Below, in pieces: positions 1-64,000 of a DNA stretch of 64,000 nucleotides. Numbering within the stretch: position 1 is the stretch's first letter; the number at the start of each line of letters is the position of its first letter. The notes beneath the pieces were generated by a model. That model saw only the letters and a list, made by a program, of their open reading frames with translations, made no database searches and was not told where the DNA came from. Origin of the DNA: Felis catus (lineage: Eukaryota); contig NC_058368.1 in assembly GCF_018350175.1 (NCBI RefSeq), positions 12,710,001 through 12,774,000 of the forward strand. Direction: 5' to 3'. Made by a program: the position numbers and the translations under genes.

Positions 1-659
1 AAGACTGCAAAAGAGTTGGGCAAGAGGAAATCCAAACATAGCTTTCCGTAAAACATCTACTCTCTGCATCATCCAAGTCTGGCTGCAAGAGGCCGTACCA
101 TTCTTTAAGACTTTTTCACAGAGTGTGAGTTTAGGGATCCCGTTTTCTTTTCCTCCTGTCTAGCCCCTCTTCTGGAAATATACCATACACCCTGGCCATC
201 AGACAAATCTGCACTGCCTTAATTAAACTGTCCCTTTCAAATTCTGTCTCAAAAAGCTCCTGGGCTGGGATGTCCCAAAACCGGGGGCTAGACTTTTGAG
301 AGCACATGAAACATCCAGAAGAGTCCTAACTTCAGAGGTTCACATGGACCTACCCCCAAATAACCTGTTATTCAAGTAGAGCAGTTAATAAATAGCCTAA
401 AACTTTTCTTCTGTTCATTTTCTCCTCCAGATCAGAAAGAACTCTTCTGAGCAGCTTGAAAGTTCAAGTTGAGGGATTTAAGAATGAGTCTGAATGGGTC
501 CCTTCTGCTTTTCTCAGAACTGTGTTGAAGAGAATGGACTCTGCTAGATACTGGCATGCACTGGGGCTGGAGGTTAGGTGCAAAGATGAATGGAAATGGT
601 CCCTGCCCTCAAATAGCAAATAGGAATAAGGATGCTTCACATTTAAAGCTTCCAAATTA

Positions 660-820
660 TTTTCACATATATCAACACTCACAACAGCTTTGAGAGGTAG
701 ATGGTATTATGTACTTTTTATAGGTAAAGCTCAGAGAAGATCAGTCCAAGATTACACAAATAGCACGAGTTGAAGTGGGACCAGCAACTGAATCTTCTGC
801 TCTAAATCATATCCTTCCCT
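660..820 (-). mobile_element. MIR SINE relic
   Basis: cacaacagctttgagaggtagatggtattatg...gctcagagaag...ccaagattacaca resembles the reverse complement of the MIR core. Confidence 0.6.
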
Positions 821-879
821 ACAGGTGCAGGCATCCTCCACAGTTCAGAGAGGACAAAAGCATCCTTACTGTCACAACA

Positions 880-1390
880 GCAGTGCAAACAGAGTCGTGG
901 GCCCAGAGGAAGAGGGAGATGATGCCCTCAGGGTGAGGTGAGGTGGGTGGGGTAGGAGGTAGGGAAGCCTAAGGGAGCATGGGTGGGGTTTCAACTGGCA
1001 AGTCCTACTGGGAAGGCGAATGGGGTGGGGAGTGGCAAGAGCACAGCCATATAGGAGAAGGGAGAACTGGAGGCCCCTTAGGAAATAGTCAAGTGTGGCT
1101 GGTCTAAAGGGTATGCAGGGCACAGAGACTTAGAAGCAAGAGTAAGGGAAGGGAAGTGGTCCCTGTCCAGGCTGCTGAGTGTCGATGAGTGCAGTAGGCA
1201 CAGGAGCCACTGGGGTTGGGAAGACTGACATTCATTTAACAGCAAGGTGAAGAAGGAATTAGCAGAAGGGACAGAAAAGGAGGCAGAGACATTCTCAGAT
1301 ACTATCCAGGCCAAAGGAAGAGGTGGGGGTCTCGACAGGGTAGTGACAGTGGGACCAGAAAGCAGGGAGAAGTGTGGATGGCAAGAAATT
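880..1390 (-). mobile_element. L2 LINE relic
   Basis: purine-rich L2-antisense signatures (gtaggcacaggagccactgg, atccaggccaaagg...gggtagtgacagtggg); boundaries approximate. Confidence 0.5.
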
Positions 1391-1874
1391 CACCTTCTCT
1401 CTACTTTCGGAGATTCAGAAGAGGACTTTTAAATGCTCACAAATATACGCATGAAGCAGTCACATTCGTTTGCACTAGTGGAATCCTATTTGTCAGAATC
1501 CCCTTTGTGGGAGCCAATTGTATTTCAAAAAAATTAAGCAGATGAAGCAGAGATGCTCTGACAAAAGAGAGCTTTTTGGGTGCCTGGAGGTCCAGCTTCC
1601 AAAGGTGCACTCAGGCTTAGCTTGACAATAAAATCTCAGGTGGTACTCAAATACCCCCTAAATGCACATTATCTCTGTGGGCACACGGTCTCTGTTTTTG
1701 TTTTATTTTGTGTAATATTGAACTTAGATTCTTTTATACTGTCTGTGACTGACCCTAGCCAAATATTGCTGCACAAAAATTTCAAAATTGGGACTCAGGA
1801 AGATGCCTGGTCCCACTGAGACAAGCTGGCATTATGTGCATTTTTAGCCAGCCAGCCAGTCACGCTTTTACATG

Positions 1875-2810
1875 TTGGGGATGAAGCAGTGACCAACAGA
1901 GTCAGTCTCTGAGCTCATGGACCTTATAAACTAGTGGGGAGGCCCACAACAAATGCATGTTAGCAAATAATACTATTAGATATAGTCAAGTGGTATGAGA
2001 AACGTAACATGATTGAAAGAGCAAAAGACACAAGGCGGTCTCTTGTCTGAACTGTGGCCTGAAAGACAAGAAGGAGTTAAGTCCCATGTAGATCTGGGAG
2101 GTATACATTTTAAAAAGCAGGACCAGCAGGCACCAAGCCAATGAACCTGGAACCACTCAGTATGTTGGAGGGTCAAAGACAAGGCCCGTGTGGGTGGGGA
2201 GTGAGTGGGAAAAGTACAGCAGATGGGGTTCTCCTTTGGCAAGGGGAGATCAATAGGCCTTATGTCAGGTGACTTCATTCTATTTTTGGAAGCTGTCAGG
2301 GGCGTAAAATGGTCTGGTTTGCGCTGTTACAAGGCTCACCCAGGCTACTATGTGGAAAATGAACTTTAAAGGGACAAGAGTGAAAAAGAATAAAAGAACA
2401 AGAGTGGAAGGAGAGAGGCCAATTAGGCAAGAGAGGATGCTGTTGGGCTACACCTGAATCAATTAGAGAGTAGGCTTTGACCGAGTTAGAGATGTTTCAG
2501 AGGTCGAGTCAACAGAACTCGGAAGTAGATTTGAGTGGGATGTTCCAGAGCAAGAGTAATCCCCCAGAACCCCTCTATTTTCATCGTAAACAGTTTGGTG
2601 GACAGTGGTACCATTTGCAGAGGAGGAAAAGCCCTGGGTTGGAGTTGATTTGGCCTCAGGCACGGGTTGGGAGGGTGGATAAGAATCAACAGTTCTGCTT
2701 TGACTTTCAAGGGGCAGAGATTCAAGAAGAGACACACGCAGAGTGGGCAGTTGGAAGCTGAGGTTCAGAGTAAAATTGGGTAGGAAACACTGATTTTTAA
2801 ACTTCAGTGA
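1875..2810 (-). mobile_element. L2 (L2a-like) relic
   Basis: gctcatggaccttataaactagtgggga, ctgaaagacaagaaggagttaa, agttctgctttgac..., gggcagttgga are typical L2 3'-region antisense motifs. Confidence 0.6.
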
Positions 2811-3470
2811 TCAATCAATAGTATCTTTGAGGACTTACTGTGTACTGGGAACCACTGAAAGAAAAATATTTTCCATTGGCAGCAAAGTGCTTCGCCCTGA
2901 GACCTCCGAACAGTACAGAGCTAAGGCTTTGCCTGTGGGCAGGACAGTGAGACGGAACACCCACCTGTTTCTGAGAAGAGATTTTCCAGGGTAACCATCT
3001 GGCATCTTCTGCAGAATGCCAGATCTTTGGCACGAGTTTGTCTTTAAAACAACAACACAATTAAGCTTCTGTGAAGCATGGTGCTGTGTAAATCCACCGT
3101 GTTAGAGATACTATCTTGACATCTAGGTACTGGTTCAATAGCATCACACTGCATCCAAACAAAGATGCCTTTCATTGTGTTTGTGTTTAGCCTCAGATGA
3201 AAATAGCTATGTGGGAAAACAAATTTCTCATGGGTTGTAAGTACTATTCAGACCAGTTAATACTTACTGTGTATCTACAGTATCTTCAAATGTTAAATTT
3301 CTTTGAAACAACTCTTGATGCTGCCAGTCCTTAAATGAATCAGCTTAATGTTAACAATGTAGTACTGTCATTATTTGTATTATTTATGTTGTGCTGTATT
3401 ATTTAATATTTTCTCACTCTGCAGAGGCAGCTATCCCAAGCATATTAAAGACACATTTCTTGCTAGAATT

Positions 3471-3472
3471 AG

Positions 3473-3519
<47 letters not shown>

Positions 3520-3626
3520 GGAAAGGAAAGGAGGAAGGAAAGAAAAGAGGGAGAGGGACAGAGAGAAAAGAGAAAGAAAGAAAGAAGGAGGAAGGAGGAA
3601 AAGAGGGAGAGGGACAAAGAGAAAAG

Positions 3627-3677
<51 letters not shown>

Positions 3678-3728
3678 AGAAAGGAGGAAGGAGGAAAAGA
3701 GGGAGAGGGACAGAGAGAAAAGAGAAAA

Positions 3729-3777
<49 letters not shown>

Positions 3778-3828
3778 AGAAAGGAGGAAGGAGGAAAAGA
3801 GGGAGAGGGACAGAGAGAAAAGAGAAAA

Positions 3829-3897
<69 letters not shown>

Positions 3898-3935
3898 GAA
3901 AACAAACGAAGGAAGGAAAAAAAGGAAGAAAGAAA
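3471..3935. repeat. compound (GAAA)n microsatellite with four interspersed GGAGG/GGGACA cassettes
   Basis: directly visible ~460-bp almost pure purine tract. Confidence 0.97.
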
Positions 3936-4109
3936 ATCTCTAAGGCAAAATCTATAGGGACAGGAGGTACGCAGATGATTTTAATAGTCAGCAAGAAAAG
4001 ATATTAAACAATTACAACTTTCTGCTTTTTCTCCCACATATTTATCATTCTTGGGGTGCCAATCTCAGAAGTCTAGACTAGGAGAGTTTTGAGAGTTGTT
4101 AATTTATCT

Positions 4110-4480
4110 ATCAATCCATCCATTCATTAATTCACCACAAAAGGAATATTTTCAATGATGGTGGGGAATGTTTTCAGTGACACACTTGTCACGGAAAGAG
4201 ATATGGTATCCATCCTTAAATTAGTTCATGCTTTAGTAATTTAATAAGCAATTTCCTGGATACTAATAAGTAATAAAATATGTAACTACAGGAATTCTTT
4301 AATTGAATTGTAATGATGCTACCCAGGGAAAGTACAAAGTACAGTGAGAGTACTTAACAAAACACCATGCCTGGGTGGGGACAAGAGGCAAGTCAGGAAA
4401 GGTTTTTTGAAGAAATGATGTTCCATTTGAGACCCGAATGATGAGTACAAGTGAACCAGGAAAAGGGGTAAGAGGAAACA
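4110..4480 (-). mobile_element. L2 relic
   Basis: atccatccattcattaattcacc 3' tail motif; gtcaggaaaggttttttgaagaaatgatgttccatttgagacccgaatgatgagta. Confidence 0.55.
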
Positions 4481-4699
4481 GAACTGTGGATCCTAAAGAA
4501 CTGTGGATCTACGTGTGGAAATAGGACACATCTGTTAAGTACTGCAATATGACCTGACCTTATCAGTGCCATGAGCATAGTTTCAAATGGAACAACAGAC
4601 ACAAAGTCCTTTTGTTCTTTGTTTACTTCATTCCTAGGTTTTTATTTTATTTTTTGTTTTGCTTTTATTTTTTTCAATTGAGGCAACCCAGAATGAGCT

Positions 4700-4830
4700 C
4701 CTTGCTCCATAACCTCGTTGTGTGACCTTGGGTTGATGCAAGAGCACTACACAGTTGTAAGGATTCAATGAGATGATAGTGCCTAGCACAGTGACCAATG
4801 CATTTTAGGTGTTCAGTAGGTTTGATTCTC
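4700..4830 (+). mobile_element. MIR relic (internally deleted)
   Basis: tgtgtgaccttggg...gttgtaaggattcaatgagatga...gcctagcacagtg. Confidence 0.5.
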
Positions 4831-4879
4831 TTCTCTTTGCACATAAGCCATCAGTGCATACGCAATGCCTATTAACTAC

Positions 4880-5860
4880 ATAGAAGAGGGATGACATCAG
4901 AGAATACTTAGTAGATGAAGAGGCATTTTACTTAGCCTTGAATTGATGACAGGTTTTCAAAAAGTGTCAGTGATGCAGGAAATTGAAAGGAAAGGAGGTG
5001 TGGCGAGCCATTATGTTATGATGAAAGGTTCAGGAACGGGATGGTATGGACAGGGAAAATTCCAGTTAGGCCACAATACAAGATAAATGGAGGGTTGGGT
5101 GAGGAACGAACTGCATAAGTATGTTGGAGCCAGATTATTTTCAACTCTGAATGATAAGCTAAAGGATGTTTATTTTATCTTATAAGCAATAGGGAGTCAT
5201 TTAAGTCTTTGGATAAGGGGAAAGAATTGAATTAGACAACGTAATGGTGCAGAATGGATGGGGGAGAGAGTGTAGAAGCATGGAGAATATTTAGCAGACT
5301 TTATCTAGGAGTGACTTGGGGTGAATGTAGCAAGAAGGAACAGGTGGAAAGAGATTATAAACCAAGAGCTGACTGTGTCTGGTTATGTGAGACTGTGTGG
5401 GGGTTATGTGAGAGCTGAGAGAGAGAGGAAAGAATTATCTATAAATCTAAGGGTAACGCCTAAGTGGAACAGTTAATGCTAGTGGGGATGTCAGCAAGAG
5501 CTGATGCTTTTAGGGTTTCCCATTTCCCAACTCCCCAGAAAGAGCTGAAGTACGACTCAGCTTTAGAAATCTTATCCTAAAGACTTAGGGAATGTCGGGA
5601 AGAAAAAGCTCACAGCCTGCTGAAATAAAGAGTTAGAATTTGGCTAATCCATTTAGGCTATCCAAAAAGATGAGTTTAGCAATCATCCACATAGGTTAAT
5701 GGTGAAAACTATAGAAATCCTTGAGATCAGAGCCTTAGGTGCTAACACTGAGAGGATAGGAGACAAAAAAGGAGGCAGCCATAAAATGGACAAGAAGTAA
5801 CATGGGAATTAGGAGACCATCTAAAGACTGCACTGTTACGAAAGCAATGAGTATTTTTTA
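4880..5860 (-). mobile_element. L2 relic
   Basis: ggagccagatt...tattttatcttataagcaatagggagtcatttaag, aatcatccacataggttaatggtgaaa. Confidence 0.55.
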
Positions 5861-5876
5861 AAAAGAGTTTGAGGTT

Positions 5877-6003
5877 GGGTGTTTGGGTGGCTCAGTCAGT
5901 TGAGGACCTGACTCTTGATTTTGGCTTAGGTCATGATCTCATGGTTCATGAGACTGAGTCCCAAGTCAAGCTCCACACTGATAGCAAGGAGTCTGCTTGA
6001 GAT

Positions 6004-6051
<48 letters not shown>

Positions 6052-6137
6052 TCTCTCTGTTCCTTCCCCACTCGTGTTCTCCCTCCCTCTCTCTCTCTCA
6101 TTCTTCCCCCCACCTCAAAATAAATAAAAAACTTTAA
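5877..6137 (+). mobile_element. Can-SINE (older SINEC type)
   Basis: tRNA-derived head gggtggctcagtcagttg, (CT)n, aaaataaataaa tail; TSD aaaaagagtttgag at 5860-5873 and 6138-6151. Confidence 0.95.
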
Positions 6138-6340
6138 AAAAAGAGTTTGAGATGGCATGATGATGGTGCTGTTTTGAGAATGTCAAACGTTTCCTGGAAA
6201 TAAAGAAAAGTGAGAAGTTAACAAAGAGCAATGAAATAAGGAAAACAAAACATAGAAGTATTGGTGCCTTCCATGAAAATAGGATTAGTGGGAGCTAGAA
6301 TGTGAGGTTAGGCATTAAACAAATATATATGTATGTGCAC

Positions 6341-6379
6341 GTGTGTGTGTGTGTGTGTGTGTGTGGTACATGTCCACAT

Positions 6380-6410
<31 letters not shown>
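6341..6410. repeat. (GT)n-(CA)n inverted microsatellite pair around a short palindrome
   Basis: (GT)12 g gtacatgt cc acatgtac (AC)13 read directly. Confidence 0.95.
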
Positions 6411-6590
6411 ACTTATCCCTGGAAAGATACACATACGTACAAATAGTTTTCTCTAAGAAGGGGAACTAGATATCAATGCGACAAGGATGGGAAGAAGGCT
6501 CTTTTTTTTTTTATTTAATACCCTTGTGTTTTTTGGATTTTGTACAAAGTGTATAAACCTTAATTCTAGTAAAAAGAAAGAAAATTGTAC
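6411..6590 (+). mobile_element. L1ME-type 3' end fragment
   Basis: ctggaaagatacac...gttttctctaagaagggg...gggaagaaggctc(t)n...ttttggattttgtac. Confidence 0.45.
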
Positions 6591-7080
6591 TTTCAGAAAT
6601 TGGTTGATGATGGGGAAAATGAAGAAGTAAGTGCTGACTCTGCTTTCAATCAGAGTATAGTGAGACCATTCAATCAAGTATAGTGAGATGATATATTTGC
6701 TAATTTGTATTTGTAGACAAAGAAGAAGCATTTGATGGGGAAATGGGACATACAAGGCAAAAGAGGTGATAGCAGAAGAAGCAATGTTCCGACAAAGCGG
6801 GTCACACTCTGTTTAAAATCACCAGTGAAATGATAAAACTCCAAAAGAAGCCTTTCTTCCTCACAGATGAGCAAGAAGGAAAAGACAGGTGAGCAAAGAT
6901 AAAGAGATACTTTGCAGATGAGGGATGGTCAAGGGACATTTCTGACTCATGATGAAGTTAAATCAATGGATTACAAACCTGTAGGCTATTGTCACCTCTG
7001 CAGAGGAGAAGACAACTCATCTGTGAGACTGAGAGGTTGTGCTGGGGCAGAAGAAAAGGCACAACTATTTGTTACAAGCT

Positions 7081-7635
7081 TGTATTAGTTTCCTATTGTT
7101 GCATAATAAGTCACTACAAATTTCACAGCTTAATATGGTGTCCATTCTTATCTCACTGTTCTGAAGGTCAAAAGTCTGGACAGGCTCAACTGGACTCTCA
7201 GCTTAGGTTTTCACAAGGCCAAATAAAGATGTCAGCCAGGATGGGTTCTTACCTTGAAACTCTAGGAAATAACTGCTTCTAAATTTACTTGGCTATTGGA
7301 AGCATTCAGTTCTTTGCAGCTGTAGGGCTGAGTTTCCCATTTCTTTGTTGGCTGCCAGAGAGGCCTCTCTCTCTGTGATCTTTGTATGTGCTCCCCTCCA
7401 TCTTCAAAGTCAGCAGTGGCTCATCAAATCTTCTTGCACTTGGAATCTCTCTGACTTTCTCCCCTGCTGCCAGCCAGAGAAAACTCTCTTTGAAAGGGCT
7501 CAGTTGATTAGGTAACTGATTCATAACCTTGATTACATCTGCAAAATCCCTTTATCCTGTTGCATAACAAAATCACAGGAGTAATACCAAGGGATGGAGA
7601 TCATGGGAGCCATCTTAGAATCTTACCTATCACCA
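7081..7635 (-). mobile_element. MaLR solo LTR (MLT1E-like)
   Basis: starts tgtattagtttcctattgttgcataa, internal cattcagttctttgcagctgtagggctgag, ends gggagccatcttagaatcttacctatcacca. Confidence 0.8.
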
Positions 7636-7639
7636 GAAA

Positions 7640-8620
7640 ACCTTTTTGAGTGCTTACAGAGAGCCAAGCACTATGTTACCTTCTAGGCATTACCTTGAAG
7701 AAGCTCTATAAGCGTACAGCTCTTACAGAATTTATTTTCTGGGGAAATAGATAAGACAATGAATATGTAAGAATAAAATAAGGTAATTCAGACAGGGATA
7801 CGTTCTCTTAAGAAAATCAAGCATGGTGTTATAATAGAGAAAAACTGGGGGTGTGAGTGCTTCTATTTGAGGTCAGGGAAGTCCTCTCTAAAATGGCAGC
7901 ATTTGAGTTGACCTTTGAATGATGTAAGGAACTATTGTTCATGGGAAAACCAAGGAGATGGTTTCCAGGAATTTGGGACAACAACATTTCTTTTTTTTTT
8001 TTAACGTTTATTTATTTTTGAGAGAGACAGAGACAGAATGTGAGTGGGTTAGGGGCAGAGAGAGAGGGAGACACAGAATCTGAAGCAGGCTCCAGGCTCT
8101 GAGCTGTCAGCACAGAGCCCGACACAGGGCTTGAACTCATGAGCCAGGAGATCATGACCTGAGCTGAAGTCAGATGCTCAACCGACTGAGCCACCAGGCA
8201 CCCCAGGACAACAACATTTCTAAGGCAGGAAGAAGGTTGGCATATGTAATGAGGAACATAAAAAGGGTTGATATAGCTGGATTGAACTTTCCAGTTGTCA
8301 GGATATTCTAAAATGACCCTCCCCCAAAAGTATTAACCATCCATTGACAGATTTTATACCTGCTTGAATTTGCTTCATCATTAAGCATATTTCTATAAAA
8401 GTAAGACAGATCATCCTTAAAAATCTATCAGTTAACCCAACAACACATATTTATTGAGCACTTTGTATATGCCAGTCATTACTCCAGTTCTAGGAATAAA
8501 TCAGTGAGCAAAACAAGCAAATGACATTTTGACAATTACATGTGCCACTTACATTCTAGTGGGAGTGACACAAGAAACAAAACAAAATATTAGACTGTAA
8601 GAAGTGTTAAGGAGAAAAAA
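7640..8620 (-). mobile_element. L2 fragments (interrupted by SINE)
   Basis: ggtcagggaagtcctctct...atttgagttgacctttgaatgatg; caacacatatttattgagcac...acattctagtggg. Confidence 0.55.
7991..8204 (-). mobile_element. SINEC_Fc
   Basis: full antisense SINE; TSD ggacaacaacatttct at 7976-7991 and 8206-8221. Confidence 0.96.
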
Positions 8621-10403
8621 ATTACCTTAAGGAAAAGCTCAGCAAGTCTTTTCTACCCTCTCTCCACTAATTCCACTATTCATACATCCATTCATATACA
8701 CATCCATCCATCCTACATTGATGGATTGTAGGTCACACATCGAGGATACAAATTTAATCAATGATAAGACTTCCTCTTTCAGCTATGAAAGAGTTACTGC
8801 TATCAAATTTGTTCACTTGACATACTAGAAAACTAGAAAAAAATATATATAAAGGTTTCCACCATGGAACAGCAGTCAATCCTTAAGAAAAGAAAACATG
8901 AGGTAAGCCCCCTGTTTATCCTAGCTTCCTACTGGGGGCATGTCCTGGACTGCAGTGCAGGAAGATGGAGCCCAACCAGACCACAGTGATTTTGCTGAGC
9001 TGTGGAGACTAATAGGTGTGAGCAGGACTGCTAAAACATCGGAACATTCAGGGCAGGATCCTGGAAAGGGGAGATCTGAGGAGAGAACCACCCTAGGAAT
9101 CTGTGTACACGTTTTTGGTGAATCCTTGGCTGCAAGCCAGCCTATGCATTCAGAAGGAAAATGTTGTGAGTCCTCAAAGAGAATTATTGCTTTAGGGCTG
9201 AAAGCAGAATAGGAGATAGAAACTACATAATGCTAGAACACGGAGTTCTGACCCAGTTAGAATGGCAGATATTCCTGAGAATCGTAGGTATTTAGTTAAG
9301 ACTCCAAAAGCACCACACCCTGTGAGCAAAGACCATACCCCAGATAAGAGCTATACCCTAGGACTAAAGACAAATCTGGCCCATACAAGCCCTGACAAAG
9401 AACCAAAACACATTTCACAGGACAGAGAAGATTCCAAGTAATTTAACTGTTTGCCAGACAAAATATGACTCCCTCTAATGAATGACACTGTAAACCAGAT
9501 TTTCTACAATGTATTATCCACAATGTCAATGTTGAATGTACAATCCATTAATTACTATTCATGATTTAAAAAAAAAGAAAACGTGGCATAAAAACCAAGA
9601 AAAAAGACAATCAAGACAGACTCAGATTACTCAGCTGTTGGAATTAGGATTAAGCAAGAGAGTATAAAGCAAGAGTATTAAGCAAGAGAGTATAAATACA
9701 CTCAAGAATTTAATGGAAAAGGTGGAACTTACAAGTTACATGAGGAATATCAGCAGATAAATAAAAGCTGTTAAAAACGGAAATACTAGAACAGAAAAGT
9801 GTAACATTTGAAATGAAAAATCTGCTGGATGGGCTTCAAAATAGATTATAGAATCCAGAAGAAAGGGTCTATGAAGACAAATTCATAGAAATTACCCATT
9901 CTGAAAAAGAATATTAAAAAAAAATGAGCAGAACTTCAGGGGCCTATGAGAAAACATCAAGCTTTCTAACATATCTGTAATAGAATTTCTCAAAGGTGGG
10001 AAGAGAGGGAAAATGGAGCAGGGAAAAAAAAGGAAGAATAGAAAAAAATGTTTCCAAATTTAGTGAAGAATATCAACCTACAGATTCAAAAACTCAATGA
10101 CATGTAAAGAGAATAAAGAAAATGACATAAAGATACAGCACAGTAAACCACTGAAAATCACATATAGAGAGAAAATCTTAAAAGCAGCCATTACATACAT
10201 ATATATACATTTACCTAAAAGGAAACAATGATGGGAATTGATGGCTGGCTTCTTGTCAGAAACAATCAGGCCAGAAGATAATGAAATGACATCTAAGTGC
10301 AAAAATAAAAATAAATGTCAATCTCGAATTCTATACCTAGTAAAGATACTCTTTAAAACGAGGGTAGGGGCAAACATTAAAAAAAATTTTTTTTAAAGTG
10401 GTG

Positions 10404-10620
10404 GGGGCGCCTGGGTGGCTCAGTCGGTTAAGCATCTGACATCAGCTCAGGTCATGATCTCACAGTCTGTGAGTTTGAGCTCCACATCAGGCTCTGTTCT
10501 GAGAGCTCAGAGCCTGGAGCCTGCTTCGGATTCTGTGTCTCCCTCTCTCTCTTCCCCTCCCCTGCTCATGCTCTGTCTCTCTCTGTCTCAAAAATAAATA
10601 AAAACATTAAAAAACATTTT
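10404..10620 (+). mobile_element. SINEC_Fc (first of tandem pair)
   Basis: ggggcgcctgggtggctcagtcggttaag...ctcaaaaataaata. Confidence 0.96.
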
Positions 10621-10631
10621 AAAAGAAGGTA

Positions 10632-10854
10632 GAGGTGCCTGGGTGGCTCAGTCAGTTAAGCATCCAACTTTGGCTCAAGTCATGATTTCGTGGTTGGTGA
10701 GTTCAAGGCCCACGTTCAGCTCTGTGCTGACAGCCAGAGCCTGGAGCCTGCTTCTGATTCTGTGTCTCCCTCTCTCTCTGCCCCTTCTCTGCTCATGCTC
10801 TATCTCTCTCTCCCTCTCAAAAATAAATAAACATTAAAAAAATTAAAAAAATAT
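10632..10854 (+). mobile_element. SINEC_Fc (second of tandem pair)
   Basis: gaggtgcctgggtggctcagtcagttaag...ctcaaaaataaataaacatt. Confidence 0.95.
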
Positions 10855-11790
10855 AAATGAAGGTAAAATAAAGATATTCAGATAAATAAAATCTGAGTGT
10901 ATGTTGCCAAAAAATCTGCCTACAAGAAATACTAACAGAAGTTCTTCAGCATACAGAAAAATGATGCCAGGTTGAAACTTGGATCTAGAGGGTGGAATAA
11001 GGAGAATTGAAAATGACAAATATACAGGTAAATATAAAAGGCTCTCTTTTATTATCTCTTAATATCTTCTAAAAATGACTGTTGAAAACAAAAATGGTAA
11101 CATTTCAAATTGGATTATCATATATATAGATATTACTCATATAAGTCAAGGGATAGAGTAGATAAATGTAAATATAGTGCTTTAAGTAAAGTAGTATAAT
11201 ATTGATTTGATTTTAATTAATTTCAGAGATAAGTCTCATTACTTTTTGAAAAATTAGGCTACATTATAATAATTTTAGAATATTTAAAAATATCTAGTTA
11301 AAATGATAGGTATAGATAAAAAGCCAATAGAGATTAAAAGGAAATAATAAAAAATTATCTTCCAAAAAAACCCCAGCAAGAATTGAAGAGTGAAAACCAA
11401 ACCAAAACAAAAATAAACAAAATGAAATGAAAAAAAGGTACAAATATAAAATAAATAATGAGATAGGTTTGAACCCTGCCATATCAAGAACCACATTAAA
11501 TGTAAATTTGCTAACCATTCCAATGGAAAGCTATAATAAAACAGATAAAAAAGCAGGCTCAATTATATACTGTCAACAAGAATCACACATTAAAGACAGG
11601 GTAAGGTAAAGAGATGGAAAATGTATACTGTATAAATAATACACATAATGAAGTTGGTGTGGCTATATTAATATCATCTAAATTAGACTTTAAGACTAAG
11701 GATATTAACAGAGATAAAGAAGGAAGTTCATAATCATAAAAGAATAAATTGATCAGAAAGATAAAACAAACTTAAATACGCATTCACTTA

Positions 11791-11828
11791 TTTTTTTATT
11801 TTCTTGGAAAATTTTTTAAATGTTTATT

Positions 11829-11874
<46 letters not shown>

Positions 11875-12031
11875 GGAGCAGCAGACAGAGACAGAGGAGA
11901 CACAGAATTTGAAGCAGGCTCCAGGCTCTGAGCTTGTCAGCACAGAGCCCAACGCAGGGCTTGAACTCAAGAACTGTGAGATCACCTGAGCCGAAGTCGA
12001 TGCTTAATCAACTGAGCCACCCAAGTGTCCC
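11791..12031 (-). mobile_element. SINEC_Fc inside L1M
   Basis: antisense SINE with (GA)n; degenerate TSD ending ttcacttatt at 11783-11792 and 12040-12049. Confidence 0.94.
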
Positions 12032-12635
12032 AATATACTTTCACTTATTAACAGACTTTCATAATAAATGAGCCAATGATTGACAAAACTAATACAAATC
12101 CATAATGACTAGAGATTTTAAAACCCTCTCCTTGTAATTTATAGAACAAACAAACACATATATGCAAAGTTAGTTAAGTATAGCAATTGGGAAGATGTTA
12201 TCAATCCACATAACCTAGTTGACATTTTAGAACACTACACCTAACACTTTAAAATACACATTCTTTCAAGTGCACTGCACTATTCATTAAGATAGACTGT
12301 GTTTTAATACATTTCAAATGACTGAAATCTTACAACATAAGATTAAACTAAAAATCAGTAACAATAAGATAAATAAATAATAATAAAATATCTAGAAATG
12401 CTTCCAAATAGTTGGAAATTAAAGGGTACATTAAGTGGCCTATGGATCAAAGAATACGTCTAAGGGGAAATATTGGACATATTAGAAACAAAATGAAAAT
12501 GAAACACAACATGTCAAAATTTGTGAGAGTGTTAAAGAAGTGGTATAAGGAGAATTATAACATTAAATGTTTATACTAGAAACTAAAATGATGTAAAACC
12601 ATCAGGCTGAGCTTCCGTCTTAAAAAATTAGAAAA

Positions 12636-12790
12636 CAGATTTCATTTCAGCATTTTCATCATGAGTACTGGAAGAAGAAATAAAACCAGCACTGGAAGAA
12701 GCTCAATTAATTTTAGAATTTATATTTGCAGGACAAGGATGGAAGTGCTTTTTATTTCTTTCACTGTTAGGTGAAATAAAAAGAATTTTT
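12636..12790 (+). pseudogene. short orphan insert in L1 ORF2, probable retroposed RNA 3' end
   Basis: non-L1 sequence between duplicated aaattagaaaa/aagttagaaaa; AATAAA at 12775-12780; L1 reads contiguously once removed. Confidence 0.55.
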
Positions 12791-15019
12791 AAGTTAGAAA
12801 AAGAAGAGCAAACTATACCCAATGTAAGTAGAAGAAAGGAAGTAATAATAATAATAAAGAATAAGCAAAATGAATTAGAAAATGTGTAAACAATAAAGAA
12901 AACTAACAAAGTCAAACATCATTTTTATAAAATAATAAAATTTTTAAATTAGCAAAAGAGAAAACACATCAACAGTAACACAATGGATATTGCTACATAT
13001 TCAAAGATAATAAATATGATATTATAAACAACTTTCTGCCAATAAATATGCCAAACATATAGAATCAACCAAATCTTTGAAAAACTCATCTTACCAAAAC
13101 AGATTAAAAGGGTAATTGAAAATCTGAAAAGTCTATATATGTTAAATAAATGGAATTTAGAACTCAAATCTTTCAACAAACAAAACTCCAAGCCCAGATG
13201 ATTTCACCAATATTTCTATAAAATATTTAAAGGGAAAAAAAAACAATCTACACAGACTTTGTTAGAAAACAGTGAATGAGGGAACATTTCTCAACTCATT
13301 TTATGGGTCCAGAATAACCTTACTACTAAAATCTGACAAAGATATTAAAAATAAAGATCAATATCCCTTATGAATATACACAGTAAATCCACATTCTTAA
13401 CATAACAGATCGATCCAATACTATACAAAAGTAAAAGTAAATTGACCACATGGGTTTTTATACCAGGAATGCAATCAGTGAAATTAATCAGAGCAATTTA
13501 CCACATTAAATGAATAAAAGAGGTGGGGGGGCTCATATTAACCATCTCAATATTTGCAAAAAAAAAAGCTTTTGACAACATTCATACCTGTTCATTATAA
13601 ATTCAGCAAGCTAAGAATAGAAATTCACTTCCTCATTCTGATAAAGGCTATTTGTGAAAACCCTACAGCTAACATCATATTTAATGGTAAAATACTGAAT
13701 GTTTTCTCCTTAATTTTGGGTTCAGGAAGATTTATGTTCTCATCACTTTATTCAGCAATGTAGTAAGGTTCATAAACATTGCAATAGAGCAAGAAAAAGA
13801 AATAGAACCATAAACATTGAAAATCTATAAGTAAAACTGTCTTACTTGCAGATAGTATGATTATTTATGTAGAAAATTCTAATCAATCTATAAAAGGCTA
13901 CTAAACCTAACAACCTAATTTAGCATGATTCCAGAATACAAGGTCACTATACAAAAATCAGCTTCTATATTCTAGCAGCAAACCAGCATGAAATAAAATT
14001 TTAAATGAATTTTAAAATGCCATTTCCAATATGTCATACCATTTACAAACATTATTTTGAAACCTAACCTAAACATAAAGTTAACACCATAAATCTTACA
14101 GAAAAAAATACAGAATACTTTTGCTACTTTGAAGTAGGTGCAATTTTCTTAGAAAGCCCATAAAAAGCCCTAGACATGAAACAATGATAAATTGGACTTC
14201 ATTAAAAGTTATAAAAGTCTGCTAATGGAAAGACATTATTAACATAAAAAGGCAAGCCACAGACTGGGAGAAAATATTTGCTTGAAGAACACAGACACAC
14301 ATATTTATAAGAAGACAAATCAGTAAAAAATGAGCAAAAGCCTTGAAAAAGGCACTTCACAATAGAAGATATTGTTAATGAGCTCGTGAAAAGATGTCCA
14401 ACATCATTCATTACCACGGAAATGCAATCAAAGATACCAAATAGCATTTCACACCGACTAGAATGGCTAAAATTTCTAAAGACATACACCAACTGTGGGA
14501 GACGATGTGGAGTGAATGGAGCTCTCACACACTGCTGATGAAGTAAATCACAACCATTTTGGCAAAGTTTGGCAGAATTTTTATGAGCTAAATAAAAATA
14601 AATATACTATACCATCTGTAAATCCATTTTAGAAATAAAAATGTATGCCTACAAAAGGCTTATTCAAGAATGTTTGCTGTTGCTGTATTCATAATAGTCC
14701 CAAACTAGAAACACTCCAAGCAGCCCAAACTAGAAATAACCCGATGTCCTTCAACAGCATGTATGAACAAATCATGGTATATTCCTACAATGGAGTACTA
14801 ATTAGCAATAAAAAATGATGGACTATTGAGGCATGTACTGCGAAGATACTCTATAAATGTTTGTGAAAACAACCTACTTCTCTTTAGACTCAGCTCCAGT
14901 GTCTGCGACCCTCAGAGAGATTTTGACCTCCACTGGCCTCACTACAGACACAGTAAGATGCTGCCTCTGGTGTCATTCAGTTGTTCTTAAAACACAGCAT
15001 TGGGGATATATATGGTTTC

Positions 15020-15140
15020 TTTTTCACCTCTCTCACCAGACCAAGAGCTCCTGAAAGTCAGTGATGGTCTTGCTCACTTATGAATCACCAACATCCCACC
15101 CAGCACTGAACATAGTGTTTAAACTCAATAGATATTTGAG
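15020..15140 (+). mobile_element. L2 3' end
   Basis: accagaccaagagctcctgaaagtcag...cagcactgaacatagtg...ctcaatagatatttg. Confidence 0.6.
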
Positions 15141-15339
15141 AAAGATTAAAGAACCCTGGGAGGTACATTTTATCTCCTTTGAGTTTTCTAGGGCCAGGAA
15201 TTCCTGTTATTTAGTGTCTGTTAGGTAACAAGTGAATCTCATTCCCTGTATGTAAGAACTGGACTTCTGATATAGGTCTCTCCTTCAATGTTTGTTTTTA
15301 TTACCAAATGCTTGTGCAGATTAGTTGGGATCTGGCTTA

Positions 15340-15660
15340 CTAACGGCGCAGCCTATCAGAATCCCTGAAAGGGGGATGCCATCCTGTTTGGCTGGAGCGC
15401 GATGGCAGGGGTGGGAGGTGAGGTGGGCAGTGCCATCCTGAGGACAACAGTTGCTATTTTGTTACTTCCTGGATGAGGGGGCAGAGCAGAACACTTTTGC
15501 TGAGATCTGAGCAGGAGCAAGCCTGGGTACAGAAGTGAGCGGAGGACAAAAGGGGAGTGAGACATTTTAGCCTCTTCATGCTTGAGAAGGCGATTAGGAA
15601 TCATCTTCCCTGGGATAAGGGCGTGGGTAGAAACTAATTCTGTCCTTAACTGCCGGTATA
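15340..15660. promoter_or_regulatory. candidate cis-regulatory element (GC/CpG-enriched unique island)
   Basis: 8 CpGs in ~315 bp against a CpG-poor background; ETS acttcctg, KLF/SP gggcgtggg, GATA ggataag, CTCF-like tgagggggcag. Confidence 0.35.
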
Positions 15661-15800
15661 ACTTGGCAAAAATTGAAAAATATATTCTAAACTTAAGCCT
15701 AGAAAATTGATAATAGTGTCTGACAACATATTTAGAAATTTTGCAAATTCTGTTGGTTAGAAGGCAACTTTATTTACCTAATGGTATCAGAAGAATTCTT

Positions 15801-16024
15801 TTTTTTTTAAACTTTTTTTTTAACGTTTATTTATTTTTGAGACAGGGAGAGACAGAGCATGAGCCGGGGAGGGTCAGAGAAAGAGGGAGACACAGAATCT
15901 GAAACAGGCTCCAGGCTCTGAGCGGTCAGCACAGAGCCCAACTCGGGTCTTGAACTCACTGACCTCAAGATCATGACCTGAGCCTAAGTAGGCCGCTTAA
16001 CCGACTGAGCCACCCAGGAGCCCC
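15801..16024 (-). mobile_element. SINEC_Fc
   Basis: perfect TSD tcagaagaattctt at 15787-15800 and 16025-16038. Confidence 0.96.
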
Positions 16025-16097
16025 TCAGAAGAATTCTTAAATGTATATTCATTCCACTTATAGTCATCTTAAATTCCATTTAAAATAATTCTGTTCT

Positions 16098-16224
16098 GGG
16101 GCACCTGGGTGGTTCAGTCGGTTAAGCATTTGACTCTTGATTTCAGCTCTGGTCATAATCTCACCATCTGTGGGTTCAAGTGCCGCATTGGGCTGTGCGC
16201 TGACCATGTGGAGCCTTGTTGAGA

Positions 16225-16259
<35 letters not shown>

Positions 16260-16319
16260 CCTCTCCCACTCACATACACTCTCTCTCTCTCTCAAAATAA
16301 ATAAATAAACATTTAAAAA
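16098..16319 (+). mobile_element. Can-SINE
   Basis: ggggcacctgggtggttcagtcgg head; TSD ataattctgttct on both sides. Confidence 0.95.
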
Positions 16320-16807
16320 CATAATTCTGTTCTGATTTGGCTTTATATAATGCTTCTTATAGAATTTAAACAGGAAAATGTTTATATAGAAGGCTCTTGG
16401 CATTTTTTATGGATAGGCTGTAACTACTTCTGGGAACGTCAGAAATCAGATGTGACAACACCAGACACAAAGGAGGAGGAGAGAGGGAGAAAAGGAAGAT
16501 TTGTATAAGGGTAAAAGTCAAACGAAATCTAAAACAAAATAAAGCCGTTACCACTTCTATCTCTAAAGAGAAACTTTTGCACCAAATGACTCTCAAATTT
16601 TGGAAACAGTAGGGAAGTATTTTCTGTTAGGAGAATCACATAATTTTCTGACCTACTCTACCAAGCCGTCTTAAGAAACATGTCACCCACTCCCCTTTCT
16701 TATCTTTGCAAGTAGTACTATATGCCACCAGCCTGAGGATTGCCATCACCAGAAGGAAGAGTATGGATTAGCCCAATATATATCCCAACTCAAGAATGGC
16801 AAGTCTT

Positions 16808-16881
16808 GTAGCCTGGGTGGCCCAGTCAGTTAAGCGGCTAACACAGCTTACAGACAGCTCAAAGCCTGGAGCCTGCTTCAG

Positions 16882-16921
<40 letters not shown>

Positions 16922-16993
16922 CCTCCCCACTCACACTCTGTGTCCTTCTCAAAAAATAAAGAAACATTAAAAGAAATTTGTTAAAAAAAAAAA
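16808..16993 (+). mobile_element. SINEC_Fc with internal deletion
   Basis: head gcctgggtggcccagtcagttaagcgg joined via acacagctta to gacagctcaaagcctggagcc; TSD aagaatggcaa(g/a)tct at 16792-16806 and 16994-17008. Confidence 0.9.
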
Positions 16994-18043
16994 AAGAATG
17001 GCAAATCTGGAATGTTAGAGACTCACTTGTATTTGAGTCCATGTTGAGAAGTCACTATTTTTGATACATGGTTTTTTATCTGTAAATTACTACACTGACT
17101 GTGCCTTAAATCAAAAACAAACAAACAAATAAACATGGCCACCAAGATCAAAAGATCAATAAACCTTAAATAATACAATTACAAAATTGATTCTTATAAA
17201 GGAAAACAGAATAAGCCCACAGCTGCCTTCATCAGTATTCTTCCCTCCTTTATTTTTAGAATCATTAAACCATTTTATTTCACTTTTCGATGTCAGTGTA
17301 TTTTTCTGCTTAGATCTACACAGCGTCAATTTGGTATTTACTTTTCCATGTATAATTATTAATTTTTGAATGGCTATAAAGAATATACGATAGTGTAAGT
17401 CATCGTAGATTTACTTTGCATAATTTTAGGCTATTTCTAAGTCAGTAGTTTTTCCATTTAACAGGGTAATGAGTTGGGATTAATACATTTTTTCTTGTTC
17501 TGGACACACACACATGCACATATACACACATTTACAATGTTTTCCTTTTATTTATTCCAGAAATTAAACCAGGGATGTCTTTATTCTTTCTACTTTGTAC
17601 ATGGCACTAATAAATTTATTCCTTAATGAACAGCCTAGTCACTTTTCCCCTAGACATTTTTCCCTACAGACCAGAAAGTTGCTTCTGAGCAACTTCCAAG
17701 TTCAAGTTGAAGGATCAAATATGAGTCGGAATGAGTCCTTTCTCTTTTTCTCAGGATTATATTAAAACAAAACTATTCTAATAGGCATTCAGGTAATTAA
17801 CTTCAGCTTCATTCAGCAGGAACCTCACATAATTAGAGTCAAATTTGGCAAAATTCAACCCATTCTTTATGCAGAAGGGGCACCTTAGAGAAATCAAGAC
17901 TCTTCGAAGGACTGATGTAAGAAGGTTAAGAAGAATGTACCCTTTTTATCACAACAGCAACCCTGAACGTCCACAACTAAACTAATAACAAAATTGCCAA
18001 GCACTGTTCTCACATGCTGTCTTATTTAGAAGAGAAAACAATC

Positions 18044-18089
18044 GTCTACGGCCATACCACCCTGAACGCGCCCGATCTCGTCTGATCTC
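18044..18089 (+). pseudogene. RNA5SP: 5S rRNA 3'-truncated (tailless) retropseudogene, nt 1-46
   Basis: gtctacggccataccaccctgaacgcgcccgatctcgtctgatctc matches the mammalian 5S rRNA 5' end; perfect 15-bp TSD agaagagaaaacaat at 18028-18042 and 18090-18104; no poly(A). Confidence 0.96.
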
Positions 18090-21085
18090 AGAAGAGAAAA
18101 CAATGTTACCAGTCAGAGTTTTTGTATGTTCCATATTGTTTGTTAGAGATTTCTAGAACGAGCCAAATTTGTGGCTTGGCCACAGATAAATATTCAAATG
18201 ATTCATGGTGATTTTTTTTATTGGGCTTTCACTCTGTCAAAGTCTGGAAAATAATATGCATATGTGCTAGGGAAACACTACAGTTTCTGAGTTAAATCTA
18301 CTTTGAATTAGGCAAGTGACATATAGGAGAATTATGGATGATATTATATGGCATTCTTCTTTTTATAAGCATATACCCTATATACAAGTACATTTATATG
18401 GGCAAGAATACAAAACAGATGGAAAAGAAAAACTGCTGGGGTTTAACATCATTTTTTGAACTCTCCAGAGCCAAGGAATCACTGGACAAAAAATCAATAC
18501 AGTCTCATTGCCTCTCTCCCTGGCCCTATTCTATCAGAAACACTATCATGTGTTGTAAATCTTTAATTTGCTTCTAATGTAGCAACAATCTCAGAAGGTT
18601 TTCAGTCGTTCAGATAACTCATACAAGCCCAGGATCGTTGGGTTTATGAATATAAAAGGAATAAAATGTGCGTCAATGGCAAATGAGAGCCTTTTATTGA
18701 ATCAAATATAACTTATATAACATGTTCCAGCAGTCCTTGCTTCTCTTTCACATTTATATAATTTTTGTATATTTGCTAATGACTTCCAGCTCACTTTTAT
18801 TATCTGTTTGTCACAGCCACCCCGTGAGCTAAGTGAGAGTAGCTTGCTTTAAAGGCAAGGTGCCGGAGGAATGGAGAAATGAAGCTAGTTTCCCAGAGTG
18901 CACCAGCAAAGCAGTCGCTGATCCAGATGGCACAAATTCCCTGTCCCTTAGTCCCTCACTCATTAGCCACTAAGTCCCAGTTCCTCTCATCTCTTCACAC
19001 CCCAAAAGCTTCTTACCCTCAGCTTATTTTAATGAAGCCCGCGAGACCTCCTTTTGGCTGGTTTTCAGGCCCTTTTCCTTTCACTCCACCACTTTCCTAG
19101 CCTGTAGGAAAGATTTACTCCAAAGCCTATGGAAAAGTTAATTTGCTGATACGTATTTCTAATTGGCCTGCTGTGGCCACTGCGTATCACTTTTCCCTTC
19201 AGAGGTGCTGACTGTGTGCCTTTCCTACAGAAACTCACAGTATCCACTCTCCTCTGAGGTGCAGTATTGAGTTCTACTAGTCCCTCACGACCTTCACTCC
19301 CTTTGACTTGCTAATAGAATCTTATCCAAAGGTAAAGTGTGGGAAAAATTAAACAAAGGGGAAGAATTTTTGTAAATGCCCATGTCTGTGGAATTTTATC
19401 TTGTTCTTCATGGTATTAGATATGCTCCAGCCCATATCACTACTTACCTGCTCAGACACAAATTTTCTTGTACATATTCTGTCCTGAGAACCTGTGAATC
19501 CTACCGTCCTAATCTTTCTTCACCTTCTCTCATCACTCTAATGGCTGTAATATGGTAAATGCAAGAAAGGAATTTCTCTCTTTTCTAACACCTCCCCATC
19601 CTTGTCTTACTGTGTAGACAGTACGATCCTAGACTCCCGAGTTAGAAAGATTCAGATCTCCTTAGTTAAAAATGAACTCAATTGGCATTTGTTATGAATC
19701 CTTTTGATACATAAAACTGCATTTTAAAAAAGATGCTCTGGTCGTTGTGAATTAGATGCAAAGTCCCTGCTGGTATCGCAGGGTGTATAAGGAGTATGTC
19801 CAGTCCAGGGCAGTGCTAAATCACTGCTTTTATGAGCTTGGAGTGGCACTCACTTGGTATTCTCTTTCTTAAACAATAATCCCTGGCTAGTATAAGCAAT
19901 AGGGATTTATAACACCACATGTAATTTTAGTGACCATCCAAAATATATTACCCTCCTTTTATGGGAATACCAGGTGACATCTTTCTATACAAAACCATTT
20001 ATCTAGTTCTCAAAATAGCCAGGTATTATGCTAAGTTAAAATCAAAATTATCTGGACTATTCCTAAAATTGGCAGATATTAATAAGTGTGTTTTTAGCTT
20101 TCTTTCCTTAAAGCATTTAGAATATCCTCTTTGTGTTCTTATGTTGATAGATAGTGTATAAAAGATATGACTTTGTCTGGTTGATGATTGAAGAAGTCTT
20201 AGCATTCCATGTCATAATGCTGACTCCCACACCTCATTGTACAAGACATGTAGATACAGCTATGAGCTTTGGACTAAAACATGCCAAAGCTAGGAAATAA
20301 ACAGGGCTATTTGTGTTTGCTTGTTATTTTAATCAAATCTCCACAGCAGTCCTATTTGTTGCATTTTAATCAGTTGGAGTTTCAGATTTCTAGGGTAGAG
20401 TGACAATTAAGATGCTGTAGGCTGCTAATTTTTACTTTTATTTCCTCAAATGTTTATAGAAATATGAATACTTCCAGTATTCAAACTGCCATACTCAAAG
20501 ATCAGGTGAAAATCTTATCATGATAGCTGGTGAGCCGATAAAAGTAATTTGGAGTAAAAATGATGGTTACAATAATGGAAAGAAAGAATTCTGTCATGGT
20601 AACACATTTCCACTAGATCTGAAGTAAAAAGAAAATCATCCATCACAAGAGTCTAAATAGAGTTTGTTAAGTCACAGCAAAATTTCTGATTATACTGTTG
20701 CTGCAAGAAACCAGTTTTCATTATAACGACGTTGTCACTATTTGCATTTACTAGCTTAATTTACCAAATGGCACTAATTGATACAGGTTGATTGTGATAT
20801 TGTCCATCTACAGCTAATACATACAATCAGTACATTATAGGTAATTTACTTAAATCAGAAGAACATATGAGTTATTGAGGCTAGGCCTAAGGTGTCAACT
20901 TTTGAGCCCTTGTACAGTCATTTCTGATCTAATCCAATTGCTTACTTTCTCTGAAATATGCTTTCCAGCAATTCTGGCATTAGTGAGCCAGTTAATCAGC
21001 AATATTCAGCACTACTTTGACCAGATATATTATTTAGAACCTTGTGAGTTAGTCTATGGCATCCTATTAGAATTATAGGTTTTCA

Positions 21086-21310
21086 GGGGCGCCTGTGTGG
21101 CTCAGTCGGTTAAACATACGACTCTTGATTTTGGCTCAGGTCATGATCTAACGGTTTGTGAGTTCGAGCCCTGTGTCAGGCTCTGTGCCAGAAGCGTGGA
21201 GCCTGCCTGGGATTCTTTCTCTCTCTTCCTTTCTATCTCTCCCTCTCCTGCTTGTGCTAGCTCTCTCTCTCCATCAAAATAAATAAATAAACATTTAACA
21301 AAATTTTTAA
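21086..21310 (+). mobile_element. Can-SINE
   Basis: ggggcgcctgtgtggctcagtcggttaa...aaaataaataaataaacattt. Confidence 0.95.
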
Positions 21311-24184
21311 AGAATAATATTTTTATATAAATTCATATTCAGAAGATCAGTAGGCTAGTTCCATTTCACTGTCTCTGTATTCTACCTACCTATCTTGAAA
21401 TCAACTCGGATGTAGTTAAGAAGAAATTTTGTTCCAGTGTAGAAGTATTTTATTCCTTAAGTCCAGAAAATGGACTGAGATCAAAGTGGGAGCCAAAACT
21501 TTTGTTTCTTTCTGTAGAAAAAAATATTTTGGCAAAATAATCACCAACTTTTATTACTTCTCCTTACTGATATATATTTTATTTTCCAATCTTATTATTT
21601 ACAGTTTTATTCTGCGAGAAAAATGAATTTCAGAAAGAAAGAAATCTATCAGCTACTTACTTTTCTACAAGGATAAATTCTCATTGTTTTCTACATATCA
21701 ATCATTATGTCACAATGTCCTATATTCTAATTGTTTTCATTTCTATTTAAGAGGCAATGAGCAAGGCATAATGTCTTTCAAAAGCATAGTGATCATTCAC
21801 AGAACTGAATAACAATCAATGAAATGATAACCTAAGACCTGAATAAACATGGCATTAGTGCTAGAAAATGTCAACCCTCCTGCTTCAAAAGGGCAAAAAT
21901 GTCACTGGACCCAAGCTAGCATTTTTTATTTCGTACAATGAACTTACCCTGCAATTCTCCAAAAGACTCATTTAATTCCTATTAAGAAGTGTGTGGTGAA
22001 TTGTAAATGACATTGATGATAAATAGTGCTTGATAATGCCAGCTATATTATTCAGCAATGTCATTCATGGCATTTAACCCTTCCGGGCATTTAGAAAGAC
22101 CTTACCTTCTAATTTCCTCTTGTCATCCAAATGCCGTCTAATGCTATTTACCAAAGAATTTGATGGTTACCTTTAATCATATGATAACCTTTTTTTTTGT
22201 GGCACATAAATGGAAGTTCTAAATGAATGCTAGGGCTTTATAGCAGATTCTTTTAAATAGTACCATAGATCATACCCCATCTGCCTTATCCATAAGATGA
22301 ACTTAAGGTTCTTAACACAAAGAACGTAGCTAATGCAAAGAAACAAAAAAATATTGGCCTCGAAATTCACATTTCATGTGTTATTTAGTCATTATCCAGC
22401 TTAGTGGATGTTAAATTGCGTAAAATACGGGGGAAAAAAGCACATTCTTTGCTTAATGTCCTTCATAGATTGCATCTGCGGCCTCCTATTCTGTATCGAG
22501 CTCTACATGAATGATTGGCACAATTTTTAAAATGTAATCACTGCACAGAACAGTTAGGTTGTGTTTGATTGCATCTTCAGAATAATGTTAAAAAGGAAAG
22601 AAGTCAGATGATACGATATACTTTCCTCTCAGGCTGGTTCTAAGTTTCATTATTCAACTATATTATGTAAAAACCAAATTGCAGAATGGGAGGATTTAGC
22701 CTGGCATCTAAGGTCAGGAGGAGAGGGTGATGTAATCTGGTAGCAGGACCTGTGGCCCTACCTCTCAGGGTGGTGTTGGGAAATGAGCTGACCCAGTGGG
22801 GAGCATTTTCACTGTTGACCGCCCTCTTGGGGCTCCCAATCTGAACTCTGTACACAGGGTTTTCAGAAGGACTCAGAGATGACAACAAGACCATATTTGT
22901 TTGCATCATTCAAATGGATTCTTCAGATAGTCTAAACACTACTCTTTTGTCTTTCAAAGGACAAAACTACATTTGATAATTTAGTAATAGTTTTTAATAG
23001 ATTGAAAAGAATTTTCATTAAAAGATGGCCATCAGATAAACATGATCATTTAAATAATCTCATTCCCCTCTTACCTTATACCAGAAAATTAAGCATCTAA
23101 TATACCTTATTCATGCTACAACCTGATTTATATCCGCGAGCTAAGAACGCAGCGTGGCATCAACCCATAGCATGTGAAAGTTTTTGCCAAGACATGTCAG
23201 AACTCCTTTAAGGAACAGATCACTCCATGAATTCTAGACTTACTCAACATCAGTGACCTCACAGTTAAAGTATGCCTTAATGATCCAATGGTAGAAACTG
23301 TTCAGTAAATACATAGAATAGTTCTCATTGTTATCAGTGGGCGTTTCCTAGAACTTTTGAACTGTTTCTAAATCCACAACCCCATGGTGTTTGCAAAATT
23401 TGATTTACCAAAGAAATAGACACCTAAAAAGAGCTTCTATTCCAGTCTTCTCTTTCTCCCTCCCTCCCCTACCTTTCTTTCTTGTTTTCTTTCCTTTTTT
23501 AATTTTTTTTTTCAAATGTTGGATTGGAACAGATACATTAAAGTTATTTGGGGTCACCAAATTCTTTCTCTAGGTCTAAATCCTGAAAGGAGCCATGAGG
23601 GGTATATTAATTCAACACAGTGCTTCTACCTTGGACAGAAGCTAAATTATCTAAATTACTGTTGCCTTTTTAAAAAAACTTAACGCACATGCACACATAC
23701 ACACACACATTCATTCATTCACTCCCATTCTCCTATTTCTCTTTCACATGATTAGATTGCCCCTCTAACAGAGAGAAAAACAATGTTCATTGGGCCCCAG
23801 GGAAAGTGATGTAGCTGTAAATGAAGGGTGGAGCGAGGTGGTGAAACACTGGGTGTGATCTGAGTTGGCCTCATCTTTTCTCATGATTTCTCCTTGCTAG
23901 TGCCTGGTGGGTGCAAGATGTACAATGGAGGGAGGGGAAAGGCAGCTATGTGCCAGCTCTCCCTTGGAGATACTACCATAAAGAGACATTTGAGGAGCAT
24001 TTTTTATTTCACCATAAATTATAGAATAAAACAAAGAAGATGACTATCTCAAGACTTAAACCCAGTTCTTCCCTTTTCTTTAGAAAATGCTTCCTAAGCT
24101 CAGAGAAACCTTTTACAGTGCCCACTTTATGAACTCTTCAGTCCATGTACAAAATGTACTGAAGAATAAATAGTACAACAGAGC

Positions 24185-24420
24185 AGAGAACAGACCATGG
24201 AGCCAGACTGTCCTAAGTTTAAATCCTGGCTCCTACCGTATCCTGTTCTATATCCTTTGTTTAGTGTTCTTACTTGATAAGTGAAAATTAAATATCTACC
24301 TCATAGAGTTGTAGGAAGATGGATGTAACACACTAAGCTCAGATCATTGCTCATGGTAAATGCTCAACACCTCAATACATAGTAGTAAACAAAACTATGG
24401 TGATTATTGTAATGATTACT
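24185..24420 (+). mobile_element. MIR
   Basis: tggagccagactg...aaatcctggctc...tctacctcatagagttgt...tggtaaatgctcaa. Confidence 0.65.
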
Positions 24421-24540
24421 GACACATGCTTTCTTCTTAACCCTCTATTTTAAAGGATATGGGAAATAGCATTTCTCCCCATTCTCCTGGAAAGGAGGAC
24501 TTAGAGGTTCAGTAACTTTACTTGCCATTACTTTTGTTGA

Positions 24541-24672
24541 TAGTGAGATTGTAAGATTCATTGTCCAAACTAGGATATTTTTGAGAGTGAAATGGGGTGC
24601 TAATCCACTGGGGCACTAGGGCAACGGGAATAAACTGGGCTCTCCCTAGAAAACTGGGAGTTTGCCACTCTA
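24541..24672 (+). mobile_element. MER81-like hAT MITE
   Basis: attgtccaaactaggatatttttgagagtgaaatggggtgcta...aaactgggag...cactcta matches recalled MER81 consensus. Confidence 0.65.
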
Positions 24673-24840
24673 ATTACTGTACTACTCAGGAACCTGAGAT
24701 CCTAAACCTTCTTCCTGTTGCAAAGCCTAAACCTGGAGGGAAAGGTGCTAATTTTCTCAAAAACCTATTCTTCTATTTGAAGAAGAATAGGAAATGAGTG
24801 CCCTTGCTCTCCATTCAGACACTCCATTAAAAAATAATTA

Positions 24841-25040
24841 GCCAGGTGGCTCAAGTCACTTAAGCGTCCAGCTCTTGCCTTCAGCTCAGGTCATGATCTC
24901 ACGGTGTGTGGGTTCAAGCCCAGTGTCAGGCTCTGTGCTGACACAGTGAAGTCTGCTTGGGATTCTCTCTCTCTTCCTCTCTCTCTGCCACTCCCCTGTT
25001 CACTCGCTCTGTCTCTCTCTCTCAAAATAAGTAAACTTGA
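24841..25040 (+). mobile_element. Can-SINE (5' end eroded)
   Basis: ggtggctcaagtcacttaagcgtcc...ctcaggtcatgatctc...ctcaaaataagtaaac; flanking aaaaaataatta duplicated. Confidence 0.93.
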
Positions 25041-25399
25041 AAAAATAATTAAAATAATAATGAGTCATGACAACAAGGCATGATTACTGCTTTAATATGT
25101 CTATGTCAAAAATGCTGGTTGGGTCATCAGGACTCCTGGGTTCATTGCCCTTCTTGACAGCTAATTGGCTGTGTTATCACAGTTGGGGTCCAAGTCATGC
25201 CACTTATACAATCAGAAAATTGGACCAGGGACCTCTGAGCTTTCCAACAGTGTAGAATTCTGTTTATAATCTTCTGGAGACCTGAAGTACTACGGTGTAT
25301 ACACTATCTTTTCAAAATTCAGATTTTGCATCCTTCTGAAAGTAGCATTCAATTCAAGTTGTGAGCAACACACACCGCCTGTAAGCACCATGAGGGAAT

Positions 25400-25640
25400 G
25401 AATAATACTCATTTATCTTTATTGGGAATGTTTTATGTGCCAAGCACCATTGTTTCATTTAAGCCCACGGCAAATCTCTGTGGTAGGCACCGTCATCACT
25501 TGGTAAGAAGGGAATCTGAGATACAGAGAGGTAATTAGTCAAAGTCTTGCAACTAGTAAGCTGCAGTGTGGCTTGGAATGGAGAGAGTGGGACTTCAGAG
25601 TCTGTGTTCTTAACCCCTGTGCCATTAGTGCAGAGGAGAG
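25400..25640 (-). mobile_element. MIR
   Basis: tatgtgccaagcacc...ggaatctgagatacagagaggtaattag...gacttcagagtctgtgttcttaacc. Confidence 0.65.
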
Positions 25641-26884
25641 GCAGAAGAGAAGAGGCCTCCAAATTTCCAACACTGGATTACAAGAAACAGAATTTATTTA
25701 GAATTTAGAGAGTGAAGGAGTCATTTCCATGGCTCATGCCCTCCAATTGCTATCCTCTGGCCTAGGGTGTAAATGAAAGCAAAGTTGTCCTCAATTGGAT
25801 AAATATCCACAAGGTACATTTTAACACAGCCATCTGGAAAATGCTCAGTTTTCATATTGTAACTTGAATGTCTTGGAATATATCATTCTGATTGCTCTTT
25901 TGCTCATTGGAAACTCATTTCAAATTCTCACAAATGTGCACTGAACACCAACATGCGACGAAACTTTAAACTTTCATGACATTTTCTACCAAGTTTCTTA
26001 GCAGTTAACACTTATTATTTTGCAGCACATTCAAGGGCTTAGATAATGATTTTGCCAAAGACCAAAAGACAGTTTCTAATAGACTCACACATTTTATCAT
26101 ATGGAAAGAAATTCAAAGAAGCTACAACTTACACTAACTCAGATAATTTGCTTCCAGGAAGCAATTTAAAAACATGAGTTAAATTGATTTGAATTACATA
26201 GCTACATAAGATTCACATGAAATCTAAAGAAGATGGGTCTGAGTTTTGAATTTTGATTCTTGCAGGGTCAATTTTATTAACAGGTAAAAAAATATATTCA
26301 TGAAACCACATATTGAACTCAGTTTTGCAGACTCCTTTAAATAGGAATTTGATTTGCTTCAATCACGGTGCTAGTACTCTTTACTTTTATTTTTTTAGAT
26401 TCAAAGTTATTGACTTTCAACTTTCAACTAAATTTTTATTATATTTTCATCAATTTATTCATTCACTCATTTCTTCATTTTTGGAGCATCTAATGGCTTG
26501 TTTCCATATTTCCTCTTGTGTTCTTTTACCAAGTTCTCAGGTTCTTGAATAAATCTGTGTTACTTCATATTTGTTATATTTTACCCTGATTTGAATGCTG
26601 GATTTGGAAACCTAGTGTGAGATACATCCTCCTCCAAGGCTTTTATAACTATAAATTTGGAAATACTGTATACAGAGCTTTACTTCCTGAAATACAGTGG
26701 CAACTCATTTATTTGAAATACTTAGGTTAAGAAATGATTCTGATCTGCAGAAATTATATTAGGCTGACATTCCCATAATAGTTGAAATCACATATTCTCT
26801 CCAACCTGATTGTATTGTTGTCACTGACTTTATATCTAAGTATCCTCTTATAACCTCACTCTCTCAAAAAATCAAGCAGGGGTA

Positions 26885-27087
26885 AGGGTGCCTAGGTGGC
26901 ACAGTCAGTTAAGCTCTGACTTTGGCTCAGGTTATGATCTCGTAGTTTGTGAGCTTGAGCCCCACACTGGGCTCTGCACTGGTGGTACAGAACCTGCCTG
27001 GGATTCTCTTTCTCTCCCTCCCTCTCTCTGCCTCTTCTCCACTTGCACTCTCTAATGCTCCCTCTCTCAAAATAAATAAATAAACTT
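26885..27087 (+). mobile_element. Can-SINE
   Basis: TSD aaatca(a/g)gcaggggta at 26869-26884 and 27088-27103. Confidence 0.95.
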
Positions 27088-27477
27088 AAATCAGGCAGGG
27101 GTAGAACAGAAGGGATAATGATCAAATAATAACAATGACAACAATAATAATATAAAATTCTGATGTGCACATACTATTTTATATAATAGTATTTGTTATA
27201 TGTTTCTAAAATGTAGTACTGCAATACCACAGTGCCATATGGTCAGCTGAGCAATAAAGACACCGGAGGTAAGGGCACACGACCCGGTATTTCTAGCAGG
27301 ATAAAGCACCACAACAAATCATCACCACCCTTCCAAAGACATTTGCCTTCAGATATTTGTGGATATCAGATATTCTGTGAAAGGAACCGGTTCTCCTCTT
27401 CCTAAAGCCAGAGGCTATAGACTTAATGTGTTTGAATCAGAACTACCTGAGCCTTTAGTCAGCTTCTCAGTTAACAG

Positions 27478-27830
27478 AGTCATTCATTCTGCAAATATTT
27501 GTAAACCGGGCATTTTTCAAAATTCTGGAGGTAAATAATGAACACAGCTGAGATGCTCCCTCACCTCATATAGTTTCGAATCAGAGGGGGAAAAAATGAA
27601 CAAGACACAAGTGAACAGATAAGACAATGACATGTGATGACAGATGTTACACAGGGGTGCAAAGGGTGGTGTGGAGAAGCATCGGAGAGTAACCAGGAGG
27701 AGGCTACTTCAGGCAGGTGCTCAGGGCCACCTCGCTTGAAGAGGCATTACAGTGGAGATCAATCCTGGAACCACTTAGGCAAAGATGATGTTGGGATGTG
27801 GGGGGAGCAAGTCCAAGGCCTTGAACTCTG
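27478..27830 (-). mobile_element. L2 3' region
   Basis: tcattcattctgcaaatatttg...atgaacacag...ccctcacctcatatagttt. Confidence 0.55.
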
Positions 27831-28192
27831 CTATTTTCCAGGGCTGTGCTGGAGATGGGGATTCAAAGCTACGCAAAAATCCCCATGGTCTTTGCTCTCA
27901 TGAAGTTCACTGTCTCATAGGAAAATAAGATTCCTGCCTTCAAGGAGCTCATGAATGGTAGGGAAAATGGACATGATGGACAAACCTGACCATCACAGCA
28001 ATGGAAGGAAAGGAATAATCCAAACTCCACGGGCAGAGCAACAGGTCAGAAGATATCTCCCCAAGGAATTTGCCCAGGGCCACCTAGTTCATCAGTGGCA
28101 AAGCCAAATCTCTAACATAGGTTTCTCAACTCCTTATCCAGTGTTTTTTATTATTTTTCATTATATTCCCAGTGGAGCACGCAGGCGCACGG

Positions 28193-28207
28193 GCACGCGC
28201 ACACGCG

Positions 28208-28256
<49 letters not shown>

Positions 28257-28261
28257 ACACG
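28193..28261. repeat. (CG)6-(CA)n alternating purine-pyrimidine microsatellite
   Basis: gcacgcgcacacgcgcgcgcgcgc(ac)n read directly. Confidence 0.97.
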
Positions 28262-29604
28262 GAAAAAATGAGAGGGCAAGGAGAAAAATCCCTAGTAAAG
28301 CCAGGGAAGCACGTAGATGATGTTAGAGGTGGCACAATTTATATTTTTTGAGCGTAGTACTTCTATGCTGAACTCCGTAGCAACTTCCAACGTCATATCC
28401 AGGGCCTCTGTATACAGAAGATCAACGCATTCTACAAACATGCATTTACTCATTCTAGTCATTGATCCAAAAATCCTTTTTCCTAAAACACTAATTTGTA
28501 CATGTGTCTAATTTTTTTCCCCATCTGAGTATCTGTAGTACAACACATCATCTGGAGGTCTTGCCCAGGGAAAGGGCTTTAAGGGTGGGTGCTTGGTGGG
28601 TTGTATTGCTAGTTTCTTGAAGCTGTTGTCCAAGCCACCATGAGCTGCTGTTTTCAATTACAGTGAAAAATATGCCTTTTTCTTTGTGCTTCTGCCTAGT
28701 GTTCCCCTAACACACCCACAGGGGTCAGCAGTTTCTGTTTCTTAGGCACCTTTTCTCATTTTAATTTCTGCACACTGGGTCCCGTTGAGACCAAAGCTCC
28801 AGACCACAGACTATTTTTTTTCTCCTTAAGCCTCAGTCACCCCTGGAAAACAAATGAGCTTTCAAAAAACCCTGTAATTAGAATATAAATGCAATATTTT
28901 AATGGCTTGTGATCAGAATATAAATAACCTCCTAATAGCCCATGCAAAGGAGGGTGTCAGTGTATTATGCATCAGGGAAGGGAAACAGAACCAATGATAG
29001 TGGCTTTTCCTTCATTCACCTTCCAGCCTGGCAGTTCCAGTCAATGTTTTACTGAAAACAGACGGTCCTTCCTTCTCTAACTAAGCACAAGAGACCTGGA
29101 GACTTTGCCATTTAACGATGGATTTGGCAGATGGCTTTCTTACTGGTCAAATAAATGTCATTTTGTCAGTTAATTGTGAGATCTGATAGACAGAAGATCC
29201 TTAGGTCCGATGCAAGTTTGTAAACATCCTGCTCAGCAATATGATTTGAGGGAGGCCCTTAGGGCAACAGGAGGAAGTGAGTACATCAGTACCCCAATGG
29301 GATTGATCCCAATCTTTGAGCAAGAAGAGAGGAGTGGGAAACATATCCTTCCTCACAGTGAATGGAGAAAAGAAGTTGTTTTTTTTTTCTTTTCCCCTAT
29401 GCCAATTAAGTAAAGCTGGGAGAGTCACAAACTTTATTGAGTGCCTAGTGTATTTCTGGAACAAAGCTGGATGCTTGTTTTCTCTCCATTGATGTTCAGA
29501 AAAAGCCTGTGAGATACTATTATTCCCACAGATAGAGAAAAGTGAATTTCAAAAAATTTGAGTCGTTTGACCTTGTAACTTTCTGTACCAAAAAATGGAG
29601 ACAA

Positions 29605-29813
29605 GGGGCACCTGGGTGGCTCAGTCGGTTAAGCGCCGACTTCCGCTCAGGTCACGATCTCGCGGTCCGTGAGTTCCAGCCCCTCGTCGGGCTCTGTGCT
29701 GACAGCTCAGAGCCTGGAGTCTGCTTCGGATTCTGTGTCTCCCTCTCTCTCTCTGCTCCTCCCCCGTTCATGCTCTGTCTCTCTCTGTCTCAAAAATAAA
29801 TAAACACTTAAAA
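29605..29813 (+). mobile_element. young SINEC_Fc (within a MIR relic)
   Basis: CpG-rich body; TSD aaaaaatg(g/a)agac at 29590-29602 and 29814-29826. Confidence 0.96.
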
Positions 29814-30469
29814 AAAAAATGAAGACTGTCCGAGAAAGCTACTGGAACAGAAATGAACACAATGGTAGTATTTTTGTTACACTAATGTAAAAAGGAAAAA
29901 GAAATACTGACTTTAAGACTTAATTTCAAGATACAACTATCACATAGCAACGACAGATACTAACAATGAAGTGGTCATACCAGACCGTAGGATCCTAGAA
30001 AATAGTAATTTATCGTTTTCCTTTTTGGTGCCTTTCCTTCTTTCCTTTTCCATGATCCCACTGAGAAAGTTGGTCTCCATACAGAATATTCCGGAGGGTA
30101 ATTGAAGGAATGACTGAGTTAATGAATCAGTGAGAGTTACTGAGAGGGTCTTATTTTGTTATGGTTATGCAGGAGAGAAGGACAGCAGTCTGGAGGAATT
30201 AGAGTTGTGAATAAAGTTAAAGTTCAAAAAATAAACACCTGAATTCAGAAAATATTGACAGCAGTAAGGTATGACTAGCAATGCAGGCAGAAGGCTGCAT
30301 ACAGCGGCCAACGTGAGAAAATAAAAGAGACATTTTAAGAAAAATAGAGAGGATCTAAGCAAAAGTCTGGGAGCCAGGAGAGAAGCCCCTATCCAGGAGA
30401 GCAAGTCTGTGGGCAAAGCGGGCAGGGGGGCTGCTGGGTAGGTTACTAAGAACTACCGTGGTGCTTCCT

Positions 30470-30600
30470 GGGGCGCCTGGGGGCTCAGTCGCTTAAGCTT
30501 CTAACTTGGACTCAGGTCATGATATCGCGGTTCACAAGTTCAAGCCCTGAGTCGGCCTCTGTGTTGGCAGCTGAGAGCCTGGAGCCTGCTTTGGATTCTG

Positions 30601-30634
<34 letters not shown>

Positions 30635-30705
30635 ACTCCCCTGCGCTCACTCTCTCTCTTGCTCTCTCTCCCCATCCCTCAAAAATAAACATCAAAAAAT
30701 TTTTT
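30470..30705 (+). mobile_element. SINEC_Fc
   Basis: ggggcgcctgggggctcagtcg...ctcaaaaataaacat; degenerate TSD taagaact...ttcct. Confidence 0.94.
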
Positions 30706-30759
30706 AAGAACTGCATGTTTCCTGTGCTTCAGGCACCCACAGAAACTACTTTTTTTGTG

Positions 30760-30935
30760 TAAGCCTTCCAAACAGCTCTCTGGGGTGACTACTGAGATCC
30801 CCATTTACAAGTTAAGAAAGGAAGCTCAGAGACCTTAAGTGACCCACCCTGAGTCACACAGCTATTAGGTGGCACAGATTTAGTTACATCTGGCTGACAC
30901 CAGAGTCCCTGATCTGTCCACTGTTCTGCATTTCT
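30760..30935 (-). mobile_element. MIR
   Basis: atccccatttacaag...gaagctcagagaccttaagtgacccaccctgagtcacacagct. Confidence 0.65.
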
Positions 30936-31316
30936 CAGAGGCTGTATGACAGAGGGGGCTGCGGGATTCCCCCAGATACTGCCAAAGGGCCGTGAACTCT
31001 GAGAACAAACAAACAAACATGAAGTCTCTACTTGCTTAAGAGCAAATAAAGCTGAGATCAAGGAAGATCAGATTTGGACTCAGGCAAGAGGTCAGAGTGA
31101 ACTCAAGCACAGGGACAGAGTTATTGCAAAGAGTAAACATTGATTAAGCAATTACCTTGAGCCCTAAGCCTAGAAGATGATCACTGCTTTATACTGGCTT
31201 GGAAAGAGAGAACGGCTTTCTTAGTACGTATGTATACATGTGTCTATACAATGTGTATTACTTATACCTTGAGATTCTTTTGAATGCAAGTAACTAACTT
31301 GGGTACTTTAAATAGT

Positions 31317-31317
<1 letters not shown>

Positions 31318-31363
<46 letters not shown>
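31318..31363. repeat. (CA)n microsatellite
   Basis: direct read. Confidence 0.97.
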
Positions 31364-31366
<3 letters not shown>

Positions 31367-31846
31367 ATGTTTAGGGAAAGCTTGAGCATCTTTTTTGTTT
31401 GATTCTGAGCCCAAGTCAGGAAGATGAGTCCTGTTTCAGAAGCCCCTAAGCAGGTCCCTTGAGGAGAAGAGAATGCTGAGTATCTGCTTACTTTGCCCAG
31501 AACCTCCACAGGGGAAGTTTCCTGCCTGCTGTGCTGGCTAAAAGGAAGAGCCAGAGGCCTTGTCCTGGCTTCCATCTGATGGTGCCCTGGCCACAGAGTA
31601 GACTGGACCAGAGGTGGCCCCAGCACAGGCAGCCAGTCCACCGACTGGCTACAGATTTACAGAGTGGCTCCAAATAAAGGTGGGCTAAGGCAATAAGACT
31701 TTCTTGGAACTATGAATTGAGAGAATATACTTGAAATCAGTTTATTCGTGAGGTGCAAGAAAGGAAATGGCTTTATTATTTTTTTCTCCAACCAATGCCT
31801 CCTTTGCATTTCCCTTTTGTGTTTCTCTTAGTGAGAGCTCAAGAAG

Positions 31847-32996
31847 TGTAGCACAGGCCACTTTAGAAATTTCGACTTCAGGGGCGCCTGGGTGGCTCAG
31901 TCGGTTAAGCGGCCGACTTCGGCTCAGGTCATGATCTCACGGTCCGTGAGTTTGAGCCCCGCGTCGGGCTCTGTGCTGACAGCTCAGAGCCTGGAGCCTG
32001 TTTCAGATTCTGTGTCTCCCTCTCTCTCTCTGACCCTCCCCCATTCATGCTCTGTCTCTCTCTGTCTCAAAAGTAAATAAACGTTAAAAAAAAATTAAAA
32101 AAAAAAAGAAATTTCGACTTCACATCTAACTCAAAGCTGTCACCTACCCCCTAGACTCCTAGCTGAGGACTAACTGAAGGTGGGGGCCCTATGCTGGGGA
32201 AGGGAAGCCTAATCTGTGTTTTCACTCGCTGTTGCGCTTTATAGCTCCTCTGTCTTCCATCTTGGAGTAATACGGTCTCAGAGCAAGGACAGATATTTTG
32301 TATGTGGTCGGTGCTACTGTATTTTGGTTACTGGTATCATCATTACGCTTCTTCCCCGGCAGGGCATACCCGTGGGTTTTTCATACCACCCATCCCTTAT
32401 TCTAGGCAATGCACTTTCTGATCTCTTGAAACACTTCTCAGCCCTGACTTTTGGCTGTCAATCCCACAGCTCCTCTCTTCTTGGTCTCCCCACAGGCAGG
32501 AAGGAATTGAGGGAGGGAGAACTTTCAGACAGCTGCAGTGTAGCTACCCGTTACGGTGCATACTTGAAGGTGGGCAAGTCTCAGGTCCCTGCCCCATCCC
32601 CAAAGCTGGGGTCTGCTGCTCCGCTGGTCCTCCCCACTCACTTGTGCACCCCGGCTTTTGTGGTCAGCCTTCACCTTAGCAATCTCAAGGCCAGAAGCAA
32701 CAGCCAGGCCCTACGTGCGTGTATGCCCAAGCTTTCTCAAGGCCTCTTCTGCTGCCCAGTACTCTGGTTGCTACTTTGACTCTGGAGGTCAGTGACTTCT
32801 AGCTGGGGAGGACCATGTCAGTGTCTCTTGGAGCTTCTTGAATTTGGTCTAAGGCCTGTGTGAGCAGCTCACCCTACACACCTTCCTACACTCCTTCAAC
32901 AATTTCCTAATTCAAACTAATGTCTTACATCAGTGAACTCTCTACACTTTCCTCCTCCCCTGAATAAATTCTTGTCTTCTGCTGAGAGAGGCTACA
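31847..32996 (+). mobile_element. probable ancient solo LTR (~0.9 kb net; family uncertain, possibly Gypsy-type)
   Basis: inverted termini tgtagc...gctaca, AATAAA ~30 nt before the 3' end, interrupted by SINE 31881-32106. Confidence 0.45.
31881..32106 (+). mobile_element. young SINEC_Fc
   Basis: near-consensus with CpGs; perfect 16-bp TSD agaaatttcgacttca at 31865-31880 and 32107-32122. Confidence 0.97.
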
Positions 32997-33482
32997 TGAT
33001 GTAGAGGTGGGAATAAAGGTCAAATGACTACTTTGGTCACCTCTTATTTTTTATTATTTTGTTATGCCTGGAAGCTGTTGTTTATTTTTTCTTCTTTTTT
33101 TAAACCTTAAATCCTAGTTAACATATAGTGCAATGATTTCAAGAACAGAATTTAGTGATTCATCACTTACATGTAACACCTAGTGCTCATCCCAACAAGT
33201 GTCCTCCTTAATGCCCCTTGCCCATAGAGGGTCCCCCATCCAACACCCTTCCAGCAACCCTGTTTGATCTCTGCATTTAAGACTCTTTTACGGTTTGTCT
33301 TCCTCTCTATTTTCATATTATTTTTGCTTCCCTTCCCTCATGTTCATCAGTCTTATATCTTAATTACCACATATGAGTGAAGTCATATGATATTTGTCTT
33401 TCTCTGACTGACTTATTTCACTTGGCACAGTACACTCCAGTTCCATCCACGTTGTTGTGAAAGGCAGGATTTCATTCTTTTT

Positions 33483-34110
33483 TTTTTTAATTTTATTTTT
33501 TTAAATTTACAACCACATTAGCATATAGTGCAACAATGATTTCAGGAGTAGATTCCTTAATGCCCCTTACCCATTTAGCCCACCCCCCTTCCCACAACCC
33601 CTCCAGCAAACCTGTGTTTGTTCTCCATATTTAAGAGTCTCTTATGTTTTGTCCCCCTCCCTGGTTTTCTATTATTTTTGCTTCCCTTCCCTTATGTTCA
33701 TCTGTTTTGTTTCTTAAACTCCTCATATGAGTGAAGTCATATGATATTTGTCTTTCTCTGACTGACTAATTTCACTTAGCATAATACCCTCCAGTTCCAT
33801 CCACATAGTTGCAGATGGCAAGATTTCATTCTTTTTGATTGCTGAGTAATACTCCATTGTATATATATACCACATCTTCTTTATGCATTCACCCATCGAT
33901 GGACATTTGGGCTCTTTCCATACTTTTGCTATTGTTGATAGTGCTGCTATAAACATTGGGGTGCATGTGTCCCTTTGAAACAGCAAACCTGTATCCCTTG
34001 GATAAATACCTAGCAGTGCAATTGCTGGGTCATAGGGTAGTTCTATTTTTAGTTTTTTGAGGAACCTCCATACTGTTTTCCAGAGTATCTGCACCAGCTT
34101 GTATTCCCAA
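33483..34110 (-). mobile_element. 5'-truncated younger L1 nested in the 3' end of the host L1
   Basis: own poly(T) at ~33478-33502; open ORF2 C-terminus 33723-34094 (WRFLKKLKIELPYDPAIALLGIYP...MTSLI); TSD gatttcattcttttt at 33468-33482 and 34112-34126. Confidence 0.92.
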
Positions 34111-34145
34111 AGATTTCATTCTTTTTGATCATCAAGTAATATTCC

Positions 34146-34147
<2 letters not shown>

Positions 34148-34196
<49 letters not shown>

Positions 34197-34200
34197 ATGT
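34148..34200. repeat. (TG)n microsatellite expanded inside L1
   Basis: direct read; the nested L1 copy has only gtatatatata at the homologous site. Confidence 0.95.
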
Positions 34201-36669
34201 ATATATACCACATCTTCTTTATCCATTCATCTGTCGATGGACATTTGGGCTCTTTCCATACTTCGGCTACTGTTGATAGTGCTGCTATAAACATTGGGGT
34301 GCACGTGCCCCTTAGAAACAGCACTTGTGGATTGTAGCATAGTTCCTTTTTTAATTTTTTGAGGAAACTCCACAATATTTTCCAGAGTGGCTATACCAGT
34401 TTGTATTCCCACCAGCAGTGCAAAAGGGATCTTCTTTCTCCACATCCTCAACAACAATCTTTGTTGCCTGAGTTGTTAATTTTAGCCATTCTGACAGGTG
34501 TGAGGTGGTGTCTCATTGTGGTTTCGATCTGTATTTCTCTGATGATGAGTGATTTTGAGCATTTTTTCATGTGTCTGTTAACTATCTGGATGTCTTCTTT
34601 AGAAAAGTGTCTATACATGTCTTTTGCCCATTTCTTCACTGGATTATTTGTTTTTTGGGTATGGAGTTTGATAAGTTGATACTAACCCTTGACCTGATAT
34701 GTCCTTTGAAAATATCTTCTCCCATTCTGTCAGTTGCCTTTTAATTTTGCTGATTGTTCCCTTCACTGTATAGAAGCTTTTTATCTTGATGAGGTCCCAA
34801 TAGTTCATTTTTGCTTCTGGTTTCCCTTGCATCCGGAGACATGTCGAGTAAGAAGCTGCTGCAGCCAAGGTCAAAGAGGTGGTTGCCTGTATTCTCCTCT
34901 AGGATTTTGATGGTTCCTGCCTTACATTTAGGTCTTTAATCTATTTTGAGTTTATTTTTGTGTATGGTGTAAAAAAGTGTTCCAGGTTCATTCTTCTGCA
35001 TGTTGCTGTACAGTTTTCCCAGCACTATTTGCTGCAAAGACCGTCTTTTTTCCATTGGATATTCTTTCCTGCTTTGTCAAAGATTAGGTGGCACATGTTA
35101 GTGGGTCCATTTCTGGGTTCTCTATTCTGTTCCATTGATCTATGTGTCTGTTTTGTGCCAGTACCATACTGTCTTGATGATTACAGCTTTATAATACATC
35201 TTGAAGTCCAGAATTGTGATGCCTCCAGCTTTAGTTTTCTTTATCAAGATTAGTTTGGCTAATTGGGGTCTTTTCTGGTTCCATAAAAATTTTAGGATTG
35301 TTTGTTCTAGCTATGTGAAGAATGCTGGTGTTATTTTGATATGGATTGCATTGAATATGTAGATTGCTTTGGGTAGTATCAACATTTTAACAACATTTGC
35401 TCTTCTGATCCATGAGCATGGAAAGTTTTTCCATATTTTTTATATCTTCTTCAATTTCTTTCATAAGCTTTCTATAGTTTTCAATGTATAGAGTTTTCAC
35501 CCCTTTGGTTAGGTTTATTCCTGGGTATTTTGTCGGTTTTGGTGCAATTGTAAATGGGATTGATTCCTTGATTTCTCTTTCTGCTGCTTCATTATTGGTG
35601 TATAGAAATGCAACCAATTTATGTACAATGATATTATATCCTGTGATTTTGCTGAATTCATGGATCAGGTCTAGCAGCTTTTTGGTGGATCTTTGGGTTT
35701 TCCACATAGATTATCATGTCCTCTGCAAAGAGTGAAAGTTTGGCTTCCTTTTGCCAATTTGGATGCCTTTTATTTCTTTGTGTTGTCTGATTGCTGAGAC
35801 TAGGATTTATAACACTATGTTTAATAACAGTGGTGAGAGTGGACATCCTTCATCCTGTTCCTGACATTAGGGGGAAAACTCTGTTTTTCCCCATTGAGAA
35901 TATTAGAGGTGGGTCTTTCACATATGGCTTTTAGGATCTTGAGGTACAATCCTTCTATCCATACTTTATTGAGAGTTTTTGTCAAGAAAGGATGCTGTAT
36001 TTTGTCAAATGTTTTCTCTACACCTATTGAAAAGATTATGTGGTTCTTATCCTCTATTTTATTAATGTGATATATCACATTGATTGATTTGTGGATATTG
36101 AACCATCCCTGCATCCCAGGAAGAAATCCCACTTGATCTTGGTGAATAATTCTTTTAATGTATAGTTGGATCTGGTTGGCTAATATCTTGTTGAGAATTT
36201 TTGCATATTCATCAGGGAAACTAGTCTGTAGTTCTCCTTTTTAGTGAAGTCTTCATCTGGTTTTGGAATCAAAGTAATGCTGGCCTTGTGGAATGAGATT
36301 GGAAGTTTTCCTTCCATTTCTAATTTTTGGAACAGCTTCAAAAGAATAAGTGTTAACTCTTCTTTAAATGTTTGGTAGAATTCCCCTGGAAAGCCATGAA
36401 GCCCTGGACTCTTGTTTGTTGGGAGAATTTTGATTACTGATTCAATTTCTTTACTGGTTTTGGGTTTGTTCAAATTTCTATTACTTTCTGTTTCACTTTT
36501 GATAGTTTATATGTTTCTAGGAATTTGTCCATTTCTTCCAGATTTCCCAATTTGTTGGCATATAATTCTCATAATATTCTTATTATTGTTTGTATTTCTG
36601 CAGTCTTTGTTGTGATCTCTCCTCTTTCATTCATGATTTTATTTATTGGGTCCTTTCCTTTTTCTTTTT

Positions 36670-36876
36670 TTTTTTTTAACGTTTATTTTTTAGACAGAGA
36701 GAGACACAGCATGAACGGGGGAGGGGCAGAGAGAGAGGGAGACACAGAATCGGAAGCAGGCTCCAGGCTCTGAGCCATCAGCCCAGAGCCTGACGCGGGG
36801 CTCGAACTCGCGGACCGCGAGATCGTGACCTGAGCTGAAGTCGGACGCTTAACCGACTGAGCCACCCAGGCGCCCC
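36670..36876 (-). mobile_element. very young SINEC_Fc in L1 ORF2
   Basis: CpGs retained (gacgcggggctcgaactcgcggaccgcgagatcg); TSD tcctttttcttttt at 36656-36669 and 36878-36891. Confidence 0.97.
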
Positions 36877-37783
36877 ATCCTTTTTCTTTTTGATCATTTT
36901 TTATCTTTTTGATCCTTTAGGCTAGGGGTTTATCAATTCTGTTAATTCTTCCAAAGAACCAGCTCCTGCTTTCATTGATCTGTTCTACTACGGTTTTTTT
37001 TCATTTTGATATTATTGATTTCTGCTCTAATCTTTATTATTTCCCTTCTTCTGCTGGTTTTGGGCTTTATTTGCTGTTATTTTTCCAGCTGTTTTAAGTG
37101 TAAGGTTAGGTTGTGTACTTGAGACCTTACTTCCTTCTTTAGGAAGGCCTGGAGTCCTATATACTTCCCTCTTATGATGACCTTTGCTGCATCTCAGAGG
37201 TCTTGGCTGTCGTGTTTTAATTTTCATTGGCTTCCATGTACTTTTTAATTTCTTCTCTAGTTTCTTGGTTAACCCATTCATTCTTAGCAGGGCGTTCTTT
37301 AATATCCAAGTATTAGTGGTCTTTCCAAATTTTTTCTTGTGGTTGATTTCGAGTTTTATAGCATCGTCTTCTGAAAATATGCAAGGTATGATTGTGATCT
37401 TTTTGTACTTGTCGAGGGCTGATTTGTGACCCAGCATGTGATCTATTCTAGAGAATGTTCCATGAGCACTCCAGAAAATGTGTATTCTGCTCCTTTAGGA
37501 TGAAATGTTCTGAATATATCTGTTAAGTCCATCCAGTCCAGTGTGTCATTCAAAGCCATAGTTTCCTTATTGATTTTCTGCCATTGCTGTAAGTGGGGTG
37601 CAGAGGTCCCCTATTATTATGGTATTATTATCAATGATTTTCCTTATGTTTTTGATTAACTGATTTATATATTTGGGTGCCTCTATGTTGGGGGCATAAA
37701 TACTTACAGTTGTTACATCTCCTTGTTAGCATTTTGTGAATTTGACTATGATATGCCTTGGTGATGGTTTTTGTTGAATCTAA

Positions 37784-37998
37784 ATTTTTTTTAACATTTA
37801 TTTATTTTTGAGAGAGAGAGAGAGACAGAGTGTGAGCTGGGGAAGGGGCAGAGAAAGAGGGAGACACAGATTCCAAAGCAGGCTCCAGGCTCCAAGCTGT
37901 CAGCACAGAGCCTGGTGTGGGGCTTGAACTCACAAGCCATGAGATCATGACCTAAGCTGAAGTCAGATGCTCAACTGATTTAGCCACCCAGGTACCCC
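37784..37998 (-). mobile_element. SINEC_Fc in L1 ORF1
   Basis: perfect 18-bp TSD ggtttttgttgaatctaa at 37766-37783 and 38000-38017. Confidence 0.96.
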
Positions 37999-40900
37999 AG
38001 GTTTTTGTTGAATCTAATGGGAGTTCTATGTGCTTCTTGGGTTTTGAAGTCTGTGTCCTTCCCCAGATTAGGAAAGTTTTATGCTATAATTTTCTCACAT
38101 GAACTTTTGCTCCTTTTTCTCTCTCTTCATCTTCTGGGACTCCTACAATTTAGATATTTTTCCTTTTTAATAAGTCACTGAGTTCTCTAAGTCTTTTATC
38201 ATGCTCTTTTGCCCTTTCTTCCCTCTTTTTTTTCTGCTTCATTATACTCCATAATTTTGTCTTCTATACTGCTGATTCGCTGCTCTGCTTCATCCACCCT
38301 ATTTGAGATTGTATTTATCTCTATTTGAGATTGTCTATTTGAGATGTCTATCATCTATTTGAGATTGTATCTTGGTTATAGCATTTTTAATTTTGTCCTG
38401 ACTAGATTTTACTTCTTTCATCTCCACAGAAAGGGATTCTATGTTTTTTCAACCCAAGCTAATATTCTTATTATCACTGTTCTAAAATCTAGTTCAGACA
38501 ACTCACTTATGTCTGTGTTGATTAAGCCCCTGATTGTCATTTCTTCCTGTTCTTTCTTTTGAGGTGAATTCTTTCATTTTGTCATTTTGGAGGAAGAAAA
38601 AAATTAATAAAATAAAAATTAAAAAATTAAAAACAACATGAAAAATCAAATAAAGGAAGCTAGATCCTAGGGGTGCTTTGGTCTGCTTGCTGAAAGAAGC
38701 TTGATAGAATAGAGAAAAAAAGGAAAGAAAAGAAAGGAAAAAAAGATAAGAAAAAATTTAAAAATTAAAAAAATTACATAATGAAATAGAATAAAATGAA
38801 ACAAAGCAAATGAAATAGAATAAAAAATTTTAAAAATAAAGAATAAAGTAAAAAAACTTTAAAATTTTTTTAAATTAAAAAAAAGAATAGAAAAATAAAA
38901 ATTTTCTCTTTCTGTACCCAAGAAAAAGAAAGGAAAAAAAATTAAACATAAACAGAAGTAAAACAAAAAAAGACAAACTAATAAATGAACCCACAAACAG
39001 AATGAAACCTTAATGAAGTTACATCCAGTTTCCCCTAGAATTGAAAGTATGAAGCCCTCTACAGTCCATATACTAAGCAGGTGGAGGGACTTGTGTTGGT
39101 CTTCTAAGGGATGTGCTTGGAGGGCACATTTGGGTGAGGCTTGGTTTAGTGGCTCCATTCTCCACCAAGCTAGCTGGTGTTGCTTAGCTTACTGGAGTGG
39201 ATCAGTGTGCATGCACACATGTACTTGCATGGGAGAGGTAGAAATGGCTTCACCCAGATCCCTAGTCTCTGGCACAGGAACTTTGCGTTCTCACAGGCTT
39301 GTGATCAAGCACCACTCCTTTGTCCAAGGCCTCCATCTGCTCCCTGCCTCCACCCTGTCTGTGTCCAAGCCATCAGCCTACCCAGTGGCACCTCCTTCCA
39401 GAGTTTTATCTCAGATGGGGCTGTGTTTCAAAACCCCACACTTCAGAGACTCTGCAGACTGGATCCATGTGGACTCTCTGGGGGAGGGTCTTGATGAACA
39501 ATGGCCAGGTGCTCGCTTGCCCCAGAAAATGTTCCTGCGTTCATGCAGAGGCAGACGTTCAGAAATTATGGCAAATCACAACACACAGCCAGTGCCAGAT
39601 TTCACCGTACTCTGGAGTCTTTGTCTCAATACCAGCAAATGTGGCTGCTCTCTGGGTTCCACTGGGACTTTTGCCTGTGGGAAGGCCATATGGCCTCCAC
39701 CAAATGTTCTCCAAGCAGGGGAACCACTTCTCCCTGTGTGGCATACGGACCCCTCAGATTCTGCTATCTGCTCCTGGGGATTCACCCACTTTCCTCACCA
39801 GAGCACCACTAGGCACTGTGCTCCAGAATTTCCGACTCTGCACTCCACTGTTTATAGAATCCTAATGGTATTGAAACCCTCTCTTCCAGTCAGTGGTTTT
39901 GGGAAACAGATTTCTTGTTCAGCCTTTCTCTCTCTTTCTCTCCAGCTACTTTTGGGGGAGTGTTTTTCCTGCACTCTCCCGATGCACCACACTCTCCCCC
40001 TTTCTCTGTCTTCTCTCTGCAAAAACAGCTCCCTGCCCTCTGCAGCTTTTCTCTACCCCAGTTCACCTCTCCATACCACATACCTGCTGAGTTCTGTGGC
40101 TCAAGTTATGCATATTGTTGTGTTACTCCTCAGATCAATTTCCTAAGTTGAAAAATGGTTTGGTGCTGATCTAGCTGCATTTCAGGGTTGAGACAAGCTC
40201 AGGGTCTCCATACTGCTCTGCCATCTTTGGTCACCTCTTACTAGGGGCTGGAGGGAGGAGACATCTGGCTGTTCTTCCACATTCTGTCTGAAAATCAGGG
40301 ATTCTGTACCTGCTAGCTTCAATTTTGAGGTCTTAGCTAAAATTCTGAAAAGGAAATTAATCAACAGAGGAGCCTATTGGTAGAGAGCAGACAAATGTAG
40401 AACAGATAATATGAGTGAGAGCGAGAACAGCTAGAGAAAGAGACAAAGATGGAAAATGAGAGAGAGTATCAGGCCATAAAAGGGGGAGAGAAGTCGGTTC
40501 CTAAAGTCGACAGCTATAAGCTTTGCAGTTCCAGCTGCCCTCCCATTCCCTGGTTTAAATGACTAAACAAAATTACACTAGCAATTTACTTGAGGCAACT
40601 TTGGTGAATCACTGTTCCAAAGGCATAAAACAAAAACAATGAGAGTGCCTCCTGGAATACCCCACTTCTTCTCAAGTAATTTCTCTGGACACATCTGAGG
40701 GCAGCCATTCTCTCCCATACTGAGAGCTAAAAGAAGCACCCAGAACTCTGGAGACCTCCCCATTTGGTTATGTGAACTGCACCTGAGGTCAGACTTAAAA
40801 AAAAAAGCTGCTAACGAAATAGAAGGAAAAAAGAGTCATTTTCTGGCAAAAGGTATTTTAAGGTGCTCCCTGACAGTATCTGTAAAACCGGCTGAGTGAT

Positions 40901-41158
40901 TGGCCATCAAATTATTTCAGAGGATGTACAATATTCTCTATGCTGTGCACAACTTAAATATGGACTTTTCTTGGAATAATGACACTCAAATGTTCAGAAA
41001 TGGCTCCCATAGAACAATATGCATGTGATAGATATGCATTTGCATCATTCGAGAACAAAACCCTCAGATCAGAAATAGTAAATTGAAGCACATGGAGATT
41101 TTCTTTCTGCGGATAATCATGCCATAGCTTTATTACCAATACTCTGCATCTAGCTCTT

Positions 41159-41628
41159 TGTGGTAGACTGCTTGCAAAGATAGATGCAACAATCTTTTGC
41201 AATGTGACCTTGCCATTTCTTCCTTCAAGAGCTGAAGTCTGGTTCCCTTCCCCTTAACTCTTGGGAGGCACTGGGACTTGTGTTGAACAACAGAATGTGG
41301 CAAAAGTGGTGTCATATGATTTGCAATCCTCTGCTTCGAGAAGTCTTGAAGCTTCCTCCCCCTTGTGGCCCCAAGAATGGTTATCCTCCTTGAGGATGAA
41401 AGAGCATAGCAGGAGAGAGGCCTGGCTCACAGCCAGTACCAGTTTCCAGGCAGTGAGAATGTCTTGGGCAATCCCCTCATCCAACCAAGCTGCTAGATGA
41501 CTGAGTGTATTGGTCAAGACCAAGCACCAAAAGAACCACAGAACCCACAGAATTGCTAACCAAAAAAGAGTGTGTTCCAACTGCCAAATTGCAGGGGTTT
41601 TGTTACAAAGAAATAGATGAAAATTCAC
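41159..41628 (+). mobile_element. MaLR solo LTR (MLT1H-like)
   Basis: tgtggtagactg...tttgcaatgtgaccttgcca...aacagaatgtggcaaaagtg...ttttgttacaaagaaatagat. Confidence 0.75.
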
Positions 41629-42411
41629 ACAAGGGTATACCACTTTCCTTATCATGAGCAGGTAGTTTTTTGCCACTGTCCAGTAGGAACCAGGGTGGCC
41701 ATTGACGCAACTAGCCCACAGTACAATTGAAAAGGCTCATCTCACAGGGTTATCTTATTAGGAGCTTGTTGTTTTGAGACAACATTTTATTGTTAAGCAA
41801 TGTAATGAGCAGGAGTTCTCCCTAACGCTACAGGGAAGTGGCATTTCAGTGGGGTGGCAGTACTTGCTTTTTGGGTTGTTTCATATGTGAAAAAGTTTGC
41901 CTACAGGCATGCCTGGGGAGTGAAGGCAGACTTTTTAAAGCCAGGATATCACCTAAAATGGATCTTATTTGCATGTATCAGCAGTGACATCACACAGGGG
42001 TTTTCACTTTTCTTTCCCTTCTGCCAACGATTGCAACTAATTGAGAATTCTGTGACTGTTTCAGTTGGAAGATATTACACAGGACACACACATCTGAGTA
42101 ATGACTGACACCAGCTGCTGTCAGAGAGATGGTAGTGATTTTTCAAATTGACAAAAAGCTTATCAAAGCAAATGTAATGGGGGTTAAATACAATTGCAAG
42201 AATAAACCCCCCCATGTGATGACTTTGCATACACAAAGAGAGCATGTTCCAGGCGCATGGTCCTGTTCTTCTTCACTGAATACCTACACTGGAATGCCAC
42301 TGGTCCTGACCCGACTAATTTTCATCCCTGGGTAAGAAGAATAATCTCCATGCTATTCAAAACAATCTTAAAATGCAACATGGAAAAATAAACACCCTGT
42401 TGCTCTTGTTG

Positions 42412-42412
<1 letters not shown>

Positions 42413-42455
<43 letters not shown>
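42413..42455. repeat. (CT)n microsatellite
   Basis: direct read. Confidence 0.95.
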
Positions 42456-42458
<3 letters not shown>

Positions 42459-43614
42459 CCCCCTTGTAGGAGAAAACATTCTGCCTCATGTCCAGCAGAT
42501 GTTTGGAGAAGAGTACATTAAGCACTCATGGATTCCACATAAAGGAATCCAAGAACTCCAGGAAGTTCTGCCTAAAAATACTTCAAACTCCCACATATCT
42601 TGGCTATGAGTTTCTCAGCACCTGTCTTGGCTTTAGGGGACTTCTGTAATGGGAAAAGTTAGGCACAGCATCTCTGGGGATAAAAATGTTAGTGCTTAGC
42701 TTGTATTGGCATACAAACGATTTTGCTTTTGCAACAGGGGATGAGACACAGGCACCAGGGCCACGATTTTGCACCTTTTGAAATCATACTCAAGCTTGAT
42801 TTAAAAAAAATTAATTTTAGATCAACTGTTAAGTGTTCCAAAATTCTAGCCAAAGGGCGGGAAGGGAGAGGTGCTGAGATACTACATTCTCACAGAACTC
42901 TAAACAGTGAAATGTTACACGCAAGTGCTTTCAAAACAAAAAAAGTATCATCCAATACAATGATTTATTTATTTGTTGACTTTTAAACAAAACTTTGTAA
43001 GAGCAATAATTTCATGGGCAAAATAATTATATAGTGAAGTATATTCAATATTTACAGTTACAAGCAGCTCCCATAGTACCCTTGACTCAATTATAACCAG
43101 TCCAGGATGAGAATCTAGTAGCTCAGATCCTAAGTGGCCATTCAGAAGCCCCCTGTTCTTCCCTAGCCTAAGAAATTATTTGGTCTAAATCATGTAGTTT
43201 GTCTCTAGGAATGGATCAAACAATTCAAATAATTACCCAAACTCATTTTTTTTATAGTGATAACGACAGTCCTATTACCAGGAAACTGTCATCAAGGACC
43301 TTGAACAACAAGCCTGATATATCTAGAATCATGATGTGATTGTGTACTCAAGATGATGTAAAAGGGAAAGATCTAGCGAAGGTTTTGATCCTACAGAATT
43401 CAGTCTTAGCATCTGGCAAAATAGTATCCAAAAGCTTTTCCTGACATGTGGACATCTTCATTATTTTCATTGTATTGTATATTTAGTCAGGTATACAGTG
43501 AACATATTTATTTCTTTAATATAGTGTCATCTCATATGGGGAATGATAAGAGGACTCTTCTAAGATGTAAAAGACAAGATTGGTTCATCTGCTATGTGAT
43601 CTTAGGGAAATAAA

Positions 43615-44060
43615 ACCAAGCTGACATTTATTAAAGGCTCATTCTGTGAAAGGAGCTTACAGAGTACTTTTAAGCCAAGTTTTATTTTAATCTTTTCAAC
43701 AGTCCCAATAGGCAGTATTATCTCTATTTCCAAATGCAGAAACCAAGTCTCTCGGTAAGTGACTTGCCCAGGCTCATCAGCTGATGAACAGAGGCAGGAT
43801 TTGAATCCATGTCTTTCAGACTCCAGAGCTCATGCTCTTACCTGCTTCAGTGAGATCTAGTGTCAGCAGTTCTGGGGTCAAACCTCAGCTCTGCCACTAA
43901 TCAACTGGGTAGACTTGGAAGTTACTTAACTTCTGTGTGCTCTCATTTTCTGCTTGTAATATAGGAAGGATACTATTTAGACCAGAATACTGGGAAGATT
44001 AAATTGGACATAATATGGAAAGGGTTTCCCACGAGGAGTCCTTAAGTAAAGGTTAGTTCC
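43615..44060. mobile_element. two adjacent MIRs (minus ~43615-43850, plus ~43860-44060)
   Basis: gtaagtgacttgcccagg...ggatttgaatcc...gactccagagctcatgctctta; then ctcagctctgccacta...gttacttaacttctgtgtgc. Confidence 0.65.
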
Positions 44061-44389
44061 TTCACTTTCTTCCTTGCCTGGGCCTCAGTTTCCCCCTCTG
44101 TCCATTAAGGAAGGCCTTAGAGCTATAGAGACTTCGGAAAGCAGCGGGTGTAGTTTCGATTTATAGGTAAGAAAACTAAGACCGAGAGAAGAAGGGACCT
44201 ACCTCAAATTACAGCTAGTTAGTGAGTAGTTTGTTTTCTCATAGTAGTCATTTTTATTTTGTTGCTGGAATGAGATTCAGATGTAGTTTAATCAAACCAT
44301 CTAGAATCCAGATAACCTAGATTCTAGGTAATTTGCAAAATTCTACTTATTGTATTTTGTTTGTTTTTGGATTTTGGTCCAGGCTACCT

Positions 44390-44790
44390 AATGCATTTAC
44401 TGCATATATGCTACTGTATAAAAGGGCATTCATCGTTGTGCTCTCAGTCTGAAATGCACTTCTCCTGACTTTTCCTGGCTCCTCCTCATCTTTCAGGTCT
44501 AAGCTCAAATGCGACCTCCTCGAGCAGCGTTTGCTGGGAGTCTTAATCACGCCTCCCTTCCCACCTCAGCCAATCACTTTCCATCATGTCATCTTGTGTA
44601 TTTCCTGAGAGGCAATTAACGCAATCTGTAATTACCGTGTTTACAATTAACCTGTTTACTGTTCCTCTGGCTACACCAGAACATAAATACCATGAAAAGG
44701 AGCTCTTCAGCATTTGTTTCATTTTGGTACCCCAGCCCTAAGTCCAAACCTGACACCTCATAGGCTCAAAGAACTGCTGGGTGAATGAAC
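44390..44790 (+). mobile_element. L2 3' region
   Basis: tcatctttcaggtctaagctcaaatgcgacctcctc...ccccagcccta...taggctcaa...gtgaatgaa. Confidence 0.7.
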
Positions 44791-46122
44791 ATCTCTGCTC
44801 ACCTAACCATCCACCTCCCACTCATACATCAATCCACCCATCCATCAATTTTCCTCAAAAGATCTAAAACACTTCAAAATACAAATGATGGCTTGATAAT
44901 TTAGGTTTCAAATGAACAAATAAATATATAATTGGCCTGGGTGGTGAGGGTAAAGAGGTCACAAATGAAACCCCTGTCTCATTCAAATAGAAAGGGAAGC
45001 CAGCACATTCAACTACCATGAATGACTGACTTTAAAATACTTAATCAGAACCAATACGAATTTTTAAAACCTTGGTAATTAATACAAGCAGGAATAGTCA
45101 TGAAATACAGCTTGCCTGAAGTTTTATTTTTAGCACAGAAGTTTTTAATTCCTTAGAAACATTCTGCCAGGAAAGTTTCATGTTCCTTTTTCTCCTAGTC
45201 ACAGAAATTACTCCCTGCCACTTGAGTGCCAAATCTGGAGACTCACATTAAGTGACTTGCAGCCTCAACTGCCGTTATGGGGATGAAGAATAGCACCACC
45301 TCTCTTCCATTTCCCCAGTAGGTGTTTCTTATTTGGCTCTACACCTGAATATGAAATGAGTCCAATTAAAAAAAAATCCTTTTAATGCTGTAAGCTTTTG
45401 GGCATTTGTTTTTCCCTCTTTACCCTAGAGAACTCTGAGGATTGAATTCTTAGAGTAAACGTTATTCTAAAGAAGAATGTAGGTAAAAATAAAATTCAGT
45501 AATGGGCACTGCAGAAATAAGATAGAAGAATGTGACAGATGGAGTGGATTATACCAAGGATAATTTTGAACTCGTTCATCTTCATAAATATTGGCTTTTG
45601 TCACAAGTTTACTGAACAACTTTCTTGTGTTTTTTTTAAGAAGTCAGGTATATAGCAAGAAACAGAGTTTTAGAGAGAGGATATAGATCTTTTTTCATAA
45701 TAACATAATGTGATCTTTATCACTGACTACTTTGGGTACACACAGGAGTCTCATAATTGCTACTGTTTCAAACCATTCCCCAACACACTTTCTTTCAAGA
45801 ATAAAAGTGCATGCACCAAAAGATATTTCACTAAAAGTGAAATATCTAGAAAATAAAATTTAAGCTTGGTACAACTCTTTAGATATACTAAGATTCAATG
45901 TATCAAAATGAGCACTAATATTCCAGTTTGGATGGGCTAATTCCATGCCATGCCTCTAATCCAAGCATAATAATTACTAGCCCCTCCTTTCACTCAGAAG
46001 TATCTGGCTTAGACAACAAATTATATGATATGATCACCCTAACAATAGTCACTCAACTTTGAGATATTTTGGTAAAGAAGCAGTGTCTTTCTAATCTCTT
46101 TCCCCAAAGTCTAACATCATGT

Positions 46123-46608
46123 CTGGTATAGGTTTAAGATGGATAATAAATTCTTGATATTGCTCTCAATTGGAGGTGGGCTCTAGTTCCCTTTTTCTTG
46201 ATTCTTGGCCAGTCTCTGACTACTTTGGCCACTACAGTATGTTGGAAGTGATTCAATGTCCATTTCAAGCCCAGCTTTCACCTTCTTTCTGGATTTCTGA
46301 AACAGTCTTAAGAAATCCGTCAACTCTGCTAAACAAAGTATGTGGACAGAGAATGGGAAAGGGGCCCTGCTGAACCACCTTCTACTTACTTCACCCACCA
46401 AGGCATCAGGCATGTGGGTGAAGCCATCTTGGACCTTCCAGAGCAGATCAGCTAGCAGCTGATACAAATGAGGGACTCAGTGTCACCATGTTGAATATAA
46501 TACTCAGCTGAGCCTTAAATTCCTGACCCAAAAAATTGTGAGATAGAATAAAATTGTTATTGTTTTAGGCCACCATAGATTTGTTTTACAACAATGAAAA
46601 ATCAAAAC
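46123..46608 (+). mobile_element. MaLR solo LTR (MLT1G/H-like)
   Basis: ggaggtgggctctagttccc...caggcatgtgggtgaagccatcttggaccttccag...aaattcctgaccc...tgttattgttttaggccac. Confidence 0.75.
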
Positions 46609-47099
46609 AATGACCCTCAATAAATATTTCTAGAGCTGAATTAAGCAAAATGCCCCAACATTTGGACATTTGGGGCTATGCTATTGATATTATCTCTCCT
46701 CAGCTCCAGCTCCACATAATTAGATAAAAGATCTGCATACAAGATAAAAATGAAAGACAATGATGTCTATAATTTAGCTTAATGTTTTTGGGTCAAGTTA
46801 ATATTTTGGTGAAGACTAATTTAAGTAACAATTTAATAATTGCATATGTGATAAAATCACATTTGTATTATGGACAATGATAAACCACAATTTCCAGATT
46901 TCTAAACAATAATTGTCAATAAAAGTTATTCTGTAGTCATTTATAACACTCAGTTAACAATTTTCTCCTCACATAGGTACTAAAAGTAACACTCATAACA
47001 GTTTCATGGTTCATTGGATATAAAAACACATGTATTCCCCAATTATTCTTATCTTCAACATCAATTTAATGGGGCACAAAAAATTTTGCATTAGTAGCA

Positions 47100-47300
47100 C
47101 CCAATTTAGAGTCAGTTACACTTGATTTCTAATCCCAGAAAATCACTTATTGGATGATGTTGGGCAAGTTACTACATTTCTTTGAGCTTTGGTTCCTTCA
47201 TCTGTGGATTGGGAATAGTAATAGCATCTCCAAGAGTTGTAGGGCGGGTTTAAAGAGACAAAAGATTTGTCCAATATCTGGTATCTAGTTGCAATAGTAA
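47100..47300 (+). mobile_element. MIR
   Basis: ttgggcaagttact...tctttgagctttggttccttcatctgt...gggaatagtaatagcatc. Confidence 0.65.
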
Positions 47301-47349
47301 CTTTTTTTTTTAAGATAGTACTAGTTGTGTCTTTAATTTATGCTGTCAA

Positions 47350-49085
47350 AAAGAAAAAAATGCTTAGAAGTAAATTTAACAAAAGTTGTGTATGACATCT
47401 ACACTGCAAACAGAACACCTCACTGAAAGAGGTTAAAGCCGATAGCCATCTCTTGTTCATGGACTGGAAGACCTAGTGTCATTAAGATCGCAATACTTCT
47501 CAAAATTAATCCACAGACTCAGTGCAATCCTTAACAAAACCCAAGCTGCCTATTCTGCAGAAATTGTCAGGCTGATTTTAAAATTCATAAGAAAATGCAA
47601 ATGACCCTGAATAAGTCAAAACAATCTTCAGGAAGAAGAACAAACTCACAGGACTTATTGATTTTAAAACTTATTACAAACCTACAGTAATCAAAAAAAT
47701 GTGCTACTGGAATAGTAATAGACGTATAGACCAATAGAATAGAAGTAAGTGCAAATATAAACCCATACATCTATGATCAACTGCTTTTTGATGGAGGTGC
47801 TAAGACTATTCAGTGAGGAAAGAATAGTGTTTTCAATAAACGTAGGTGGGACAACTGGATATCCACATGAAAAGAATGAAGTTATAACTTACCTTATATC
47901 ATATGCAAAAATTAACTCAAAATGGGTCAAACACCTAGATGCAAGAGGTAACATTATAAAACTCTAGGAAAAAAACAAAGGGGAAAATTATGTCCTCGGA
48001 TTAAGCAACAGATCCTTAGGTATCTGAAGCACAGGCAGCAAAAAAAAAAAAAAGAGATAAATTGGACTTCATCTAAATTAAGAACTTTTGTTCTGCCAAG
48101 GGTACTCTCAAGAAAGCAAAAAGATAAATCACAACATTGGGGGAAATATTTGTAAATCACAATCTGATAAGAGATTGGAATTCAGAATACATGAAAAAAC
48201 ACTTAAAACTCAACAATAAAAGGGAGACAACCAAATTTTAAAATGGGCAAAGTATTTGAATAGGCTTTTCTCCAAAGGAAGATATGTAACTGTCCAACAT
48301 GCACATGAAAAGATGCTCAACCTCATTAGTCATTAGGGAAATGTAAATCAAAGCTTTTCCCAGTAAGATACCACTCCCCATTCATTAAGATGACTATAGT
48401 AAAAAAGACAGACAAACAAGTGTTGGCAGGATGTGGAGAAATTGGAACTCACATACATTGCTGGTAGGTTAGTAAAATGGTGTAGCCGCTCTGGAAAAAC
48501 GGTTTGGCAGAGTTCTCATATGACCCAGTAATTCCATTCTTATATATACAAACAAGAGAAATGAAAACATGTCCATACAAAAATGTGTACATGAATGTTC
48601 ATTATTGTCAAAAAGTAGAAATAATCCAAATACTCATTACCTGATGAATTGATAAATAAAATGTGATATATATTCATATAACAGAATTATTATTCAATGG
48701 TTACAAAGGAATGAAGCACTGATAAATGCTACCACATGGATGAACCCTGAAGACATTATGTTGTGTTAAAGAAGCCAGATACAAAAGCCTACATATTGTA
48801 TGATTCCATTTATATGAAATGTCCAGAAGAGGCAAATCCATAGACACAGAGAATAGATGGGTAGTTGCCAGGGGCTGGGGAAGGTGAGAATGGAGAGTGC
48901 CTCCTAATGAGTATGGGGTTTCTTCTTGGGGTAATGAAAATGTTCTAGAATTAGCAGTGATGACTTAACAATATCGCAGGAATTCTAAAACCACAGAATT
49001 ACATACTTTAAAAGGGGTGAATTTGATAATATGTGAATTATATCTCAAAAATGCAATAGAATAAGATAGAAAGTTAAAATAAAAT
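47350..49085 (+). mobile_element. 5'-truncated L1MB
   Basis: ORF2 C-terminal part and L1MB 3'UTR (gaggcaaatccatagacacaga...gttgccaggggctgggg...tgaaaatgttctagaatt...gtgaattatatctcaa). Confidence 0.88.
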
Positions 49086-49954
49086 TTATTGAACATTAAA
49101 ACAGGTAAATTTGTGTGAAGAATTCTACCCATGGTGCAAAAGCTGTTAGGGTAATTCATGATTTTACCTTTGTTAGTCAAAAGTGAAAGTTTTGGAAGCA
49201 CTTCTGCCTGAATTTTGCATATCACTAAGTTTGCTGCAGCTGATTGAAGGGAAGGAGGCTTTGATGGAGAGAATACTACTACAGAGTCAGACTTTGTGGC
49301 TTCTTGTTCTACCTTGCATACCCACCCTGTGGTCCTTGACAAGTCATGGCAAGACTCATTTATAAAAGAGACTCTTTGTAAAAGGGACTTTTTGCCCTGT
49401 CTCTAGCCCCCTGAAGCAATGCTGAGAATGAGGGTACACAAAATAACTGCATGGCATTTTATAATTCTGTGTGCTTTAGAGATAGAAATTTATAATAGGA
49501 ATAGAAAATGGAAAATTTCTTATAATTGACTTTAACAGGGCAAGCAGACCTAATCTCTAATGTCTTTCTAAATTCAGATGTGATTGTTAGCAAGAGGTTA
49601 ACTTGAATTTAAATGTTATTTTATAGTAGATAAACAACAATAATAAACTTTCCTTTTGATTGCATGAACTAAAATTCTGGCTAAGTATTATGCAATTGAA
49701 ATCAGGCTTGCAACAATGGATAGTTCCTTCAGAGAAGAAATGTATTTATTGGCAAGATTTGATGGTATTTTTCCATACCAAATTTACTATATCAATCCAG
49801 GAAGCTAACATATTACAGTCATCATTTAATGACATGAAAGTCTATAGTAAATGGAGACTTTGCAAATTACTGCTATGCTCTCAAATGAAAACATCCTTAG
49901 TCTCTCCCTTCTCTAGCCCATTCCAGCCCTAATCTCCCCAGGTGGGAGTAATCT

Positions 49955-49956
<2 letters not shown>

Positions 49957-50006
<50 letters not shown>
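49957..50006. repeat. (GT)n microsatellite
   Basis: direct read. Confidence 0.97.
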
Positions 50007-50008
<2 letters not shown>

Positions 50009-50789
50009 AAGCACCTGACACATTTTATTTCACCTACTTATGCCTATGTACTGGTCCCACTCTCCCAAGAACTTTCCCTAGAGCACTCAACCCTGCCGCT
50101 CTCCGGTGAAGGTCTTGGGTGTAAACATGTTAGGACATGTTCACCCCCTGGGTGATAGAAATTACAAGGTCTATTTAGCTCAAAAATATGCTTAACATAT
50201 GAGTCCATCACCCTTGCACATCTGTTCATTCATTCCACAAATATTTATTCAGTGCCTGCTAAGTGCCCAGCCCTGTGTAGGAGCTATGTATTCAATGCTG
50301 CAGAAGTAGCCACACACCTCACAGGATTACTAGGAAAAGAAGACCAGTAAGTAGTAAGACATGTGTTAAAATACTGGAAGCACAAGAAGATATCAAAACA
50401 TACAGCAGAGACTCTAAAACTGCAGATTTAAAGTTCAACTAATAATGTGTAGAAAATATGCAGATATTCAAAACTTTTCCCTGACCTGCTTGGGGGGATA
50501 TTCTGGGGAAGATTACGGGTTATTTAACTTATTCTTACAACACAGGCATAGAAACTTCCTTTAGAATTCTTAATTTGCTTTGAAAGTTTTAGATGTGACT
50601 GTCTAAAGGTCACCTTGCCTCCTCACTTTATATATGCAAACGTTCCATAATATTTTGATGTAAATAGTTGAGCCAGCCTCTTAGAGAAGTCCAATATCAT
50701 GTGAAAGATTTCTCCAACCTACTTATGTCAGCAAGTCCCCTATAGTTTCTAATCACTGTATTTTTTCTGTAAAAAATATATATAGTATA

Positions 50790-51278
50790 TATTTTTATGT
50801 GGTAAAATATATAAAACATAACATTTACCATTTTAGCCATTTTTAAGCATATAGTTCAGTGACACTAAATACATTCACATTGTTGCGTGACCATCACCAC
50901 CATCCATCCACAGAGCTTTTTCATCTTCCCAAACTGAAACTCTGTCCCCTCTAAACACTAACTCCCCATTTCCTCCTCCCTAGCCCGCAGCAACCACCAT
51001 TCTGCTGTCTCTATGAATTTGACTACTCTAGTAACTTCTATAAGTAGAATCACACAATGTTTGTCCTTTTGTCAAGTGTCTTATTCTACTTAGCATAATG
51101 TCTTCAAGTTTCATCTGTATTGTAGCATATTGCATGATTTCATTCCTTTTTAAGGCCGCATCATATTCAGTTGTACATATACCATGTTTTGTGTGTCCAT
51201 TCATCAGTTGATGGACATTTGAGTTGTTTCCCCCCTTTGGTATTGTGAGTTATGATGCTATGAACAAAAGTGTACAAA
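50790..51278 (-). mobile_element. L1MB 3' fragment
   Basis: atttaccattttagccatttttaag...acattcacattgttg...catcaccaccatccatc...gatggacatttgagttgtttc. Confidence 0.88.
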
Positions 51279-52234
51279 CAGAATTATTATGCTTCTGTAG
51301 TGCTTTTAACTTTGCAAAGTATGCTTATGTCTGTAATTTATAAACCCTATGGGAAATAGAGTAGATATTATTCTTCCCTTCTGGCAAATACGAAATCCAA
51401 ATTATTTAAGTCACTTGTGAACTCAGGGACAGTTTCTGCCTCTTAGCCTGAAGTATCTTTTTCTCAACATAGTTTTTATTCTTCATGCCAATGATTCTTC
51501 ACCAGCTGAAGACACCAGAGAAGCAAAGGCAAAAATATCCTCACTGAGATGCAATTGGAGGACAGATCAAAAGTCTTATTTTACTTGGGCATGCTAAACG
51601 AAATCGGTAGTCCCCAAATTTGGGGGAAAATCAATTTTTAAAGTTTATCTTTCAGGCATCAGTTGCAGCTGTTGCTTCTCTAGCAAAATAACATTCTGGG
51701 TTAACTAATCCAGACTTAGTGTCTCCCTTATCCTCTGGCCCCACTCCGACTACACCATTGCTGATAAAATTCAAACTGCACATCCTATAAGCTGGGAAAC
51801 TATGTCTGTGGCCCAAACAAAATATTTAAATCTTGATTACTCACAGGCTTAAATCATACCTGATATGATTTCACATTCTGTTCTTGGATAACAATCTTCA
51901 TTACATTCCAGAGATGCCAATGCTCTGTTTGAACAGAGCCTTTGAAAAGTTGAGAGGTCCTTTGAGGACCTTTAAGAGAGGGGAGTAGAGGCCAGGTACG
52001 TAGGTGGAGCAGGGTCAGCGATGGTGTGTGCCCAACGAAGCTCTTCCCGAGGAGGCTCTGGCCCAAGTAGAACCCGGATTTTTCCTGTAGCTGATTTACA
52101 CTTGTACAGTTTTTTTCTTCACTAAATTCACATGTTTCTTTACATCAATAACATTAAACAAGATTTTGATTTTTGAAATAGCACTACCAGCTGTGGTACT
52201 AGCATAGTTTCCCACTGCTTAGAAAGATATTTCT

Positions 52235-52388
52235 GGAGAGCCTGGGTGGCTTAGTTGGTTAAGTGTCTGACTCTTGGTTTCAGCTCAGGTCATGATCTTA
52301 TGGTTTGTGAGTTCAAGCCCACGTTGGGCTCTGTGCCTGCTTGGGATTCTCTCTTTCCCTCTATCTCTGCCCCTCCCCAGATTGCTCT

Positions 52389-52419
<31 letters not shown>

Positions 52420-52443
52420 AAAATAAATAAATTTTAAAAATTT
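52235..52443 (+). mobile_element. Can-SINE
   Basis: TSD aaagatatttct at 52223-52234 and 52444-52455. Confidence 0.95.
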
Positions 52444-52730
52444 AAAGATATTTCTGACAGCTAAAACTTCTCATTGTGAAAATTCTCCACTGTTAAAATC
52501 TCTCCAATTAGAATAATTTCATATCAGTGGGAACAATCCTGAGTCCCATGGTTTTCCTGGATGTCTGCTCTCTCCTTCAATTGCTGGTCCTGACTAGTCC
52601 TAGACCCTTGCGATGTGCAGTTGCTTTCATTATGGTAACACTTGGGGATTGGTTGGTCTGTCAGGGAGGCAGGACACAACATAAGTATTTGATTGGTACT
52701 TTTAGTTCCTCAATGGTGTTGCTTCCTTGG

Positions 52731-52912
52731 TAGGGTTGCAAAATTTAGCAAATAAACATACCTGATTAAAGCTGAATTCCAGTTAAAAAACAAATAACTT
52801 ATTATAAGTATGTTCCATGCCATATTTGGGACATACTTATACTAAAATTTATTTGATGTTTACCTGCAATTAAAATTTAACGGGGTGCCTTATATTTTAT
52901 CCGACAACCCTA
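52731..52912 (+). mobile_element. MER53 hAT MITE (palindromic)
   Basis: TIRs tagggttg...caacccta; central tataagtatgttcc...gggacatacttata; 8-bp TSD ttccttgg/ttccttag. Confidence 0.9.
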
Positions 52913-54159
52913 TTCCTTAGATTTCTGCAAGGAAGACTACTCAACGAGCTGGAGCTTGTAGCGTCACTAACTAATAAAAACAGAATCAATTTCTCTTGAA
53001 TCCAGAAAGCGAATTCAAATGCCAGTAAATGTAATGCAGACTGAGCCTAGTAATTTGGTCACCTAAATATGATACCAAACCACAATGCTGGGGTTACAAG
53101 AAAAAGAGATAAGGAGGATTTGCCTCTTAACTGCTGGTTCTCTTTTGGAAATGGATACTGATAAAGTTTACCTTCCCAAGTGACCAATCTGAAAAGCAAG
53201 GTTTGTAAAGTTAGTCAAGGGAAGAGGAATGAAGAGGGTAAGTCAGGCTCTGACACATACAGAATTTTGTTAGTTCTGAAAACTTTGGGGTAGATAGAGA
53301 CTGTACTAGGGAGTACATGTATGTGTGTAGGAAAGGGCGAGGGAGGAGGAGAGGAAAAGAGAATAGCAATATGACTTCCCACAAAGAAAAGCAAATCTGA
53401 TTATGTTCTAATATACATATAGGCTCACAAATATATCATCATTAAAGTGATTTATTTCTTGCTCAGCCCTCAAAACCACTTACCAGAGATCCCCAATCAA
53501 TGTAAACCTATCACACTTGTTAACTTGATTATATGTAGATACTCTATTGCATGTATGAAATGAAGTAAAATTTTGTTTTGTTTTGAACATTTTGTAATTG
53601 AAAGACTACCAGAGATGTTGGCAAAATACTGTTAGAAAGCATTAATACTCTCTTCCTAAACAGACTTGACCAGAGGGTTTGGAAGTCCAATTAGTATGCG
53701 GCTGGTCAAGGGTATAGGTTACCCCTGATTTGCCCTGTGGCAAATCAAGGACCTTTGCTTGACTTTTACATTTCTCCACATTTTCCTATGCTGATAAACC
53801 AAGTGTTTGTTGATGTACTGAAGTACAGTGCATTAGTGTGGCCCAGGATTGAGGAAATAAAAAAAGAGGATAGAACACTTGTTCTTGAAGACCTTTCAAT
53901 CCAGTTTTATTGAGAAAACCTTCACCCTCTGTACCAGATGTAGCTCCTATGCTTATAGCTGCTTCTTAAGGAAACAACAAATTGGTATCTGTGGAAGTAA
54001 GGGTATGCCATGCTCTATCCTTCCTCCAAAGTTGCCTCAGAAGAAATCACAAAGGGCTAAAAATAAGTTCTAAAGCTCATGCCCATTAATTTGAAAACTG
54101 CCACAACCCCATCACCCAAGCAGGCAAGGAGACATAAAGTTTTCCCAAAGAGGAAACAT

Positions 54160-55040
54160 AAAAAGTTAATGAATGTATGAAAAAAAAAATTGGTCTCAAT
54201 AGCAGTAAACAATACTGAAATGAGATACTGTTTTCTCCATAAACTTAGCAAGGTTTTGAGAACATATCGAATTCAGGGTTCGTGAGAGCAAGATGAGGTG
54301 TTTATTACCTTCCCCTGCCAAGAGTAGCTTGAATTAAAGCACTTTTTCTAGAAAATAACTTTCTAATATCCAACAATATTGCTTTCAATGATAGAAATCT
54401 TAGACACTATTCTTAGTAAAAGATCCAGGATACTATACGAACAAAAAATTGAAGCAGCATTTTAAAAAACAGAAATACTGTAAGCAAAGTAAATGTTTAG
54501 TTGCTGGAGATAGTTTATTACATCTTGTATGTGCAAAAGAGGAAATATTATGCATCAACTGTTTGTTATGAATTTATTTATCATGAATTTTAAAAACATG
54601 GGGGAAATGCTTCTGTCATATATTTAATTAACAAGGAGTAATGCATGGGGCGCCTGGGTGGCTCAGTCAGTTAAGCATCTGACTTCAGCTCAGGTCATGA
54701 TCTTGCAGTTTGTGGGTTCAAGCCCCACTCTGGGCTCTGTGCTGACAGCTCAGAGCCTGGAGCCTGCTCTGGATTCTGTGTCTCTGCCCCTCCCCCACTC
54801 TCACTCTGTCTTTCTCTCAAAGATAAATAAACATTAAAAAAATAAAATAAAACAAAGAGTAATGCAAATTATATAGGCTTTGGGATCAATCATTTCAAAC
54901 TAGTAAAAAAAAAAGAATTGCAAAGAAATATAAAAAATGTTAACAGTGGTTATCCTGAGGGGAGTATGAGTGTAGGTGATTTTTTTTCTTTAATTTTTAC
55001 CATTTTCTATATTGTCCAAATGTTCAACAGCTGTCAGATA
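54160..55040 (+). mobile_element. L1ME-type 3' fragment (interrupted by SINE)
   Basis: ctgaaatgagatactgttttc; aaatgttaacagtggttatcctgagggg...gtaggtgattttttttc. Confidence 0.6.
54647..54850 (+). mobile_element. SINEC_Fc
   Basis: TSD aacaa(g/a)gagtaatgca at 54630-54645 and 54851-54866. Confidence 0.96.
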
Positions 55041-55789
55041 AAATACGTATACAAGTGGTCAGACGGATACTCAGAGCATGGTTCTAAGAATGGAAACCAT
55101 GAAAATATTCTGTACTCATTTATTCTTGACATCTACTATCAGTGTAATGTTGGGGTAAATCACTTAATTTATGAATGCCTGGATTTTCTCACCTCTAAAA
55201 TGGGGGCAATATTGCACTAAACTTTCCCCCAGGTTTGTTACGATAATTACTTGAGAGGGTGAGCATTAACGATGCTTTTCTAAGTCACAAAATACCTTAA
55301 AAATCTAAAAGATGAGTTGGAGTTGGTCTTCTGACATATTTCTATGTGGCGACTACTGGGTGTGAGGGGACAATTTGTGACCATGCAACATAAACAAACC
55401 ACATGGCTTAACTGAGGATCAAACTCAGAATTCACTAGGAGCCTATTCCAGGGCCTTTCTTTGCATCAGTTCCTGCCCACAGTGCTGGAGAGGTAGGGAG
55501 GCAGTAGTCTTACAGGATAGGGGAAATAAAGAGGGGTTGGCAATGTGGGCAAGACCATGAAGGGACTTCGAAAGTCAGGCAGAAGGTTTTACCAATTTGA
55601 CCTGGACTGATTAGGATAGAGATATGTTAAGTGTTGTTTCATTTGTTTTGGGCCTCAGTGTCACAAAAGGCAGCCAGTTTGGGGACATGAGCCTGAGTGG
55701 CCAGTTTGCTGGCTGAACTGAAGGGTCAGGTGAGTGGAGGTAGGAGTCTAGCTGGGTCAGAATTTGGCAGTTCCTGAGAGAGGACATGA

Positions 55790-56224
55790 TGTATTACAAG
55801 CTGACAATGGCCAGGCCATGTGTGACGACAGAGGTCTGACGCACCACCTCTGCAGCAACCAGCCCAGGAAGCCAACCACAGCAAGAGCCCAGAGTAGTTG
55901 GGACTCAGCCAGTGACTGTCAGCTGCCCGATTTTTAATCCCTGCTTCCAGCTCAGGACTTCTCAGCCAAAAATGCTTCTCTAAGCAATCATATAGGAAGC
56001 CCCACTTCTAGCTAGCCCTCCTCCAGCCTCTGCACACTGACAACCTCCAACTGGGTCACACCCCGAGCCTTCTCTTTTTTCCACTGTAAAGCTTTTCTAC
56101 CCTTCTGCCTGCCTTTGAATCTCTGCCAAATGCATGTGATGGTGGCTGACTCTCCTGCTATAGTAAACGTTGAATAAATTACCTCCATTTGTTCTCACTT
56201 GGGTGGTCCTCATTTATTTCCATA
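55790..56224 (+). mobile_element. MER110-like solo LTR
   Basis: cagaggtctgac...ctctgcagcaaccagcccaggaagcc...ccccacttctagctagccc...gaataaat...gttctcacttgggtggtcctcatttatttcca. Confidence 0.7.
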
Positions 56225-57444
56225 CTCACATATCAGCCTTCAGCTCAGCCATTCTTCCCACTAGTAATACCTAGGGAGGCAATTTGGTGTAATCGAGAGA
56301 AGGCATCACTAGGAATCACTTCGAGCCCCCAAGCTGCCTCTGTCCTTGAACCATCTCTTAACCTTTTGAACATCCATCTCCTGAATCTGTAAAATGAAAC
56401 GTGTATATTACAAGGTGGTGAGATTCTGGTCTTCAAGAAGATATAGCTTGTCAATGTACAGAGAGGAAGTCCAACAGACTCTTAACTGTCTACAAACACA
56501 TTTCCCTGCCCATAATTTCCAAACAAGGAGAAAAAGAGAGATAGAGAGAGAGGGAAGTGGGGATGGAAGAGGGAGGAAGGAGAACAGGAAAGAGGAAGGC
56601 AGATTGGCTGTCTCAGATAGGATCTAGTATATAGCTTCACCAGAAGGAAAATGAGAGGCCCATGATTCCAAACTCCCTTGAAGGAGGAGATCAGCTCTGA
56701 TCTCACCACTCTGATGGGAGCTGGACAGCTTATAACAGGAAGGGAACACTAGTGCTGCCTCTATAGGAGAAAGGGGAGCTGGGTTGGACAAACAGCAGTG
56801 GCTACTGGTTTCTCTTCTGTTCCAGTCCCTTCAGAGATAAAATATAGAAGTTTCTATGGCCCAAGAAATCACAAGTCCTTTCCAGTCAACACACAGGACC
56901 TGAGAGGAAAAGTGCTGAGAAGGCACTAATTTTTCAACACCATACCTTCATTTCACTGCCTTTCCACCAAGTGAAACTACCCATGGAGGCTTTGTGCATT
57001 CTACCTATTTCCTCTTTGTGGCCCACTGTCGCATGTAACACTACACTAAGTAAGGATTTAGTAGCAGGCGCATGCAATGAGTTTTTAGAAGTGCTGAGTT
57101 TTGGGGGTCATGGTGAGAAAGAACAAAAGACCAAGGTTTCCATATAAATGGCACAGTTCATTTGAGGTTTTCCTTCTGAAAATTATGGAACTGGTGATTT
57201 TGCATTGGGTGAAAATTCCCTTTAAGGTATTCACAGCTTGCTGCATCTGATGGACTTAACAATGCTGTCTCTCACCTCAAAGAAATCTAACAGACCCGAT
57301 TTCAGTGCTGGCATTATCTCTTGTTCTTGCTGCCATTTGGAGCAAGTCTGTTACCCACTTTGAACCTCAGTTACCAAACTTAAACTCACATTACTCCTCT
57401 TGGCCAAAACGATAAAATGAGACTGTGTGAAACACTGTTTATAA

Positions 57445-57461
57445 TTTTTTTAATGGTTATT

Positions 57462-57504
<43 letters not shown>

Positions 57505-57678
57505 ATGAGCAAGGGAGGAGCAGAGAGAGAGAGAGAGAGAGAGAGACAGAACCCAAAGCAGGCTCCAGGCTCCGAGCTGTCAGCACAGAGCCGGACACGG
57601 GGCTCAAACTCACTAACCATGAGATCATGACCTGAGCTGAAGTCAGACACTTAACTGACTGAGCCACCCAGGAGCCCC
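57445..57678 (-). mobile_element. SINEC_Fc
   Basis: antisense SINE; degenerate TSD aaacactgtttataa / aaagactatttataa. Confidence 0.95.
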
Positions 57679-58915
57679 CAAAAGACTATTTATAAACTGT
57701 GTAATGAATGTCAGAATGATTAGAATAAAGGAGGGCCAGAGGGGGGTCTCCTTACTGGGTCAAGCACCAGTCAGTGAATCATCCAACAACACAGCCGGGG
57801 CTCCTCAAAGGCAAGTTCCTGTTTCTTGTTTAAGTAAGTTCTTGATTGTGTTTTACCTATTACTCTTCATTGGGTGGGGTTTGGAGCAAGACAATACCTG
57901 ACTCCTGGACATTTTATGAAATTTATGAAAAATCTTCAAAGGAGCAATGCTGTGGCATTTTTCAAGGAGTATACGATCAAAAAAAAAAAGTTGAGGACTC
58001 CTGATGTATGCCTACAAAGCATTCATTTGGCTATCAAGTAAAGGACAAAAAGAAGGAAAACAATATATAGATACTAAATCTTATAGATACTTAATCTTGA
58101 CTTATGGTCAAGAATTAATGGTTACTTACGTACCTCTAAGTAAGTAATAGGCACATTCAAATTATCTTTTAACCAGCTGCTATGTGAAAACACTATTTTT
58201 TTCTACCAGCTCCCTCCTCTTGCCAGTTTCTTTGTACTGGTTAAATTTGATGGAAAGACAATGCCTAACAGAATCATTTCAGACAATGGAGTAATTACTA
58301 CCTTGAATATTTTTTATCTTACAGAAGAAAGTGCTTCTTTATTTTGGCTTTCCTATTTTTCTTCTAATAATGAGGCTAAGTAACGTTTAGCCAGCTAGAA
58401 GCTTGCTGGCATTCAGAGGCAGCCATTGAGAAAGGACTGATCTGAAATGAGAGAAGAGGGAGCCATTAGACTAAAAATAAAATGAATTCCAAGCTTTTAC
58501 TCTCTCCAGGGTTCTCTAGAGTGTCATAACTTATGGTTAATGAGGGCCCCAAGGGGGAAGGTCGTAAGTCAATGTCACTCTGCCGGTTCAGTGCAAGCCA
58601 TAGAGCTAAATGTGTCAGTATATTTTGCCCTTGACCACAGGGATCTGGAATAAACCAAGGCATAAAATAACCTGACTTGCCCCTGAACGAAGAGACCCTG
58701 CTGCTAAAATGAGACTAAGCCATGTGGTAAGGTCAAAACATTCCTCTGACCTCAGGATTTGGGGCAGAATTTCTCGGAATGGCATGACACATTTTCGTGA
58801 TTTCTAAATGGAGGAAATCCTTCCTAATCTCTAAATGGAGGAGAATTTATACATCTCCATGGATCTCAGGAGAAATGGCCAATGCTTCTGTGAATACACT
58901 TTGTGCTGCTGTTTT

Positions 58916-59123
58916 TTTTTAAAGTTTATTTATTTTTGACAGAGATAGAGTGTAAGCATGAGTGGGGGAGGGGCAGAGAGAGAGGGAGATACAGAATCCA
59001 AAGCAGGCTCCAGGCTCCCAGCTGTCAGCACAGAGCCTGACGCAGGGCTCAAACTCAAGAACCGTGAGATTATGACCTGGGCCGAAGTCGGATGCTTAAC
59101 CGACTGAGCCACCTAGGCACCCC
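58916..59123 (-). mobile_element. SINEC_Fc
   Basis: TSD gtgctgctgtttt at 58903-58915 and 59124-59136. Confidence 0.96.
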
Positions 59124-59269
59124 GTGCTGCTGTTTTAATGTTACTAATATGTGAATGAGGACTTACCACATAGAATCACACCATTTATGGGCTGGACATG
59201 ATCTCAGACAACATGTTAGTGTAGGAGTTACTATAGTGAGCTAGAAAGAAGATTCCTGGGCAATCTTAA

Positions 59270-59475
59270 TAGAGCACTGTGGTTAAGCGCAGGGAGTCTG
59301 TATCTAGGTTGCTTGGGTTTCAATGCTGGTTCTGTCACTTCACCTCTCTATCTCGGTGACCTCATATGCAAAATAGGGATAATTAAAGTATGAGATTCAC
59401 AGAGTGTTGTGAAGAGTAAAACGCCTAGAGTATCGGCCAAATTAAGTGCTATGTAATGTTTGCTCATATTATTGA
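59270..59475 (+). mobile_element. MIR
   Basis: gtggttaagcgcagggagtctg...ttgggtttcaatgctggttctgtcactt...caaaatagggataat...gttgtgaagagtaaa. Confidence 0.7.
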
Positions 59476-59679
59476 ATAATTTTGCATAATATTAATTATA
59501 TGGTTTAAAATTTGTATTAACCACAAAAGAACATTTGTATGTTTGAAAAATGGTAAATCATATATATGGGAAAGATGATCTATTCAGTTTACACAGTGTT
59601 CAATGAACATTCTTGGACCAGTTGCAGTTACTAGAAATAAATTCTGTCCCCACAGCCTTTGTCCCAGAATTTGGGAACA

Positions 59680-59810
59680 AAAATTCATCTATCCATTCAA
59701 CATCAATTGAGCACCTACTATGTGCCAGATACTGCTCTAGGTACCGGAAATACAGCACTGAACAGAGTCAAAGTCCCTGCTCTCATGAAGGTTATAGTCT
59801 AATGTAATGA
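59680..59810 (-). mobile_element. L2 3' end
   Basis: attcatctatccattcaaca...ttgagcacctactatgtgccagatactgctctagg...gtccctgctctcatg. Confidence 0.75.
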
Positions 59811-59837
59811 GTAAATCCTTTAGTCCATTTTTTTTAA

Positions 59838-60040
59838 CATTTACCTATTTTTGAGAGACAGAGAGACACAGAGTATGAGTAGCGGAGGGGCAGAGAGAGA
59901 GGGAAACACAGAATCTGAAGCAGGCTTCAGGCTCTGAGCTGTCAGCACAGAGCCCGATGCAGGGCTCGAACTCACAAACTGTGAGATCATGACCTGAGCT
60001 GAAGTCAGACGCTCAACCGACTGAGCCACCCAGGCACCCC
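59838..60040 (-). mobile_element. SINEC_Fc
   Basis: perfect 16-bp TSD agtcca(t)8aa at 59822-59837 and 60042-60057. Confidence 0.96.
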
Positions 60041-61599
60041 AAGTCCATTTTTTTTAATCTGAGGTTCAGAGAATCCTCAGCTGACTGCCCAAAATCACAC
60101 AGCTAGTTCTAGATCTTGTGATCTCTTATCACATCAGACTTTTAAAAAACCTTGTTTACCATGCAACTTTAAAAATGTCTGGAAGAGGCATTTGCCTGTC
60201 AAGCTAGCTAATACAGAAAAAGTGTGGTCACATAAATGCACTGGCTGTTCCACATGTGACTCAGTCGTGTGCTTTCCCATCTCCTTGGGGCTACCACATG
60301 TCCCCCTTTGCCTCTCTTGTCACGTTCACCACACTATGACCTTTCTGATACTTCCATTTAAAAAACATCTGAAAGCTGAAGTGATGAGTGAGGACAATAG
60401 TGACAATAAAGCAATAAAGATTTTCAGTATGGAAATGTTATAGAAGGAGAGACAACTTCATCTTGAGAATTTCAAGCTTCATACTGCATATTAGGAATGC
60501 TTCTGTACCTGTTGGGATAAAATGCTTATGTGCTTTGCGTCTCTTTTCCAGACTTCCCAAGTTGTACCCTAACCTGTTCAGAAATACCTACTTTACTCTC
60601 TTAGAACTTAGGGAATTAACTTAAATTTGTTTTCATTCTCTTGTTTATATAGACATGTATAGGAAAGTGTTTAAATAGGCAGTTAAGCATGTAGTTTTAG
60701 GGGTATGTGTGTGTGGCCTTTTATCTTCCCAACCATTGCATTTCTTCATTTCTAAGACATGATTCTCTGAGATAGACCATTAGATTTTGTGTGAAGAAAG
60801 AAAAATAATACTCAATTAAATGATCACTTGCCATCAACTGTAAATTTCATCCCGATTTCAGAGATGCAAAAACATGAAAAGAGCTTGATAATTCTTCATT
60901 AGTAAAAAAAAAAAGGGGGGGGGGAGTTTCATATAACCCATTACAAAATTATTCTTTTTAATGGATGCTGAATAATTATTGCATGAAAACCCTTTGGACT
61001 TGTTTCAAATATCCATCAAAAATGGCATCTGAGGGGAAAAAAAGTAAAGTGCTAAAACCAAGTCCTGGGTCTTTTATTAGAGCATAAACTGAAATAATGC
61101 ATAGATGAAATGATGATGTTTTGGATTCACATCACAAAAATTACGGGAACATATAGATCAAACAAGATTGGCTATGGGTTGATAATTGTTCAAGTTGGAT
61201 TGCAAGATATGATGGGAGCTTAGTATATTATTCTCTTAATATTTCAGAAAAAAATTTCCGTCTGTAAAGCATTAGTAGTAGAACCTCCCACAAATAGGAT
61301 TGGCTTTTCTTAAATGGGGGAGGTTTGTTCTATGCTCATGGTGGCAGGTTCCAGACAGAGACTGAAAAGAATATTTCCTGGGACTGTGAGTGATGAGGTA
61401 AGTGGAAGGTATGCTTACCACTAGTCCTTCATCTTCCTTCTGAATACCTTATTTTGCTGACGTTGCCTGGGTCCTACCTTTTACTACAGTGATAGCTGGC
61501 TAGTCCTTGAAATTACTTCTCGACCCACAGGCCGCTGTGCTACTTTACAGTGCTTGGTCATCCTCAGAGGGTACACAAGGCTGGTGTAAAGAATAATTA

Positions 61600-61840
61600 A
61601 AAGCAGCAACAATAGCAGTTTAAAATTGAATTGAATGTTCCCTATGCTAAGTGGCTTACCACGCACAAGTTTATTTAATTCTCTTGACAACCCTAACTTG
61701 TCAATACTATTATGATTTTATTTTTACCCATGAGGAAACAGACTGAGAAACTTTAAGGGCATTCCCCAAAGCTGGCAAGTGGCAGGGTCTGGGTCTAAAC
61801 CTGAGCCTGTGCTCGAAATCACACTAGGTATTGCCTTCTT
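61600..61840 (-). mobile_element. MIR
   Basis: atttaattctcttgacaacccta...ttttacccatgaggaaacagactgaga...aagtggcaggg. Confidence 0.65.
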
Positions 61841-62679
61841 TCCCAGTGACAATGGATTAAGAGCAATGGAAATCACAGCCTGCTGAGAATCACTTGCAGA
61901 CCAGAACTAAAGACAGCCTCAAGCCAATAATCAGCAGATGTAGATGGGTGAAAAATAGCACAGATGCTGGAAAGCAACTCTTGTAGAAACAAATCAAAAG
62001 GAATGCAGAAACTCTACCAAGTAGATAAACATAGTACTAGCAGCGGGACAGGTAGAAGAGGCCAGCTCATGGATGATTTCCATTTTCTCCTGAGTCTTTA
62101 AATCATTTCAGAGTGTGCTCCTGCTTTGTCAAGCTTCTCATGTGTGCGCTTAGCTGGTGTGTTACACATCATCCACTGGAACTCACACGGTCCTTCTAGA
62201 CTTCCAAAGCTTGTCTCACTCCATCAAGAAACTTAATGCTCATTAACTGTCATGATATGAAGAATATTTTCTTTTATGACTCTGTCCCTCCAGGGCCCTA
62301 ACTGTCCAACCACAATTTGTTTCAAAATCTAATCATCACTCTTAATCTTATAGAGACTCAAGATCTCTCCTGTCCTGCTAGGCTAAGTACTACCCTCCTC
62401 TCCAATTCACAAATACCTAAGTAACAATGAAATAAATAGATCTTTTGGAGTGGAAAATCTTGAGGTCATCAACTGGATTAGCCCATCATTTGGAATGCAG
62501 GGTCTGAGGGTAATTCAGGGATGACATGTATACTCAGAAGCAATGGAAGTCACACTGGGGGTGGGACTAAGATGAGACGCTTGTACTGGAACTAGCACAG
62601 GGCTTGGCATATAGCATATTCCATTTGTACTCTTCCCCTACGCTTCTAATAATGTCACCAAAAAACACATCACCTTCTT

Positions 62680-63170
62680 TGCCTACACCATATGGAATTT
62701 ACCATCAACCAAAGTCCTAAAGTCTTATTTCACAAGTGCAAGTTCTTCCAACGAGTACTTGTGCATTTACACTTACAGGTCAAAGTAAATAATCTTATAT
62801 GTACCACTGTTACATAGTCTAGGTAGATTCAGATCAGATCTGCTTGGATTTTGATAATGTCAACAGACTAATGAACTAATTCTTTTTGTATGTGTGCTGC
62901 TAAAGTAAGCACTATAGTAATGCTTCTTGGCTTTATATCCAGAAATCTGTATAATATACATCTATCCAAGACACTGACAAAAATACTTATTAGAATAGGA
63001 CCATGAACAGAGTTTTTTATAAGCCACCAGACTGCCCACCCCCGACCCCTGGTTGCTAAGAAGCTCCCTCTAAGTATGTTCATTCAACCAGTTATTAATC
63101 TGCTTAATTGCATTAGCTCAGCTCGTATTTCTTAATCTTATCTCCAATTATATCATGAAGAAATTACACA
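62680..63170 (-). mobile_element. L3/CR1 LINE relic
   Basis: caaccaaagtcctaaagtcttatttcac, tccaagacactgacaaaaat...agaataggaccatgaacagag, ttcaaccagtta resemble antisense CR1 RT region. Confidence 0.55.
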
Positions 63171-63229
63171 ATGACCCACTGAAGTTCATGAACATTTTGT
63201 CTGTTGCATTTCCTTGCACTCTTGTTTCC

Positions 63230-64000
63230 CACTAATTTGGCCAGATTTAATTTGGCTAAAAGCAATTTGACTAAAAGCAATTTGGTCAAGAAGACGATTT
63301 TGTCAAAACAGCGATCTGGATACGAAGAATAATGCCAATCAGTGTTTTCAAAGTTGATAATTTTTGTGTGCTACTTGATAGAGCTATGACCCATTTTGTA
63401 CCTTACATATATTTGTCAATATTCTGTTTTTTCTCAATAGTTTGATTTTTAAAATTACTAATCCATCTCTAGCCAGTTGTTCAAGCTGGCTTGAACATTC
63501 AAACATTGCTTATAATGCAGACTAACTGAAATAATATAACTGTACAGCAGTTAATTAGAAGAAAGCAAATATCCAACAACTGATGTATTGTTTTTTAAAA
63601 AAATATGCTAGGTTCCAGATACCATATGGTAGGTAAAATATAATATGTACTCATAGGAAATGCATATAGGGATGTCATACACTAATGTTCAATCATGGTT
63701 GGCACTCTTGAGTGGGATTATCTTTAAATATTTGTTTTGGTTTGTATTTATAATTTTCCATAATAAGCATGTGTTTCTTAAAAAGTCTAAAATAATACAT
63801 AAATCATAATTGTAGTCAATTGTTCAATCACTCCATTAGTTTCAAGTATGTAGCTGCTTTTGTTGGATTCTTGTTCCCTAAGCAATTCCTTAATTGTTCA
63901 AACTTTGCAGTGTAAACAGAGCAATTGTTTGAAGATGAACTCTGGAAACTAACACAGTGTTTGAAGATACTTATAGTGTTAAAAGCTGTCCCATGTTTTA
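63230..64000 (-). mobile_element. possible ancient Mutator-like (MULE) DNA transposon remnant
   Basis: 15-bp period motif array at 63234-63320 next to decayed peptide LEQLARDG...KNRILTNI...VAHKNYQL* resembling MULE transposase C-termini (recalled, not searched). Confidence 0.35.

What the first reader, a model, noticed from the sequence alone, without database searches (positions are those of the whole stretch)
39013..40146. 377-codon antisense ORF spanning the 5'UTR of an otherwise dead carnivore L1 (ORF0 analogue?)
Seen: the longest ORF in the window (ATG 39013 to TAA 40146) lies wholly within the L1 5'UTR. It runs antisense toward the L1 5' end and stops ~80 nt before it, while the same element's ORF2 is broken into fragments of 140 aa or less. 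With uniform base composition, 377 stop-free codons has a hand-estimated probability of (61/64)^377, about 1e-8 per start. Known: primate L1 has an antisense promoter and a short antisense ORF0 in its 5'UTR; I know of no carnivore equivalent. Inference: this may be a family-encoded antisense protein or a de novo ORF. Caveat: the other two + frames are also stop-poor here (181, 105 and 103 aa), so strand composition explains part of it, and the peptide has no domain I recognise.
Basis: partly seen in the sequence, partly recalled or inferred. Interest (0 to 1): 0.7.

Follow-up and report, generated by a model that had tools for sequence, protein, structure and literature searches.

The report
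Chance ORF in old L1 leader
The long open reading frame is really there, but it arose by accident in one decayed copy of an ancient LINE-1 element, on a strand that carries few stop codons, and nothing marks it as a gene.

Summary
The ORF is real. It runs from ATG 39013 to TAA 40146 on the + strand (377 codons; 385 stop-to-stop from 38989). It is the longest in the window and lies antisense in the 5'UTR of a dead minus-strand L1 whose 5' end is at 40227.

It is not family-encoded. I aligned it with 38 other copies from the same genome, all about 80% identical in a star-like pattern. Against them, the window frame passes through all three ancestral frames. The switches come from indels private to this copy: +5 at 39170, -1 at 39449, -5 at 39881 and -20 at 39924. 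The frame also crosses two sites where 32 and 33 of 38 copies carry an in-frame stop.

- No other copy exceeds 316 open codons.
- There is no codon-phase composition bias, while ORF1 and ORF2 controls show one.
- There is no Pfam domain.
- The only protein relatives are ORFs called on other copies, each a different mosaic of frames.
- One of these, a Panthera uncia gene model, has a TGA in its ortholog here.
- RNA data showed no locus-specific transcript.

The family's antisense strand is stop-poor in all three frames. Resampling real copies gives P(>=385 codons) of about 0.05% per copy, and there are thousands of copies, so a few such ORFs are expected by chance.

Verdict: chance ORF, low interest.

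The parts
39013..40146 (+). The 377-codon ORF (ATG to TAA). The open run from the previous stop starts at 38989 (385 codons).
38578..40227 (-). 5'UTR of an old, dead L1 (sense strand is the minus strand). The shared 5' end of the family is at 40227. The ORF1 remnant starts near 38577 (M of 'MKEFTSKE', position counted by me from the translation).
   Evidence: 26 of 38 copies end exactly at 40227; homology continues left to about 38000
38600..38990 (.). A-rich (T-rich on the L1 sense strand) low-complexity tract between the ORF and ORF1. It is full of + strand stops and bounds the ORF on its 5' side.
39170..39174 (+). 5-nt insertion private to this copy. It switches the ORF from one ancestral frame to the next.
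   Evidence: shared by 0 of 38 copies; frame path
39449..39450 (+). 1-nt deletion private to this copy; second frame switch.
   Evidence: 0 of 38 share
39881..39882 (+). 5-nt deletion; third frame switch.
   Evidence: 1 of 38 share
39924..40001 (+). 20-nt deletion (0 of 38 share), followed by a +4 (10 of 38 share) and a -2 (17 of 38 share) in CT-rich sequence. These give further frame switches; the alignment of the last two is less certain.
39166..39168 (+). Window codon 51 is CAA here. 32 of 38 other copies carry a stop in this frame and place (TAG in 31).
39817..39819 (+). Window codon 268 is TGT here. 33 of 38 other copies carry a stop (TGA in 32).
39167..39873 (+). Longest run free of shared stops in the family's majority state: 236 codons in one ancestral frame. 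The first shared ATG is in only 21 of 38 copies and gives 218 codons. The other two frames are open here for 184 codons and for 141 and 119 codons.
37784..37999 (-). SINE inserted into the ORF1 region of this L1 copy. It is absent at this place in the other copies. Calling it a carnivore SINE is from recall.
35821..36240 (-). Reverse-transcriptase fragment of the same L1 (ORF2 remnant).
   Evidence: PF00078 RVT_1, E 1.4e-9

Best explanation
The ORF is a non-functional accident of decay in one copy of an old L1 family. Three things combine.

(1) The sense strand of this family's 5'UTR is purine-rich, so the antisense strand is pyrimidine-rich (A 21%). In the family's founder state it carried only about five stop triplets over all three frames in its central ~885 nt.

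(2) After insertion, this copy acquired four to six frameshifting indels. They stitch open pieces of all three ancestral frames together. Two substitutions removed the two ancestral stops that lay on that path.

(3) The genome holds thousands of copies of this 5'UTR, so the lucky combination is expected a few times.

Shown: the mosaic frame path, the privacy of the indels and stop losses, the lack of a coding signature, and the resampled odds. Inferred: that nothing is made from the ORF.
For: The frame path runs through majority frames 0,1,2,1,0,2,1.

Enabling indels are shared by 0, 0, 1 and 0 of 38 copies. In-frame stops occur in 32 and 33 of 38 copies at window codons 51 and 268.

The 38 other copies have longest antisense open runs of 105-316 codons, against 385 here.

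The window copy is as diverged as the rest: mean identity to the others is 0.810, against 0.799 +/- 0.017 among the others. The pattern is star-like.

Codon-phase composition:
- The ORF in its own frame gives chi2 3.0 (p 0.81).
- The per-copy median is 6.2 (df 6) over the majority-state open run.
- Decayed ORF2 pieces of the same element give 19.2, the old-family ORF1 region a median of 20.8, and young ORF1 35-46 (30-40 on its first 711 nt).

Positive control: in the ORF1 region one sense frame has 2 shared stops against 15 and 23 in the other two. In the central ~885 nt of the 5'UTR antisense strand, all three frames are poor in stops (1, 2 and 1).

Resampled chimeras of real copies give P(>=350) of 0.29-0.36% and P(>=385) of 0.04-0.06%. 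There are 3511-3877 (DNA) to 7397 (protein) first-look candidates in the genome.

No Pfam family matches the ORF, the other two frames or the 6 related proteins. Atlas recognition is 857, far under the 2300 that 91 in 100 known-family proteins reach.

The related proteins are 43-62% identical ORFs from other copies and read different mosaics of frames.

The Panthera uncia model P0003 has its ortholog here at 96% identity with 1 TGA inside.
Against: 0 of 5000 dinucleotide shuffles reach even 350 codons.

In each of 30 copies, the central region of the antisense strand has about half the stop triplets that dinucleotide shuffles give (mean 14.1 against 26.0). TAA, TGA and TAG are among the six most depleted of 64 triplets. 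Simple composition is therefore not the whole story at the family level.

The majority state has a 236-codon stop-free run. An annotation pipeline did call one such ORF a protein in another felid.

Orthologous loci of this very copy in other species could not be examined. The RNA data were too thin to exclude rare transcription.

The resampling used the 38 best-scoring copies, and the copy number rests on unverified first-look candidates.
Confidence: 0.9

Rival explanations
1. Family-encoded antisense protein. While active, this L1 family carried an ORF0-like antisense ORF of about 218-236 codons in its 5'UTR, and the window ORF is a distorted remnant of it.
For: The majority state has a 236-codon run free of shared stops (window ~39167-39873). 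Antisense stop triplets are depleted beyond dinucleotide expectation in all 30 copies tested. Several independent copies give ORFs of 208-302 aa. The ATG at 39013 is ancestral, present in 30 of 38 copies.
Against: All three frames are open together in the central region, which is not the one-frame pattern that the ORF1 control shows. There is no codon-phase bias: median chi2 is 6.2 against 20.8 for ORF1 of the same family. The first shared ATG of the long run is in only 21 of 38 copies, and from the ATG at 39013 the ancestral frame closes after 51 codons. Comparable stop depletion occurs in ordinary tiles of this window (7 of 144 with z <= -3), and this region was picked for being the extreme. 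There is no domain and no similarity to L1 coding sequence. The unrelated 5'UTR of the young L1 family shows little or no such depletion in 7 copies.
Confidence: 0.03
2. Locus-specific de novo gene. The ORF arose by accident but is now transcribed from the + strand and translated in this species.
For: A long ATG-initiated ORF exists. A sister ORF from another copy is annotated as a protein in Panthera uncia. L1 5'UTRs of primates have antisense promoters (Denli et al. 2015, as cited in PMC5203782).
Against: Divergence from the family is the same as for other copies, so there is no sign of constraint. There is no coding periodicity. The sister ORF is not conserved between felids. The exact protein did not turn up in the 5.8-billion-protein collection, and the Atlas does not hold it.
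Confidence: 0.05
3. The stop-poverty of the antisense strand is itself selected, for example by a constraint on the sense-strand 5'UTR RNA or DNA that disfavours TTA, CTA and TCA. Long antisense ORFs are then its by-product.
For: TAA, TGA and TAG on the antisense strand have observed/expected ratios of 0.32, 0.56 and 0.68 against a first-order model. CAT (the sense ATG) is also low at 0.66, as expected for a leader that avoids upstream starts. Shuffling within blocks of 15-120 nt does not remove the effect. There are no internal repeats to explain it.
Against: Effectively this is one founder sequence of ~880 nt. Individual triplet deviations are no larger than those of unrelated triplets (TAT 1.81, AGA 1.62). 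Background tiles reach z <= -3 in 7 of 144. I know of no mechanism, recalled or found, that would disfavour these three sense triplets.
Confidence: 0.1

Closest known systems
Primate L1 ORF0 (Denli et al. 2015, known to me through its description in PMC5203782, passages read)
   Same: An ORF on the antisense strand of the L1 5'UTR, upstream of ORF1.
   Different: ORF0 is 71 codons and belongs to the primate L1 family as a whole. The ORF here is 377 codons, private to one copy, closed in the family's majority state and a mosaic of three frames.
Reverse ORFs r1/r2 of mammalian L1s (Ivancevic et al. 2016, PMC5203782, section 17 read)
   Same: Antisense ORFs of about 1 kb without known domains in carnivore L1s (panda, dog, Siberian tiger).
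   Different: Those overlap ORF1 and occur in most intact, active copies (1157 of 1200 in panda). This ORF starts about 436 nt upstream of ORF1, lies in an old dead family, and is not shared by other copies. Young L1s of this genome do carry a 190-249-codon antisense ORF over ORF1 in 14 of 30 loci, which is the closer match to that class.
Chance ORFs on strand-skewed sequence
   Same: The next longest ORFs of this window (188-214 codons, both strands, 3355-4007) lie in a purine-rich GAAA-type satellite. Here too, length follows from a strand that lacks the letters stops need.
   Different: The L1 5'UTR is not a simple repeat, and its stop depletion goes beyond dinucleotide composition.
Gene model 'uncharacterized protein LOC125936195 [Panthera uncia]' (P0003)
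   Same: A 302-aa ORF on the antisense strand of the 5'UTR of another copy of the same L1 family. It starts at the ATG that aligns with window codon 78 and ends at the same stop.
   Different: It is a different locus and a different mosaic of frames (51% identity; the middle third is read in other frames). Its ortholog in this genome (C10:51790502-51791407) has a TGA inside.

Membership tests
L1 5'UTR (old felid/carnivore L1 family; no repeat library at hand to name it) | Contiguous with ORF1 and ORF2 remnants on the same strand | tested here: met
   RVT_1 on 35821-36240 (-). Homology with other copies runs unbroken from about 38000 to 40227 through the ORF1 remnant.
L1 5'UTR (old felid/carnivore L1 family; no repeat library at hand to name it) | Sharp common 5' end among many dispersed copies | tested here: met
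   26 of 38 copies end exactly at 40227 and 35 of 38 within 40217-40231.
Family-encoded L1 antisense ORF (ORF0 type) | Antisense position within the 5'UTR | tested here: met
Family-encoded L1 antisense ORF (ORF0 type) | Frame open in the family's founder state and in many copies | tested here: not met
   Stops in 32 and 33 of 38 copies lie within the window's frame. Four needed frameshifts are shared by 0, 0, 1 and 0 of 38 copies. No other copy exceeds 316 codons.
Family-encoded L1 antisense ORF (ORF0 type) | Coding signature (one frame open and the others closed; codon-phase composition) | tested here: not met
   All three frames are stop-poor. Chi2 is 3.0 (p 0.81) for the ORF and a median of 6.2 in copies, against about 19-46 in ORF1 and ORF2 controls.
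Family-encoded L1 antisense ORF (ORF0 type) | Antisense promoter and transcript | tested here: inconclusive
   Of 64 reads laid from the raw RNA run X24, 59 lie only partly on the stretch and 9 are 99% or more alike. Contig runs cannot show transcription.
Reverse ORF r1/r2 of Ivancevic et al. 2016 | Overlaps ORF1 in the reverse direction | tested here: not met
   The ORF starts at 39013. The ORF1 remnant starts near 38577, with a stop-rich A-rich tract between them.
Reverse ORF r1/r2 of Ivancevic et al. 2016 | Sequence similarity to the published r1/r2 proteins | not testable with these tools
   The supplement that could be searched holds no 'antisense' or 'reverse ORF' text, and one of the 2 files could not be searched. 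Figure 10 is not held.
De novo protein-coding gene | Transcription and translation of the ORF | tested here: inconclusive
   no ribosome-profiling data at hand
De novo protein-coding gene | Conservation of the frame in related species or reduced divergence | tested here: inconclusive
   The orthologous locus in other species could not be fetched. Divergence from family copies is not reduced (0.810 against 0.799). A sister ORF is not conserved between two felids.

The most novel reading that the evidence does not exclude
The founder of this old L1 family kept its 5'UTR antisense strand nearly free of stops in all three frames. One possibility is that it encoded an ORF0-like antisense protein of about 220-240 codons. 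Another is that a constraint on the leader had that side effect. Either way, its thousands of decaying copies would be an unusually frameshift-tolerant seedbed for new ORFs in felid genomes, one of which is already annotated as a protein in the snow leopard.
Probability: 0.05. Interest if true: 0.5.

Novelty: not a real feature. Interest (0 to 1): 0.1.

Why it matters
If the ORF were family-encoded, it would be the first ORF0-like gene outside primates, and that would bear on how L1 leaders evolve. The evidence says it is not. The practical value lies elsewhere:
- It is a worked example of why ORF length alone misleads on strand-skewed repeat sequence.
- It flags that gene models such as LOC125936195 in Panthera uncia are probably L1-leader artefacts.
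- It gives a control recipe for similar findings: per-column stop counts across copies, a frame-path analysis, a phase test with ORF1 as positive control, and resampling of real copies.

Tried and rejected
RNA evidence:
- One search for runs and one lay of four runs.
- The raw oligo-dT run X24 (about 2 in 100 of the run read) gave 64 reads. 47 were only 90-95% alike and 59 lay only partly on the stretch, so most are reads from other copies.
- X21 gave 4 reads.
- The metatranscriptome contigs of X15 cover the L1 and its unique flank 40189-41500 without differences, so they may be host DNA.
- X19 gave 7 small pieces.
- This shows nothing either way about transcription, and it did not give an orthologous sequence from another species.

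More copies: a second own-genome search listed 40 places, about half of them new, but no loci could be cut. The copy sample therefore stayed at 38.

Origin of the leader from inverted coding sequence: six-frame translations of the 5'UTR against the rest of the window and 30 young L1 loci gave only weak hits (best E 8e-5), all to the outer flanks of three loci (L048, L039, L044) and none in an ORF1 or ORF2 region. Pfam at E <= 1 gave nothing except one 10.8-bit DUF4716 hit.

Internal monomers or tandem repeats in the leader: none. Rfam on 30000-46000: no match. Earlier findings of this scan: none.

Homology with the leader of the young L1 family: none. The bodies are only about 70% identical.

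Literature: two searches found no report of an antisense ORF in a carnivore L1 5'UTR. They did find the ORF1-overlapping reverse ORFs of PMC5203782.

Structure prediction was not run. A poor single-sequence model would not tell a chance peptide from an orphan protein.

Full report
**The observation.** The + strand carries an ORF from ATG 39013 to TAA 40146, 377 codons. The stop-free run begins at 38989 and spans 385 codons. It is the longest in the window. Apart from a second + frame of this same region (186 codons), the next longest are 188-214 codons and lie in a purine-rich GAAA-type satellite at 3355-4007 and at 32213-32779. The two other + frames of the region are also long: 186, 106 and 104 codons. 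The ORF has 21 stop triplets on the + strand, split 1, 10 and 10 by frame, against 44 on the minus strand. Its composition is A 0.21, T 0.29, G 0.22, C 0.29.

**What the region is.** Minus-strand fragments to the left include a reverse-transcriptase match: PF00078 on 35821-36240, E 1.4e-9. A search of the window's own genome (2.43 Gb) with the ORF's DNA found 3877 first-look candidates, of which 40 were scored. All other copies were 75-80% identical over the full length. Against 38 fetched copies, homology runs from about 38000 to 40227. It passes through the ORF1 remnant and an A-rich tract. 26 of 38 right ends fall exactly at 40227. The copies form a star: mean identity of each to the rest is 0.77-0.81. 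That implies about 0.12 substitutions per site per copy since the founder (my Jukes-Cantor arithmetic), which is tens of millions of years; the rate used for that is recalled, not tested. The copy carries a SINE insertion at 37784-37999 that the other copies lack. The currently young L1 family of this genome (ORF1 open for 326-340 codons in many loci) is only about 70% identical in the body and has an unrelated leader of about 830 nt.

**Is it more than chance?** Against dinucleotide-preserving shuffles of 38989-40230 it is: 0 of 5000 reach 350 codons (mean longest 117, maximum 303). That null ignores the history of the sequence, so I turned to the copies.

**The frame is not ancestral.** I aligned the window copy with 38 others, kept the columns that most copies occupy, and counted stop and ATG triplets per column and frame.
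- The window's ORF runs through majority frames 0,1,2,1,0,2,1.
- The switches are indels of this copy:

| Indel | Position | Copies sharing it |
|---|---|---|
| +5 | 39170 | 0 of 38 |
| -1 | 39449 | 0 of 38 |
| -5 | 39881 | 1 of 38 |
| -20 | 39924 | 0 of 38 |
| +4 | 39927 | 10 of 38 |
| -2 | 39999 | 17 of 38 |

- The last two lie in CT-rich sequence, where the alignment is less sure.
- On its path the ORF crosses two places where the others have a stop. At codon 51, 32 of 38 have a stop (TAG in 31) and the window has CAA. At codon 268, 33 of 38 have a stop (TGA in 32) and the window has TGT.
- The variants at these sites in the few copies without a stop all differ from each other, so they are private changes.
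- The ATG at 39013 is ancestral (30 of 38), but from it the ancestral frame closes after 51 codons.
- None of the 38 other copies has more than 316 open codons on this strand (range 105-316). On the sense strand the range is 58-187.
- The window copy is as diverged as any other: 0.810 against 0.799 +/- 0.017.

**No coding signature.** Base composition by codon phase is flat. Chi2 is 3.0 (p 0.81) for the ORF in its own frame, and the per-copy median is 6.2 (df 6) over the longest majority-state run. Controls do show a phase bias:
- Decayed ORF2 pieces of the same element give 19.2 (p 0.004).
- Young ORF1 gives 35-46, or 30-40 on its first 711 nt.
- The ORF1 region of this same old family gives a median of 20.8.

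In that ORF1 control, the majority state shows the expected pattern: 2 shared stops in one sense frame against 15 and 23 in the others. In the central ~885 nt of the leader, all three antisense frames are poor in shared stops, with 1, 2 and 1.

Pfam finds nothing in the ORF, the other frames or the related proteins. The protein atlas gives a recognition value of 857 and no usable hit. There is no similarity to L1 coding sequence.

**Relatives.** The 5.8-billion-protein search returned 6 proteins of 208-302 aa at 43-62% identity. Five are from metagenome or run assemblies. One is 'uncharacterized protein LOC125936195 [Panthera uncia]'.
- Their sequences show they are ORFs called on other copies of the same leader, each reading a different mosaic of the three frames.
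- The Panthera model has its ortholog in this genome at C10:51790502-51791407, 96% identical over all 302 residues, with one TGA inside.
- Such an ORF is therefore not kept between felids.
- Of the 130 candidates scored in that search (132 match rows), 3 rows had no stop inside, and only the window's spans the full length.

**Why the strand is so open.**
- In each of 30 copies, the central region has about half the antisense stop triplets that dinucleotide shuffles give: mean 14.1 against 26.0. The sense strand has 34.1 against 40.5.
- TAA, TGA and TAG have observed/expected ratios of 0.32, 0.56 and 0.68 and rank among the six lowest of 64 triplets.
- Shuffling within blocks of 15-120 nt does not explain the depletion.
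- There are no internal repeats.
- In the majority state, the longest run free of shared stops is 236 codons, window ~39167-39873. It is 218 codons from an ATG held by 21 of 38 copies.

This is the one residue that simple composition does not explain. Two controls temper it. Among 144 tiles of 880 nt from this window, z against the same shuffles averages -0.84, and 7 tiles reach -3 or lower. This region was also chosen because it held the extreme ORF. The young family's unrelated leader shows little or no depletion in 7 copies. Because no founder sequence was made, a shuffle test on the founder itself remains open.

**Odds.** I joined random pieces of the 38 real copies at random alignment columns, 40,000 chimeras each for 2, 4 and 8 pieces. 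This gives P(>=300) of 2.1-2.3%, P(>=350) of 0.29-0.36% and P(>=385) of 0.04-0.06%. With 3511-3877 DNA candidates and 7397 protein candidates in the genome, about 1.5-4 copies with 385 or more codons are expected. The candidate counts are unverified first looks, and the 38 copies are the best-scoring ones, so this is rough.

**Expression.** One search for runs and one lay of four runs gave no locus-specific signal. Details are under Tried and rejected.

**Comparison with what is known.**
- Primate ORF0 is a 71-codon antisense ORF of the L1 leader, as described in PMC5203782 (passages).
- Ivancevic et al. 2016 report antisense ORFs of about 1 kb overlapping ORF1 in panda (1157 of 1200 intact L1s), dog, Siberian tiger and others, without firm domains (section 17 read).
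- The present ORF shares strand and rough size with these. It fails the defining point of both, which is presence in the family at large, and it does not overlap ORF1.
- Young L1s here do carry a 190-249-codon antisense ORF over ORF1 in 14 of 30 loci.
- Two literature searches found no report of a leader-borne antisense ORF in carnivores.

**Verdict.** The ORF is a post-insertion accident on a stop-poor strand of a high-copy old L1 leader. A small chance remains that the family's stop-poverty had a cause worth knowing.

Noticed in passing
window 3355-4007 (core about 3470-3900): A purine-rich GAAA/GGAA-type satellite with a higher-order unit of about 120 nt. It gives ORFs of 188-214 codons on both strands, the next longest in the window outside the L1 5'UTR.
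   Followed up: partly
L031-L060 (young L1 loci of G000), sense coordinates about 1134-1898: 14 of 30 young L1 loci carry an antisense ORF of 190-249 codons overlapping ORF1. This resembles the reverse ORFs reported for tiger and dog in PMC5203782.
   Followed up: partly
old-family ORF1 region, window about 37513-38512 and homologs in L002-L030 and L068-L076: In the majority state, one antisense frame over ORF1 has only 3 shared stops (150-codon run), against 13 and 22 in the other two.
   Followed up: no
G000:C10:51790502-51791407 (-) and protein P0003: The NCBI model 'uncharacterized protein LOC125936195 [Panthera uncia]' is an antisense ORF of an L1 leader copy. Its ortholog here has a TGA inside. 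It is probably an annotation artefact.
   Followed up: partly
window 36683-36916 (-), 37784-37999 (-), 31835-32080 (+): Three copies of a SINE (translations share 'AWVAQSVKRPTSAQV'), two of them inserted into the L1. Calling it a carnivore SINE is from recall.
   Followed up: no
window 33723-34115 and 34049-34390 (-): Two adjacent, similar pieces of the L1 ORF2 C-terminal region ('CTPMFIAALST...VWKEPKCPS'), one interrupted by a (CA)n/(GT)n run. This suggests a second L1 3' fragment or a duplication.
   Followed up: no
window codons 94 (39295) and 175 (39538) of the ORF: At these sites the other copies split between TGA (16 and 11 of 38), CGA (7 and 5) and CAA (6 and 9). This is the pattern of a founder CGA decaying at its CpG, a recurrent source of stops that this copy escaped.
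   Followed up: no
window 31262-31656: A (GT)n/(CA)n microsatellite, seen as 'CVCVCVCV' in translations.
   Followed up: no
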